This document shows, piece after piece, positions 1 through 64,000 of a DNA stretch of 64,000 nt (the stretch's first letter is position 1; each line of letters opens with the position of its first letter). The notes beneath the pieces are model-generated. The model did not search any database, had not been told where the DNA came from, and was given only the letters and a program-made list of their open reading frames with translations. Location: the NCBI GenBank assembly GCA_963663405.2, contig CAXXSM010000070.1:1-64000 (forward strand). The letters run 5' to 3'. The stretch is from a bacterium (GTDB taxonomy: Bacteria; Hinthialibacterota; Hinthialibacteria; Hinthialibacterales; Hinthialibacteraceae). Both the position numbers and the translations under genes were made by a program.

Positions 1-1585
1 TCACCGTTAAGAGAGACTTTCGCATCGTGGCGCCAGCCGGGATTCGGAGATAGAGAGGGAAGCGCTCTGGTTTCGGCAGTTCGATGGAAAATTGGATTGT
101 TTCCCGAAATGGATAGCCGGTTTCCTCGGTAATTCGAACCACTGATCCGGTTCCTACTTGGGCTTCGACAACGCAGGGGGAGTAGTGGACCGCCACTAAG
201 CCATTTCCGCGTGTAGCCATCCAAAGATGTTCCGTGAAATACGGCCAGCCGTGCGATACATTATGCTGACAGCAGCGATAGAGCCAGGGGGAATAGGCGA
301 ACATACATCCAGAATTTTGTATTCCGGGCGCTTTGTAGCCCGCGTCTAGTTGAACCATATTCGGCGCAGTAAAGTAATGCAGGCCTTTCAAATCGGGTGT
401 CATCGCCGCTGGGAGGGAATTGAATGCGATCTCTTCGGTCCGGTCGGCGTAGATTGGATTGCCTGTAATTCCGATTAGGATTTCATTCGACCGCATAAAT
501 TCCACCATCGAACAGGTTTCCGCGCCCTGACGGGGATCGCCGAATCCTGGACGGCAGTTTTCATCCGCTCCGAACATCCCGCCGGGAACTTGGCCGAATT
601 CGTCCATCACTTCATGATAGTTCCTCTCTGTGGCTTGGAGGTGAACGGGGGATTTGGATTGTTGGTAGTACTGCGCCGGTTCACGAAATCCCTGGCAGAT
701 GTTGACTCCATGCCGCGTTGGGATGGTTCGTGTCCAATCGACGGTGTTTTCATGAATTGATTTAGATAAATCAAGCAGCCACGCGTCCCCGGTCTGATTG
801 TACAGCCAGTAGATGTTATATAGGTTGTCGCCAGCGCGGATTTTCTGCCAACTGTCTGGGAGGAGCCGTTCTTTGGGGAGCGCGTTCTGCCAGCGGAAGT
901 ATTTTGTCATGAATGGGAGGACTCGCTCGTCTTCCGAATATTCATAGTAAGACCGCAGCACATCCAGCGCAATCATATTCGGCCAGAGGTCATCGTTTTC
1001 CCGGTTTTCTATGGAGCCAAAGTACCCGTCCGGCTGTTGATTGGTGAGGATGGCTTCGATCCAGACTTTGGTTTCCGTGATGATTCGTTCGTCTTCCAAA
1101 AGGTAACCTAGATCACCGAAGCCTTTCAGCCAATAGGGCAGTTCTTCCCATCCATACTCACCGGTTCCATCGGCGCTCAACCAGGCGCTGCCCTTCTTTT
1201 GACAGAATTCGCTTAATTCAGGCAGGCGGCCCGTCATTCCTTCACTCATGAGAACCAGCTGCCGTTCGAGCCAGCCCTTCGCTTTGACTTTACCGGCGGG
1301 GAGTTTGATTAGAGGATTGGGCGACAGTGGTTCACGGTTGGATGTATAAAAATCATTGCCGCCTTCTAAAGGGGGAGTAACAACAGTGTAGAATTCCTTT
1401 CCGGTCACATCGATAATGTTCTCTTGAACCGCTGACTCGTTTCCACAGCCCCCACACCAAATTCCAAGAACAAGAAGGAATAGGATGAATATCGCTATTC
1501 TGTTGGTCGTATATAGAAAGCGCCTATTTTCTCTCATGGAGTATAAGGCGTTAATCGAACGATCTACAATTCGCCGGTCTTTCAT
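1..1585 (-). CDS. Glycoside hydrolase family 127-like (beta-L-arabinofuranosidase/DUF1680) secreted or lipoprotein; 3' end runs off the window
   Basis: Not in the ORF track; translated by hand on the minus strand. ATG at 1585 (in-frame alternative 1537), hydrophobic leader ending WCGGCG. Motifs LIKLPAGKVKAKGWL, GWEELPYWLKG, DLWPNMIAL, HGVNICQG, ETCSMVEFM, CCQHNVSHGWP. Confidence 0.85.
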   Translation of the reverse strand, partial: MKDRRIVDRSINALYSMRENRRFLYTTNRIAIFILFLLVLGIWCGGCGNESAVQENIIDVTGKEFYTVVTPPLEGGNDFYTSNREPLSPNPLIKLPAGKVKAKGWLERQLVLMSEGMTGRLPELSEFCQKKGSAWLSADGTGEYGWEELPYWLKGFGDLGYLLEDERIITETKVWIEAILTNQQPDGYFGSIENRENDDLWPNMIALDVLRSYYEYSEDERVLPFMTKYFRWQNALPKERLLPDSWQKIRAGDNLYNIYWLYNQTGDAWLLDLSKSIHENTVDWTRTIPTRHGVNICQGFREPAQYYQQSKSPVHLQATERNYHEVMDEFGQVPGGMFGADENCRPGFGDPRQGAETCSMVEFMRSNEILIGITGNPIYADRTEEIAFNSLPAAMTPDLKGLHYFTAPNMVQLDAGYKAPGIQNSGCMFAYSPWLYRCCQHNVSHGWPYFTEHLWMATRGNGLVAVHYSPCVVEAQVGTGSVVRITEETGYPFRETIQFSIELPKPERFPLYLRIPAGATMRKSLLTV

Positions 1586-1649
1586 TCAATATGTCCTAAA
1601 AAAAACGCCGTTATTGCTGTGAGAATTCTTCGGCGCCAGGAAAAGGGAT

Positions 1650-2084
1650 TTAATCCGTCAGCGGTCCGCCGACTAGTTCTTCACCGCGTTTTTCCCATTC
1701 AAGGCCTTCTTTTGCCCATTCTAGAACGCGGCTGTGGAAATCGCCGCCCAATCCCAATTCGTTGTGGATGGCGTCGATGGCGTTTTGTTCTATATCGCTG
1801 ATGCTCCCGTCCGCCAGGAGGAGGAGTATACATTGTTGATAGAGAAACCGTTTCTGCGCTTCATCTTCAAAGTCTTGAAAGCGTTTTTTGAGGATATCGA
1901 ACGGTTCGTAGTCCTCGGCGATGGCTTCTTCGATTTTGTCCGCGTGAAGGTCCATTTTCAGGCCGATCAAGCGGATGCGGATCGCTTCGAGAAGATCGAA
2001 GTTGCGATCTTCGGAGGCGAGGTATTTAAGGATACAGATCACGTGATATTTTTGCAGTTCGGACAGTTTAATCATGACAGCCAA
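1650..2084 (-). CDS. TerB/tellurite-resistance-like helical domain protein
   Basis: Paired LASED...LEAIRI and LLLADGSISDIEQNAI motifs resemble the TerB fold. Confidence 0.6.
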   Translation of the reverse strand: MAVMIKLSELQKYHVICILKYLASEDRNFDLLEAIRIRLIGLKMDLHADKIEEAIAEDYEPFDILKKRFQDFEDEAQKRFLYQQCILLLLADGSISDIEQNAIDAIHNELGLGGDFHSRVLEWAKEGLEWEKRGEELVGGPLTD

Positions 2085-2103
2085 TCCTTTCCTGTTAGGG
2101 AAT

Positions 2104-3351
2104 TCAATCTAATGGCGCTTCACACTCGTCTTTTTCACGATTCATGAATAGGTATAAAACTAACAATAATAAACCATAGAGTTTCACATTCATCAACAGC
2201 GTCATCCAGCCTTGTTTATAGGACGGATTATCGTACCAGTAAGGAATTGAGAGTAATGAGATGGCGATCGATGGAATCAGCAATCCCCCCCGGCCGCTAT
2301 CTAAAAGAAGGCGGATTGTAAATCCAATCAAAAGAAACATTTGCGTTAGATAATGATCCCACATTAGACTTGGCAGGAGCAGCATACCCACGCTCCACAG
2401 AGAATATTCCCAAATCGTACATGGCGAAGGACCGCGCCGAATCCCCCAAAAAAGCATTCCTAATATCAATAGCGCCGTGATGTACGAAAAACCTTTGGCT
2501 AATGTGGGGGAATCGATGATTCCTTTTGTTGATTCATTATGGGTCAGCAAACGGTACCACACCGCTGAAGGCGCTTGGTTGTGGGGTTCTACATGATAGT
2601 GTTGGTTCAATTGGGACCATGTGGAGGAACCGTATGACATTTCACCCGCTTCGCGCAAAAACGATCCATGAACAGTCCAGCCGAAGAAGAAAAGAGAGAT
2701 AACCAGTGACAGCGCGATTGCTCCACCCGCTGCGATAGCCGCTTGCCATCGTTGTTTCCATAGAAAATAGAGGATAAAAAATCCCGGTGCGATTTTAATC
2801 GCGGCCCCCAGGCCAATGACGAGGCCGGCTTCGATCTCGCGTTTGCCGCTGAGAAGACGCCAGGCGCCGCAAATCACAAGCAGCATGAAGGTATTCATCT
2901 GCCCGGCGGATAAAGATTGTCTGAGGGGGAAAAAGCATGCGGAAAGGGCAATAAGAATTCCCCACCAGAATATACGCGGATCATCTTCCCCTTGAAAGAT
3001 CTTTACGAGCAGCGACAAAGCCCAGAAGAAGGCGGCTTGGCTTAGAACAAAGAAAAACGCCCAGGCGCTTTCATAATTAAGCCAACTCAAGGGGATTAAA
3101 ATCCATGCGAAAAAGGGGGGATAGACGAATGGATTCAAACCGGTGGGGATATTTAGATAGCCATGCGCGTTCAACATCCATTCCGGATCAAAGAAATCGC
3201 CCCCCCGCTCCGCCAAATATCCTGCTAAATAAAGATGCGCAAAATCGTTGCGATGGGCGCTGGCGAAAATAAGCAATGATTGTTGGACGTAAAAAACCAG
3301 CCCAATCACAACAAGAAAATATCCAATCCTTTTTTTGATTTCCCGATTCAT
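2104..3351 (-). CDS. GT87/DUF2029 family membrane glycosyltransferase (GT-C fold)
   Basis: NDFAHLY, PFVYPPFFA, GQMN, AAIKIAP and WDHY motifs; many TM helices. Confidence 0.85.
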   Translation of the reverse strand: MNREIKKRIGYFLVVIGLVFYVQQSLLIFASAHRNDFAHLYLAGYLAERGGDFFDPEWMLNAHGYLNIPTGLNPFVYPPFFAWILIPLSWLNYESAWAFFFVLSQAAFFWALSLLVKIFQGEDDPRIFWWGILIALSACFFPLRQSLSAGQMNTFMLLVICGAWRLLSGKREIEAGLVIGLGAAIKIAPGFFILYFLWKQRWQAAIAAGGAIALSLVISLFFFGWTVHGSFLREAGEMSYGSSTWSQLNQHYHVEPHNQAPSAVWYRLLTHNESTKGIIDSPTLAKGFSYITALLILGMLFWGIRRGPSPCTIWEYSLWSVGMLLLPSLMWDHYLTQMFLLIGFTIRLLLDSGRGGLLIPSIAISLLSIPYWYDNPSYKQGWMTLLMNVKLYGLLLLVLYLFMNREKDECEAPLD

Positions 3352-3568
3352 TGGTTTTAAAGTAATTCGGCTAGATTCCGATTATTATAACTGAGTAAGC
3401 ATAGTGTATCATACCATAAAAGATTTAACGATCGTGGGATAGGGTTAAAGTATTAGGCGCTCGTAGATAGAAGTGTAAGCTTTATCGGAACGTCTTTTCA
3501 TGAACAAAATATTGGTATATATTTACTAAAAAAATCAAGAAAAAATAACTAAAAAAAGTAAAATTATA

Positions 3569-3597
3569 TTTACAGATTTTACGAATTGGAATATAAT
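3569..3597 (+). promoter_or_regulatory. Sigma70-type promoter upstream of pcm
   Basis: TTTACA-N17-TATAAT, 44 bp before the ATG at 3641. Confidence 0.55.
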
Positions 3598-3640
3598 TTT
3601 ATTATATTGTTATGGACGCTGGCTGGAAACAGAGAAAATT

Positions 3641-4330
3641 ATGTATGTGGAAAAACAATTGATTGGGATGATTCAACATCAGATCATTGCGAGGGGAATC
3701 CATACGCCGCAGCTTCTCGAAGCGCTCCAACGAGCGCCTAGACATCTATTCGTACCGGAGGAGATGATGACGGAAGCCTATAAAGATCAGGCGCTTCCGC
3801 TTCCTGAAGACCGGGCGGAGATCTCAAGGCCTTTTATGGTCGCGTTAATGATCGAGGCGTTGCGGATCAGTCCTTCCGACCGGGTTTTGGAGATAGGAAC
3901 GGGATCGGGTTACCAGACCGGCGTTTTGTCTCTCCTTTGCCGGGAGGTTTACACGATCGAGCGGCATTACACACTTTGCTTAAACGCTCAGCGGACTCTA
4001 CAAAACCTGTCGAGGCACAATATTCATTTCAGAGCGGGGGATGGGTCCGAAGGATGGAAAGAGAAAGCGCCATTTGATAAGATCGCTGTCACGGGCGCGT
4101 CGCGAACGATCCCGAAGAAGTTTTTAGAGCAGATTCGAGATAATGGATTGATTGTGATACCATTGGGAGATTCGAAGACGCAGACGCTGACTCGAGTCCA
4201 TATAAAAAAGGGACAATACGAGACGGAAAACTTGATCCCCTGCCACTTTCCTCCATTGATTTCAAAAGCTGGAGAGATGACGGAGCTTGAAATCGACCCT
4301 TTTCAAGTGACTTTACCCACGAATAATTGA
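3641..4330 (+). CDS. pcm: Protein-L-isoaspartate O-methyltransferase
   Basis: PRHLFVP, VLEIGTGSGYQT SAM-binding motif, GDGSEGW, APFDKI. Confidence 0.92.
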   Translation: MYVEKQLIGMIQHQIIARGIHTPQLLEALQRAPRHLFVPEEMMTEAYKDQALPLPEDRAEISRPFMVALMIEALRISPSDRVLEIGTGSGYQTGVLSLLCREVYTIERHYTLCLNAQRTLQNLSRHNIHFRAGDGSEGWKEKAPFDKIAVTGASRTIPKKFLEQIRDNGLIVIPLGDSKTQTLTRVHIKKGQYETENLIPCHFPPLISKAGEMTELEIDPFQVTLPTNN

Positions 4331-4630
4331 TCTTTTTACCGAGGGTTGTAGTAATAGAGTATCCTGACAGAAAAATAGTAACTATATCCCTTTCAAAAAA
4401 ACTAGATTTACACAATATTTTATTCCTTCCACCTTTTGAACTTTTTCTCCTCTCATTACGTTTCAATGATAGCCTGGGCGCTCTGCTTCATAGTAATATC
4501 ATTATGAAATAAGAAAAACATCGCGGATTACTTGCGCGCAGGAATACAAGGCGTTTGAAAGATACTATAATTTGATTCAGTTCAAATTGAATCACCGAGA
4601 GGATCTGGAATTGGGAAAGCGAATCCGGCA

Positions 4631-5953
4631 ATGATAATTTTTGAAAATCTCCGTCAAATCATACATATTAGTGGGTGTTTGATTGCGTTGTTGTTTCGAT
4701 TCATTACGGCGCCTTGGGCGTTGTTATTGGCTGTCGCCACGCTCATTCATAATATTCTTCTACTTCCTAAATACGCGCCTCAGGTGTTTCGGAATCAAGA
4801 GAATTTAACCCAGGGCATCGCGGTTTATCCGACGATGGTCGCTTTGCTGGTGCTCTTTTTCCCAGACCAACTGATCTTGGCGGGGGGCGCGTGGGCGGTG
4901 TTGGCGTTTGGCGATGGATTTTCCTCTTTGATCGGCCGGCGGTTTCCGTTGCTTCCTTTGCCGTGGAATCCAGAAAAATCGCTTGGAGGATTGCTGGCTT
5001 TTATCTTGATGGGAACGATCGGCGCATTCGCGATTATGGCGGGGATCGGGCCGATTCCCAGTCTTCTCCATCTTGCGTTCATTGCGGCCTGCGCTTCTAT
5101 TGTCGCGGGAGTGTATGAGACGCTGCCACTGCCGTGGGATGATAATATTGTCGTGACGCTTACGGCGGCGGGGATCTTGTCACTGACGTGGAATGTGGAT
5201 ATCACCCTCCAGACTTCCGCTATATCGGCGTGGTGGTGGGGCATCGCGCTTTTGATCAACTTAAGCGCCGCGACGGTAGCCTGGTGGCTGCGGTATGTCT
5301 CTACCAATGGCGCTTTAGGCGGCGCTTTGATTGGAACGGCCATCCTCGCGCTGGGGGGGATGGAACCTTATATTCTCCTCTTTGTCTTTTTTCTTTTAGC
5401 AAGTCTTGCTACGCGATTCGGTTATCATGAGAAAGACTTAATCGGCGTGGCGCAGAAGAGCGAAGGCCGCCGGAACGCGAAGCACGCGATCGCGAACTGT
5501 TTCTTCGCCACTTTTGCGGCTGTGACGATTGGGATGTTGGAAGGCGCGGACCCGCTGTTACAAATCTTTTACTGCGCTGCGCTGGCTACGGCGTTTGGGG
5601 ATACGATCGCCAGTGAATTAGGGCAGATTTATGGCCGCAGCCCTTTCATGGCGTCTTCGTTCCGGCTGGTGCCGACGGGAACTGTGGGCGCGATTTCCAT
5701 TGAGGGGACACTGCTTGGTATGGGCGCGGTTCTCTTGTTCGCGTTCCTTGGATTTGCGGTTTCTATGATCACATTGGATTGGCTGCCCGTTGTTGTGATC
5801 GGCGCCTGGATTGGATTTTACGCGGAATCTTACATCAGCGGCGTATGGATGGAGAAAGGGATCGAAATCGATAACGAATGGATGAATGTTGTGAATACCT
5901 TTATCGGTGGAACGGTGGCCTTATTGACAGCCGCTGTGATATTGTCCTTGTGA
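4631..5953 (+). CDS. Fusion of a phytol/dolichol-kinase-like (CTP-dependent) domain and a DUF92 domain; polytopic membrane protein
   Basis: N-terminal half has ENLRQIIH, GDGFSSLIGRRF, WNPEKSLGG, DDNIVV. C-terminal half has DUF92 motifs GRRNAKHAIAN, GDTIASELG, VPTGTVGAISIEGT, NVVNT. Confidence 0.85.
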   Translation: MIIFENLRQIIHISGCLIALLFRFITAPWALLLAVATLIHNILLLPKYAPQVFRNQENLTQGIAVYPTMVALLVLFFPDQLILAGGAWAVLAFGDGFSSLIGRRFPLLPLPWNPEKSLGGLLAFILMGTIGAFAIMAGIGPIPSLLHLAFIAACASIVAGVYETLPLPWDDNIVVTLTAAGILSLTWNVDITLQTSAISAWWWGIALLINLSAATVAWWLRYVSTNGALGGALIGTAILALGGMEPYILLFVFFLLASLATRFGYHEKDLIGVAQKSEGRRNAKHAIANCFFATFAAVTIGMLEGADPLLQIFYCAALATAFGDTIASELGQIYGRSPFMASSFRLVPTGTVGAISIEGTLLGMGAVLLFAFLGFAVSMITLDWLPVVVIGAWIGFYAESYISGVWMEKGIEIDNEWMNVVNTFIGGTVALLTAAVILSL

Positions 5954-5999
5954 TCAAGGGAATAGGGGCGCTTCGTCTCCGGTGGAAGGAGTGGATGGA

Positions 6000-6743
6000 A
6001 TGAATCAGCTGAACTCGGATATCGCGCGGGTGAAAGAATGTATTGATGGGGCCAACCGGGTTTTTGTGTTGACAGGCGCAGGGGTATCCGCGGAAAGTGG
6101 AGTGCCGACGTTTCGTGACGCCGGGGGGCATTGGAAGAAAATTGATCCGTACCAGGTCGCGACTCCTGAAGCGTTCGAGCGGGATCCCGCGTTTGTGTGG
6201 AAATGGTATGATGAGAGGCGGGTTCAATTAAACACCGTCGATCCAAATCCGGCGCATTATGCGCTCGCTCAATTGGAAAAAGAAAAAGAGGATTTTTTTC
6301 TGTTAACACAAAATGTGGATGATCTTCATGAGCGGGCTGGTTCGGTTAAGTTGGCGCACATTCATGGTAAAATCTGGGAAGTGCGCTGCATGAGAGAAGG
6401 AACCGCATGGGAAGATCACCGGGCTCCATTCCCTGAGATCCCACCCCGCTGCGAACGCTGTGGCGAATTGGTGCGTCCCAATGTTGTATGGTTTGGTGAA
6501 TCGATCGATACGGACGCTGTCGAGTCGACGGAACGGTATCTTTCAAAAGGCGCGGTTGATGTGGCGTTAATAATTGGCACAGAAGCCAGTTTTGGATATA
6601 TTACTCATTGGGCGACACGGAGCATAGGTCCTTCCGGATTGTTGGTGGAAATCAATCCGGGCGTGACGGATCTGTCATCCAGCGCTGATATCTGTTTACG
6701 AGGCCCAGCGGGAGAGATCCTGCCTTTGATTATTCCGGCTTAA
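6000..6743 (+). CDS. cobB: NAD-dependent protein deacylase (class III sirtuin)
   Basis: TGAGVSAESGVPTFR, YxxR (WYDERR), TQNVDDLHERAG, HG, RPNVVWFGE, EINP. The ORF track starts at GTG 5982. Confidence 0.9.
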   Translation: MNQLNSDIARVKECIDGANRVFVLTGAGVSAESGVPTFRDAGGHWKKIDPYQVATPEAFERDPAFVWKWYDERRVQLNTVDPNPAHYALAQLEKEKEDFFLLTQNVDDLHERAGSVKLAHIHGKIWEVRCMREGTAWEDHRAPFPEIPPRCERCGELVRPNVVWFGESIDTDAVESTERYLSKGAVDVALIIGTEASFGYITHWATRSIGPSGLLVEINPGVTDLSSSADICLRGPAGEILPLIIPA

Positions 6744-6758
6744 TCGGATTGAGGGAAT

Positions 6759-9194
6759 ATGGATTTACGCACATCCAGTCAGATTACACGCAGAGCGAAA
6801 AAGAATTGGACGCAAGCGCTTTTTCAGCGGAAGAACCTATGGTGGGTGGTCATCGCCGCGATCGCTGTTTATTTCGTTTGGCCAATGGAAACCATCCGCT
6901 ACCGGACGGATAAAAGATTCGTCATTCTTGGTTTTGACGGCGTCGATCCCAGGCTTGTCAGGAAATATTGGGACGCGCTTCCGCATTTCCAGCGACTGGC
7001 GCAGGAAGGTTGTTTTACGGAACTGCAAACCGTAATCCCGGCGGAATCGCCGGTCTCGTGGTCCTCATTCGCCGTGGGGGGAAACGCGGGCCGGCACGGT
7101 GTGTTTGATTTTCTCCGTCGGCCCGTTGGGTCCTACATCCCGACGGAAGAGACCTTCTTGGAGCGGGAACAGCCTCAGTTTCTCTTCCAACAAATCCCGG
7201 TTAAATCATCCGGCGTAAAAAGGAGGCGGGGCGGAACCGCGTTTTGGGATGTGACCGGCTCCCTGGGGATCCCTACTACGTTGATTGAAGTGCCCGTGAC
7301 TTTTCCTCCACCCACTCTGCCGCATGGCTGCGCTCTTTCCGGCTTGGGCGTGCCCGACATCCGCGGATTGCAGGGTTCTCCCTATCTCTTTTTGTACAAA
7401 GAAGATGACTCCAAAGAGCTGGACGTGGATGATAAATCGATCGTGGTCGAGCGATTGGAAAAGGATGGGGATATCTATACTGGTTCGATCACAGGCCCTC
7501 ATAATCCCGTATTGGATGGGCAAAAACAGAAAATTGAAAAACAGCTCGTTGAAGCGCAACTTTCTTGGGCGGAATGGCAGTGTCATCTCTTTTCCATTCA
7601 AGGTCTGAGCAATATCGACGAGCAAGAACGACAGCTGGTATCGGATTATATCGGTCTGAAAGTTACGCAATACCTCGCTTTGCGGCCTTACCTCCAATCA
7701 GAGGCGTTGAGCGGCCGGATCGCCGCCGCGACGCAATTTCTGCGGGACGGTGGGACATATAGCAAAGATAAGAGTGTAACGAAAGGCAGCGCAGCGCGGG
7801 AGCGGATGCTCGCGGAAAGCAAAAAAGCAAACGAACTCCGGCAGCAATTGAAAGACGAAAAATGGAACCGCAAAATCAACGCGGAGATCCAATTCAAGAT
7901 CCTGGATGATGAGGCGGTTGAGATCCGTATTGGCAAACAGTTTCAGATCGCGAAACGGAACCAATGGAGCGATTGGTTCGATCTTTCATTTCCTGTTACA
8001 TCGTTTGTCACAATGCGCGCGATCAGCCGGTTTTATCCGATTCATATAGCCCCTGACGCGTTGGAAATTGTGATGACCTCGGCGGATATTGATCCACGCC
8101 GCCCTCATATACCGATTTCGTCTCCCAAAAAGTATTCGAAACAATTGGTAGATTGGATTGGCCAGCCTTACAAGACTCGTGGCTGGGCCGCCGAGACCGC
8201 CAGTTTAAAAGAAGGCTGCCTGCCGGAGGACGCGTTCATTGAAGACGCGTCTTTTGTCATGCGATTGCGGGAAGAGAAAACCTTCGAAACTTGGAAACGG
8301 ATGGACAGCAATCTTTTTGTCGCTGTTTTCTGTATTACCGACCGTGTCAGTCATATGTTTCACCATTACATCGATAAAGAACATCCGATGTACGATCCCC
8401 AAACCGCCCAGCGATATAAAGACACGATCAAACAGTTCTATATCCGTATGGATGAGATTGTTGGGCGCATGATGGAAGAGATCGGGGATGATCCAAATAC
8501 GGTTCTTCTTGTTCTTTCCGATCATGGATTTGAATCATGGCGGTATCAGGTCAATCTCAATCAGTGGCTTCTTCAAAATGGATACCTGGTTCGAAAACGC
8601 GGCGCGAGCAGTGGCGGTGGGATGGGTGAGCAGGGAAAAACGTCTTCAAAAGAGGATAATTTCTTTCCAGATGTGGATTGGTCAAAGACCCAAGCGTACG
8701 CGCTTGGATTGGGACAGATTTATATCAATTTGAAAGACCGGGAACCGCTTGGAATTGTTGATCCATCCGAGTATGACGCTCTTTGTGACGAAATCGCGTC
8801 GAAATTGGTTCAATTAAAAGATCCTCGTTGGATGCAATATGGAGATCCGGTGTTGATCGCCTGTCATAAACGAAAGGATATATGGACTGGAGAGTATGCT
8901 GATGACGCTCACGACGCGCCGGACCTGCAATGTGGATTCGCTCCCGGTTATCGCGTTTCCTGGCAGACGTGTTTAGGCGGGATCGGCGAGGACATCATTG
9001 AAGATAACCGGGAGAAATGGAGTGGCGATCATTGCAGCGTCGCCGCCCAGCGCATACCGGGAATTCTTCTGTGCAACCGGAAAATCGATATTGAGAAACC
9101 ATCGATTATCGACATCGCGCCCACGATTCTGCGCTATTTCAGTCAGGAACCGCCGGAATCAATGGAAGGCCACTCGTTATTTTTGGTGAAATGA
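6759..9194 (+). CDS. Alkaline phosphatase superfamily nucleotide pyrophosphatase/phosphodiesterase, N-terminal membrane anchor
   Basis: LGFDGVD, nucleophile region PAESPVSWSSF, HGVFDF, DRVSH, SDHGF, WSGDH. Confidence 0.85.
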   Translation: MDLRTSSQITRRAKKNWTQALFQRKNLWWVVIAAIAVYFVWPMETIRYRTDKRFVILGFDGVDPRLVRKYWDALPHFQRLAQEGCFTELQTVIPAESPVSWSSFAVGGNAGRHGVFDFLRRPVGSYIPTEETFLEREQPQFLFQQIPVKSSGVKRRRGGTAFWDVTGSLGIPTTLIEVPVTFPPPTLPHGCALSGLGVPDIRGLQGSPYLFLYKEDDSKELDVDDKSIVVERLEKDGDIYTGSITGPHNPVLDGQKQKIEKQLVEAQLSWAEWQCHLFSIQGLSNIDEQERQLVSDYIGLKVTQYLALRPYLQSEALSGRIAAATQFLRDGGTYSKDKSVTKGSAARERMLAESKKANELRQQLKDEKWNRKINAEIQFKILDDEAVEIRIGKQFQIAKRNQWSDWFDLSFPVTSFVTMRAISRFYPIHIAPDALEIVMTSADIDPRRPHIPISSPKKYSKQLVDWIGQPYKTRGWAAETASLKEGCLPEDAFIEDASFVMRLREEKTFETWKRMDSNLFVAVFCITDRVSHMFHHYIDKEHPMYDPQTAQRYKDTIKQFYIRMDEIVGRMMEEIGDDPNTVLLVLSDHGFESWRYQVNLNQWLLQNGYLVRKRGASSGGGMGEQGKTSSKEDNFFPDVDWSKTQAYALGLGQIYINLKDREPLGIVDPSEYDALCDEIASKLVQLKDPRWMQYGDPVLIACHKRKDIWTGEYADDAHDAPDLQCGFAPGYRVSWQTCLGGIGEDIIEDNREKWSGDHCSVAAQRIPGILLCNRKIDIEKPSIIDIAPTILRYFSQEPPESMEGHSLFLVK

Positions 9195-9325
9195 CCGCGC
9201 GGATTATAGAAAAACAATGGAAAATATGTTTTCAATACTTTGTTTAAACGATACAATAAATGTAGGATCAATATTTTCGCAGGGCCATTCCAGCTGAACA
9301 GCGTCGGTCCAGAGGAGAACGAACG

Positions 9326-10084
9326 ATGTTCGATATCGCAGCAATCTTAAATGGCTGGGAATATGATCCCGATGATGTAACCGTTCGAATCATAGAAGGA
9401 CTCGACAAAAAACCTAAAATACAGATGCGGTTGGATTTAGGGCTCTTGCAGATGGAATACTCCGGCCGTCCGGATGGCAAGCGGCCTCATAATTGTGAAT
9501 CGCTTCTTGAATATTACGAACAACAGCGGGAAGAACACGCAAGAGACAATGGCTCGGCGGATGGATTTTTTCTCGATCCGGATGATTGTTCCGCTCTGCG
9601 GAGTGAGGCGCTTCAATACTATTACCGCTATTTAAGTTTATTTCATTTAAAAAAATATGAAGCGGTGGAACGGGATACGGCCCGGAATCTGCGTGTATTT
9701 GATTTTATTAAAGAGAACGCGGAATCCGAAGAAGACCGGTATGCGTTGGAGGAATACCGTCCCTATGTCATCATGATGAATACCCGCGCTTGCGCTCTCC
9801 AGCTGCTCGAACAATCTATGGGAGACGCCGCGCTGGAGCGGGTGGAAGCGGGCGTTGAGCGCATTAAAGATTTCTTCAATAAAGTCGGTCACCCTCGCCT
9901 TGCGCTTAAATGCAGAGAATACATTATCCTCCAGGATTTCGCTGACGAGATTCGCGAAAACTGGAAATCCAATCCCATTAAGATTCTGCGGGAAAAAATG
10001 CAGGAAGCGGTTGATCGCGAAGACTATGAATCCGCCGCCGAAATTCGCGACCGTATTAAACGCCTGCAGGCGAAAGAGGAATAG
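9326..10084 (+). CDS. UvrB/UvrC-motif-containing protein (type typical of PVC bacteria)
   Basis: KIQMRLDLGLLQME..GRPDG.RPH N-terminus; C-terminal UVR motif MQEAVDREDYESAAEIRDRI. Confidence 0.8.
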   Translation: MFDIAAILNGWEYDPDDVTVRIIEGLDKKPKIQMRLDLGLLQMEYSGRPDGKRPHNCESLLEYYEQQREEHARDNGSADGFFLDPDDCSALRSEALQYYYRYLSLFHLKKYEAVERDTARNLRVFDFIKENAESEEDRYALEEYRPYVIMMNTRACALQLLEQSMGDAALERVEAGVERIKDFFNKVGHPRLALKCREYIILQDFADEIRENWKSNPIKILREKMQEAVDREDYESAAEIRDRIKRLQAKEE

Positions 10085-10263
10085 ATGCTATTCTTTTATG
10101 GCTCATCCGATAAATGAGTACTATTAGTAAATGCTATTTCTAATGAGAAAGCATATTCCTCTATCCCCAGGATTAAAATCCTCGTATACGACTCACTGAA
10201 GATACAAATCATTCAATTGGTTTTACGTCTATACCATGTTTCTCTTTGGAAGGATATAAGGTC

Positions 10264-11961
10264 ATGAAAAAGACGATCGTGTTGTTCCTATCAGGATGGA
10301 TTCTCGTTTCGTCGTTGTTCGCTGATTCCACTCCATTACCGCACAGGTGGGTATACGTCTCAAAATCATTGCATCGAGATCGTGATGTAGATGACATCCG
10401 CGCCATTGTTCAGACATCGGCGGAGCATGGGATCAATGGAATCTTGCTCTCCGCAGGTTTCGATCGTCTGGACCTTCAACCGGAACATTATTTTGAACGC
10501 CTTGAACAAGTGAAATCACTTTGCCGGCAGAAGGGAATTGAACTTATCCCTCTTCTGTTTTCCGTTGGGTATGGAGGAAGCGTGCTGGGACATGATAAAA
10601 ACCTGGCGGCTGGATTGCTGGTACAGGGCGCGCGTTATCGCGTGGAGGAAGGGAAGGTTACGTTGATTCCCAACCCACAAACGAGAATCGAGAACGGAGA
10701 TTTCGAACGTTTTAATGGTAACACCATGATTGGCTATAACTTTCACGATCAACCGGGCGCGATCAGTTTTGTAGATACGGATACGCGAGCGCAGGGGTTT
10801 GCTTCGCTGCGCATGGAGAACTTTCAGGCCGATCCATACGGGCACGGGCGGATTATGCAGGAAATTTCTGTACAGCCACATCGTTGTTATCGTATCACGT
10901 TTCAAGTGAAAACCGAGAACCTTCAACCAGTGGGACGCTTTCGCTTCCAAGCGTTGGCGGGGGAACGTTCTTTAGCGCCGCTGAATTTATCCGTCCCAGC
11001 TACGACGGATTGGCAAACGGTGACAGTGGGATTCAATTCGCTGGAATACAAGCAAGTCAGACTCTATTTCGGCGTCTGGGGAGGCGAAAGCGGCCGATTC
11101 TGGTTGGATGATATCCAACTAGAGGAAGTGGGTTTGCTGAACGTATTACGCCGTCCAGGCGCTCCGCTGACGCTGCGCAACGAAAAGACAGGCGAAATCT
11201 ATCAGGAGGGGATAGATTATGAAAATATTCGGGATGTTCAGTTGAATTTCCAATTCGATCATGAACCCCCTGTCATTCATCTTACGCCTGACTCGCACAT
11301 CGCCGACGGCGATGTTCTGCAAGTGGACTATTATCATGGAATGGCGATTCATAACGGTCAGGTCACCGTCTGCATGTCCGAACCGAAACTCTATGAGATT
11401 TGGGATAAACAGATCGCATTGATAAAACAACGTCTCGATCCCGACACCTATTTCTTAAGCATGGACGAAATACGATGTGGTGGAGCCTGCCAGGCTTGTC
11501 AGCAGAGGAACCTATCAATGGCGGAAATATTGGGTGATTGTATCACACGGCAATGCGAAATCATTGAAAAATATGATCCGGGATCCCAAGTCTTGATTTG
11601 GTCGGACATGCTCGATCCCAATCATAACGCGCACGACGATTACTATCTGGTTACAGGCGACTTCAGCGGATCGTGGAACTATATTCCCAAGGACTTGATT
11701 ATCGCCTGCTGGTATTATGGAAAACGTAAAGAAAGCACAGCCCATTTTGACCAACTCGGTTACCCGGTGTTCGCCGCGGCCTATTATGAAGACGACACGC
11801 TGGAGAATCCAAAAGGATGGTTGGACGTCCTGAAGAGCGTAAAAAAGCCGTTTGGCATCATGTATACAACCTGGCAAAATAAATACGAAAAACTAGCGGA
11901 ATTCGGAGATTTGGTTTCTCAACAAGAAGCAGGAATAAAAAATTACTTCAGGAATCCATGA
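10264..11961 (+). CDS. Secreted TIM-barrel glycoside hydrolase (GH20-like) with inserted CBM4/9-like domain
   Basis: Signal peptide MKKTIVLFLSG...LFA; IENGDFE jelly-roll insert; acidic pair LSMDEIR; IWSDM; GIMYTTW. Confidence 0.7.
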   Translation: MKKTIVLFLSGWILVSSLFADSTPLPHRWVYVSKSLHRDRDVDDIRAIVQTSAEHGINGILLSAGFDRLDLQPEHYFERLEQVKSLCRQKGIELIPLLFSVGYGGSVLGHDKNLAAGLLVQGARYRVEEGKVTLIPNPQTRIENGDFERFNGNTMIGYNFHDQPGAISFVDTDTRAQGFASLRMENFQADPYGHGRIMQEISVQPHRCYRITFQVKTENLQPVGRFRFQALAGERSLAPLNLSVPATTDWQTVTVGFNSLEYKQVRLYFGVWGGESGRFWLDDIQLEEVGLLNVLRRPGAPLTLRNEKTGEIYQEGIDYENIRDVQLNFQFDHEPPVIHLTPDSHIADGDVLQVDYYHGMAIHNGQVTVCMSEPKLYEIWDKQIALIKQRLDPDTYFLSMDEIRCGGACQACQQRNLSMAEILGDCITRQCEIIEKYDPGSQVLIWSDMLDPNHNAHDDYYLVTGDFSGSWNYIPKDLIIACWYYGKRKESTAHFDQLGYPVFAAAYYEDDTLENPKGWLDVLKSVKKPFGIMYTTWQNKYEKLAEFGDLVSQQEAGIKNYFRNP

Positions 11962-12034
11962 TTCGTATCCCAATGATCTGTTCTTGAATCATCCAACCGG
12001 CAGAACACTTTGCAGATCATCAAATAAAATCAAG

Positions 12035-12064
12035 TTGACAAAGACTGATTGATATGTCTATACT
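12035..12064 (+). promoter_or_regulatory. Sigma70-type promoter
   Basis: TTGACA-N18-TATACT upstream of GGAGG and the ATG at 12122. Confidence 0.55.
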
Positions 12065-12121
12065 TGGAAAGTCAAGAATGAGGTTATCTCTGGCTGAATG
12101 TTGTAGTTGGAGGCGTATATT

Positions 12122-12934
12122 ATGGGGCTTATTACTGTATCTCGCGGAACATGTAGTGGAGGTAAAGTGTTGGCAGAGTGTATTGCCAACCAGTTGGGGT
12201 ATAAATGCATTAGTCGAGAAATCATCGCTGAAGCCTCTGAACGGTACGGTGTTTCACCAGAGGTGTTGGCCTCATCGATTGATAAAGCCCCGAAGTTTCT
12301 TGATCGGCTAAACCGGGATCGTGACCGTTATCTTGCGATCATCCGGACGGTATTATGTGAATATGCTCTTGATGGGAATCTAGTCTATCACGGTCACGCC
12401 GGCCACTTTCTACTTGCAGGCCCAAAACATGTGTTACGTATTCGTGTGATTGCCAATATGGAATTCAGAATCAATGCGGCGATGCAACGCCTAGGTCTTA
12501 CTCATGAAAAAGCGATAGAATATATTGAACATGTCGATAAAGAACGGAGCCGGTGGACGAAGTTTCTCTATGGTGTGGATTGGGAAGATTCTATTCATTA
12601 TGACGCTGTCTTCAATTTAGAGCATGTCAGCATCCCCAGCGCTTGTGAACTCATCTGCCATATGGTTCAGCTCCAAGATTTTCAATGCACGGAGGAATCT
12701 CAACAAGCGCTAGCGAATCTTGTTTTAAGCAACCGCATTCAAGCAGCTCTACTCGGTGACAATCGAACCGCCTCGGCAAAATTGGAGGTGATCGCCGACA
12801 AAGGGGAAGTAACGGTTCGGGGGAGTGTCAAATTGCAGGAAGCGGCGGAGGCGATTCCTGCAATCATCCAAACAATAGAAGGAATCACCAAAGTTAATTA
12901 TGAAATCGGCCTGACGAGTGGATTTCCATTTTGA
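12122..12934 (+). CDS. Cytidylate kinase-like family protein with C-terminal BON domain
   Basis: ITVSRGTCSGG degenerate P-loop, YHGHAG, VDKERSRW..YGVDW, YDAVFN; BON-like tail LEVIADKGEVTVRGSV. Confidence 0.8.
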   Translation: MGLITVSRGTCSGGKVLAECIANQLGYKCISREIIAEASERYGVSPEVLASSIDKAPKFLDRLNRDRDRYLAIIRTVLCEYALDGNLVYHGHAGHFLLAGPKHVLRIRVIANMEFRINAAMQRLGLTHEKAIEYIEHVDKERSRWTKFLYGVDWEDSIHYDAVFNLEHVSIPSACELICHMVQLQDFQCTEESQQALANLVLSNRIQAALLGDNRTASAKLEVIADKGEVTVRGSVKLQEAAEAIPAIIQTIEGITKVNYEIGLTSGFPF

Positions 12935-13065
12935 TGGCTGTTTAATTTTATATGAAAATGAGTATCGAAGGTTTTCTCGTTTTTGAATTCTACCGCGACT
13001 CATTTTCATTTACAGGTTGTGATCTCAATCATGATGGTTCTTATGACTTAATCGGCAGGTTGTCG

Positions 13066-13461
13066 TTATGAGGTCGGGGAGTCGGTGTTAATCTCCTGCG
13101 CGATTCGGAGAATCAGATCTCGAAGTTCACTTATCTTAAATGGTTTGGCGATAAAATCCACCGCGCCGGCTTTCATGGCTTCCCGCGCTTTTCCAACAGT
13201 CGCAAAACCGGTGATGATAATTACCTTTGTGGAAGGAGAACGTTCCTGCACGAAACGAAGCACGTCCATTCCATCCGGTCCGCTCATCTTTAAATCACTA
13301 ACCACAATATCGAATTGATGGGCCGCAAAATGAGCAAGGGCTGTCTGACTCTCCGTAAACGTTTCCACATAAAACCCTTGTTTTTCAAGAGTGGGTTTGA
13401 GACGATCACAGACGATCGGTTCATCATCGAGTATTAAAATTCGGATTTTCCCCTTCATCAA
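13066..13461 (-). CDS. Single-domain response regulator (receiver only)
   Basis: ILILDDE, SDLKM phosphoacceptor Asp, ITGFAT, FIAKPF. Confidence 0.9.
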   Translation of the reverse strand: MMKGKIRILILDDEPIVCDRLKPTLEKQGFYVETFTESQTALAHFAAHQFDIVVSDLKMSGPDGMDVLRFVQERSPSTKVIIITGFATVGKAREAMKAGAVDFIAKPFKISELRDLILRIAQEINTDSPTS

Positions 13462-13472
13462 ACGTGACCTTC

Positions 13473-13862
13473 CTATCTTTTTCGCATCTTTCTAGCCCGT
13501 TTAGCCGCTTTTTTGACCAATTTCAGCATATTAGACATCTGGAAGGGTTTCGTGATATATTCCATAACGCCGGTAGCTTCGGCTTCACGAAAATCTTCAC
13601 TCGTACCGTATCCTGTAATCATGATCACTTGAGACGGAATTTCTTGCTGTTTAATATATAACAACACATCAAGGCCACTAGGCCCTTTCATCTTAAGATC
13701 CGTAATGACTACATCAAAGGTTTTTTCTTCAAGACGTTTTAACGCCACCGGACTTTCCGTAAAAATTTCGGTGTTTATATCATTCTTCCCTAAAAATTCC
13801 AGAAGTCTCTCACCAACAATCTTTTCGTCATCGATGACCATCACTTCGATAGATTCCGTCAT
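13473..13862 (-). CDS. Single-domain response regulator (receiver only)
   Basis: VMVIDDE, TDLKM, ITGYGT, YITKPF. Confidence 0.9.
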   Translation of the reverse strand: MTESIEVMVIDDEKIVGERLLEFLGKNDINTEIFTESPVALKRLEEKTFDVVITDLKMKGPSGLDVLLYIKQQEIPSQVIMITGYGTSEDFREAEATGVMEYITKPFQMSNMLKLVKKAAKRARKMRKR

Positions 13863-16500
13863 AATTTGTTCTCCTTAGGAAGATTGTTAGAACAAAAACC
13901 GGCGACGGTTCTCTGTTGATCAAACCATGCGCCGCACTCTTTCAAGAATTGATCTAGGTAGTAGTCAATTCGATCGTCGCTCTTTAGATAGATATCAAGT
14001 TGACGCGTAAAACCAATTAGACGCCCTATCATGGCAAGCCGGGTTTCCAGCATTTCTTCGGAAAGATTTTTAATCCGCCCCGAGATGAGATCCCCGTTGA
14101 TTTCGGTTACAAAGTCATATTTTTCTAAAATCAAACCAATTAACTGGGTTCGTCTTGAGCGCCGGCTAATGTCTGTCATACCACCCGTGAAGCGGAAATA
14201 AATATAATTCCTGTTGGATTCGGGGGACATTACACAATCAATGACATTGTAATGGTATCCCAATTTTAAACTGAGATTCAGATATTCTTGAGAAGCGATA
14301 GCAAGGTTTAACTCGACCGTGTTCGCTAAGGGGGACGCAGGAGAGGCGGAACCTATGGCGCTTGACATGAAGGATTCAAAATCCATCTCCGCTGGCTCGG
14401 TGATCCACGTTCCCGGCGAAGCGAGTCCAATAAGAATGGCGCGAAGAGGCTTACAGGTAATCTCTTCAATGGTTAGACGAGTCTGCCGGGATAAACCCGC
14501 GTGATTCGCATCGATGTCAATGACCAGAAGATCAAGAGGAGTGTCCATGTCTAGGCGTTGACATAAAGGATTCCGATGTATGGATTTGATATGATGATTT
14601 GAAGCGAGCTCAACCACTGCTTTTTCATGCGCGAAGCGAATGAGGTCATGGTATGTAGCGCAAAAAGCCGGGGAAAACTCCTTGGATTGAGGATCATGTA
14701 GATGAAGGGGGAGCGATACTCTTTAACAACCGGCGGAGAATACGAAACTCTACCGTGTCATTGTACGAAGAACTTCGAAGTAATTGCCACTGCAGTAGTT
14801 CTTGAACGATCCCTTTGTAAACAATGTTTTCTTCGGCGTCCACGGTGATCTCCATCCCGTCCTGAAGAGTGGTGGTGGCGGTGGAGGTATTGACGATCGC
14901 CGGAACTCGATATTCCCGGGCGATCGTCGCGAAATGACCAGTGGCGGAGCCTATGTCCGTAATCACGGCGCTTGCACGTGAAATCAGCTTCGACAATTGC
15001 GGAGACGCGTCTTTGGAAACCAGGATCGCCCCATCGGGGAACTGAGAGTCGTTTTCCGCGAATTGAACGAGAGAGACCCGTCCTGCGCCGATGCCACGGC
15101 ATGCGACCTCTCCCCGGCCCTGAAATAAGATCGAGTGTTTTCCGAAAGTATCCACAATATGTGGTACGTTTTCCTGTATATCAACATCGGATAACCGCAA
15201 AGGCCGGCATTGGAGTAGATACACTCGTTCTTCTGAATCGACCGCCCATTCAATATCTTGCGCGCATTTCATGAAGCGCTCAACGTGAAGCGCCAAATCC
15301 GTCAGATGGCGAAGGGCGCCGTCGCTGACAGAAGGCCTATTTTTTTGCTCGGAAGGAACCGAGACCAATTTAATCCCTCCCTTAGATTGTGATACGTACA
15401 TTGTTTCTTTGTTTGCGATGGTTTTTGAGACAATCGCGTGAGGGGTTTTGCGAGAGAGCGCAAAGCGATCGACGGGATGCCGGCCTTCCACAACCGATTT
15501 TCCATAACCCGGCGCTGCGGTAATCACTACGTGATCGCTCTTGGCAGCCAACGGATCGAGACTGTACACAACACCGCTGGCGACGGCGTGAACCATCACT
15601 AGGCAGCCAACTCCCATATACATTTTAGAAAGAGGCAAGTTGTGGTCTCTCCGATACATCAACGCTTCAATCGAGTATAAACTGGCTATTACGGATTTAT
15701 ACGCATCCAGAATTCGCTCCACCGGCACATTCAAAATGGTCTCATGGAGTCCTGCGAATGTCAATTCGCCATCTTCACCCAACGCGCTGCTGCGAACAGC
15801 CCAAAAAATCTCTTGTTTTGACCTGTACTTTTTCCGGGAAAGTGAATGGGCAGCCTTCAAAATGTTCCGCTCGATATCCTTTGGCACTGTAGCGTTTCGA
15901 ATCGCGTTTTGTATATCCTCCACAGCTTTTCTCTAGAAGAATTGGGTTCTCCGGCTTTTCTTGGAAGAGAGCATCCATCCTTTCAAGAATTCCATTTTCT
16001 TTTAAGAAACGCCAGCAGGCGTAGGCGGAAATCGCAAATCCTTTCGGCACGGCTGAAGGGAAATGAGTGGACAGATCTCCAAGGCGGGCCATTTTCTCTC
16101 CAACAACATTACTCCATTCCTGTCCAAGAGCCGAGAGATCGAAAACCATTTTATCTTCAAAAATCGCCACATCACCTTCCAGGCAGGCGTGGACTTGTCG
16201 TTTCAGGCGGTCAAATACTGTGATTAGATCCGTATAACGGTTCTCCGTCATGTAGTTTAAATCATACACAATCCTCCTTAGAGTTAGTTCGAGTTCGTCG
16301 ACTAGGTTTCGTAAATATTGCATGTCGAAGAGATACTCTCCTCCGAGTTTTTCTCCGGCGTCGGCGATCAGTTCCATCGCTTTGCAATTGGCGGATAATA
16401 AATCGCGAAACCATTCGATTTTCAAACGAACAGCCGCAAGTTCATTGGAAGCCGTTTGCCGGCTGAAAAGATTTCTCCAGAACCGAATCGCTGAAAACAT
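13859..16500 (-). CDS. PEP/pyruvate-binding domain protein (PEP-synthase-like), split by two apparent frameshifts
   Basis: Three consecutive ORFs (15775-16500, 14694-15923, 13859-14617) join into one protein. Motifs VGEKMARLG, VPKGFAIS, AVRSSALGED, FAG, QDIEWA, LLQCRPL, phospho-His GSATGHFATIARE, LGYHY, FTRQLD. Breaks fall at an A-run near 15926 and a G-run near 14707. Confidence 0.85.
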
Positions 16501-16513
16501 GCGTGCCTTCTTC

Positions 16514-17299
16514 TTAGGATTTGTGCGTTTTTTTACCGAAAATCAAACCTGTGCACAACCCTGCGCAAACGGCAAAAAACACCGCTAAACAACCATAGAG
16601 GAGTCCATGGTTTTTCGCGGCAGACGTAATAAACGTTATAACAGCGCCTCTCTTTAATACGATTGATTTCGTCGATTGAATTCGCGCCTGTCCCTCCCGA
16701 AATCCCAATAAACTGACTTCGTACTCGAATGGGGACGCTTTCGGCGGGAGCAAAAAACTTCCCTTGATTTGCTGCCGATTGTCCTGAATTGGTTCCACGT
16801 TGATTTTCTCTTCTCCGATAAAGAACAATCGGTCTCGTTCTTTGAGTTTGATCACTTCGTTGAATAACGATCTATCCGAATCGTCCGGCGCATTGCAGGT
16901 GACGTATTTGGATACAGCCGAATACCCCAGGCAGTATTTATCGAGGATTTCTGGGGGAGCGATCCCGGAGAGTTTTTTAGAGGAAAGAAGAATGTATAAA
17001 GAAGGAAAACGCTCGAAGACGAGATCGCCGACATTCATCCACAAAAATCCCCATACTTTACCCTTTTTTTTCAATTCCAACGTTTCCTCCCGGCCTTTAC
17101 AGACAATAACCATATCGAGACCAACGGGCGTTATTGCTTCCACGGTGATCTCCGAGCCGTTGTAGAATGGATCGATTGCAATGCGATTTGGAGTAAGCGT
17201 AAACTCTATCTCGGTTGAAGGATCCGCGGCCCACCCTTGAGAAACGAATTCAATTAAGCAGAACACGCTGAGTGGGATAATCCATCGGTGAGCCAACAT
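16514..17299 (-). CDS. TIGR02186-like conserved membrane protein, partner of TSUP transporters
   Basis: Signal peptide, FYNGS, KKKGKVWGFLWMN, C-terminal TM LLYGCLAVFFAV; directly follows the TauE genes. Confidence 0.75.
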   Translation of the reverse strand: MLAHRWIIPLSVFCLIEFVSQGWAADPSTEIEFTLTPNRIAIDPFYNGSEITVEAITPVGLDMVIVCKGREETLELKKKGKVWGFLWMNVGDLVFERFPSLYILLSSKKLSGIAPPEILDKYCLGYSAVSKYVTCNAPDDSDRSLFNEVIKLKERDRLFFIGEEKINVEPIQDNRQQIKGSFLLPPKASPFEYEVSLLGFREGQARIQSTKSIVLKRGAVITFITSAAKNHGLLYGCLAVFFAVCAGLCTGLIFGKKTHKS

Positions 17300-17302
17300 G
17301 AT

Positions 17303-18253
17303 CTAGAGACCTCCTTTGTACATTACTAAAATATCAGGTTTCGTCAACAATCTTAAAAGCATCTCGACCATCACTGCTAAAATGATAAGCGACAACAGGA
17401 TTTTGAGTTGATCCGTTTTCAATCGGTTACTTAGATGAGCGCCGGCCTGAGCTCCAATCACCGACCCTAACAGTAAAATCAACGCGAGTATAAAGTCGAC
17501 GGTGTGATTCAGGGTGGCCTGCATAATGGTTATAGTTGTACAGATAAAAATCTCCTGAAACAAGTTGGTTCCAACCACCACATGCATTGGCATTCGTAGA
17601 AGATAGACCATTGATGGAACCATAATAAATCCCCCGCCGATTCCCATAATCGAGGCCAGGATCCCCACAAGTAATCCAAGAAAAAGAGGAGCATAGATTG
17701 AAAGAGTGATTTTCGAACGATGAAAATAGATTTTGTAAGGGAGCCTTCGCAAAACTCGATTGAAAAATGATGGACATTCCAGTTCCCCTTGGAATTCCGG
17801 CTGGTATCTCCAACCCGTAAGGGCTGTCAGACTGTCATAAAACATATAAAAGCCTACCCCTGCGAGCATGATAACATACACCAACATGATAGTGATATCC
17901 GCTTGGCCTTGGCCGCGCAAGATGTGAATGAGTTTAACGCCAATGGATCCACCGAGAATACCACCCATGAGAATCAAGAATCCCATCTTGTAATCCACCG
18001 CGCCGCTTCGCGCATGGGCAATTGTTCCTGATACGCACGCCGCGATAATCTGGTTCGAAACAGAAGCCGCGGCGATCGTGGGTGGGATACCGATCATGAT
18101 CATTAAGGGGGTTAGCAGGAAACCACCTCCCACACCAAACATTCCAGCAAGAAAGCCCACTCCTCCTCCCAGACCAAGCACGAGAAAAATATTGACACTG
18201 TTTGACGCCACAGGTAAGTAAAGGCACAGGATGTGAGAAGGAGCTGGGGGCAT
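17303..18253 (-). CDS. Sulfite exporter TauE/SafE (TSUP) family protein, copy 2
   Basis: GMFGVGGGFLLTP and MGIGGGFIMVP repeats, VVVGTNLFQ. Confidence 0.88.
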   Translation of the reverse strand: MPPAPSHILCLYLPVASNSVNIFLVLGLGGGVGFLAGMFGVGGGFLLTPLMIMIGIPPTIAAASVSNQIIAACVSGTIAHARSGAVDYKMGFLILMGGILGGSIGVKLIHILRGQGQADITIMLVYVIMLAGVGFYMFYDSLTALTGWRYQPEFQGELECPSFFNRVLRRLPYKIYFHRSKITLSIYAPLFLGLLVGILASIMGIGGGFIMVPSMVYLLRMPMHVVVGTNLFQEIFICTTITIMQATLNHTVDFILALILLLGSVIGAQAGAHLSNRLKTDQLKILLSLIILAVMVEMLLRLLTKPDILVMYKGGL

Positions 18254-18256
18254 TCT

Positions 18257-19189
18257 CTAATGACCTCCTTTATAACCCACCAGGACATCAGGCTGAACCA
18301 GCAATCCCAAAAGCATCTTTACCATTACGACCAAAACAATAATCGACATCAAGATCTTGAGTTGCTCCGCTTTCAGCCGCTTGCTGATCCGCGCGCCGAT
18401 TTGCGCGCCCACTACCGATCCGATCAGCAAGAGTAACGCGAGCATAAAGTCGACGGTATGGTTCAAAGCCGCTTGCATGATTGTAACATGTAGACAAGTA
18501 AAAAGTATCTGAAATAAACTGGTTCCAATCACGACATGCATGGGCATACGAAGAAGGTAGACCATAACAGGAACCATTATGAATCCACCTCCAACCCCCA
18601 TAATGGCGGCAAGAATTCCTACCAACGTGCCAAAGAAAATCGGAACGAAAACTGAAAGCGTAATTCGCGAACGAGTAAAACTCACCTGGAGGGGCAGTGA
18701 TGTCATAATCCGGTTATAAACGGATACTCGTTTTGGTTTTGGCTCCAGTTCTAACGCTAGTTTGCTTCCAGTTAATCCCTTGAGACTATCTTGAAACATG
18801 TAGAATCCAATTCCAGCAAGCATGATTACGTATACGACTGTAATAACGAAATCCGCTTCCCCCAAATGACGTAATACTTTTATAAATTGAACGCCGACGG
18901 AGCCGCCTAAAATACCTCCTACAAGGAGTAATATCCCCATTTTATAATCGACTGAACCGGCTCGTGAATGCGCGATTGTTCCTGAAGTGGAGGCCGCGAC
19001 GATTTGATTGGAGTCCGATGCGGCGGCGATTGTGGGGGGGATGCCGATCATGATTAAAAGGGGAGTCAATAAAAAACCCCCACCCACTCCAAACAGACCG
19101 GATAGGAAACCGACCAAGCCTCCTAAACCAACCAGGAGAAAAACGCTTACACTATTACCGGCGATAGGAAGGTAAAGGTGGAAATTCAT
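18257..19189 (-). CDS. Sulfite exporter TauE/SafE (TSUP) family protein, copy 1
   Basis: YLPIAG, GLFGVGGGFLLTP, MGVGGGFIMVP, GTSLFQ; GGAG RBS upstream. Confidence 0.9.
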   Translation of the reverse strand: MNFHLYLPIAGNSVSVFLLVGLGGLVGFLSGLFGVGGGFLLTPLLIMIGIPPTIAAASDSNQIVAASTSGTIAHSRAGSVDYKMGILLLVGGILGGSVGVQFIKVLRHLGEADFVITVVYVIMLAGIGFYMFQDSLKGLTGSKLALELEPKPKRVSVYNRIMTSLPLQVSFTRSRITLSVFVPIFFGTLVGILAAIMGVGGGFIMVPVMVYLLRMPMHVVIGTSLFQILFTCLHVTIMQAALNHTVDFMLALLLLIGSVVGAQIGARISKRLKAEQLKILMSIIVLVVMVKMLLGLLVQPDVLVGYKGGH

Positions 19190-19202
19190 AATGACTCCTT
19201 CT

Positions 19203-20741
19203 TTATTTTGTGTGATTCATCGTGTACGGTAAAAACACTGAAAAGATTGTACCAGCGCCTTCCTGGCTTTGTACGGATATCTTTCCATTATGCTTTTCTA
19301 TTATTCCATAACTGACGGAAAGTCCCAATCCCGTTCCCATTCCCACTTCCTTGGTTGTGAAGAACGGATCAAAGATTTTATCAAGGTGTTCGGCTGAGAT
19401 CCCGCTCCCGGTATCTTTTACATCCACCCGAATCAACCGCTCATCGGTTTTCGCCGCATGAATACTCAATTTCCCTCCCGTCGGCATGGCTTGGATACCA
19501 TTTAAAAAGATATTTAAAAAAACTTGTTGGAGATTTCGAGAATTTCCTTTAATTAGAGGAAGATCGTCATTCAAATCCAATTCCAATTCGACATTGTTAA
19601 GCATCGCTTCATTCGTAATCAATTTCAACGTTGCCGTGATAACTTCTTTTATATTCAAAGAAACAAACGCCGGTTTCTCCATTCGAGTGAAGTCGAGAAG
19701 ATTGCGAACTGTGCCGCTGGCCCGTTCCACCTGTGTAAAAATATCTCCCAGCATTTTTTTCTTTTGATTTTCGGGATAATCATCAAAGTCATCAAGGAGT
19801 GATTCTGTGATAAGACTAATATTGTTAAGGGGATTATTGAGTTCATGAGCAATACCGGCTGTAAGCGTTCCAACAGCCGCCATCTTGCGGGATTGCATTA
19901 GTTCTTCCTGATGGCTCTTGAGTTCATAAACCATGGTATTCATAGCAATGGTAAGATTGGAGAATTCATCCCGATATTTCCGCGCAGGCAAAATGGGCGA
20001 GAAATCCCCCGCCGCGATTCGCTGCGTGTGTCTCTCGAGCCGATTCAAAGGCCGAACAATTTGTCGAGCTAAAAAACTAGCCATATAAATCATGAGAAGA
20101 AGAAGAAGAACCAGTGAACCTGTGGCTGTCAAAGTAGAAGTATGAATAAGGGTGTGCATACGATAGCGTTCCTGTAAAATCACATCCGCCGCATATTGAA
20201 GAATTTGAGTTCCCGCCGCCCGCAATTCTTTTTCAATGATTTCTTGTTCTTTGGATCGTTGCAAAGAAGAATCCTGGCGCAAGCGAAAAAGGTGGTGAAG
20301 TTGCTGGTCGTATTGTTCGAGAGAACTCCGCATTTTTTCGAAATCCTCGTTGCCAATCACTGATTGGATTTCAGCCTCGTACGTTTCGAGAATCGTCTTG
20401 GCTTTGGTTATTTGATCCAAGGCGTCTTGGAGATTCGCATCATACAAGAAAAAGTTCTTTTCAAAACGGCGCGCTTGGAGGATTTCAAAGTGAAAATTCG
20501 CAACAGTTTCAAGAAAAAACTGTCTTTCTGAAATCCTGGAAATCAGGATGATAAGAGCTACAGTGATCGCGGAAGTAAGTAAAAAACAAAGGAGAAAAAC
20601 CAACGAAATCCGAAGTCGAACACTAATTCTAGGCCGTTCACTTAACGCTTGATGCGCGGCCTTCGCAAGTATTTCTTCTTCCGTGGCGCTGCTTGAACCG
20701 GGATGATCCTCACTTGAGGAAATGAATTCGAACTGACTCAT
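19203..20741 (-). CDS. Membrane sensor histidine kinase (4-helix sensor, HAMP, HisKA, HATPase; NtrB-like)
   Basis: Two TMs, [26 protein letters not shown]-box, [27 protein letters not shown]. Confidence 0.92.
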
Positions 20742-21524
20742 AGAACACTCTTTCAGAAACTCTATATTTTCATGTTTCCTATTGTCGGAACAATTCTATT
20801 TTTTTGAGAATAAAAAAATACTTGTTTCAGAATGAATTTAGAAACCCAAGCATATTCTCCAATTGTATCAGTATTTTTGTCTGAAATAAAAGGTCTTTCT
20901 ATTTCTATCTATAAGCGAAGATACCGATTGAATTTCCAGATGTATAGACTGTTTCATTTTATCTGCAACATGACAAAAAAAAATTCCTCACAACGTATGT
21001 GGATTATTAGTCATTTTGTTAGTTTACTTTGCGCAAAATTCTTCCTATTTTTTTGTTATGATCCATAAAATACAATGATTTTAGGTATATTGAGATGTCT
21101 TTTTTTTTACCATACTCTATCTGAAAAATACTGACACGGATTTCTGATACGAAGGTGTTGTAGTGGTGGTTTTGTTGTTCTGGGAAATTGTTTGTGCGAA
21201 GGTATTCTTGATTTGTGGGAAGGTTTTGACATGGCATCCGCTGAATTGCTTCAATTGATTTCATATCAATCGGCAAGCAATCTGAGCGAAACGTCCTGCC
21301 AATCTTATGTATCGATTCCAGATGATTTTCTTAGATCCACTGTGTTCCAAATTACATACAAACAAACGGTGTAAAAGAGAGCATGTATGTGTTGTCCATA
21401 CTTGAAATCCTGCTTTTCATACAGTCCTGCAACCGGAAATCAATAAAAGTTTGAATGAAAATGGCGGTTGGATAATCTCGAGTTGAATTAAGTATGAATA
21501 TCAGCGGTTTATATGAAAATGAGT

Positions 21525-23279
21525 TTACAAGACTTGCTCGTTCCCGCCTTCATCTACCAGCATTTTTTCTTCAGGCAGGAGTTCGGAGAGAAATGGGATA
21601 AGCGCGTCCAGCATGTGGTTGGCGGATGTCAGTTCATCCACTACGACGCAATCCACTCCGCTTTGATCCAATTTCTTTTGATTCATGACCGTTTCGGCCC
21701 GGGCCGCGATAAAGACATTGGGGGCCTCATGACGGACGAATTTCGCTGTTCGAGCCGCGATTTCAGGCGCGGGGAAAGTGAGGATCAGCGCCGCCGCTTG
21801 GTGGATTCCAGCGGATTCAAGAATGTGGGGATTCGATATATCTCCAAAGACGATTTTCCTTCCCGGACGTGTTTCTTCGGAGACGGTTTTTGGGTTGAGT
21901 TCGACGATTGTATACAGCAGACCGAGCCGGTCGAATTCTTCCGCCAGACGCCGCCCGAAAGGGCCAAATCCTGCGAGAACGATCCTTGGCGTGGTGGATG
22001 GATCTACATTTTCGTCCTCGCTTATCGCCGTTTTTCGCATGAACGCTGAAAATCGTTTTGCGAAGAGTCTGCTGACTGGTTCGTTGAGCCAAAAGAGCGC
22101 CGGTGTCACGATCAATGACAACACAACGGCGGAAACGGTGATGGAGAACAATTTGGGATCGAGCAGGTGAGACTCATGCGCTTCGCCGAGGAGAATCAGG
22201 CTGAATTCTCCCGCTTGGGCGAGGGAAAGACCTACAGCGATTGCGATCGATGGTGGGAATCCTAGGCTCCAGGATGTGACAGAAATTGAAATGGTTTTCA
22301 GAAGGATTAAGAGAAATAGAACAGTAAGCGCAATCCACCATGAACCGAGAACGATGACGACATTCAGTTCCATGCCTAGCGTTGTGAAGAAGACCGCCAT
22401 GAAAATGTCGCGGAGAGGAACGATCTGGCTGCCTAATTGGCTGCGGAATGGTGTATTCGCGAGAAGCAGCCCGGCGAGAAACGCTCCGGTTTCTAAACTG
22501 AATCCAAGCATTTGGGCGAGAGCGGCGGTTCCAAACGCAGCGGCCACACCGGTGAGGATCATCAATTCGAGGCTGCGCGCTTGCGCGGCCTGCCGCATTA
22601 AATAGGGGAAACAGAACCGGCCTGCAACAAAGAGACCGGAAATTCCTCCCAGCATGATCAGGCTTCTTTTCATTGCGTAACCGGCGCTGGCTGTGGAGGA
22701 ATCCATTAGGAACGAACCTTGGTTTTGCCACATCGCTAACAAGGGAAGCAGCGCCAGCATCCCCAGGACCGCCATATCTTGAATGATCAATATCGCCAGC
22801 CCCAACCGTCCGCTGAGGTGAATGAGTTTTCTTTCCTGAGCGTAGTGACGGAGAACGACAGCGGTGGAGGAGAGTGAAAAGGCCATCGCGATCGCGAGTC
22901 CAACGGGCGCTGGAAGGCCTATCCACCATCCGATCCCGAATCCCAGAACGGTTGAGAAGAGAGTCGATCCTATGCCGGCTAGGATCATGCGCTGCAAACC
23001 GCTCTTGAACAGAGCGGAGAAGTGCAGTTCCAATCCAATCCCAAAAAGAAGGAAGATGACGGCGAGATGGGCGATCTCTTCAAGAACAGCGGGGGAACTG
23101 ATCAAGCCAAGCACGTGTGGGCCGGCGAGGATTCCTGCGATCAAGTAGGCTGGGAACAATGCGATCTTCAAGCGTTGAAAAAGAAGCGCGACGAGAGCCG
23201 CCGTTGTGAGAACAATTACAAGGTTCGGAAGCAGAACCTTTTCATGCTCGGTTACGATTTGGAGGATTTCCGCTTCCAT
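21525..23279 (-). CDS. CPA2 cation:proton antiporter (Kef-like) with C-terminal TrkA-N/RCK domain
   Basis: LLFGIGLE, LSSTAVV, IIQD, GAFLAG, LAQAGEFS; AGFGPFG...FGD RCK domain. Confidence 0.88.
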   Translation of the reverse strand: MEAEILQIVTEHEKVLLPNLVIVLTTAALVALLFQRLKIALFPAYLIAGILAGPHVLGLISSPAVLEEIAHLAVIFLLFGIGLELHFSALFKSGLQRMILAGIGSTLFSTVLGFGIGWWIGLPAPVGLAIAMAFSLSSTAVVLRHYAQERKLIHLSGRLGLAILIIQDMAVLGMLALLPLLAMWQNQGSFLMDSSTASAGYAMKRSLIMLGGISGLFVAGRFCFPYLMRQAAQARSLELMILTGVAAAFGTAALAQMLGFSLETGAFLAGLLLANTPFRSQLGSQIVPLRDIFMAVFFTTLGMELNVVIVLGSWWIALTVLFLLILLKTISISVTSWSLGFPPSIAIAVGLSLAQAGEFSLILLGEAHESHLLDPKLFSITVSAVVLSLIVTPALFWLNEPVSRLFAKRFSAFMRKTAISEDENVDPSTTPRIVLAGFGPFGRRLAEEFDRLGLLYTIVELNPKTVSEETRPGRKIVFGDISNPHILESAGIHQAAALILTFPAPEIAARTAKFVRHEAPNVFIAARAETVMNQKKLDQSGVDCVVVDELTSANHMLDALIPFLSELLPEEKMLVDEGGNEQVL

Positions 23280-23331
23280 TGTTGACCTTTTTTGATGAAA
23301 TTATTGGTACTTTTAGAAAGTGAGAATTCCT

Positions 23332-23357
23332 GGTGGGTCGATAAAGCACGACCCACC
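23332..23357. repeat. REP-like GC-rich hairpin (possible terminator) just after folD
   Basis: GGTGGGTCG-ATAAAGCA-CGACCCACC; same GGGTGGG...CCCACC family as 25596-25750. Confidence 0.6.
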
Positions 23358-23362
23358 CTTAT

Positions 23363-24238
23363 CTAGTTACTTTTTTTCTCATACTGCATTCGCGCGGCTT
23401 TTAGGGTGTTGCAAAGAAGCATGGCGATGGTCATGGGGCCGGGACCGCCGGGGGAAGGGCTGAGGCAGCCTGCGACTTCCATCGCTTCGTCACGATGCAC
23501 ATCACCGGCTTGTTTGTATTTACCATCGATTTTCTCGAAACTTATTCCTACATCGATAACTACAGCGCCCGGTTTAATCCAATCCCCCCGGATCATTCGC
23601 ATCTGTCCAGTCGCGGCGATGAGGATATCCGCTTTGCGGCAAACGCCCGGCAGGTCCTGGGTGCGGGAATGGCAGACCGTCACTGTCGCGTGTTCGCGGA
23701 GGAGCAGTTGAATCATTGGTTTGCCGACGATATTGCTCCGGCCGACAATGACGGCGTTCTGTCCTTTGATCGGGAGGTTGTGGCGTTTGAGGATTTCAAT
23801 GACGCCAAGAGGGGTGCAGGGGATTAGGCAGTCTTGGCCGATGGAAAGACGTCCCACATTGATGGGGTGAAATCCATCCACGTCCTTCATTGGATCGACC
23901 CGCTCCAGGACGGTGAGTGAGTCGATATGATCCGGCAGCGGCAGTTGCACAAGGATTCCATGTATGGATGGATCGGCGTTCATTGTATCGATCAGAGTCA
24001 GTAATTCGTCCTGACTGGTATCAATAGGAAGATCGTGGCGGATCGAGTTCATGCCCGCGTCTTTGCAGGCTTTGACCTTGTTGCGGACATATACCTGTGA
24101 CGCGGGATTTTCACCTACCAAGACCACGGCTAAACCTGGTTGGACCTGGGTTTCCTCCATAAACCGGGCGGCGTCTTCTTTCAATTCTTCACGGACTGTT
24201 TTGGCCAGCGCTTTTCCATCTAAAATTTGAGCCGTCAT
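23363..24238 (-). CDS. folD: Bifunctional methylenetetrahydrofolate dehydrogenase/cyclohydrolase
   Basis: ILDGK, PGLAVVLVG.NPAS..YV..K, GILVQLPLP, KDVDGFHP.N.G, PCTP, GRSNIVGKP, PGG.GPMT; start re-placed at MTAQ. Confidence 0.96.
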   Translation of the reverse strand: MTAQILDGKALAKTVREELKEDAARFMEETQVQPGLAVVLVGENPASQVYVRNKVKACKDAGMNSIRHDLPIDTSQDELLTLIDTMNADPSIHGILVQLPLPDHIDSLTVLERVDPMKDVDGFHPINVGRLSIGQDCLIPCTPLGVIEILKRHNLPIKGQNAVIVGRSNIVGKPMIQLLLREHATVTVCHSRTQDLPGVCRKADILIAATGQMRMIRGDWIKPGAVVIDVGISFEKIDGKYKQAGDVHRDEAMEVAGCLSPSPGGPGPMTIAMLLCNTLKAARMQYEKKSN

Positions 24239-24320
24239 GGTTACTCTATCCTTATTCCTATTCTTGTTTCCATGTATTCTGTCATGACATAATGATACCA
24301 AGGGATTCGTTCTTGAAAAG

Positions 24321-25070
24321 ATGAAGGATAAACCTCGCACACGTCTATTTGTTCCCCAGGCTGGAGCTTCGCCGCTGGCGCTGACTGATCCGGAGACGCT
24401 GGCGGTCCGGCGGTCGATGCGTCTTCAGCCGGGGGAGTGTGTGGGATGTTTCAACGGAGATGGGCAGGAATACCTTTATTATATTGAGGTTTCCACTCGC
24501 TCTTTATTGCAATTGGCACTGCTTGAATCATTCCTAAATCCCCTTGATGCGATCCCCGAAACGGCGATATACATAGCCGCCACTAAAGGAAAAACCAAGG
24601 ACCGTATCGTGAAAGAATTAACGCCTTTGGGAGCGGCGGCGATTGTTTTTTTTCAGGCGGAACGGTCGATCAGTCATCCTTCCGGACAACAGAGCGATCG
24701 GTTGAAACAGATCGCGGTTGAATCCTGCCGCCAATGCGGGCGGTCGACGATCCCGGATATTATTGTCACAGATGATTCTTTGAATAGAATCTGCGAAACG
24801 CAGAATCTATCCTCTCAACAATGCGTCCTTTTTTGGGAAGAGACAGAGAATTCATCTCCACTCGTTATCGAGCATCCTTCTAAACCGCTGGTCTTATTCT
24901 TCGGTCCAGAAGGAGGGTATACCCGACAAGAAATTACCATCGCGCAAGAACATGGCGTCTCGATCTGCACACTCGGCGCCAGAATTCTTCGTTCTGAACT
25001 TGCGGTTCTTGTTGGTGTGACGCTGGCGCAGGCGCAGCGGGGGGTGTTTGGGGGGAGAGAAGGGACCTAG
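24321..25070 (+). CDS. rsmE: 16S rRNA m3U1498 methyltransferase
   Basis: MRLQPGE..FNGDG, ELTPLG, ESCRQCGR..IP, FGPEGGY, LGARILRSE. Confidence 0.88.
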   Translation: MKDKPRTRLFVPQAGASPLALTDPETLAVRRSMRLQPGECVGCFNGDGQEYLYYIEVSTRSLLQLALLESFLNPLDAIPETAIYIAATKGKTKDRIVKELTPLGAAAIVFFQAERSISHPSGQQSDRLKQIAVESCRQCGRSTIPDIIVTDDSLNRICETQNLSSQQCVLFWEETENSSPLVIEHPSKPLVLFFGPEGGYTRQEITIAQEHGVSICTLGARILRSELAVLVGVTLAQAQRGVFGGREGT

Positions 25071-25126
25071 CATGGAAGGTGATGTAAGTTTATCCGATGT
25101 CTACAAGGCTGTGCAGGATTCTTATT

Positions 25127-25239
25127 GTCTGAACCTTGATTTACTTGATTCGCCTGATTTTCTTGATTTTTAATCATGGTAATCCTATAATCCTTTTAAG
25201 ACAGCACCAGCTGGCTGGCTTTTAAATCATGGTTCAGAC
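25127..25239. repeat. Small palindromic element with 16-bp terminal inverted repeats
   Basis: GTCTGAACCTTGATTT ... AAATCATGGTTCAGAC (1 mismatch), with internal TGATT/AATC repeats. Confidence 0.6.
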
Positions 25240-25349
25240 GATTACGCCATCCTGAACAAAGATCGTAATTTCCCAAAATGATTATTTTTTTACTCAATTA
25301 TCAGATGAACCATTTTTAGTCTCATTGTGCGGGGATGTGTTTGATTAAT

Positions 25350-25369
25350 CACGGGCGGGGACGCCCGTG
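25350..25369. repeat. REP-like palindrome CACGGGCG-GGGA-CGCCCGTG
   Basis: Perfect 8-bp stem; near-identical copy at 40178-40196. Confidence 0.6.
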
Positions 25370-25595
25370 TTTCATTATGGTTTGATGGAGGTCAGCCAGG
25401 GCAGAAGAAAGTGAAGGCTCCGGTATGAGCGCCGATTCTTGTCCTGAGTACCAGCGCAAAAATGGAGATGCGCATGGTTTAATTGTACCTTTGTCTATGG
25501 ATCTTTTTTGTTTGAATCACGGATGGCACGGATGGAGATGGATTACATGGAAAATAATTCGTGATTTTTGCGTTTTTATTGAAACCTGTAGTCGA

Positions 25596-25750
25596 GTAGG
25601 GTGGGCTAAAAGCGAAGCGTAGCCCACCATTTTCATCATAAACACCTACATTTTACATAAAGGATTACCATATTTATTCTATAACCAAAACCTGTCATTT
25701 TTGATATATTTGTATTCGGCGCCCTACGCTTCGCTTTTAGCCCACCCTAC
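25596..25750. repeat. GTAG-family REP pair (REPIN/MITE-like) in inverted orientation
   Basis: GTAGGGTGGGCTAAAAGCGAAGCGTAG at 25596-25622 and its exact reverse complement at 25724-25750, separated by about 100 bp of AT-rich spacer. Confidence 0.8.
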
Positions 25751-27414
25751 ATGGATTCTCTAATCAATAACAACCAATCCTGATCGTCGGGCGCTGTGTA
25801 GGTTTGGTGGGGGTGGATGAGGTTTTCTGTGGGTACCCATTCACCTTTTCGGGGATTGTACCATTGGGCGGAAGCGGGGTGGGGGAGAGAGTTTGTGTTT
25901 AGATTGATTTCTCCTCCGCTGGGGGTGTAGATGACGGCTATATCTCCTGTTTCGCTTTGGGCGGCGGTGATGTAGTGTTTGGGATTGTTCTTGCCCGGTT
26001 GGGTTGCGAGCAGGTTTTGCGCGGGTTTTAGACTCCACCAGGGAATCGACTCGAAAAAGTTTTTTAGGTGTTTCATGTCTTTGCTTCCGGGCAGCCGCAT
26101 CGCTTCATGCCACGGTTTTCCTGCGCCGCTGTTTTTGTGTCTTAGTGGCGGTTCTTCTTTTTGATGCCATCCCCATATTCCATGCGCTCCATACGTGACG
26201 CCCGCAGGTGGTGTGATTAATAGGCTCCAGTAGGAGGCGCGGCGGACGGCGTGGGCGTCGAAGGGGGTTTTTGACTGATAGGCGAGAATATCTTCATAAT
26301 TTGGTTCTAGATTGATAATGGGAAGGGCTTTCTCTTTCCACTGTTGGCTCGCAGGCCCTTCTAATAACCAACGCAGGTTTTTCTCGCCATCTCCATGTCC
26401 GCTTTGGTAACCGATGAATGAATACCAAGGCTCATCCCGGAATTCGCGGCCTACCCAGGAACCGCCGCATGGATGCATTGTAGCTAATCGATGATGCTCC
26501 GTTCCAAAAACAGTCCGGCCGATGCGCTTCCAAATCTCCGCCTGTTCCCCCGAATATTTTCCATCTCCCGCCAGGAACCAGACGACTTGATGTGCGCCGT
26601 AGCGGGAGACGAGATAGTCCGCCAGTACAATGCGTTGATCTTCCGGCAGAAACGTTCCTGGATTGGAGGAGCCGCCGACCGCCCATAGCAGGACCGGCGC
26701 GGCGATCATTCCACTCGCGTTGATGTCATCGATGTAATAGTCCAGCCGCTGAAAGAAATCCGGCCGGATTTGGATTAAGATTTCTCCTGTAAATGCTTTG
26801 TTTCCATGAATGTCCCCATCGGCGGCGCGCCATTGGGTTGTTACGAATTGAATGACGTTGAATTTTTTTTCGGCCCGGTCGTGAAGGTATAGATCCCATT
26901 CTCTTCCATTCGCCATCAGGGGACCGTTCCATGCGGTATCCGCCAGCCAAAAAAACGGTGTTCCATCCGCGTGGACTAAATAGCGTTGATTGTCTGATAA
27001 TTGAAGCGCGCCGTGTTGATAGAGTGGATTGGCGCCCGTATAAGGAACACATTCGAATTTCCCCGTTTGGCCGTGCAAACCTTCATTGTATTTCTTTGAA
27101 CATTGTGTCTGGTAGCGCCAGGTTCCTATACAATCCGGCGAGAAGCGGACTCTCCATGTCGTTCTCCCGTCCCAGAAGGCGAATCGGGTATGTTTTTTCC
27201 CTTGGGGTGATGTGAATTCCACCTGCAGGCGAACGTCGCGGACCCAATCGTAATAATTCTCTGAACTGATGAACGTGGTTTCAAAGCGTCCCCATTGGTT
27301 TACGTGGGGAAGAGAACTCTTTTTATCGGAAGCGATAGAGTTTATGCAAAACAGTAATAATACCAGCGATGTTATCGAGATTAATCTGCAAAGATTGAGA
27401 GAAAAATATTTCAT
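25747..27414 (-). CDS. Secreted DUF5060/DUF4038 (apiosidase-like) glycoside hydrolase with C-terminal putative collagen-binding domain
   Basis: Signal peptide; FWDG..TWRVRF.P...GTW.Y, DGTPFFWLADTAW, WFLAGD, YQSGH, LEPNYE, GVTYGAHGIW, WYNPR.G, DWLL. Confidence 0.82.
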   Translation of the reverse strand: MKYFSLNLCRLISITSLVLLLFCINSIASDKKSSLPHVNQWGRFETTFISSENYYDWVRDVRLQVEFTSPQGKKHTRFAFWDGRTTWRVRFSPDCIGTWRYQTQCSKKYNEGLHGQTGKFECVPYTGANPLYQHGALQLSDNQRYLVHADGTPFFWLADTAWNGPLMANGREWDLYLHDRAEKKFNVIQFVTTQWRAADGDIHGNKAFTGEILIQIRPDFFQRLDYYIDDINASGMIAAPVLLWAVGGSSNPGTFLPEDQRIVLADYLVSRYGAHQVVWFLAGDGKYSGEQAEIWKRIGRTVFGTEHHRLATMHPCGGSWVGREFRDEPWYSFIGYQSGHGDGEKNLRWLLEGPASQQWKEKALPIINLEPNYEDILAYQSKTPFDAHAVRRASYWSLLITPPAGVTYGAHGIWGWHQKEEPPLRHKNSGAGKPWHEAMRLPGSKDMKHLKNFFESIPWWSLKPAQNLLATQPGKNNPKHYITAAQSETGDIAVIYTPSGGEINLNTNSLPHPASAQWYNPRKGEWVPTENLIHPHQTYTAPDDQDWLLLIRESM

Positions 27415-27568
27415 AGATCACCTGCTTTCGATTTATTTTGGTGATACGGTTCTATCCCGTTAGCGAGATGAAATTGTAGATCTGATTGAGGATTCTTTCT
27501 ATTGCGGCAGTCATGCAGGCAGAATATCAAGAAGGTGGGTTAATTTGATGGATCGCGTTGAATGAAGA

Positions 27569-29299
27569 TTACAGGTCCTCTTTATTAATTTTAAACCGGT
27601 TGACTAATGCTTGCAGCGTCTGGGCCTGCGCGGAAAGTTGCTCGCTGGCGGACGCTGATTCTTCGCTGGTCGCTGAATTTTGCTGCGTGACTTGATCGAT
27701 ATTTTGAATCGAATCGTTGATATTTTCCGCGCTTTTTGTTTGGTTCTCGCAGGTGTTGGCAATCTCGTTCATTAGCGTTGAGACTTCTTGGATCACGGGG
27801 ATGACTTCTTGGATTTGCTTACCGGCGTTTTCGGCTTTTACAACACTATTATTGGATAATTCATTAATTTCCTTCGCTGCGAGTTGGCACCGTTCCGCCA
27901 ATTTTCGGACTTCAACGGCGACGACCGCGAATCCTTTTCCCATTTCACCCGCGCGAGCGGCTTCAATGGCGGCGTTGAGAGCCAATAAATTGGTTTGATC
28001 GGCGATGTCATCGATAATGGCGATTTTCTCTGTAATTAATTTCATCGCTTCAACCGTATCCAACACCGCGTTCCCTCCTTTTCCAGCGTCTTGGGAGGAT
28101 TCCATGGCCATTTTGTTGGTTTTCCGGGCATTGTCCGCGTTCTGGTCGATCGAAGCGACCAGATCTTCTATTGACGATCTCGTTTGTTCCAGGCTGGCTG
28201 ATTGTTGCGTCGACGAAGTGGCGAGATGCTGTGAGGAGGCGGCTAATTCTTCTGAGCTCGCCGCGACTTGTTGAGACGCTGTGTCAATTTCACTAATGAG
28301 ATCCCGCAGTTTGTCAACAAACAGATTGAATTGAGTTGAGACTTGTCCCACTTCATCATTTGAATGCGCTTCCAGTTCTTTCGTTAGATCGCCCTCACCT
28401 TCCGCGATGTCCTGTATCATGTTGGTCAAGCGGATTAAGGGCAGAGAGACCGCAGCGGTCAATAAAAGGAAAATAATGATCAATCCGAAAAGGAGCCCAC
28501 CACCGGAGATCCCAAATTGTTTCATAGAGACCGATTTGATTTGTGAATCTAATTGATCCAATGGGGCGATAATTTCAAACGCGCCATGTGTTTCTCCAAC
28601 AGACCAGCCTTCTTTTTCCATGCCGAGAATATCTTTGCTCCCTTTCGGGAATCCATGACAGGAAAGACAATCTTGTGTTAATTGAATTGATTTAAAGAAA
28701 CGGATGGCGTTAATTGGTTCGCTTGCTCTACCTTCATGTGAATTCTTGGTTTCGGTTCCAATGTGGAGCACGCCAATCTCACCAAGTTGTTTTGCTTTGG
28801 ATTTATCTTCAGGATAGATGATTTTTCCGCCTGCTTTTTCGATGGATTCAATGGTTCCTTCGGCTTCAAAATAATTAATGACGGCTTTTTCGATCCCGGA
28901 TCTCGGTTCATTTGCTGGATTCCGTGGACTATTTTTGGGAACACGGAATTTATATCCGAGTTCATCCGCTTTTTCTCTTGAGGCTGTCCACGCGGCGACG
29001 ACAGGAACCGTTTTGTAGATGTTTGTTTCTTGATATGGTATTCCTTGTTGTTTTTCCGCTTCGAAATCAGTGAGAAGTTTTTGAGTATAAAATATCTGTT
29101 TTTCGTTCAATTCTCCCATGAATATGCGGATTTGTTCGCAGGACGAAGTAATTGCGCGGGCTCGTTCGATCTCTTTTTCATAACCAAATTGACGAAATGA
29201 GTAACTATTTGAAAAATAGATACCCAATGCGATGATGAGCATTATAAGCGCTACCCACATCATTACCTTGGTACGAATTGTCAAATCTTTAAGATTCAT
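27569..29299 (-). CDS. Methyl-accepting chemotaxis protein with periplasmic DUF3365 (Tll0287-like) c-type heme sensor
   Basis: [10 protein letters not shown]...CLSCHG...GW.VGE.HGAF-TM, HAMP (GEGDLT), [32 protein letters not shown]; start re-placed at MNLKD. Confidence 0.9.
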
Positions 29300-29361
29300 A
29301 GTCCGCGCTCCCCAAAAACTAACGAAGTGAAAGGCATAGGCGTTTTTCATTTTTTGTTGCG

Positions 29362-29402
29362 AAAAAATGAAAAGGGGGCGTTCATTGATGAACACCCCCC
29401 CC
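29362..29402 (-). terminator. Intrinsic terminator after the 29551-30999 gene
   Basis: Minus strand GGGGGTGTTCAT-CA-ATGAACGCCCCC followed by TTTTCATTTTTT. Confidence 0.65.
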
Positions 29403-29550
29403 AATTTTCTTCATTAAAGCGAAAGAAGAATACAAGGCATTATTTGGCTGATTAATTCAACATCATTTTCAAACCAATTATAGCCTCATTATAAGGTGTT
29501 TATATCTTTTTTCTTCTACTGATTGTCGCCGAACTCTAGCTAATGGACTG

Positions 29551-30999
29551 TTAGAAAATGCTCCAATCATCAACAGCCGGTTCGACTTCACCACGGGTAA
29601 CGGGCAACGGTCCTGCTGGAGCCGTATCGGGAAGCCGGTAGCCGACGGGGCCACCATCACCGGCGAGTGTCAGTTCCACCGCTCCTTCCATGAAGGTTGT
29701 GAGCACACGCCCATCCAGACGGAACATATCCGAAATGTCCGCAAGATCGAGTCCTCCCGGAGTTGTGATATCGACGTTCGCGTCTTCGAGTAAAAAATCG
29801 TCGCTTGGATCAATGTTCCAATTGTTCATGGAAATCCCAGTGACTTGCGCGGTTTCAGATCCGTAATTCCAGAATTTCGTATTGAACATGCTGCCAAAGA
29901 TATCGGGATCATCCGTATCGATGTTAATCTGGGCGTTGGGGCTGAGATCGACGCTGAGGATCATACAATTTTCGACAAGAACGTACGCGCCCATGCCCCC
30001 GCCCGTGTTGTGCCGCCATAACCGGGAGGAATCACGGAGTTGATGTTTGATTAACGTACAGTTCTTCAGATAGACATTTTGAGGATCGGCTCCCTCGGTC
30101 TCGATTAAGTTGATGTTCCATCCGTTAGCGGTATTGTTGCCCAGAACCACTCCGGCGAATTGTGGGTAGTCGTCTTCACTTAAAATGACACCATCCGCGT
30201 AGGCCGTGCCGCCCATCCCATCGGGCTGAACGAGCGCGTTCCAATCGTCGGTGAAGTAGCCTGCTTCGTAGGCTTCATCGATGGAGTTCCACGGCATATA
30301 CGTTTGGTGAAAGACGCAGTTGACAAAATACCCGTCTCCCATGTCGTCAAAGAAGATCCCGTCGTACACATTGTAAATCCACACATCATTCATAAAGGTA
30401 CGGCCACCACCGGCAGTGTGAACGACTCCGATGTTGTTATTGGCGTGGTCACCGATCGAAATGTTTTCAAACGCGGCGATGACGCCGTCCACATTGAAGC
30501 AGCGGCGGCCTGTGTACATCTGATACCCGATTTCCGCGGCCGCCTGTTCGTAATCGATCGCTCCATCCGCGCCGACTGGCAGTTCTGGATATTCATTGAG
30601 AAGCCCGAAACTGATCGCGGTCGCGCCGGGGTATGTTCCCATACCGCGTATGAGAATCCCATCCGCGCCGGAATCGCCAACCAGGGATGAAATGGAGATG
30701 GCGTTGATGTCCGAATTCCGCGCCGCCACATCTGTTTTGGCGAGTGAATTGTTTACGAACTGATATAAACCCGGTGTTAATTCGTATACCTCTAGATTGA
30801 ATGTTTCCTCCGCCGCCTGCCGAAACGTGGCGTCATCCATGTCATCCGTTCCAACGGACGAAAGTGTCACTGGTTCCGGATCGGCGGTTAGGTCCTCGGC
30901 GGAATAGACGCCTGGTGAGAGCGTGACGGCGGCGTGAGCGCCGGTCACGCTCAATCCAAAGATGATGGTGAATACTACTAGGCTGTATTTCGCGTTCAT
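29551..30999 (-). CDS. Secreted acidic protein with right-handed beta-helix-like repeats and C-terminal VDDWSIF tail
   Basis: AGGAGG RBS; signal peptide MNAKYS...GAHA; FENISI, MNDVWI, FVNCVF, LKNCTL, VENCMI strands typical of pectin-lyase-like beta-helices. Confidence 0.65.
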   Translation of the reverse strand: MNAKYSLVVFTIIFGLSVTGAHAAVTLSPGVYSAEDLTADPEPVTLSSVGTDDMDDATFRQAAEETFNLEVYELTPGLYQFVNNSLAKTDVAARNSDINAISISSLVGDSGADGILIRGMGTYPGATAISFGLLNEYPELPVGADGAIDYEQAAAEIGYQMYTGRRCFNVDGVIAAFENISIGDHANNNIGVVHTAGGGRTFMNDVWIYNVYDGIFFDDMGDGYFVNCVFHQTYMPWNSIDEAYEAGYFTDDWNALVQPDGMGGTAYADGVILSEDDYPQFAGVVLGNNTANGWNINLIETEGADPQNVYLKNCTLIKHQLRDSSRLWRHNTGGGMGAYVLVENCMILSVDLSPNAQINIDTDDPDIFGSMFNTKFWNYGSETAQVTGISMNNWNIDPSDDFLLEDANVDITTPGGLDLADISDMFRLDGRVLTTFMEGAVELTLAGDGGPVGYRLPDTAPAGPLPVTRGEVEPAVDDWSIF

Positions 31000-31145
31000 C
31001 AATTTCCTCCTGCAAATGGGTTTGAGAATCGTCTGTCTCTGTCGACAGTAAACAGATTGAATCTCCTCTCGTTTCAATATCTCAATTAAATAGTAAAAGG
31101 CTCTATACGTGTAACATACAACATTTTGGAAGAGGATTTCAAGAG

Positions 31146-32276
31146 TTATGATAGTTTGTCTGAAAACTGTTCTTTAAATTTTTTGAGGATGGAATCGTAG
31201 TGGGGGTTGGATTTATTTTGCAGTGTGATGGTCTGATCGTATTCTTCCATTGAATCGTGGGGCCTTTTGTCTCCTTGGCTGGTTGGGAGGGATTGCATCT
31301 GTTTCAACCGGAAGGTTTCGCCCCGGCAGGAGATGGATTGGGTGAATTGCGCGATATGAAGAATGGCGGTGGTGACTTGGGGGTGTTGTGATAGGTTTAA
31401 TTGTTTGATGAATGCTTCCGCATGGGCGGTTTGTTCGGCGTTGAATGAGAGGGATTGAGTATTTTCCACGAGCGCTTTGTTTTCCACGGATCTTTTGGAA
31501 CGAACGGCCGCTTCCAAGAGGCGGGATAGGGCGGTTAGAGACGCTTCGGGGCCAGTGAGAGTCCATTCGATATGATTGTCAATCCGCTGAAGGCGCGTCC
31601 ATTCTAAACCTGGTTCCGGGATGATTGTTTCGAAGCGTTCGGCGATATAGGAGAAAGCTTTCGCGAACGCTTCGAGGGTAAGGAAGGAAGAATCTATGTT
31701 GAGTTCGAGAACCAATCTGTCGAAATTGGGATCATCGAATGGGCTGGGCTGGTTTTGATCCGGTTTCCAGGTCCATTCTGGGGCCGGCGTGTCGATTCCA
31801 TCCGGCGCTAGATTCAGCCATTCGCATTTGAGTGCGCTTGTATCCCATTTATCCGCTTTAAGGTTGTGAACTTTTGCGCCGGTGAGAACAACGCCGGATA
31901 GGATGGTTTCCGAACCGTTTGCGTTTCGCAAATCGGCGTTTTCGAGATTGGCTTTGGTCAAATTGGTATGACTGAGATAGGCGTCACGCAGAGACGCGTG
32001 GCTTAGATTCGCCATCCCCAGCTTTGCGCGGCTGAGATTGGCTCCGTTCAAGATGGCCCAGCGGAGATCGGCGCTGCGGAGATTGGCGCCACGCAGCGAG
32101 GCTCCACTCAGATTCGCGTTTCGGAGGATCGCTCCCCGCAAATCCATGTTGTTGAGGTCGAGCCAGGAGAGATCGGCGCCGGATAGATCGAACATAGCGT
32201 CCTGGTGTGTTTCTAGATAGGTCTTGATCGCGTCACAACCTTGTTTGACGATATCGATATGTTCAGCGTTTGCCAT
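31146..32276 (-). CDS. Pentapeptide-repeat protein with uncharacterised C-terminal domain
   Basis: MANAEHIDIVKQG leader followed by about 20 A(D/N)LxG/x repeats. Confidence 0.88.
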   Translation of the reverse strand: MANAEHIDIVKQGCDAIKTYLETHQDAMFDLSGADLSWLDLNNMDLRGAILRNANLSGASLRGANLRSADLRWAILNGANLSRAKLGMANLSHASLRDAYLSHTNLTKANLENADLRNANGSETILSGVVLTGAKVHNLKADKWDTSALKCEWLNLAPDGIDTPAPEWTWKPDQNQPSPFDDPNFDRLVLELNIDSSFLTLEAFAKAFSYIAERFETIIPEPGLEWTRLQRIDNHIEWTLTGPEASLTALSRLLEAAVRSKRSVENKALVENTQSLSFNAEQTAHAEAFIKQLNLSQHPQVTTAILHIAQFTQSISCRGETFRLKQMQSLPTSQGDKRPHDSMEEYDQTITLQNKSNPHYDSILKKFKEQFSDKLS

Positions 32277-32973
32277 GGTTTATATTCCCCCCATTTCAGA
32301 GTTCATTGGGATTGTATTATAGGTTGCGGGTGACCGTCTACTCTCTTCCAACACGCCGTCACGCATGGAAGAAGGGATTTTATATTTTATTATACAGACC
32401 ATCAAAGGTTTTTATTTCAGCAGGTATTCGATAATCAGACTGTTTCGGGGGGATTGGATAATATATAAATTTTTCATCAGCTTTGGGCTGTGTGTGGTGG
32501 GGGTGGGCTGTATTTTAAATACCTTTGGGCGCGGACATAAGAGGATCTGGATTGTTTTGAATCAGTTAATGTTGGCAGTAGGGTGCATTATTATTGCTAA
32601 AACGATACAAAGTAATTATCCAAGGAACGGTTTGAGGATCGTTTGTCGATTTTATATTGGTGAGTAGATGGTTTAATGAGTGTCTATTAATGTTGAGGAA
32701 TAGATTTGATGATGGGACTTTATTTGTGGCTTTGGTAATTGAAATTTAATTGATGCATATTTTATATATATTAATGGTTGTAGAATGATTTATTATGTAT
32801 TAAGATAATATTATATATATCTATATTGGATTTAAGATTGTGTGATTCGATTAACTGTGTGTATGATTCGTGGATGATAAAGTATCGCGTTATTCATAAT
32901 GAAAATAACGAGTATCTTAACATTAGGAACCAAACTGGGGATGATTGATTTGGTGAAAAGGAGTGTGAGGTCA

Positions 32974-33369
32974 ATGACGGAAGAAGTTAAATTTGAGATA
33001 TTAGTCCCATCACAAGATTCCGAAGTGATTCATGAGATAGCAAAAGAGCTTAAGGAAGGTCAAGAGAATCAGTGGTCTGTGGATATTGAAGTCCATAGAC
33101 CCATGCCGTTCAGCAATGATTCATCAGTGGGAACTCGATCAGTGGAGGCTTTCGAGGTGATCAATGTCGTTTTAGGTGTTGGCAATCTTGCCCTACTCTC
33201 CACCCAGATTGGCATGGCGGTCAATCAGGTATTAAAATCGCAAAGTGTCACTACAGAAGTGGTTGTTAAGAGAAAAATGAAAGGGAAAAAAAGAGTGCAG
33301 CATATCATTCTTAAGGTGGGGGACTCGATTGAAGATATAAAAATAAAAGTAAAATCTCTCTTTGAGTGA
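32974..33369 (+). CDS. EACC1-like (effector-associated constant component 1) small protein
   Basis: 131 aa: acidic N-terminal helix, GTRS motif, one hydrophobic segment (VINVVLGVGNLALL), basic beta-rich tail. Overlaps the start of a caspase gene; AGGAG upstream of the ATG at 32974. Confidence 0.6.
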   Translation: MTEEVKFEILVPSQDSEVIHEIAKELKEGQENQWSVDIEVHRPMPFSNDSSVGTRSVEAFEVINVVLGVGNLALLSTQIGMAVNQVLKSQSVTTEVVVKRKMKGKKRVQHIILKVGDSIEDIKIKVKSLFE

Positions 33370-35200
33370 ATCTCCAATTATGCCGAAACAACCAGATGAA
33401 AATTCATCAAAATCTTTAGAATTTCTTAAGGCCGTTATTATAGGGATCGGTGGTTACCAGGAAGGTCCATTAATAAGTGTAGCCAACGATGCGATGCTGC
33501 TGACAGAAACATTCAGGCAAGTATGGCCTGAAAAGCAATGTGATATAACACCTCTTGTCTGGCCGTATTTCGCTGGCAATGTTAAGGATGACGGTCTAAT
33601 CCTGATGGCGCCGGATCCGATGCAAACCCGTGAGGCTTATACTCGATTCTGGAACAGCGAACCACCGGAAAACACGCGTCACGTCACAAAAGACGCGATT
33701 TTGCAAACCGTACTTAAAAAGGCTAAAGCAATTAATGATCAGGATACGTTTGTAATCTATTTTGGTGGTCATGGGATAGTAACAACTGGTGGAGAGGCAT
33801 GCCTTTCAGTTTTTATCGATGAACAAACTGATTCTGGAATAACCCTGCTTCCAATAAAAAAAATCTGTGAAACTGTCAGAGAGGCTAAATGCGCGAATTG
33901 TAATAAAGTAATGATTCTAGATTGCTGCCTTAATTTTGGTGAACTTCATAAGAAATCTATATTCCTGGAATTGCCTATGCCCACTAAGAAAGAATTGCTG
34001 GAGGCAGCGTCTGATTTCTTAGATAGCCTTCTCGATAGCGCCAAAGACTGGCATGTGCTTCTTTCTTGTTCCCCTGGACAAAAATCGTATGAAGATTTCG
34101 GTCGGGAAGGCCGTTATCATGGTATCTTCACGGTCGCGCTTGCTCAGGGATTGAAAGGATCCGCAAGAGTTGGAATTGGCGAACCAATTAGCTTACTGGA
34201 GTTAACGAATTATGTTCACCATCGTGTTCGTATGGATCCTATCGTCTTAAAGCATGAAGATATTGCGAAGAATCATCAAGCAAAATCAGGTGATTATGCA
34301 TGCAATGTCAGGGATACCGATCGGTGGAGTGAGAATCAGGAGTTTTCAAAGGATAAGAAAAATCGCGCCATTTTAGATGGTCAACACCCTATGTTATTAG
34401 CGCGAAAGGGTATCATTGGGGTAGAGCATCCATCATATTGGCGCCGAAACCCACTCGTCTAAAGACAGAAATGCGAAGAAAAAGACCTTCTAAGATGTTT
34501 TGGCGATTATTCAAGGATTATCTTTTTGGATCCTGGCCGATCGAGTTCTTTCATAAGAAAATGTTACAAGATGGGGGGGGCGCTACTATACGGAATGATT
34601 CTCCTACTCACTATGCAATGGTTTTTGCAATTGGGGGGAGTGGCAAGTTGGACAACTGCGATTGGTTGGGGATTATTAGGAGCTTTGTTGTGGTGGTTAT
34701 TTGTGCCTTTTGCCGTGGCGGCTAATGAAGATTGCTGGCATGCCGGTGGATATGTTACGAGTCTTTCATTCACGGCGCTTCATATTCTTCTGTGGTTTCG
34801 ACTTTGGATTCATATGTCCGGTTTGGATGGCGCTAAATGGAATGCAGAAACCATATTGTTGTGGAGTGGCGTTGAATTGTTTGTCCTATTGGCCATAGTC
34901 ATTGTATTCGGCTGCAATGGAGTTCAGGGAATGTTAGCGATCTCCGACAATATTCGCGAAGAACCGGATCGCCGTGATATCAGTGAAGCGTTGCGTGTTT
35001 TCCGCCATTTCCGAATGGGGCGCAGTACGGATGCGAAACTCAGCAATTTGATTGCCATGGTCAGCGCAAGTCCAAGAGTGTATTACATTTTATTGGGATT
35101 CTTTTCTCTTGGTTTGGTGGCTACTGCAATTCTCTATCTGTACTTTTTTCGGAACAACCATATTTATGGATTCCTATACTCAGAAATGGAATTGTTTTAG
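33362..35200 (+). CDS. Caspase-like (peptidase C14) protease with C-terminal multi-TM domain; split by apparent frameshifts
   Basis: AVIIGIGGY, VANDA, IYFGGHG (His), MILDCC (Cys), SCSPGQKSYE, HGIFT.AL..GL.G, QHP. Continues through ORFs 34438-34725 and 34526-35200, with breaks near G-runs at about 34418 and 34573-34580. May extend to 35252. Confidence 0.8.
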
Positions 35201-35275
35201 TACTCTGTTTTTGGTTTACATTCTGGTACAATGCGGCCTTTCAATATTTTGAGAGATATGTAGGGTGATCGGGAC

Positions 35276-35794
35276 ATGAAAAAACGTATAACTCATCTTA
35301 TTGCAGTGGCTCATACACAGTGGCAGATTGGTTTATCGTTTCTTGGTATGGTGATATTATGCATTTACTGGCGCAGCTGGAAGGATATCCCTCATCTCCT
35401 CTACGATATTCCGTCTGGCTTTATAATGAGCGCGTTCATCGCTCAACTTATCTGCCAAGCCTGCACGGGAGATTTTTCACCAAAATGGTGGGGCCGTCTA
35501 ACGGCTATGATTCCAATGAGTATCGTGCCAACAGGGAGAGAATTTCTCGATTGGCAGATATCGGGCCACCTGACGGATATGTTAGCGGTTGCATTGATCC
35601 AGGGTTTGGACCGTGAATGTTCTGTATGGGAGAGAATAGGTTATTCTATCCCCCTTCCGATTGTGTTATACATTCGGCTTACAATCTTTGATCAACCTGG
35701 CCATATGGAGACGATTTCCGCCATTTGTGTGGGAACCTTTATTTTCTTTCTAGCTAAAGGAGGCGAAATCTACGCAAATTGGAGAACACAGTGA
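35276..35794 (+). CDS. Hypothetical integral membrane protein
   Basis: 172 aa, about 5 hydrophobic segments, ISGH motif, ATG start. Confidence 0.55.
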   Translation: MKKRITHLIAVAHTQWQIGLSFLGMVILCIYWRSWKDIPHLLYDIPSGFIMSAFIAQLICQACTGDFSPKWWGRLTAMIPMSIVPTGREFLDWQISGHLTDMLAVALIQGLDRECSVWERIGYSIPLPIVLYIRLTIFDQPGHMETISAICVGTFIFFLAKGGEIYANWRTQ

Positions 35795-35939
35795 ATAAAT
35801 CAACTGGATATCTTCGATGGCTATTTTTAAGTATTTATCAGTGATTTGTGTGAATTATTAATTTGTCAATATTTTATTTCTCTCATTTTTATTCTGTGTG
35901 TAGAAATGATATCAGCTTTCTCTATACCTTGCCAATTTA

Positions 35940-37917
35940 GGCTCTTCGCTGAATCGAGTGGGTAGATTTGGGGAAGGCTTTCCTCCATCCTCCCGAAGAT
36001 ATATCGCTTACGTACCAATCCCGACGAGATAAACTAACAAGAAGGGCGGTGCTAGACCGTCCTTCGACAGTCTTCTTGGTCAGCACTCAGTTCGCGTCCC
36101 CGCAAGGTCCGATCCTCCGCCCAGGCTAAAGGCAAAGATCCCAATCCCAAGAGAGAGAGAGAGAGAGAAGGAAGAGAATGAAGAACCAAGAATTATTCCG
36201 GTTAGCGTTAGGTTTGAGTGAGCCATGGCAGGTCGTCCAGCCGAGTTTCCTGAGGAAGAAAAAACCTTGCACCTCACGCTGGACTTTCCCGAGGGGAGTC
36301 TGTTTCCCTGTCCCGAATGCGGGAACCTGTGTGGAGTGCATGATACGAAACGACGCACTTGGAGGCATCTGAATTTCTTTCAGTATGAGACGTATTTACA
36401 CGCCCGGCAACCTCGTGTGAAATGTCCCAATCATAAAGTCAAGACAGTGAATCTTCCCTGGGCCCGTCCGGGGGCGGGATTTACGTTGTTATTTGAAGCG
36501 TTGGTCATGGCACTGGCGGAGAATGGGATGACGGCCAATGCGATCAGCCGAGTGGTCGGAGAATATGACACGCTGATTTGGCGAGTGCTGACTCATTATG
36601 TGATGGACGCGCGAGAGAGGGAGGATTTTTCGGGAGTGAAGGCGGTGGGGGTGGATGAGACCTCAAAGGCCAAAGGGCACAATTATGTCAGCGTATTCAT
36701 GGATTTGGACGAGCGCAGCGTGATGTTTGCCACCGATGGAAAGGACGCTCAAACGGTGGGGGCGTTCAAAGAGGATTTAGAGACGCATAACGGAAAGGCG
36801 GAGCAGGTGGAGGAATTTTGTTTGGATATGTCCCAGGCGTTTCAATCCGGGATTGAAGCCAATTTCCCGGCCGCCGAAATGACATTTGATGAATACCACC
36901 TGATGAGGATTATCAATCAAGCTGTGGACGAAGTGCGCAAACAAGACCAAGCGATTTATCCCGAATTATTGAAGGGGACGAAGTATATTTGGCTGAAGAA
37001 TGAATGGAATCTCACGGACAAGCAAGAGAGAAACGGAACGAAATTTTTCAAGATGTACGAGGGAGCAAATTGAAGACGGTGAAAGCCTACCATCTGCGAT
37101 CCGTGTTCCAAGACGTGTTTTCGTTCGACGATCCGGAGGAGGGGAATCGTTTCTTAAAAAGTGGTATTATTGGGCGACTCACAGCCGGATTGAGCCTATG
37201 ATCAAGGCCGCGAAAACGATCAAGGAGCACTGGGCTGGTGTGGTGCGTTGGTTTACTTCGCGAATCAACAATGGTCTGTTGGAGGGATGAATAGCCTGAT
37301 CCAAGCCGCCAAGGCCCGTGCGAGAGGCTATCGCAACGTCAACAATTTAATCACTACCATCTATTTGATTGGAAGCAAGTTGGAATTCAATCTTCCCAAG
37401 GTTCTTCCCTCGCCCCACACGAAATAGTAATACGGCTTGAATCGTTCCCGTTTCTGCAGGCAAGCCGCCAAACTAAGCAAAAGACACCGGATGAAACGGC
37501 TGAGTCTCTCCGGTCTGCGATTCATGATCAGTAATCCGAACGAGTGAGGGCTTGTGGATTCTGCCATCTTATGGACAAACCGCCGATACTCTGGGTGAGA
37601 AGAGAAAGTTCCTGCCGGTTTGCCCACAAGATTTGGACAGCCACCTGCGAAAGATTAGGGGGAATGAGAAAGATTATTGAGGCGCCTGACCACAGACTCC
37701 ACAAGCATGCGGCACATAAAGATATGGTTCTTTTTTCTTCGATAAAATCCAGACCCGCAAACGGATCGATGGAGGGCAATCCTACTGCAAAATACTTGTC
37801 GCTTAACAGATATCGAAACGTCTACAAGTTGATCGTAACCATCTGTTTGGCAGAGGAAAATTGGAATGTAATCTTCTCGAGGTTCTACCCTCTACCCACA
37901 TGAAATAGCGAAGAGGC
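35940..37917 (+). mobile_element. ISL3-family insertion sequence with terminal IRs and 8-bp target-site duplication
   Basis: Left end GGCTCTTCGCTGAATCGAGTGGGTAGA; right end TCTACCCACATGAAATAGCGAAGAGGC. Perfect direct repeat CCAATTTA at 35932-35939 and 37918-37925. Confidence 0.92.
36178..37427 (+). CDS. ISL3-family DDE transposase (frameshifted in this assembly)
   Basis: LFRLALGL.EPW, CPECG zinc finger, WRHLNFFQY, PWAR..AGFT..FEA, GVDETS, CLDMS, FDEYH, NGLLEG, ARGYRN; ends PSPHTK-stop at 37427. Confidence 0.9.
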
Positions 37918-37922
37918 CCAAT

Positions 37923-40043
37923 TTATTCTTCCACCCCAATGCGTTTTAAGAATGGGCTGAAGGAGCGTTCGCGGCCTAAGAAGGCGTGGATGGATTCGTT
38001 GACGTCGCGGGAATCGCCTACCTCGTAGATTTCTTTTCGGAGGCGCATGCCAGCTTCGGTGTCGAGATAGCCGTTGGGGGCGTTTTCGAATACCGTCGCC
38101 ATGTCGGCGGCGATTACATCGGCCCAGGCGTAGCCGTAATATCCCGCGTCGTAGCCCATCAAGTGTCCGAAGTAGGAGACGAAGGAGGTGTCATCGGGAA
38201 CGGGAAGGAAGACTTTTGTAAGAATCGCATTGGATTCTTTAACGATATCCATTTCAGGATCGTATTCGCTGTGAAGCGTGATGTCGAGAAGCCCGAAGGA
38301 GAGTTGGCGGCGGTAAAATGTACCAATTGTCGCGCGGTCGGATTCGATGATCCGCTCAAGGACATCCGAAGGGAATTTCTTGGATGGATCGCGGTAATCC
38401 GCCGCGAATGAATCGAGAACGGCTTTGCTCTCCAACCAGTATTCCAACGTTTGAGAGGGAACCTCTACGAAATCGCGTGGCACGTTGGTTCCTGAAAACG
38501 CGGTAAACTCGGCGCGGTTAGAATTGTGTGGAGGCAATGGGCCGAATTCGTGGAATAACGTGACGACGTTGTCATAGGTCAGCAGGGAAGGCCGGTCTCC
38601 ACTGGGGGGAGGGAAGTTGCAGATTAACGCCGCTGTGGGGCGTTGGTAAATGTTGTTCTTCATCCGTTTCCCTGAGATGATACCGAATTGTGCGAAGTGG
38701 TTGAACTTGCCTTCGCGGGGGAACATATCGAGGTAAGCCAATCCAAGAGGTTCGCCGGTTTGGGCGTCTGAAATCACGTGGAGTGAAACGTCCTCATGCC
38801 AGCGGGAGGGGGGATCGACTTCTTCGATTTTAAGGCCGAAGATGGTTTCGTAAACGTTGAACATGCCCTCAAGCGTTTTTTCGTAGGGAAATAGACCTTG
38901 AGCGCTTCGGTGTCGACGGAGTAATTTTCTTTCATTAACTGATTGCGGTAGTAGCGCCAATCCACCAATGGATGGGTGGATTCTCTTCGCCTGTATCTTT
39001 GGCTTTTAGAGCGGCGAATGCGGCCAATTCTTTTCGAATTTCGGTTGGAGGCGCTGATAGAGATCGTTGAGGAATTCCTTGACGGTTTCGCCATTTTTCG
39101 CCATGCGCACTTCGGTTTGGTAATCGGCCCAGGTCTTGTATCCAAGTTTTTTAGCGATTGTGTCACGCAGGCCGATCACTTTTTCCAGGATGGGGAGATT
39201 CTCTTCCTTGGCGAGGGTGAAACGGGCGTGGAAGAGTTTTTTGCGGGTGGATTCCTTTTTGGTGTTATCCATGACCGTCGTGAAGTGCCAAGTGATGTTG
39301 GCCATGACGGTGTATTCGTCCTCGCCTGTTTTGATTCCTTCCTGGTTGAGGAAACTTTCAGGAACGCCTTCGAGATCCTCCAATGTGAAGAGAAGAGGAT
39401 GAGAGGCGTTGTTAATATTCATCCGGAAATCCAACGCCAGCGCCGCAAGTGTCTTTTTCAATTCTTCCAATTCCTGCCGTTCTTCTTTCGGCAGATCGAA
39501 GCCCAGCCGTTGGTATTCGCGAACCGTTTCTTTCAGGAATTTCGCTCGTTCACCCGTCAATTTTGGATTCGTCTCCGCGTAGGCTTTGATGGCTTTGTAT
39601 ACGTCTTCGCGGTATTGAAAGCCAACGTACCACTCTTGGAATTTCTTAACGGCTTGCGCCGCCGCGCCGCGAAGTGATTCGCTGGGGGCGGTTTCTTTAA
39701 TCAAATAAATGCGGCTCAGTTCCGAATCGAGCGTAAAGGAAAGATCGTCCAAGGCGCGGAGGGTTGAATCGAATGTAACCTTTGAAAGGTCCTGCTGAGC
39801 GATTGTGTCGCCTGCTTTCTCCGCGTCTGCGATCGCTTGATCGATGACCTTATGGACTTCCTCTTCCGCCGTTTCGAATGTTGGCGCGGTCAACTGAGAT
39901 TGGAACGCTTTCGCTTTTTCCTGATAGGATTTGAGTTTTTTCGAAACCGTTCCCGCTTCCGCCATGAGAACACCGGCGCCGATGATTGTGGCGAAGCCGA
40001 TGTGAAGTACCATTAAAGAACCGTCTAAACCAAAGATTTTCAT
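37923..40043 (-). CDS. M3-family (thimet oligopeptidase-like) metallopeptidase, split by apparent indels
   Basis: AKKLGYKTWADY..MAK, DWRYY, YLDMFPREGKFNHFA, VTLFHEFG (HExxH disrupted by local indels), RDFVEVPSQTLE, FGHLMGYDAGYYGYAWA, FLGRE. Confidence 0.88.
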
Positions 40044-40177
40044 AAGTTGTATCCTTTTTCGAATAAGAATGGATCAAATGCGATCTTATTAGTATGGCTT
40101 CAATTGGGGAGATCATCCAGAGATACTAGACCAGCTCCTGGCGCTTGCGCCTGTGTGAAAATGTTGGGTAATATATT

Positions 40178-40196
40178 CACGGGCGGGACGCCCGCG
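40178..40196. repeat. REP-like palindrome CACGGGCGGGACGCCCGCG
   Basis: Near-identical to 25350-25369. Confidence 0.55.
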
Positions 40197-40292
40197 GTCC
40201 ATTCCTCGTTGTTGATTCCCTATTTTTACAATATATTATTTGTAATATTTAGATTGTGTTAAGAATCATAAATACTGTGGGGATAAGAATAT

Positions 40293-43200
40293 ATGATGAG
40301 AATTCAGTTTTTTCAAGCCGATCTGAGGATGGGATTGTTTGTTTTTTCGAGTTATTTATTATGGATTATTGGGCTTGCGGCATTAGTGGTGAATCCTGTC
40401 TGGGGGCAGGTGATGATCAATGAGATTCATTACGATCCTGACCGGGCGACGGATTTGGTGGAATTTGTGGAATTGTACAACGCGGGTGAGGAGGATGTGG
40501 ATCTGTCAGGATGGTCGATTGGGGATGCGATCGCATTCACATTTCCAGATTCGACGGTGCTCGCCGCAGGTTCTTATCTGGTTGTGGCGATGGACCGGGC
40601 GGCGTTGATTTCGAAATATACTGTTTCCTCAAGTTTCGTTGTGGGACCGTTTGAAGGACGGCTTGATAATGATGGAGAGAATGTTGAACTCCGGGATGGC
40701 AGCGGAAGTTTGGTGGATCAGGTGGATTATTCGCTCGGATTTCCATGGCCGACCGTGGGGGAGCCGATCTCGGAAAACCAGCCTGGGACGGGATTTTCGA
40801 TTCAATTAATCAATCCTGATCTTGATAATGATCTGGGGGGGAGCTGGCGTTCAGCGTCTCCCACACCGGGGACGGTGAATTCTGTTTTCGTGGAGAACGC
40901 GCCTCCATTGATCCGGCAGGTTCTTCATACTCCTGAAGAGCCTGTCTCTGGGGAGACGGTCTTCATCACAGCTAAGATCACCGATTCGGATGGGGTTGAT
41001 CGCGTACAGTTGCTCTATCAACTGGTTGATCCCGGCGATTACATTCATATTACGGATGGACGATATCAGACGGATTGGACAGAGATTGAGATGCGGGATG
41101 ATGGAATTGAGGGGGATGAGATCGCTGGAGACGCGGTGTATACAGTGGCGCTGCCTCCTTCGTTTCAGGTTCATCGGCGGCTTGTGCGGTACCGAATTAC
41201 GATGTCGGATACGGCGGGTTTGGAATTAACGGTTCCCTACGCGGATGATCCGCAGCCGAATTTTGCTTATTTTGTCTATGACGGTGTGCCGGATTGGATT
41301 GGAGCTGTTCGTCCGGGGGTTACCGCTGAAGAGACGTATCCTTCGGAGATGTTGAGTTCACTGCCGGTCTATCATTTGATTACCAGCAAAGAGGAGGCGG
41401 AGAATTGCACGTGGCTGGATCAATTTTCCCATAATGAATATGTCTATACGGGCACGATTGTCTATGGTTCGCAGGTGCTCGATCATGTCTTTTTCCGGGC
41501 GCGTGGGGGGACGTGGCGTTTCGCGATGGGAAAGAATATGTGGAAATTCAATTTCAACCGGGGCCATACTCTTCAAGCGCGGGATATTTATGGAAACAAA
41601 TACAGTGTGGAGTGGGATAAACTGAATCTCGGCGCGTGCATTCAACAGGGCGACTATCTGCACCGGGGGGAACAGGGGATGTTTGAAGCGGTGGGATTCC
41701 GGTTATTTAATCTGGCGGGAGTCGAAGCCCCGAATACGCACTACATCCATTTCCGGATCATTGACGAAGCGCATGAAGATGGACGGCTCAATGTCAGTCA
41801 TTCGCCCTTGACGGATAGTGGAACGCAGTACGATGGCGACTTTTGGGGATTGTATCTAGCGACGGAACAGATTGACGGCCGTTTTTTGGAAGAGCATGGC
41901 ATGGCGGACGGGAATCTGTATAAGATGGAAAACGGAACGGGCGAGTTGAAGAATCAAGCCCCAACGGGCGTGAGTGACAAGTCCGATCTCAACGCGTTCA
42001 TGCGTGGGTATTCTTCGAGACCCGATGAGCAGTGGTGGCGGGAGAATGTGGATCTGAAACAGTATTACCCGTATCGCGCCATCCTCGAAGCGATTCACCA
42101 CTACGATAATGGATATGGGAAAAACTACTATTATCATCTCGATCCCGAAACGCAGATTTGGACTCAACTGCCATGGGATATTGACCTGACTTGGGCGGAT
42201 AATATGTTCGGGAATGGGAACGAACCGTTCAATGACGCGGGATTGCTTCGAATCGAAGCGTTGGGGATCGAATATCAAAACCGGCTGCGGGAGATTCGCG
42301 ATCTGCTCTACAATCCCGATCAGACGGGGCAGCTCATCGACGAATACGCGTCGCTGATCTATACACCTGGTGAATTATCCTTTGTCGACGCCGACCGGGC
42401 GATGTGGGATTACCATTGGGTGATGAGTGACGAGGCGAATTGGGCGGGTTATAAAAACAGGTATGGAAAATCGGGGCAGGGAAGGTTCTATCAAATAGCG
42501 GCGACGAAAGATTTTCCAGGAATGATGAAAATCATGAAGGATTATGTCGTCTCAAGGGGGGAATGGATCGATACCCGTCTGATTCGTGATTCCCAGATCC
42601 CCGATACGCCTGTCGTGACGGCTGGATCTTCGAATGATTATTCGCTCGATTCCCTTGTGTTTGAAACGAGTCCATTCAGCGATCCGCAGGGGGCTGATAC
42701 GTTCGCCGCTTTGCAGTGGCGCATCGCTGAGGTGGAACCAGACGCGCAATCCTGGGAAGCGCCGGTTGAGGAAGAGGGCGATGTGCTGATTCTAGACGCT
42801 TCTACATGGAAATATTTCAAAGGGACAGAGGAACCTTCCAATCCGGTGAGCGCATGGCGTGAATTGTCGTTTGATGATTCCAACTGGATGGAGGGCCAGA
42901 CACCAATCGGGTATGGGGAGGATTTTATGATCACCCAGCTCGATGATATGCGATATAACTATTCAACCGTGTATTTACGGAAAGAATTTGAAATTACGGA
43001 TCTCGATTCCATCGGTTCATTAACGCTGCAGGTTCTGTTCGATGATGGATTTAACCTTTGGATCAATGGAAGACACGTTGCGCAGGCCAATGTTAACGAG
43101 GCGGAACTTCCATTTGACGCTGTCGCGACTCACCGGGAGGATCTGACGTTCGCCGATTTCCCATTATCCAACCCGAAAACGTATCTTGTGGAAGGGACGA

Positions 43201-45065
43201 ATGTGATTGCGATCCAGCTGATCAATCAGTACATTGATCAAAGTTCGGATTGTTTTATCGATCTTCGATTGGTGAGTGAGACGGGGGATTCGCAGGAGAC
43301 ACCTTCGGATGAATCGTTTCGGCTGTTTACGGAACCGGGTAAATACGAAATCATCGCGGCGTGGGAATCGGATGAACTCGCCACTTTTGAATCCAGTATT
43401 ACGATTCCCGCGAGCGCTGTCACCGTGGGCCGTACGTACCGTGTGCGCGCGCGGATGAAGGATACCAGCGGCCGGTGGAGTCATTGGTCGGCGCCCGCCC
43501 AGTTTATCGCGCAAGAATCGGCTAACAGTCTCGCCTTGTTGGATTTTTTACGAATCACAGAAGTGATGTATAATCCTGCCGGCGATTCAGAGTTTGAATA
43601 TATAGAATTGCATAATACCCACTCTTCGCAAATGCTCTCCCTGGGGGGATTGTCGTTTACGGAAGGGATTACCTATACGTTTCCAGAAGGCGTGGAACTA
43701 TCACCTGGAGGATATTTGTTGGTTGTCAGCGCCGGGACGGCAAGTGAGCGAGCCGCGTTTCGCGCGCATTACGGCCTCAGTGAGGAGGTAATGTTAATTG
43801 GACCGTATTCGGGCAAGCTTGCAAACGGGGGAGAGCGTCTTACTTTACGGCGGAGCGCGGAAGGGCCGGAGATCGTCCAATTTTCATTCAGTGATGGCCG
43901 GGGGTGGCCGCTTGCGTCTGATGGGGCGGGGCATTCTCTGGCGCCGTTGGATACCGCCATCGCTGGAGAGCGGGACGGTTCGCTTGAATATGGAGGAAAT
44001 TGGCGGGCCAGCGCTGTCATTGGAGGCTCGCCTGGACGATCCAACCCGGTTCCGATTCAGAATGTTGTATTGAATGAATTTATGGCGAATACGAGTGGAG
44101 AGGGAAGGGAATCGAACGATTGGATTGAACTGTTTAACCTGGCTTCTACGAGTGTTCACCTGGGGGATTGGTATATCAGCGATGATCCGAATGAACTTAG
44201 AAAGTGGAATCTTCCTGCGATGGATATCGAGGGATTGGGGCGCGTCAGTTTTGATGAGAACGCCGGTTTTAACAATCCTCCAGGCAGCGGATTCGGTTTA
44301 AGCAGGGAAGGGGAAGTCTTACTGCTTTCCTACCTGCCGGGTGTGGCGGGTGTGGACCGGGTTGTTGACGCGGTCCGGTTTAAAGCGCAGGAAGCGGATT
44401 TATCGCTAGGCCGGGATGGAGATGGGGGGGATTATTGGCGGGCGATGGCGCCTTCACGCGGCGCAACCAATCATACGGGCGCGGCGGTTGTGGTTATCGA
44501 TGAATTGATGTATCACCCTCTTTCGATCGATCACGAATCGGATGATGATTCCATTGGGGAATACATTGAGTTATATAATCCTACGGCCCAACCGGCCGCA
44601 CTCTGGAATGAGAACGGGCCGTGGCGGTTGGATGGTGGAGTGGAGTATCTCTTTCCGGAAGGAGTCATGATTCCAGTGGAAGGGTGTTTGTTGATTGTGA
44701 ATTTCGATCCAACTGATTCCAACGCTCTTACCGCGTTTTTAACCGCGTATCCTCTTGTTCCAGCGGATGCGCCGCTTTTGGGGCCGTATGCGGGAAGATT
44801 ATCCAACCAAGGGGAACGGATCGCTTTGGAAAAACCGTTATTTGTAGATTTCGCCAGCGGTCAGATTGCGTGGGCCATTGTGGATGAGGTGATCTATTTT
44901 CATCAAGCGCCGTGGCCGGTTGAACCGGATGGGGCGGGACAATCATTGCAGCGAATCAACGGATTGAAATCCGGGAATAATCCAAAGGAGTGGACCGCGG
45001 ATGATCCTAGCCCAGGGCAAGCCGGGACGCCAGACACTTCTGTCAATTCATGGATGGTTTATTAA
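40293..45065 (+). CDS. Large secreted lamin-tail-domain (x4) / CotH-kinase family protein with C-terminal VNSWMVY tail
   Basis: Signal peptide; LTD repeats VMINEIHY, LRITEVMY, VVLNEFMA, VVIDELMY, each with ..IEL.N; CotH-like core RARG, KFNFN, GLYLATEQID, GNLYK, KNYY, LPWDID. Confidence 0.85.
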   Translation: MMRIQFFQADLRMGLFVFSSYLLWIIGLAALVVNPVWGQVMINEIHYDPDRATDLVEFVELYNAGEEDVDLSGWSIGDAIAFTFPDSTVLAAGSYLVVAMDRAALISKYTVSSSFVVGPFEGRLDNDGENVELRDGSGSLVDQVDYSLGFPWPTVGEPISENQPGTGFSIQLINPDLDNDLGGSWRSASPTPGTVNSVFVENAPPLIRQVLHTPEEPVSGETVFITAKITDSDGVDRVQLLYQLVDPGDYIHITDGRYQTDWTEIEMRDDGIEGDEIAGDAVYTVALPPSFQVHRRLVRYRITMSDTAGLELTVPYADDPQPNFAYFVYDGVPDWIGAVRPGVTAEETYPSEMLSSLPVYHLITSKEEAENCTWLDQFSHNEYVYTGTIVYGSQVLDHVFFRARGGTWRFAMGKNMWKFNFNRGHTLQARDIYGNKYSVEWDKLNLGACIQQGDYLHRGEQGMFEAVGFRLFNLAGVEAPNTHYIHFRIIDEAHEDGRLNVSHSPLTDSGTQYDGDFWGLYLATEQIDGRFLEEHGMADGNLYKMENGTGELKNQAPTGVSDKSDLNAFMRGYSSRPDEQWWRENVDLKQYYPYRAILEAIHHYDNGYGKNYYYHLDPETQIWTQLPWDIDLTWADNMFGNGNEPFNDAGLLRIEALGIEYQNRLREIRDLLYNPDQTGQLIDEYASLIYTPGELSFVDADRAMWDYHWVMSDEANWAGYKNRYGKSGQGRFYQIAATKDFPGMMKIMKDYVVSRGEWIDTRLIRDSQIPDTPVVTAGSSNDYSLDSLVFETSPFSDPQGADTFAALQWRIAEVEPDAQSWEAPVEEEGDVLILDASTWKYFKGTEEPSNPVSAWRELSFDDSNWMEGQTPIGYGEDFMITQLDDMRYNYSTVYLRKEFEITDLDSIGSLTLQVLFDDGFNLWINGRHVAQANVNEAELPFDAVATHREDLTFADFPLSNPKTYLVEGTNVIAIQLINQYIDQSSDCFIDLRLVSETGDSQETPSDESFRLFTEPGKYEIIAAWESDELATFESSITIPASAVTVGRTYRVRARMKDTSGRWSHWSAPAQFIAQESANSLALLDFLRITEVMYNPAGDSEFEYIELHNTHSSQMLSLGGLSFTEGITYTFPEGVELSPGGYLLVVSAGTASERAAFRAHYGLSEEVMLIGPYSGKLANGGERLTLRRSAEGPEIVQFSFSDGRGWPLASDGAGHSLAPLDTAIAGERDGSLEYGGNWRASAVIGGSPGRSNPVPIQNVVLNEFMANTSGEGRESNDWIELFNLASTSVHLGDWYISDDPNELRKWNLPAMDIEGLGRVSFDENAGFNNPPGSGFGLSREGEVLLLSYLPGVAGVDRVVDAVRFKAQEADLSLGRDGDGGDYWRAMAPSRGATNHTGAAVVVIDELMYHPLSIDHESDDDSIGEYIELYNPTAQPAALWNENGPWRLDGGVEYLFPEGVMIPVEGCLLIVNFDPTDSNALTAFLTAYPLVPADAPLLGPYAGRLSNQGERIALEKPLFVDFASGQIAWAIVDEVIYFHQAPWPVEPDGAGQSLQRINGLKSGNNPKEWTADDPSPGQAGTPDTSVNSWMVY

Positions 45066-45079
45066 TATTTACAAAGTGA

Positions 45080-46558
45080 TCAGGAAGCGCTGATTTCGAG
45101 TATTTTTGGGGAGGGTTTCGCGAGATTAATTTCACGTTTAAGTTCGTGGACCTGATCACTCATGGGATCGATGATGGAGTCTTCGATCGCGTTCAATTCG
45201 ATTTCGATTTCATCAAGGTACGCAAGGGAGATATCGTCTAATGATTGGGATAATTTGTCTAAAATCGATTCCCCTTGCCGGCGGAGACTGCGGAGTTTTT
45301 GAAGGCGTTGATCGATTATCGTTTTGAAGGGTTTTTCAAAGTGAAGGAATTCTCCCTTGCTTTGGTCCGCTTCGACACGATCGAGGACTTTACAATAGAT
45401 CTGGAATTGAATGAGCATGAGTTTAAGTTTTTCCGCCATAAAATCGAGACGCGCTTTGCGGCAATCGTTTAAGAGGGGATCGAGATCTTTGCTTTTCTGC
45501 CTTTGAAATTCAATAATCGCGGCGCTTTCCGCAATTTTGCGTTCGATGATCTCCTCAAGCGACGTGACGGCTTTTACAAGGTAATCGGCCCTCTTGCCAG
45601 CTTCATCTAAATCACTGCGAATGCGCCCCAAATCCTCACCCATCAGACCGCCTTTCGTGAGGTATTCCACCATGTCCTGACAGATTTGGATGCGGGAAGA
45701 GATATCGTTCGAGAGAGAATTTTCCCCCCGGATATTGCGTTGTCTACGCAGGATCTGCGCCGACTGTGTTCGTTTCAAAGCGGATTCAATGATCCAGAAC
45801 GTGCCGGGGATTTGATAGTACCGAATGTTGCATTTCTTGCAGGATTCTTCGATGCGAAGGCGGGTGGAAAGGGGCAGAGCGCTTTCGATTGTGAAAACTA
45901 ATTCAATTTTATAGATGCCTAAAAGGAGTTCAATATCATCAATGAGGTCAATCACCTTGGCGCCGGCGATCCGGCGCCCTCGCCGTTTGTTCGAGGTGTC
46001 CACCACGGCGACGAGTTTATAGGCTTTGCCGCTGAAACGGCCAAGACTTTGGATGGTGAAAATCGTGTCTTCATTGTATCCAACGATCAGAATCGGAATC
46101 GCGTTTGTCAGGTAATCTTTACGGAGCCTGAAATGAGACCAACCCAGGCGGGAGAGAAAAATCATTAGGGATAGAAAGAGAAAATCAACAATTACAACAA
46201 AGAGTAGAAAGAAAATTGTGTATTCTTCGCGCAACAGAAAGCAATATAAAATGAAGAGGGCGATGAGAATGAATAACGAACCGATACCGACGGATTTGAT
46301 GACTTCGACGACTTCATGATGCGGGTGGTGATCGTGTACATGGTTATACGATTTCCGGAGAATAAAAAGAGCGCCGCGGATGAAGCAGATCAGGATTAAT
46401 ATCTGATACTCCGGCACGGGAAAACCGGGAGGGAAGCCGGTTTTTTGAGCGGCGTGCAAGGCCAAAAAAGCAAGGGAAATCGAAAACGCGGAGAGCAAAA
46501 TTTGGACGATGAAAATGCCCGCATGCGATTTGTACGATTCATCAATTCTTTTGTTCAT
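45080..46558 (-). CDS. 4-TM + CoA-binding-like Rossmann + helical domain protein; paralogue of 46704-48731 lacking the PGT domain
   Basis: ILIVGYNEDTIFTIQSL, LVAVVDTS...IAGAKVI, RQRNIRGENSLSND are shared with the upstream gene. Confidence 0.7.
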   Translation of the reverse strand: MNKRIDESYKSHAGIFIVQILLSAFSISLAFLALHAAQKTGFPPGFPVPEYQILILICFIRGALFILRKSYNHVHDHHPHHEVVEVIKSVGIGSLFILIALFILYCFLLREEYTIFFLLFVVIVDFLFLSLMIFLSRLGWSHFRLRKDYLTNAIPILIVGYNEDTIFTIQSLGRFSGKAYKLVAVVDTSNKRRGRRIAGAKVIDLIDDIELLLGIYKIELVFTIESALPLSTRLRIEESCKKCNIRYYQIPGTFWIIESALKRTQSAQILRRQRNIRGENSLSNDISSRIQICQDMVEYLTKGGLMGEDLGRIRSDLDEAGKRADYLVKAVTSLEEIIERKIAESAAIIEFQRQKSKDLDPLLNDCRKARLDFMAEKLKLMLIQFQIYCKVLDRVEADQSKGEFLHFEKPFKTIIDQRLQKLRSLRRQGESILDKLSQSLDDISLAYLDEIEIELNAIEDSIIDPMSDQVHELKREINLAKPSPKILEISAS

Positions 46559-46703
46559 TGTGTACTACATCCTTAATCCATCAGTCCATCTGGCCTGTAT
46601 CCATCCGTTCCAGCATTAAAAGAGAAATTGGAAGAGAACGGAGAGAATCGAGTGGATACAGCGCCTACGCGCTCGTTCTGTTTATTTCGGAGTCATCCAC
46701 TTT

Positions 46704-48731
46704 TTATACGTTGATGAGTTCCTGTTTGAGGTATTCTACGTATTCGCTCATGGGGGCGACGATTGATTCTTCAATCGAGAACAGTTCGTTTTCGATTTCA
46801 TGAATATACGAAAGGGATACATTGTCGAGAGGTTGAGACATTTTATCCATGACGGATTCCCCTTCGTTGCGTAAAACGAGCAGGGTTTGAAGATGTTCCT
46901 CGATTTTCGTTTTTCCGGATTTCTCCAGAAGCAAATATTTTCCCTGGTTGTAACCCCGATTAACGAGATCGATCACTTTGCTGTACAACTGGAATTGTGT
47001 ATGCATCAAGAAGAGTTTTTCGGCCATAAAATCACGCCGGGCTTCCCGGCATTTCGTTAAGATGGGTTCCAAGCGTTTCCGGCGGAGATGGTAGAATTCC
47101 ATTAGAGCGTCGTCTTCCTCAATTTTTTGATCAATGGCGGATTCAAGGGAAGAGACGGTCTTGACGAGATTGGTGGTCCGCTTGTCGGCGATTTCCAGTT
47201 TGTTATAAATCGACAGTAATTCTTCGTTTGATGTGATGTTCGCCGAGAGATATGCGATCAAGTTTTGACAAATACTGATCCGGGCCGCCACATCATTGGA
47301 GAGGGAATTCTCACCGCGGATATTGCGTTGCTTCAATTTATGTAATCTCTTGACCGATTGCATTCTCTTCAAGGCCGATTCAATGATCTGGAATGTGCTG
47401 GGGATCTGGTAGAAGAGAATGTTTAATTGTTGACAGACTTCACCGATTCGCAGCCGGGTAGACAAAGGCAAAGCGCTGTCGATCATGAAAACCAGTTCGA
47501 TTTGATTTTTTTTGAAGAGGTGTTCCAAATCATCAATCAATTCGATGACGGGGACACCCGCGATGTAATGGTCTTTCCGATGGTTGGATGTGTCAACGAC
47601 GGCGATTAATTTATACGCTTTCTTTTTGAAGCGCCGCAGGCTTTGAATTGTGAAAATGGTGTCTTCGTTGCAACCGACGATGAGAATGGGGATATCGTCG
47701 GTGCGGAAGTTTGTTTTTTGCCGGTAATAGTAGAGTAGCCAACGGGCGATGATAATGAAAAAGGACAGATAGACAGAATCAATAAAGGCGGCTAAGAGAA
47801 GAAAGGAAATGAGCTGGCGGTAACAAAGGCAAAACACAGTTAGATAACCGAGTGTACCGAGTCCCACCAAGCCTATTACTTTCCCAATTTCTTGATACGA
47901 GTGATAGTCATGGAGTTGACGCGGCGCTTTCGACAGAATAAACACGGCGCAACGAATCAAGCAGACGAAAAGAAGGAGGAGAATCAGTTGATGGATCTCC
48001 ACCGGTAAAGGGGGCGCCGGTTTCTGGATCGCGTAGAGAGTCAATAGGGCGAGAAAGAAGGAGAGGGCGGTAAGCGCTTCTTTGACGAAGAGATTGCGCA
48101 GATAAATCTTGTAGGATTGAAAGGTTAATTCAGTGGCCGAACCGAAAATCGCCACAAATGCGGCGTGGAACATGATTTTAATGTCTGTCCAAAAGTTGCG
48201 TTCCTTTGTGTACTGAATATCTACATCCAATTTTGTAGGAAGGATGAATTTAATGTAGTAGTTTTCGCTATTGACGCAATCCGGGGGAAACATCTCCGAT
48301 TCATTGCGGTGTTTGATCTGGTTTTTTCCCAACAGGCCGGGTTTGACGGAGAGGACGATCTCCCATTTTTTCGTGTAATACTGGGTGAATTTAGGCACTT
48401 CCGGGCGGGGGCCTACGAGACTCATATCACCCCGCAAGACGTTGATGATCTGGGGCAGTTCATCCAGTTTCGTGCGTTCCAGAAAACGGCCCACTTGGGT
48501 AAGCCGTGGATCGAACCGGCCGGTGAGCATGGGACCCTGTTTGGGAAGTCCTTCCATCATTTTGCGGAATTTCAACAGGGTGAACGGTTTCCCGCCTTTC
48601 CCAATCCGTTTTTGTTTATAAATAATAGGGCCCTTGCTTTCCAATCGTATGGCGACTGCGATTACCAGCGCCAGAGGACTGATCAGGATGATGAAAAGAA
48701 CAGCTATAAAAATTTCAAGGCTTCTAGGCAT
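46704..48731 (-). CDS. Monotopic phosphoglycosyl transferase (Bac_transf) fused to 4-TM, Rossmann-like and helical domains
   Basis: LESKGPIIYKQKRIG..GKPF.LLKFR.M, DPRLT.VGRFL..TKLDELPQ..NVLRGDMSLVGPRPE, PGL.G..Q, D..Y. Confidence 0.85.
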   Translation of the reverse strand: MPRSLEIFIAVLFIILISPLALVIAVAIRLESKGPIIYKQKRIGKGGKPFTLLKFRKMMEGLPKQGPMLTGRFDPRLTQVGRFLERTKLDELPQIINVLRGDMSLVGPRPEVPKFTQYYTKKWEIVLSVKPGLLGKNQIKHRNESEMFPPDCVNSENYYIKFILPTKLDVDIQYTKERNFWTDIKIMFHAAFVAIFGSATELTFQSYKIYLRNLFVKEALTALSFFLALLTLYAIQKPAPPLPVEIHQLILLLLFVCLIRCAVFILSKAPRQLHDYHSYQEIGKVIGLVGLGTLGYLTVFCLCYRQLISFLLLAAFIDSVYLSFFIIIARWLLYYYRQKTNFRTDDIPILIVGCNEDTIFTIQSLRRFKKKAYKLIAVVDTSNHRKDHYIAGVPVIELIDDLEHLFKKNQIELVFMIDSALPLSTRLRIGEVCQQLNILFYQIPSTFQIIESALKRMQSVKRLHKLKQRNIRGENSLSNDVAARISICQNLIAYLSANITSNEELLSIYNKLEIADKRTTNLVKTVSSLESAIDQKIEEDDALMEFYHLRRKRLEPILTKCREARRDFMAEKLFLMHTQFQLYSKVIDLVNRGYNQGKYLLLEKSGKTKIEEHLQTLLVLRNEGESVMDKMSQPLDNVSLSYIHEIENELFSIEESIVAPMSEYVEYLKQELINV

Positions 48732-48919
48732 AATGATTATGATTCTATAACAATGACCTTAAACTCGGTTATTTTGACTGGATGGAAACCTGTTACAAAA
48801 ATGAGTTGGTGCTGATTCAGCGCGACGGTGTTGTTGTATTTACATGATGTTTACCTTGATCCATTCGTGCTATCGAGAATATGCTGGATTGCCAAGTAAA
48901 AGGGATTATGTTCTCAAAA

Positions 48920-51145
48920 TCATGTCATTTCCGGAAGCGCGTTCTCCTGACTGGAAGCGCGCTCGTTCTGAACCGCGAAACCTTGATACGCCATCGCGGC
49001 GTTCATAATCACTGCAGAGACTTGTCCACCTGCGCGGGCGATATGATTCGCGGCTAAAAGCATCTCATCATTTGTTATTTTCCCACTGCGAACAACCATG
49101 AAAGTCGCATCCATCTTGCGAGAGAGGAGAGTGGGGCTTTGGGTTGAAAAGACCGGAGATGTATCGATGAAGATGTAATCAAATTCATTTTTCAGCGTTT
49201 GTAAAATATCATCAAACGTTTGCGAGTTGTAAAATTCGCTGGGCGGCTGATTCCTCACGCCGGCGGGGATATAGTACAAGCCCGGAATGTACGTTTCGGT
49301 TAAAAGGGAATCGAGCGCATGAGGATCTTGGATCACGTCTGTTAAACCGGGTTCGGAAGCGCGTTTAAAGAATTGGTGAAGTGAGGGTTGGTTTAGATCG
49401 CAGTCGAGGATCGCGGTTCTCTTGCCGGTCATCGCGACAGAAGCGGCCAACAAGGCGGTAATCAGGCTTTTGCCTTCTTGTCCGGATGCGCTGGTAAAAA
49501 GAGCGGTTTGCATGGGAGGAAGCGCGTCGGAATATAGGAACCGGGATCGGAGTGAAATAAAAGTTTCTCCAATAGGTGAGGAAGAAGAGAAATCGATATG
49601 TTCTTTTATAGACGCGATCTCTTTGGCTGAGAATAAAGGGATCGAACCGAGAACGGGCAGATCTGTAGTCTGATCAACTGGTGGTGTGGAACCGTTGATT
49701 CCGCCGGACACATATTCAATGAAAAGCGCAATAAGAACTACGATGGCGAAAGAGAACATTAAAAGCAGAGTGATCGTCCGGAACCAGTTTTGGTTTATTG
49801 GCCGAATCGGTGTTTCCGCGTAATCCATGATTTCAAAGGTTTGATTCGGCATTTCTTGCTGTGTTTTTAAAGTGCCTTTCGCGATTTGAAGGGATTTTAA
49901 AAGATTCGATTTTTCCTCAACGAGCTGATCCCAGGTTTGCTCGAGGTCTCGATGTTTATTCCATTGCGCTTTTTTTTCAAAATTGTCTTTTTTTAGTGTT
50001 TCCAATTGCTCCGATACATTCTTCAGATAGACAGCGGATTCCTCATAGGCCTGCTTCGCCTGTGCGACGATTTGGTCCGCTTCCTCGTGAATCGATTGTT
50101 CAACGGTCAGGAGTTCATTCTGCTTTTCGATGTAATCGGGATGATTCTCGAGGTATTTTTCTTTGATCCGGCTCCATTCCAAGAGGATTTCATTCCGGTT
50201 AATACTGAGCGTTTTGATCAGCGGTGAAGATAAGGCGTCTTCTTTCATATGGTTCTTGTCACCCACATGCCCTTCTTCGAAAAGGATTTCATAGCTGGAC
50301 TTCAGCTGGTTGTGGGTATTGTTTGCGGTGACGTATTCTTCCCATAGTTTCTGGTAACAATCTTCATAATCGGAGATCACCTTGTCTTTATCGAGGGAGG
50401 AATAGATCCCCATAGTATTATGTTCTTTTTGAAATGTGAGGAATTCCTTTTCCGCTTGCTCGATATCTTGATCAAGTTTTTTAATTTGTTCTTCTAAGCC
50501 GAGAATGACGTTGCCGGTGTATTGTGTAATTTTATTGGAACTGGAATTAATATAAAATTCCGCATGAGTATTGATGATTTTCGCCGCCAAATCCGGATCG
50601 CCAGCAGTAAATCGAATGGAAATGATTTGCGGGCTTTTCCGGCTGGGGATGACTTCCAATTTTTCTAAATAGATATTGGTTAACTGGGTCAAGCGTTCGT
50701 TGGGATTGGTTGGTTGATTTGACTGCTTGGGCAAGAAAGGTAGTAATCGTTTTAGGATTGATTGCGATTTAGAAAATTCAGGATATGTATCCAAGTGGAG
50801 TGTCGAGATTACTTCTTGCGCGAGTTTGCGGCTTTTCAGTAATTCTTCTTGTGCGCCGTAAAATTCCTGATTGAATACAACTACATCTGTATATCGTTCC
50901 TGTTCGTATGCTTTCTTACGTTCTTCAATTTTGAGAATCACTTCCGCTTGATATAGGGGCGAAATCCAGAGAGCGCCAAAAAATCCGGATACGGTTAATC
51001 CTATGAACAGTAAAAAAGAAAGGACTTTTCGTTTCCACAAAATACTATACAGCCATTTGAAATCAAAACCGATTGTTTCGGTTGACGCTGTGTTATAAGG
51101 TCCCGGATATCGCGCCGATCCAACTCCCGGTGATTCTGGGCTCAT
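48920..51145 (-). CDS. wzc: Wzc-like polysaccharide co-polymerase / BY-kinase
   Basis: Two TMs flanking a periplasmic coiled coil (LLKSR.LA; HPDY), LPVLGSIP, Walker A ASGQEGKS, ILDCDL, IFIDTSP. Confidence 0.88.
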   Translation of the reverse strand: MSPESPGVGSARYPGPYNTASTETIGFDFKWLYSILWKRKVLSFLLFIGLTVSGFFGALWISPLYQAEVILKIEERKKAYEQERYTDVVVFNQEFYGAQEELLKSRKLAQEVISTLHLDTYPEFSKSQSILKRLLPFLPKQSNQPTNPNERLTQLTNIYLEKLEVIPSRKSPQIISIRFTAGDPDLAAKIINTHAEFYINSSSNKITQYTGNVILGLEEQIKKLDQDIEQAEKEFLTFQKEHNTMGIYSSLDKDKVISDYEDCYQKLWEEYVTANNTHNQLKSSYEILFEEGHVGDKNHMKEDALSSPLIKTLSINRNEILLEWSRIKEKYLENHPDYIEKQNELLTVEQSIHEEADQIVAQAKQAYEESAVYLKNVSEQLETLKKDNFEKKAQWNKHRDLEQTWDQLVEEKSNLLKSLQIAKGTLKTQQEMPNQTFEIMDYAETPIRPINQNWFRTITLLLMFSFAIVVLIALFIEYVSGGINGSTPPVDQTTDLPVLGSIPLFSAKEIASIKEHIDFSSSSPIGETFISLRSRFLYSDALPPMQTALFTSASGQEGKSLITALLAASVAMTGKRTAILDCDLNQPSLHQFFKRASEPGLTDVIQDPHALDSLLTETYIPGLYYIPAGVRNQPPSEFYNSQTFDDILQTLKNEFDYIFIDTSPVFSTQSPTLLSRKMDATFMVVRSGKITNDEMLLAANHIARAGGQVSAVIMNAAMAYQGFAVQNERASSQENALPEMT

Positions 51146-51277
51146 GTTTGATTAACCTTTCTTTTGTCATTCCTTGTTTATTGCAAGGACTCGATGTCGA
51201 ATTCAACGATCGTATTTGTGTTTCTTATATACGTGTATTCCGCTGTCTTGTCGTTCAAAAATCATCCACTCAGGGAA

Positions 51278-52471
51278 TTAGTTTGTCGTACGAATCCCGA
51301 CGGAAAAAGGACTTATTTTTTTAATCGTTAGTGGAATATTCAAGAATCCAGCGGATACATCAATGATGTCTCCAGGATAGACCTCTAGATTGTCTCCATG
51401 TTTTTTGATGGTGGTATATTTATAAATCGAACGCACAAGTGTTCCCGTTTCGTTCGGACGGTAGAGATAAATATCATTGCCGGCGTTAAACGATTTATCG
51501 CCAGCGGCGTGAATCGCTTCCAGCAGGGTCATTCCGGGCTTCCAGACGACAGGGCCGGGTTTGCCAACAATCCCCCCCACGAAGACCGTGCCGTCTTGGG
51601 TGAGATAAAGTGTGTCACCGGGTTTGACGATCGCGTTTCGAATCGAGAGATTGTTTTGAAATTGTTGATAGGTGAATGTAATGAGCTGTGGGGAAGCGCT
51701 TGCGACGTCATGACTCCAGAGGAAGGTGTTTCCCGCATCATTGTCGCGTCCACCGGCGATACCGAACGCGTCGGCGATCGTCATACGGCGCGTGATCGGC
51801 ACTCGGCCGGGTTCTCGCACGCCACCGAGTATGTAAAACTCTTCGGCGCGTGGGACCATAATCTGGTCGCCAGGGGCAAGCGTGATATTCGCATTCGCTG
51901 TTGTTTGCTTTTGGTCTGAATTCGTTTCCGTTTCTTCGATAAACAGTGGGCCATTATCCAGTTGTTCCCGATTGATGGAGTGAATTTCACCTGTTTTCCG
52001 TTGGACGTGAATAAACGGTCCAGCTTCAGTGGTTTTAATTCCTCCTTGCCAAGCCAAAACATCGCGCAGGCGTGTACCGGGATAGATCGGAACAACGCCT
52101 GGATTTAGCACAGCCCCATACAATGTGACTACGGCGCTTTTTTGTTCTTGGATTGTGATGGTGACGAATGGATCCCTCACAAAACGTTTTTCTTTCAGCA
52201 GTGTCTCAATATGCAGGGCTAATTCTTCCGCGGTTTTACCAGCCGCGTGAACATGTTTTAAGAGAGGATAAGAAATATCCCCCGATGCGGAAACACGAGT
52301 AGTGAGTGATAAATCGTCATCTTTGAAAACATCAATTCGTAAGAGGTCTCTGGGACCAATTACAGGATCTCCCATTTGTGTGTTGAAGGCGTATGCGTTT
52401 TGCCAAAGCGTCAGCGCGAAAAAAACGGCGCCAATTCGCATAATTTCATGTATGATATTTTGTCTCAGCAT
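51278..52471 (-). CDS. wza: Polysaccharide export protein (Wza/OPX; Poly_export plus SLBB domains)
   Basis: IGPRDLL.I.V, RVSASGDISYPLL..V.AAGKT, P.VTI; three G.V..PG SLBB repeats. Confidence 0.85.
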   Translation of the reverse strand: MLRQNIIHEIMRIGAVFFALTLWQNAYAFNTQMGDPVIGPRDLLRIDVFKDDDLSLTTRVSASGDISYPLLKHVHAAGKTAEELALHIETLLKEKRFVRDPFVTITIQEQKSAVVTLYGAVLNPGVVPIYPGTRLRDVLAWQGGIKTTEAGPFIHVQRKTGEIHSINREQLDNGPLFIEETETNSDQKQTTANANITLAPGDQIMVPRAEEFYILGGVREPGRVPITRRMTIADAFGIAGGRDNDAGNTFLWSHDVASASPQLITFTYQQFQNNLSIRNAIVKPGDTLYLTQDGTVFVGGIVGKPGPVVWKPGMTLLEAIHAAGDKSFNAGNDIYLYRPNETGTLVRSIYKYTTIKKHGDNLEVYPGDIIDVSAGFLNIPLTIKKISPFSVGIRTTN

Positions 52472-53079
52472 TATTCACCTCAAGGTTCTCCATACGATCC
52501 CTTAATGATATTCAAAAAGAACGATGAACGCAACTCCGAGTGAATTAATAATAATCACCATAGTTATACATTATAATTCACTTAAAAGGATCATCTTGTT
52601 AGATTTATAATAAGTTTTTAAATTACTCGGCCACGGCGAAAGCCGAATTTGGCCCCCACTTTCTATTCCTTTGCCACTTAGATTCATTAAACTATAAAAA
52701 TCAGATATAGCGAAATAGCAAAAAGTTGAAAAAAATCTTGTCCATTGATAGAACAATTCTTGAATTTTGCCTTGCATGGGCTTTTTCGCATCCGCATCAG
52801 ATAAAGAGTTTTAACGCAACACGGTTCCCTTCATTTTGAAATGTTTATTATTTCATTATAGTGAATAAGAGTATAAATATTCATTTTTTTTATGTAAGGA
52901 TATACCACCTATTCATGATTATTAATTTAGATATCAACCATCATGATAGAGATCCCAACGTGAAAATGAATTGCGAACGAGCAAGTTTCGGTTACTATAC
53001 TATTCAAAATTGTAGTAGGTCAGTCAAATGAATTGATATCGTAACAATCATCAACAAACAAGGTGTCAAGAAGTTTATT

Positions 53080-53180
53080 CTCCTCCCGTAATACTCCGGC
53101 GCGAGCGCCGGTTATTGGGGGGAGTTAGATGGGGTTGAACGTTAATGGAACAACCCTCTCTTCCCCAGGCTTGGGGGAGA
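53080..53180. repeat. GC-rich palindromic repeat element in the wza-lhgO divergent region
   Basis: CTCCTCCCGTAATA-[CTCCGGCGCGAGCGCCGGT]-TATTGGGGGGAG hairpin, then CTCTTCCCCAGGCTTGGGGGAGA. Confidence 0.55.
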
Positions 53181-53833
53181 AATCTATTATTTCAGATGGC
53201 TGATCATTACCCAAAATTTATAAAATCCTTTGGCGCAATAGAAAAGAAAAGGCCCCTGATGTTTTCTTACGAGTTAATGTTTGATTCGGATAAGGCTTTT
53301 TTCCCTTTTCTTGTTTGTTGCGTGAATCATTTGAGTGGTAATAATTATTTATATAATCAATTAACCGGTCTATTTTGGTGGATCTTATAGCCATCCCATC
53401 AATGAAATGGTTCTATTATATAATATTTCAAGTAATATTACAACTTATTTTTTAATATTTTTTTGAAAAAAACGGATCGAGATTGGCCCAGTCAAGAATC
53501 GGCAGTGTATTTTTTCCGAACTCCTCTGGATAGCCCGATTATGGGTTGTATACTTATTGTTTTGCCTTTTATATATAAACCATCATGATTGAGATCACAA
53601 CCTGCAAATGAAAATGAGTCACGGAAGAATTTTCGCCTAAGATAGTCCTGTGGACTCATTTTCATCTATAAGGTGTTGTGGTAGAGAGGCCCTTCAAAAC
53701 GGAACTGCCCAAATAACTAGATCGAGCCAATCAACATCAATATTTATTGATTCTATAATAGGTCTTGACTTGATATCATTTCTTCAGTAAAGGCTATTAG
53801 CTAAAGAAAATTTGATAAGCAAAGATTTATCCT

Positions 53834-55060
53834 ATGAAAAATATAGCGGATTTTTTGATCGTAGGAGGGGGGATACTGGGGATTTGTATGGCGTTGGAGC
53901 TTAAAAAACGCTATGCGGATCAGGAAATCATCATTCTTGAAAAAGAGGAGCGATGCGGTCTGCACGCCAGCGGGAGAAATAGTGGAGTAATACACGCTGG
54001 TTTCTATTATACCGCTGATTCGTTGAAAGCGAAATTTACCCGGAATGGTAATATCCGCTTAACGCAATACTGCCTAGAGAAGGGGATTCCGATCCGGCAA
54101 TGCGGGAAACTCGTCGTGGCCAAAGACGAGAACGATCTTCCGCAGTTCATGGAATTGATGGCCCGCGCCGAGAAGAACGGCGTTCCTTTGAAAGAAATTT
54201 CGAAGGGGGAAGCCCAAGAGATCGAACCGCGGGTCAAGACCTTTGAGAGAGCGCTGTTTTCCCCTACGACTTCCTCTACGGATCCAGAGGCGGTGTTGCG
54301 TCAGCTGGAGTGGGATGCGGAACGCGTGGGAGTGCGGTTTGAGCGAGGCGTTCGGTTTTTAAGGCGGGAGAAACAGGAGGGAGGGGATCAGGGGGCGTAT
54401 GTGATCCGCACTACGGGCGCGATGTATCATGCGGGATATTTTATCAACGCCGCGGGTTTGTACGCGGATCGAGTGGCCCGGCAGTTTGGATTTTCGAAAC
54501 ACTACCGGATTCTTCCGTTTAAAGGATTGTATTTATATTCGAGGGAGGCGCCCGGCGCGTTCCAAACGAATATTTATCCTGTGCCGGATTTACGCAATCC
54601 TTTTTTAGGCGTTCACTTTACGGTGAAAGGAGACGGGCGCGCGAAAATTGGACCGACGGCGATCCCGGCGGTTTGGCGTGAGCAGTATAAAGGCATGGAG
54701 AATTTTCAGTGGGATGAATTTTTGGAGATTGCGATCCGGGGATTGGGTTTGCTCATTCATTCGGAATTTGATTTCAAGCGATTGGCGGTTGAGGAACTCA
54801 GAAAGTATTCGCGGAAGCGGCTCGTTCAGCTGGCGCAGAGCTTGGCGAAGGGTGTGAAAGTAGAAGATTATCGTCAGTGGGGGCCTGCGGGGATTCGAGC
54901 GCAACTATTGGATGTTCGAAAGAGAAAGTTAGAGATGGATTTTGTTGTAGAAGGGGATCACCGGTCGCTTCATATTTTGAATGCGGTGTCTCCGGGGTGG
55001 ACCTGCGCTCATCCCTTTTCTGAATATTTGTGTGATCAAATCGAAAGCAGGCAATCGTAA
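53834..55060 (+). CDS. lhgO: L-2-hydroxyglutarate oxidase-like FAD-dependent oxidoreductase
   Basis: IVGGGILG, LEKE...HASGRNSGVIHAGFYY..DSLKA, CGKLVVA, YPVPD...PFLGVHFT, GP.A, AGIRAQ, H.LNAVSP..T. Confidence 0.85.
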   Translation: MKNIADFLIVGGGILGICMALELKKRYADQEIIILEKEERCGLHASGRNSGVIHAGFYYTADSLKAKFTRNGNIRLTQYCLEKGIPIRQCGKLVVAKDENDLPQFMELMARAEKNGVPLKEISKGEAQEIEPRVKTFERALFSPTTSSTDPEAVLRQLEWDAERVGVRFERGVRFLRREKQEGGDQGAYVIRTTGAMYHAGYFINAAGLYADRVARQFGFSKHYRILPFKGLYLYSREAPGAFQTNIYPVPDLRNPFLGVHFTVKGDGRAKIGPTAIPAVWREQYKGMENFQWDEFLEIAIRGLGLLIHSEFDFKRLAVEELRKYSRKRLVQLAQSLAKGVKVEDYRQWGPAGIRAQLLDVRKRKLEMDFVVEGDHRSLHILNAVSPGWTCAHPFSEYLCDQIESRQS

Positions 55061-55175
55061 TACAAAGCGTTCCATAAAACTGATGGGCAGGGATAGAAAT
55101 CAAGGTGAGACCATTTAAGCGTGTTCTGATTCGCGTGGGGAATCGGATCATTCATGACACACACAAATTGGTTGT

Positions 55176-55204
55176 TTGACAGCGCTGATATTATCCATTA
55201 TGAT
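55176..55204 (+). promoter_or_regulatory. Sigma70-type promoter
   Basis: TTGACA-N17-TATGAT upstream of the dehydratase gene. Confidence 0.6.
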
Positions 55205-55332
55205 TGTCCATATGGTTAATGCGTTTTCTAGAATTTAAACTATTTATTGAATGTCGATTTTCGTCATGAATTAAATCAGATTTTCGAATTTTATAGAACT
55301 TAATATTTATATGGGAAAAAGAGGAACTTTGT

Positions 55333-56553
55333 ATGTTTGAACAACAGATGGTGAGTTCGGTTATTAACCGGGATTACGATCTCTTTTCCACTGATATACA
55401 AGAACAAGAGGAACAACTCTATTCAGCAATCGGAAATAGCCGTATCCTAGTTATCGGTGGCGCTGGAAGCATTGGATCTTCAACCGTAAAACAGATCGCG
55501 CTCTATAAACCAAAGGCATTACATATCGTAGATCAAAATGAAAATTGTTTGGCGGAATTAGTACGGAATCTTCGAAGTGGTTTTTTGAATTTTGACTGCA
55601 AAGACTTTCGGACATATCCATTGGATTTTGGCTCTCCAATCATGGAGCGATTTATCCTTGAGTCTGATGATTATGATTATATTTTGAATTTTGCCGCTCT
55701 GAAACATGTACGATCTGAAAAAGATCAATATTCGCTTCTTCAATTAATCGATACCAATATAGTCAAAATGGCCCGATTTCTTCAATGGTTAAGCAGAAAG
55801 GAGGGTAGACCTCGATATTTTTGTGTATCCACAGACAAAGCGGCGAATCCCGTCAATCTTATGGGCGCAAGTAAGCGAATAATGGAGAGATTGATTTTTT
55901 CGAATGAAATCGTAAAAGACTTTCAAATTACGGTCACTTCGGCGCGATTTGCGAATGTGGCTTTTTCAAATGGTAGTCTTTTAGATAGTTTTTTAAAGAG
56001 AATTAGAAATTTACAACCGATCGCATCTCCAGAAAATACGCGGCGTTTCTTTATCTCAATGCAGGAATCCGGACAAATCTGTCTCCTGGCGGCGTTTTGC
56101 GCGCCGGATAATCATCTTTTAATTCCCCGCATGGAACCTGAGAAAGATTTAATTCAATTAGAAGATGTTGCGAAACATGTGCTTCAATATCATGGATATG
56201 AACCTAAAATATATAGAAGTGAAGTTGAGGCCAAGCAAAATATTCAATCTGATTTATTGAAAAAACAATACCCATTAATTTTGACGCCACTGAATACGAG
56301 TGGAGAAAAGCCCTATGAAGAATTCTGTGGAGATGAGGAAAGGGCAATTGATATTGGGATGAAAAGTGTTTTGGGCATTAAGCATCAACCAGAAACACAA
56401 GGTTCAATGCAGCAGTTCTTAGATGAAATAATGAAGATGATATATGATCCAAAATACTCCCTATCGAAGGAAGTAATTATTCATATATTTTCATCGATTC
56501 TCCCTCAACTTAGGCATATAGAAACAGGAAGAAATTTGGATGAAAGAATGTAA
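55333..56553 (+). CDS. Soluble UDP-GlcNAc 4,6-dehydratase-like (CapD/PglF family, Polysacc_synt_2)
   Basis: GGAGSIG, AALKHV, STDKAANPVNLMGASKR, RFANV..SNGSL, GEK.YEE. Confidence 0.88.
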   Translation: MFEQQMVSSVINRDYDLFSTDIQEQEEQLYSAIGNSRILVIGGAGSIGSSTVKQIALYKPKALHIVDQNENCLAELVRNLRSGFLNFDCKDFRTYPLDFGSPIMERFILESDDYDYILNFAALKHVRSEKDQYSLLQLIDTNIVKMARFLQWLSRKEGRPRYFCVSTDKAANPVNLMGASKRIMERLIFSNEIVKDFQITVTSARFANVAFSNGSLLDSFLKRIRNLQPIASPENTRRFFISMQESGQICLLAAFCAPDNHLLIPRMEPEKDLIQLEDVAKHVLQYHGYEPKIYRSEVEAKQNIQSDLLKKQYPLILTPLNTSGEKPYEEFCGDEERAIDIGMKSVLGIKHQPETQGSMQQFLDEIMKMIYDPKYSLSKEVIIHIFSSILPQLRHIETGRNLDERM

Positions 56554-56771
56554 TACCATACAAGAATTTCAATCACTGCTAGCGCGGCGAAAAAAAAGAC
56601 TCTATAAGACGTAACTTACGTATATACAATGTATGATAAGCTAATCAATACCTTTGTCTATGGATTATTGTTTTGAGTACTGACTTTTTGTTATTTTACA
56701 AAAATCATACGTATTGTGAGTTATATAATTCAAGTTTTGATTGTTTACTTTTTTTAATTTGAAACAAAAAT

Positions 56772-57855
56772 ATGAGAATCTGTTATATCGGTGATGGGGA
56801 ATCCATTCACAATCATTTCATGGTGGATTGGTTTGTGAAGCGCGGGCATGATGTGCTATTCTTGACCGATACGCCTGAGAACGCGCCGGTGTGTGAGGTG
56901 GGCCGTGTCACGATCTCGCGTGGCTGGGGGCTGTTGCGGCATCTCTACGCCGCGATGCGGGTGCGTGGGTGGATTCAAGATTGGAAGCCGGATGTCGTGC
57001 ACGCGCATAATGTGACCGGGTATGGTTATTGGGGGGCGCTGGCGGGCTTTGCGCCGTTGGTGATGACCGCGTGGGGATCGGATTTGAATCTTTTAGCGCA
57101 GCGGAGCGCGTTCGTCCGGTTCTGCATCTCTCACAGTCTGCGGACGGCGGATCTGATCACTGGAGACGCGGAAGCGCTATGTCAAACCGCGCGTGAATTG
57201 GCAGGAAAGAGCGTGGACGCGCGGTTGCTGCAATGGGGCGTTGATCCCACAGCGTATGATGGCGAGATTGACCCAGAAGCGTGCGAACGGCTTCGAGCGG
57301 GGAAGGAATTTGTCTTTATCAGTACACGCCGTTTGCGTCCATTATATAATATCGACGTGATTTTGAACGCGTACGCCCGGGCGATGCACCGGTTGCCATC
57401 GAGCCGTCTCTTAATTGTGGGAGACGATCATCAGAAATCGGATCTGACTGCGCTTGTCGACGATTTGGGGGCTTAGTAAAAATGTTTCTTTTTTAGGGTG
57501 GTTGTCTCAACCGGATTTGATTGAGGCGCTTTGTTCCTCGGACGCGTTTATTTCCGTGCCTGCGAGTGACAGTACGGCGTTATCATTATTGGAAGCGTTC
57601 GCCGCCCGGCTGCCTGTCATTGTGTCGGATTTACCCGCGAATTATGAGTGGATCGAGCCGGGGGAGAATGGTTTGTTCGTGAAACCCGGCGATGTCGATG
57701 CGCTGATGGAAGCGATGATCGAAGTGGCCGGCAACGAAACGCGAAGCCGTGAATGGGGCGCCAAACTCCGTGCGATTGTGGAGACGCGCGGGAACCGGAA
57801 TCTAGAGATGGAGAAACTGGAGGGCTGGTACCAAGAATTGCTGGATCAACGTTGA
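56772..57855 (+). CDS. GT4 family glycosyltransferase (one apparent frameshift near 57467)
   Basis: KPDVVHAH, TAWGSD, RRL..LYN, S...D....SLLEAFAA.LPVIVSD, ENG..V.PGD; break at a G-run. Confidence 0.85.
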
Positions 57856-57870
57856 TCGGCACCGTTGGTC

Positions 57871-59957
57871 TTAGAAGGTATAGGCGACTTTTGTGAAGAC
57901 GCTGTTTCCTGATTCATCGCCATCATCGACGCTGTTGAAGACGAGGTACCAGTGGGCGTTGTGGATGAATTCCCAGCCGTAGATGACGCTGATATTGTGC
58001 AGACTGTCGTTCTTATGCTGCAGAGAAGTTTTCAGCCACATTTTGTCAGTGAAATAGTAATCGAAAACCACTCGGTTCAGCCATACTGTCTCGTCTTCAT
58101 CCGTAGGAAGGTCTTCAAAGCGGATGACGAATTCGTAACGGATGGGTAGACGTTCAAATGGATTGATCCGTTTGCCTACAATGTATTCATCGTACTCGGT
58201 TTCTTCAAATTCACCTCTCGCCCATGTGATATCCATTGATTTCCAATAATCCGATTCGTTGATGAGGATTCCCGCGAGAGAGCGGCGGTTGTCGTAGGGG
58301 GCGTGGTAATCTTCGGAATGGCCCATCGTAAAACCAAAATTGTTTTGAAACACCACTCTAGAGTAGTATGCAAAGTCACGGAGGATTGTGGCTCCGCTGT
58401 CGTCTTCATAGAGTTCGCTTTCGAAGGATGTGTAAATACTTTTGTACCATTTATCATCGGACCGGGGATTGTAATGGACTTCGAATTCAGGACCGAAGAT
58501 ATTACGGCGGGGGATATAGCCGAGGGTGGGATTGAATTCGTCTGTGATTCCCCGGTAACCGAGTGAGAATCCCCAGGGATATTTATCGTACTCGATCGAG
58601 GTGTGACCGAGGAAATCGAGACTGTCTTTTCCAAAATCATCGGGGGCGGGGCCGGGGCGCTGGCGGTCGTCCGCCGCGGAACCTTGAAAATGTAACCGCA
58701 CATCGTCATTTAAAAAGAGTTCGCCATCCATACTGGCGACACGCGAATGTCCGTCTGTGAATTCCGATTCGCTAATATAGTATCCCACCGACGATTTTTC
58801 ACCCACATTTTGGAGAACGCGGAAGATCGAGTTGTTGCCATAGCGCGCGTGTCATCGTGTGTGGTGTCTCCGTGAATATTGAAGAAGGCGAATTTGTATC
58901 CTTCATAATCTCCACTGACTTTGGCGCCGGTTTCTATATTGGTGAAACGGCGGCTGTAGTAGAGCCGGTCGCGCATATTGAGAAGCTCTTCCCCTTCGCG
59001 GAAGAAGAGGCGTTTTTTCGGGCAGGAAACGTTCGGTATCGCGCAGCTCGATTGTGTCATCGTCCGCTTCGACCTGGCCGAAATCGGGATTGATGGTCCA
59101 GGCGGTGGTGATGGCGGGAGTGAGGCGGAAATTGGCGTCGACACCGGTTTGGAAGAAAGTGTCAGTATCGCCATCGAAATCCATGCGTGTACTGACGTAT
59201 GGGGTGATTTCCAAGTTGCGGTCAAATACGCTGTCCGCCAGATCGAGTCCAGTTAGGTGACCGAAATAGCGTGGTTTGTAGTAATTGGTTTTCGTTGTAA
59301 CTCCAGAAACTGGTGGTGTCGGTGCGGCGCAGCATACGGGTGAAATTGAATCCCCATGTTTGGCCGTCTTTGCGGTAATAGTTCAAAATACTGAAGGGGA
59401 TGCTCATTTCGAAGACCCAGCGGTCTTCGTAGATTTTCGCTTCGAGTTCCCATTCAGCGGTCCAACCTCGGTTGAAGACGCCTGAGGGGCCTTCGCTGGC
59501 GTCGGCTTTTGTACCGAGTGGATTGGAGAAGAACGCATATTTGGAACGGTGGGTGTGCGTGGGATCGAAATGGACTTCAACCCAGTCGTCACCTACAAAT
59601 TCCCGGTCTTCCCGGCGTTCGCTGGCGTGGATTTCCTCGATGTTGTCGTCGAAACATTCGACTGCGATGTAGAGATGGGTTTTCGTATAGGCGACACGGG
59701 CGGTAGTTTGTTGTTCGGCGGGTTGTCCAGTGCGGATATCGATGAAATTCGACGTGACTTCGGCTTCCCGCCAAAACGGCTCATCCAAGACGCCATCAAC
59801 AGTGATGGGGCGCGTCTGTTTTATATGCGCGGAAGGATGGGACATTCGCGTTTGGATCTTTATGCGCCCATGCCGTCAGGCTGAATGAGCAGAAAAGAAA
59901 ACCACACAGTAATGGAATACAAAAAGAGGATTCAATCGGACCAATATTAATTTTCAT
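57871..59957 (-). CDS. CBM9-like + DUF5916 outer-membrane protein (several apparent frameshifts)
   Basis: Signal peptide MKINIG...AWA, ITVDGVLDEPFW, WVFEMSIPFS.L, WGFNF.R, TINPDFGQVEAD, EKR.FF.EG, YYSRR, FNP.LGY; C-terminal beta-signal VFTKVAYTF. Confidence 0.8.
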
Positions 59958-60063
59958 ACTTTCCCACATCAATGCATCGTCAGTAAAAAACAAAAGTGTT
60001 GGAAGTTTGGCTTCAATTTATTACGCTGTCAACCGGAACGCAGGGAGGGAAGGTATTTATCAA

Positions 60064-61088
60064 TTAGTGAAGTATGGATTGTATGAAGGCGGTGAACTGG
60101 TTGATATCTTCGGGGGTCGTGTCAAACGATGTCATCCAGCGAACTTCGTTTATGGCTTCATTCCAGACATAGAAAAAGAATTGCTTCTGTAGTTCAGGAA
60201 TGCAGTTTTTGGGAAGGGTGGCGAAAATCGCGTTGGATTCAACTTTTTGTGTGATTTGAATTGGTGGGATTTTTTTGTATTTGTTGATGGAGCAGCGCGG
60301 TCATTTCGTTCGCCCGCTGTGCGTTGCGCAGCCAGAGATCGTTGGTGAGATAGGCGGTGTATTGAGCGGCGATGAAACGCATCTTGGACGCGAGCTGCAT
60401 TCCTTGTTTGCGGATGTATTTGAAATCATGTGTCAGCCCGTTCTGAAAAAATAGAATACATTCGCCGAACATCAATCCATTTTTTTGTCCCGCCGAAGGA
60501 GATGACGTCGACTCCTGCGTCTGTTGTGATCTGGCGCAGGTTTAGTCCTAAATGCGCGGCGGCGTTAGCCAATCTCGCGCCATCCATGTGCAGCAGCATA
60601 TTGTGTTTATGCGCGAAATCGGCGAGTGTTATAATTTCATTTGGTTGATAAACTCCACCCAGTTCCGTTGCTTGTGTGATGGAGATGACTTTCGGTTGGG
60701 AATGGTGTTCGAAATCGAAGCCATGCATGTGTTGCTGGATTCCCTCGATTGTAAGTTTTCCGTCCGGGGAGGGGACGGTGAGTAACTTACATCCAGTGAA
60801 GCGTTCAGGGGCGCCGCATTCGTCGTTATGAATATGGGATGATTCCACGCAGATGATGGAGTGGAATGGATTCGTGATTTGATCCAATCCCAGCACATTC
60901 GCGGCGGTTCCAGCGAAGACGAAGAAAGGCTCTGCCTCGTCTCCGAAGTGTTCCTTGATTTTATCGATGGCGTTGTGTGTCCAGGGATCGTCTCCATAGG
61001 CGATGGCGTGATCTGTATTGGCGGAGAGGATGGCGTCCATGATTTCTGGATGGACGCCGGAATTGTTGTCGCTGGCGAAGCTTCGCAT
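60064..61088 (-). CDS. ltaE: Low-specificity L-threonine aldolase (two apparent frameshifts)
   Basis: FASDN.SG.HP, YGDDPWT, GTAAN, HI..DECGAPE, TELGGVY, HMDGARLANA, GGTK(N), KMRFIAAQ, RWMTSFDTT; breaks at A-runs. Confidence 0.9.
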
Positions 61089-61511
61089 GTTTTTCTTGAT
61101 CCTTTTGGTGTTTATTATGGTTAACTGGATTATCGCCAGGGCAGAAAAACGCCTTGCCCTGGGTACCAACGAAACTGGCATCGCGTGTTTTTCTTGATCC
61201 TTTTAGTGATTGTAATGGTTAACTTACTTTTTCGGATTATCGCCTGGGTAGAAAAAAGTAAAAAGCTCCGGCGCGAGCGCCGGTACATGCCCTGGGTACC
61301 CGGTTTTAAAATATTTTGTGATCTATGATGCCTTTGATTTTACGGAATGTATATGGCAAGGGGGGAAAATTGAATCATAGCGTCTTTCTATGGACGCCGC
61401 CCGTTCAACATGAAATAGATAAGAGTCGCGCTGTTTATTACTTTTTAACTAATTCTGCTTACTTTTGTGGGTGCACGCCAGGGCAGATGAAAAACCTTGC
61501 CCTGGCCACCC
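61083..61511. repeat. Imperfect tandem duplication of the ltaE 5' leader plus GCCAGGGCA...TGCCCTGG palindromes
   Basis: Copies at 61083-61167 and 61181-61300; a third palindrome at 61469-61511. Confidence 0.7.
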
Positions 61512-61562
61512 TGTATGCTTTTTCTTGCCTTAGCCATCTTGCATGCTTTATTTGGTTCGCTG

Positions 61563-64000
61563 TTAGCGCAATGACCAATCATCTACCGCTGTTGGGCGTT
61601 CGATGAAGTTGATTCGTTCGATTCCACCGGATTCCCAGGGGAATGTTGGGTGATTGCCGGCGAACCAGTGGAGTACGCCTTCATCGTAATCAATGGCGAG
61701 GACTTGGAATCCTACTTGATCGCCTGTCTGAGGAGGAAAGACATCACTGATGAAATCGCCCTGCATCGCTCCCCAAGGGATTTTGATCTCCACCGTCCAA
61801 TCCTGTGTTTCCGGATCGACGCTGGCGGCGAAGGTTGAATCGTCCATGATATCGTTTGTGATCCAGCCGTCGAAATCGTTTTTCGCGTCAATTTCACCAG
61901 CTCCATTGTCTGGGGCGATGGTGGGGATATACATGTTTGTTGTTTGGGTTTCATCGGGTGATTCGGCGAAAACGAATTGGAGGGTGTCCGATCCATTCGG
62001 GTAGGGACCGACGTAGGAGTAATTATCATCCTGAGCGGATATCGCCGCGTAGAAGAATTCATCGTCCCAAAGGAAATAATATGTCGCGCTGAAATCTTCC
62101 AAGGGAGTTTTCCCGCATTCCGGAGGATGAATTGGCTCCCGCATGAATCATGTCGGGGGAAGTAGGGATCAGGGGATACGCATTCAGGGTTTTCGGAATT
62201 GATTACCATGGCTTGCGCGCCTTCGTATTCTTCCGGGTCGTGACGGAGCCGTCGATTGTGATGACTTGATCGGGGAGCCGTTTGACCGCATTGACCGGCC
62301 AGCCGCTTTCGGGCGCGTTTCCTGATACTGTTGCAAAGAGGTCGTCGACGTAGACCGAGGTTCCAGCGGGGGATTTTTTGAATAGAGTTGGATCGCCATT
62401 TTGAGTCCGATCACTGGGATCGAAGATTAAGGCGAAGGCTGAATTCAAATGGAACCCACTGATCAAATACGGGATCGGTGATACTGCCCCACATTGTTTT
62501 TCGGTTACGCCATCCCATTCTTGGATTCGGAACCACAAGTGAGAATCGGCGTCCCATGAGGGATGCGGGAACATAGTAGTATCCTTTCAACGTGACGATG
62601 GAGCCGCTTGGAATCTCCAGCCCATCTTCTACGTCTTGAACCACCGCATGGTATTGATCGCTGCCGAGGCCTTGAATTTCCAGAGCCGTGGCGCCGGAGA
62701 AAAACCATATCCGTTGTCAGCGCGAAATTGTCGATGGTTTCCGGCTCCTTCATGGCGCCACGCCGGGTTCGAGAGCGCCTTCGAAACCGTTGTTCTCGAC
62801 CCGCTTCGTCAATGAAACGAATCCAGTCGATTTCAACGGTATAATCGACGGGAGAGAGAAATCGCCAAAGTCGTAGCGGATATAATTGAACCAGCCATCC
62901 CAGCTGCCGCTTAAATCCTGGTAGATTACGAACCACTCACCTTCAACGGGAACGGTGTATGCAAGGGAAGAATGCCCGCCTTCCACGGGGAACCAGTAAT
63001 TGTTGTAGCCACTGAGATCCGCGCCGGAGGAGATGCGCATGCGGGCGGCGATTCCTTTCATGCTGTCCGCGTTATAGGCGGCCGGTGGGGCTTTCCAAGT
63101 AGGGATCGTTGGTATCCGCGGCGATGGAGACGGTCAAGATCCCGTCCGCCACGTCCAGACTTGTGATGCCGTTTCCAATTTCCCAGCCGTTGGTGTCTCC
63201 GTCTGTGTTGAATTCCCAATTGGCGTCCGGCCAACGGAAATAATCCACTTCTTCGGGTGGGGGCTTTGACGTCGACGAAGATGTCATCGAAGTAAAAGAC
63301 CTGTCCGCTGGGATTTTTTGGAGTAGAGTTCCACGATCAGTTTTTTCACGTTTCTTCCGGTTCGTATTGGAGTGTCAGCCGGCTTTCAAAATCGAACCAT
63401 TCATCAAAGACTGTGACTTCAATGGGAGGGCTAAGGTTTTCGTGTAGTTCCATCCGATTCATTGACTCGAAACCAGAGTTCGGAGGAATCATCCCAGGCG
63501 TCCGCTGGGATTCGGGCGGCGCCAACCACCGCGACGGTCATGCCCTTTTCCAACGCAAGGCCATCGAACACTGGTTGGGAGAGACCATGATATCGATCGC
63601 TGCCTAAGCCGGTCACTTCCACCGAATAAAATTCGGAGTACCAGTCGTTGTCTATGACTTCGAAGGAACTAATGTCGCCTTCACCGATTGGCTCCCAGGG
63701 ATCAAGGGTTTCGAACTCAAAATTGTTTGTTTTCGAGGCGGTCATCCACCAAGCGGATCCAGTCGATTTCAATCGTGTATTCTTCAGGAACGAAATTGGC
63801 GAAATCAACGCGGATGGAGCTGATTTCCCCTTCCCAGATCATGGGGCTGTCGCCTCCTGCCGCGGTAAGGAGATCGATATAGACAATATTCCATTCGTCC
63901 GGAACAAGAATATCGTAATCAGCGCTGCCGTGTGAACCAGCCGAAGGGAAATAGTAGACCGCCGGTCCACCCAGGCTGAATATATCGTATGAACAGCGCA
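61563..64000 (-). CDS. Large extracellular multi-CBM-like protein (tandem jelly-roll repeats + CBM9-like domain + VDDWSLR tail); 5' end outside the window, many indels
   Basis: Fragments stitched by hand give two repeat units (EIDWIR..D.R.ENN.FE, GLGSD.YH, LWFR..E.DG.TEN, LYSKNP.G, .DD.F), then ITIDG, LWDDEFFY, WTVEIKIPW. Confidence 0.75.

Follow-up and report, generated by a model that had tools for sequence, protein, structure and literature searches.

EACC1–caspase modules are among the most widespread protease-gated death systems of bacteria, and one has been tested so far. In the layout described as 'System 4', a small 5′ gene encodes a protein whose alpha+beta core surrounds a hydrophobic helix that contains Gly, and the 3′ product carries a C14 caspase domain first and then a variable C-terminal module (Kaur et al. 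2020, PMC7159879). That report places transmembrane (TM) helices in at least 33% of EACC1-linked caspase proteins, including a form with TM helices and PBP. In the tested Ktedonobacter system, EACC1-KrAvs12, EACC1 is described as a cleaved death effector with a C-terminal fragment that is toxic by itself and permeabilises liposomes, and the putative cut lies after an Asp rather than an Arg (Evans et al. 2025, bioRxiv 10.1101/2025.11.14.688446). EACC2, an alpha+beta domain, is fused N-terminally to caspases, and Kaur et al. 2021 (PMC8195603) report variable C termini for these EACC2–caspase proteins, among them multi-TM domains and trypsin-like peptidases.

Here we describe a locus in a 64,000-nucleotide stretch of DNA from a bacterium of the Hinthialibacteraceae (hereafter the window; GCA_963663405.2, contig CAXXSM010000070.1). 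It has the layout of an EACC1–caspase system, with a small gene 5′ of a caspase gene that ends in a variable C-terminal module (Table 1), and on balance it probably encodes a protease-gated cell-death module, most plausibly an anti-phage one, as a rare and highly divergent version of the EACC1–caspase type. Because TM-bearing EACC1-linked caspases have already been published, we regard the module as a variant of a described design and not as a new principle.

Table 1 Positions of the module's features in the window
Feature	Position	Strand	Basis and remarks
EACC1-like small protein gene	32974..33369	+	ORF, 131 aa, P0001; homologues; hhalign; AF2 secondary structure
Thr54-Arg55, candidate cleavage site	33133..33138	+	Invariant in 5/5; low-confidence loop, residues 43–58; cleavage inferred
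Hydrophobic Gly-containing segment, residues ~57–89	33142..33240	+	Hydropathy; corresponds to the conserved 'TM' helix of EACC1
Assembled ORF of the C14 caspase-like protease	33380..34462	+	P0006, 360 aa; stop TAA 34460–34462; PF00656, NF047832
Frame break 1	34427..34435	+	−1, caspase frame to frame 1, no homopolymer; from P0007, L036 and L041
Linker and basic/amphipathic segment ahead of TM1	34432..34578	+	Frame 1, contains ATG 34471; aligns with P0007, L036 and L041
Frame break 2, G8 run	34573..34580	+	+1; one G fewer implied by homologues
Tail core, TM1–TM5	34580..35143	+	Frame 2; identity to P0007, invariant columns, hydropathy
Frame break 3, T6 run	35144..35149	+	−1; one T more implied by homologues
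TM6 (last helix) and C terminus	35146..35268	+	Frame 1, stop TGA 35266–35268; tblastn, alignments

Layout of the locus

As the original prediction had noticed, the module lies in a low-GC island, with a GC content of 0.41–0.46 in the module and 0.32–0.38 in the upstream spacer compared with 0.51–0.55 in the flanks (genome mean 0.469). The gene overlap that it also claimed depends on the start codon of the caspase gene. With ATG 33380, with which the N terminus of the homologue P0007 agrees, the two genes are separated by 10 nt, and only with the alternative start TTG 33362 do they overlap, by 8 nt. A Pfam scan of the neighbouring segments (29551–32276 and 35276–37290) returned pentapeptide repeats, an ISL3 transposase or no family; no ECF sigma factor, DUF1822 or TRADD-N was found among these immediate neighbours. 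The transposase, 1 kb downstream of the module, is itself broken. Promoter and terminator scans of the locus did no better than shuffles, no tRNA was found between 20 and 45 kb of the window, and the caspase was the sole component of the locus that PADLOC recognised.

The caspase-like protease and its membrane tail

The second gene encodes a C14 protease that keeps an intact His/Cys dyad, as originally read. It matches PF00656 over residues 23–290 (55.7 bits, cut-off 21.4; E = 7.6e-15), with His131 (33770–33772) in a G-H-G motif and Cys183 (33926–33928) in D-C-C, and the G-H-G and D-x-C columns are invariant across five aligned caspases, two of which come from canonical EACC1 loci. Its best NCBIfam match is NF047832, 'caspase, EACC1-associated type' (E = 9.4e-17), at 61.2 bits against a curated cut-off of 140 bits that it does not reach. 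The nearest solved relatives are metacaspases (E = 3.1e-5), a weak match that lies mainly in the N-terminal half. Like metacaspases (C14B; AtMC4 6w8s, AtMC9, Yca1 and TbMCA2), which cleave after Arg or Lys, the protease has the His/Cys dyad and, two positions ahead of the catalytic Cys, an Asp, but it differs from them in having an EACC1-like partner and, in its relatives, a membrane tail, neither of which metacaspases have.

The tail comprises ~277 codons, for which hydropathy and a structure model predict six membrane helices, with both ends of the domain expected to lie inside; 15 of the 277 residues are Trp. The Trp-rich TM tail of the original prediction is thereby upheld in its helices, of which there are about six, and corrected at its end, which lies at 35268, the ORF at 35052–35252 being in the wrong frame. 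Core motifs are kept (WW..FAVAANEDxWHxGGYVT, GCN..Q and a charged loop, R.E.DRRD), and 53 of the 277 columns are invariant in four copies. We found no family match for the tail in Pfam or Atlas, no Foldseek match in the PDB at E ≤ 0.001 (model pLDDT 50), and no further tail either in the genomes of 100 relatives or at another site of the window's own genome. These searches bear out the earlier view of the tail as a new type in part; TM helices on EACC1-linked caspases had already been described (PMC7159879), and what is new here is this particular conserved six-helix domain, which matches no described family. In this the locus differs from System 4, where the C-terminal module is STAND, DGR, PBP or similar.

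In three homologues the caspase and the tail share a single open frame: P0007 (612 aa, 42% identical to the window copy), L041 (576 aa) and L036, a single ORF of 706 aa in which the small protein stands N-terminal to the caspase and tail. By this homology the tail ORFs of the window belong to the caspase gene, as had been proposed. Identity to P0007 is higher in the tail (51%) than in the caspase (45%). L036 was found by a pattern scan of genome contigs that missed L041 and so is not exhaustive. It is a natural 'Rosetta stone', in which a single chain holds effector, protease and membrane domain, a fusion of all parts that sets it apart from System 4, and it supports the view that the three parts act together. 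No EACC1-like gene was found upstream of L041, and elsewhere in that genome the family profile gave a best E of 0.087; the pairing of EACC1-like protein and caspase is therefore not obligate.

Frame breaks in the tail

As assembled, the tail is interrupted by three frame breaks. Both homopolymer frameshifts of the original prediction, at the G8 and T6 runs, are real breaks, but they do not suffice, and a third break away from any homopolymer is needed near 34427–34435; by three-frame translation it falls upstream of the caspase stop codon (TAA 34460). Once repaired, the tail path is 49% identical to P0007 over 277 residues with no internal stop in the conserved path, and a second tblastn segment, in the TM6 region, is 39% identical to residues 552–609 of P0007. 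A second contig set over the locus is identical at 32900–34061, at a depth of 2–2.6, and offers no read or contig across 34062–35689.

The three breaks are most likely assembly errors, because ordinary genes in the window are split likewise: Peptidase_M3 is spread colinearly across three ORFs, PPDK_N and the ISL3 transposase across two each, and two indels that lie 25 nt from each other and compensate one another break up the HExxH motif of the M3 peptidase. Genome-wide, frame-switch signatures occurred at 8 of 51 G/C and 58 of 304 A/T 8-mer runs, compared with 105 of 2,373 random positions, in counts that leave out the 'Other' classes. If the breaks are errors, the gene itself is probably whole, with caspase and tail fused. 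We think it rather unlikely, although it is the strongest of the alternatives, that the same architecture survives here as a dead copy, in which the breaks are real, a tail-less caspase of 360 aa is made and the module, next to an IS element, is in decay. Such decay would fit the occurrence of three breaks in ~720 bp of tail when small gene and caspase, 1.5 kb together, have none, the position of break 1 outside a homopolymer, and the broken transposase 1 kb downstream. It would also fit an assembly whose overall quality is not poor: frames of at least 200 codons take up 78.9% of the genome, so that errors are not everywhere. However, each frame segment of the tail still codes for conserved protein, as the 49% identity to P0007 over 277 residues indicates, housekeeping-type genes of the same window are split alike and frame-switch signatures are enriched at 8-mer runs throughout the genome. 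An intact gene broken by assembly error remains our preferred reading.

A small protein remotely related to EACC1

The 131-aa product of the first gene has the features ascribed to it from the outset, GTRS followed by a hydrophobic helix. V-G-T-R-S occupies residues 52–56, and the Gly-containing hydrophobic stretch is VINVVLGVGNLALL, for which hydropathy supports a helix and which aligns to the Gly-rich helix of EACC1. The elements expected of EACC1, a conserved hydrophobic helix with a small/Gly patch and flanking alpha+beta elements, are present, and AF2 predicts the order E-H-E-loop-E-H-E-E-H (model pLDDT 62). Residues 43–58 have a pLDDT below 50 and are predicted to be disordered; as in System 4 and KrAvs12, an exposed loop would lie between the N- and C-terminal halves. 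The Thr-Arg that precedes the helix is invariant in all five members of the small-protein family (the window protein, P0002, P0003, the N terminus of L036 and L049), whereas the loop of canonical EACC1 has P-G-x-M-G. P0002, P0003 and P0005 sit on contigs of 1.1–2.8 kb.

Profile comparisons indicate that the small protein is remotely related to EACC1, below the threshold of the Pfam model. A profile of the five members matched 27 Pfam-positive EACC1 proteins over 114 colinear columns (E = 4.3e-6) with an hhalign probability of 86.8%, which had grown from 49.5% through 77.8% as members were added and is still below 90%. The first comparison, with three members, scored 30, a value reached by 0 of 200 column-shuffled controls (mean 9.7, maximum 16.9) and compared with 12.8 for a reversed profile. 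EACC1 (PF19953) is also the top Pfam match of the N-terminal domain of L036, which at 23.0 bits (E = 7.9e-5; model positions 5–105 of 107) falls just under the gathering threshold of 23.6 bits and is the one member of the five that comes near it. Direct hmmscan of the window protein gave no match to PF19953 even at E ≤ 10, which sets it apart from System 4. In an Atlas search the second-ranked cluster (score 0.91) bears EACC1. The EACC1 identity first proposed thus finds support in the hhalign result and the borderline L036 match but does not extend to passing the Pfam model itself; the lineage of the window stretches the EACC1 family past the reach of that model.

The three-member family HMM recovered none of the true EACC1 genes in three genomes that hold them, a word-index search with the small protein (as a single sequence and as the three-member profile) returned the protein itself only, and locus scans of genome and metagenome contigs with the small-protein family gave no matches. 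PF19953 scored over its cut-off nowhere in the window's own genome and in 0 of 35 genomes of the phylum, in a search whose first pass can miss real matches; these blanks weigh little, because the same search missed the locus's own caspase with PF00656, and it is the direct hmmscan that decides. Two candidate matches were rejected. The fold identity suggested by VIA wide, with a designed ferredoxin-like protein as the best hit (Z 8.3), was within background, and P0004, a 975-aa repeat protein, was a spurious low-complexity match (8 stretches, the reported one covering 20 query residues).

It is improbable, in our view, that the small protein is not kin to EACC1 at all but represents a separate alpha+beta family (EACC2 or an unnamed one) with a convergent resemblance. 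The window protein's failure to match the Pfam model, the hhalign probability of less than 90% and the generic nature of the predicted ferredoxin-like sandwich (best Z 8.3) would be in line with this, as would L036, in which the order of N-terminal alpha+beta domain, caspase and variable, multi-TM C terminus is that of the EACC2–caspase description (PMC8195603). However, the profile match is colinear, full-length and far above the shuffled controls, EACC1 is the top Pfam match of the L036 domain, and the Gly-containing hydrophobic helix stands at the same position as in EACC1. The window's small protein, unlike EACC2 as described, is a separate gene product whose profile matches EACC1, and the TRADD-N, ECF sigma and DUF1822 neighbours described for EACC2–caspase genes were not seen among the immediate neighbours scanned.

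Proposed mechanism

For a remote EACC1 relative paired with a membrane-tailed caspase, we infer cleavage, pore formation and sensing by analogy with EACC1-KrAvs12 of Ktedonobacter. The small protein would be a latent, soluble pro-toxin whose hydrophobic helix is buried in its alpha/beta fold, and the membrane domain would tether the protease to the inner membrane face and keep it inactive for as long as no membrane-borne signal is received. Once activated, the protease would cut within the disordered loop of the small protein, with the invariant Arg55 as the likeliest residue to precede the cut, and the C-terminal fragment, with the hydrophobic helix and a beta-hairpin, would form pores and kill the cell. 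Bacterial gasdermin–protease systems share this logic, in that a neighbouring protease strips the inhibitory part off a latent pore-former, but there the pore protein is unrelated to EACC1 in fold and family and the inhibitory part is at the opposite end. The compact, conserved membrane domain is the only candidate input module and would offer a simple case for studying how a membrane signal switches a caspase.

Structure prediction lends weak support to an interaction between the small protein and the protease. Their predicted complex scored 0.35 (0.53, 0.35 and 0.31 in separate runs) compared with 0.00 for the best of three controls, and the runs shared at least 68% of contacts with a partner pLDDT of at least 71. 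Among 157 solved complexes, 116 reach the mark that this pair passes, as do 2 among 215 mismatched pairs; those passing it with a score of 0.60 or less are just 18 of the 157 solved complexes and both of the mismatches.

The roles could conceivably be reversed, with the small membrane-active protein sensing the signal and activating the caspase, and the six-helix tail acting as the effector, for example as a pore released or opened by autoproteolysis. This we hold to be improbable too. EACC1 as a membrane sensor with C-terminal domains as effectors was proposed by Kaur et al. 2020 (PMC7159879), Kaur et al. 2021 (PMC8195603) speak of EACC2–caspase multi-TM C termini 'that might form membrane pores', and L041 consists of a caspase and tail that lack an EACC1-like partner; in the Ktedonobacter system, however, the one tested, EACC1 is the cleaved, toxic effector (10.1101/2025.11.14.688446), and the small protein here keeps that layout, with an exposed loop that bears the invariant Thr-Arg.

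In the genome G793 a paralogue of the small protein adjoins a trypsin-like protease instead of a caspase, another departure from System 4, and in G919 a trypsin gene lies beside a caspase-tail gene without an EACC1-like partner. We offer, as a doubtful extension, the idea that the six-helix domain (with its invariant AANE[DE]xWHxGG and charged-loop motifs) is a new membrane-embedded sensor that gates the caspase directly from inside the bilayer. EACC1-like pro-pores with the invariant Thr-Arg loop would then be protease-agnostic death effectors, served by caspase-like or trypsin-like Arg-specific enzymes, a direction in which the two loci point. The invariant Thr-Arg and the trypsin-like partner of one paralogue provide a testable prediction of the cut site. 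Counting against a cut at Arg55 are the putative cut at Asp reported for the Ktedonobacter system and the alignment of Glu61 of the small protein with the conserved Asp of EACC1.

A conserved six-helix domain follows the caspase

The module at 32974-35268 is conserved and real, and is best filed as a variant of the EACC1-caspase type. Of 1983 candidates in a search with its caspase, two proteins reached E ≤ 0.001: the caspase itself and P0007, a 612-aa metagenome protein that is 42% identical and carries an additional 270 residues corresponding to the tail downstream of the window caspase. By tblastn, P0007 residues 14 to 609 are colinear with the window. In a Candidatus Aminicenantes MAG (G793), a single 706-aa ORF, L036, joins a homologue of the small protein, the caspase and the tail, and L041, a 576-aa ORF in genome G919, contains caspase and tail. 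The membrane-helix ORFs belong to the caspase gene, as originally predicted, since all three homologues carry both parts in one ORF. Matches occurred in 5 of 251 genomes of the Aminicenantes class, with caspase plus tail covered only in G793 and G919. No copy of the tail was found among the genomes of 100 relatives, and neither PF19953 (the Pfam EACC1 family) nor the tail was seen in 35 species genomes of the GTDB phylum of the window genome. The lineage is rare: caspase-tail proteins are known from four loci, and the small-protein family has five known members.

Identity to P0007 is 51% over the tail core versus 45% over the caspase ORF, and 53 of 277 tail columns are invariant across the four copies. 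The invariant motifs include WW..PFA.AANE[DE].WH.GG.VT, a charged loop R...[DE]RR[DE] and a terminal FW..AAF; tryptophan accounts for 15 of the 277 residues. Hydropathy and an all-helical AF2 model predict about six membrane helices, and its stretches of positive charge would place both termini of the tail in the cytoplasm. The tail matched no Pfam family, had no look-alike in the Atlas and gave no fold match in Foldseek, for which the query model was poor (pLDDT 50).

GC content is 0.41-0.46 in the module, 0.32-0.38 in the upstream spacer and 0.51-0.55 in the flanking genes, against a genome mean of 0.469. A pentapeptide-repeat gene (Pfam) lies upstream on the opposite strand. The hydrophobic 172-aa ORF that follows the tail has no Pfam family and only a single weak, stop-containing match across 100 other genomes; it probably lies outside the module, because neither homologous locus, L036 or L041, contains it. 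In the Aminicenantes MAG, a YhcG/DUF1016 PDDEXK nuclease gene (L036 6985-8034, +) lies 3' of the triple-fusion gene, which may indicate a mobile-element or defence context.

Features of the module and of split genes in the same window
Feature	Position	Strand	Details
Small protein ORF	32974-33369	+	131 aa
C14 protease ORF	start ATG 33380 or TTG 33362, TAA 34460-62	+	Pfam
Tail, Trp-rich hydrophobic reading frames	as far as ~35268	+	frame translation
Membrane ORF, unrelated-looking	35276-35794	+	172 aa; ORF
ISL3 transposase, broken	36225-37290	+	1 kb 3' of module
Peptidase_M3 gene, split	37923-40043	-	short homopolymers T6 at 39147, G6 at 38808
PEP-utilising enzyme gene (PPDK_N + mobile domain), split	14694-16500	-	A6 run 15803-15808

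Frame breaks probably reflect assembly errors

Three-frame translation and alignments traced the conserved path along the caspase frame to about 34430, then in frame 1 via an ATG at 34471 to a G8 run (34573-80), in frame 2 from there to a T6 run (35144-49), and finally in frame 1 to a TGA at 35266-68. The original prediction of two homopolymer frameshifts was correct in that both lie at homopolymers, but a third change occurs near 34430, where there is no homopolymer. Its last ORF, 35052-35252, is not in the conserved frame, and the homologues support the TGA as the end of the gene. Contigs of the only sequencing run holding this stretch cover 32900-34061 alone and not the frame breaks.

We consider the breaks to be probably errors of assembly, because genes in the same window are split, eight-base runs are enriched in frame switches and the path through the tail is conserved and free of stops. 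The match to Peptidase_M3 runs colinearly through three ORFs, which cover model positions 2-89, 61-137 and 129-456. A pair of one-base indels that compensate each other, separated by 25 nt near 38520-38550, abolishes the M3 HExxH motif; this split gene suggests that the assembly contains indel errors. PPDK_N is divided over two ORFs (model positions 2-55 and 66-320), and around 37000-37073 the ISL3 DDE domain passes from one ORF to another in a different frame. Across the genome, counting runs and positions within a long frame, frame-switch signatures were found at 8 of 51 G/C and 58 of 304 A/T eight-base runs, compared with 105 of 2373 random positions. Recent real decay is a less probable explanation, though one with some weight: frames of at least 200 codons cover 78.9% of the genome, and the first break is away from any homopolymer. 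Against decay, the M3, PPDK_N and ISL3 DDE genes are split in the same window, and the tail segments still encode conserved protein. That the frame changes are programmed is very improbable. With assembly error as the favoured reading, the window copy is probably intact but mis-assembled.

The small protein is a remote relative of EACC1

The original prediction had called the 131-aa protein EACC1-like. It did not match PF19953 even at E ≤ 10, but profile-profile comparison upholds the relationship. In a full HMMER search against 1.84 billion representatives, P0002 and P0003 emerged as relatives, with 31-32% identity (E 5e-8 and 1e-7); a repeat protein from the same search was dismissed as spurious. 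The N terminus of L036 matched the resulting three-member HMM (20.3 bits, E 2.2e-8 for one target; hhalign 90.8%). A further relative is L049, a free-standing gene in G793 that encodes 133 aa (E 2.2e-14). For comparison, we gathered true EACC1 genes scoring over the PF19953 cut-off from 1 of 401, 2 of 251 and 28 of 151 genomes and aligned 27 of the 32 extracted sequences, omitting five near-duplicates of one clade. In hhalign, the family profile matched EACC1 with 49.5% (E 1.7e-4), 77.8% (E 1.9e-5) and 86.8% (E 4.3e-6) for three, four and five members, each time colinearly and over the full length. This is far above the controls: none of 200 column-shuffled profiles reached the three-member score of 30 (mean 9.7, maximum 16.9), and reversing the profile gave 12.8. 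The L036 domain aligned to positions 5-105 of the 107 in PF19953 at 23.0 bits, 0.6 bits below the cut-off. In the Atlas, the second-ranked cluster for the small protein carries PF19953 in 22% of its members (score 0.91, 178 of 256 features), and 3 of 30 hits fell in the PF19953-bearing set. Against the relationship, the three-member HMM failed to detect EACC1 genes in three genomes known to contain them.

An AF2 model (pLDDT 62) places a strand (4-11), helix (16-28) and strand (34-41) before a low-confidence loop (43-58), followed by a strand (60-68), helix (69-89), two strands (95-101 and 109-114) and a helix (119-130); a fold search returned a generic ferredoxin-like arrangement only. The accessible text on the tested Ktedonobacter EACC1 describes a hydrophobic helix surrounded by a sheet to which the N-terminal part and two C-terminal strands contribute (10.1101/2025.11.14.688446), and the predicted elements agree with that description. 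Our reading is that the small protein is a remote EACC1 branch beyond the reach of the Pfam model.

L049, a paralogue that retains Thr-Arg, adjoins a trypsin-like serine protease rather than a caspase: at G793:C378 (1474-2998, -), the protease gene lies directly upstream of the EACC1-like gene. A homologous protease gene (L041 3251-4342, +) directly follows the caspase-tail gene of G919, which has no EACC1-like partner. This family is expanded in Aminicenantes-class genomes, with seven matching places in G793 and two in G919, and had no match in the genome of the window.

Relationship to published systems

In the text accessible to us, Kaur et al. 2020 describe a two-gene EACC1 system with up to 50 alternative C-terminal domains, with transmembrane helices in at least 33% of the caspase proteins and a form combining transmembrane helices with a PBP domain (PMC7159879). 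Kaur et al. 2021 describe EACC2-caspases, in which an N-terminal alpha+beta domain is fused to the caspase and C-termini include multi-TM domains and trypsin-like peptidases (PMC8195603); we judged likeness to EACC2 from this published description. As both studies report TM-bearing EACC-linked caspases, the pairing of a membrane-tethered caspase with an EACC-type protein is already a published design. The claim of a new type of tail therefore holds for the specific six-helix domain without a family, but not for TM-bearing EACC1-linked caspases in general. The tail is not described in the accessible passages of the three studies cited here. What is new is an EACC1 lineage under Pfam detection, a conserved six-helix domain without a family and with polar intramembrane or interfacial motifs, the triple fusion in L036, and the invariance of Thr-Arg together with a change of partner from caspase to trypsin.

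The protease and its candidate cut site

The protease matched Peptidase_C14 in Pfam (E 7.6e-15), and its top NCBIfam model was 'caspase, EACC1-associated type' (61.2 bits; cut-off 140); within the module, PADLOC recognised only the caspase. In an alignment of the protease that included P0007, L036 and a pair of caspases encoded at canonical EACC1 loci, G-H-G and D-x-C fell in invariant columns (His at 33770-72, Cys at 33926-28), confirming the intact dyad noted originally. A single-sequence search of the PDB gave no match. A profile search placed metacaspases of plants, yeast and trypanosomes closest among solved structures (best E 3.1e-5); MALT1 came next, and animal caspases were absent. Two further C14 domains in the window's genome, at G000:C91:133-861 (-) and G000:C4:84809-85351 (-), lie inside two very long open reading frames, of 950 and 2904 aa; the search that found them was not exhaustive, having overlooked the caspase of this locus.

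According to the accessible text on the Ktedonobacter system (10.1101/2025.11.14.688446), the KrAvs12 caspase domain makes a single cut in EACC1, placed after an Asp; the C-terminal fragment is toxic alone and permeabilises liposomes, and the C-terminal module of KrAvs12 is the sensor. We infer all functional steps of the present module: by analogy, the caspase would cut the small protein and free a toxic C-terminal fragment, and the six-helix domain would be the input module. Metacaspases are specific for Arg or Lys. Thr54-Arg55 is a candidate cut site because it is invariant in all five family members, falls inside the predicted loop, and the protease is nearest to such enzymes. An alternative candidate is Glu61, as it aligns with a conserved Asp of canonical EACC1 and the Ktedonobacter cut follows an Asp. 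Complex prediction with caspase residues 10-300 lends weak support to binding of the small protein: the score was 0.35 (runs 0.53, 0.35 and 0.31), against 0.00 for the best of three controls. Among solved complexes, 116 of 157 reached the mark, as did 2 of 215 mismatched pairs; passes at 0.60 or below comprised just 18 of the solved complexes and both of the mismatched pairs. The runs shared at least 68% of their contacts, with a partner pLDDT of at least 71.
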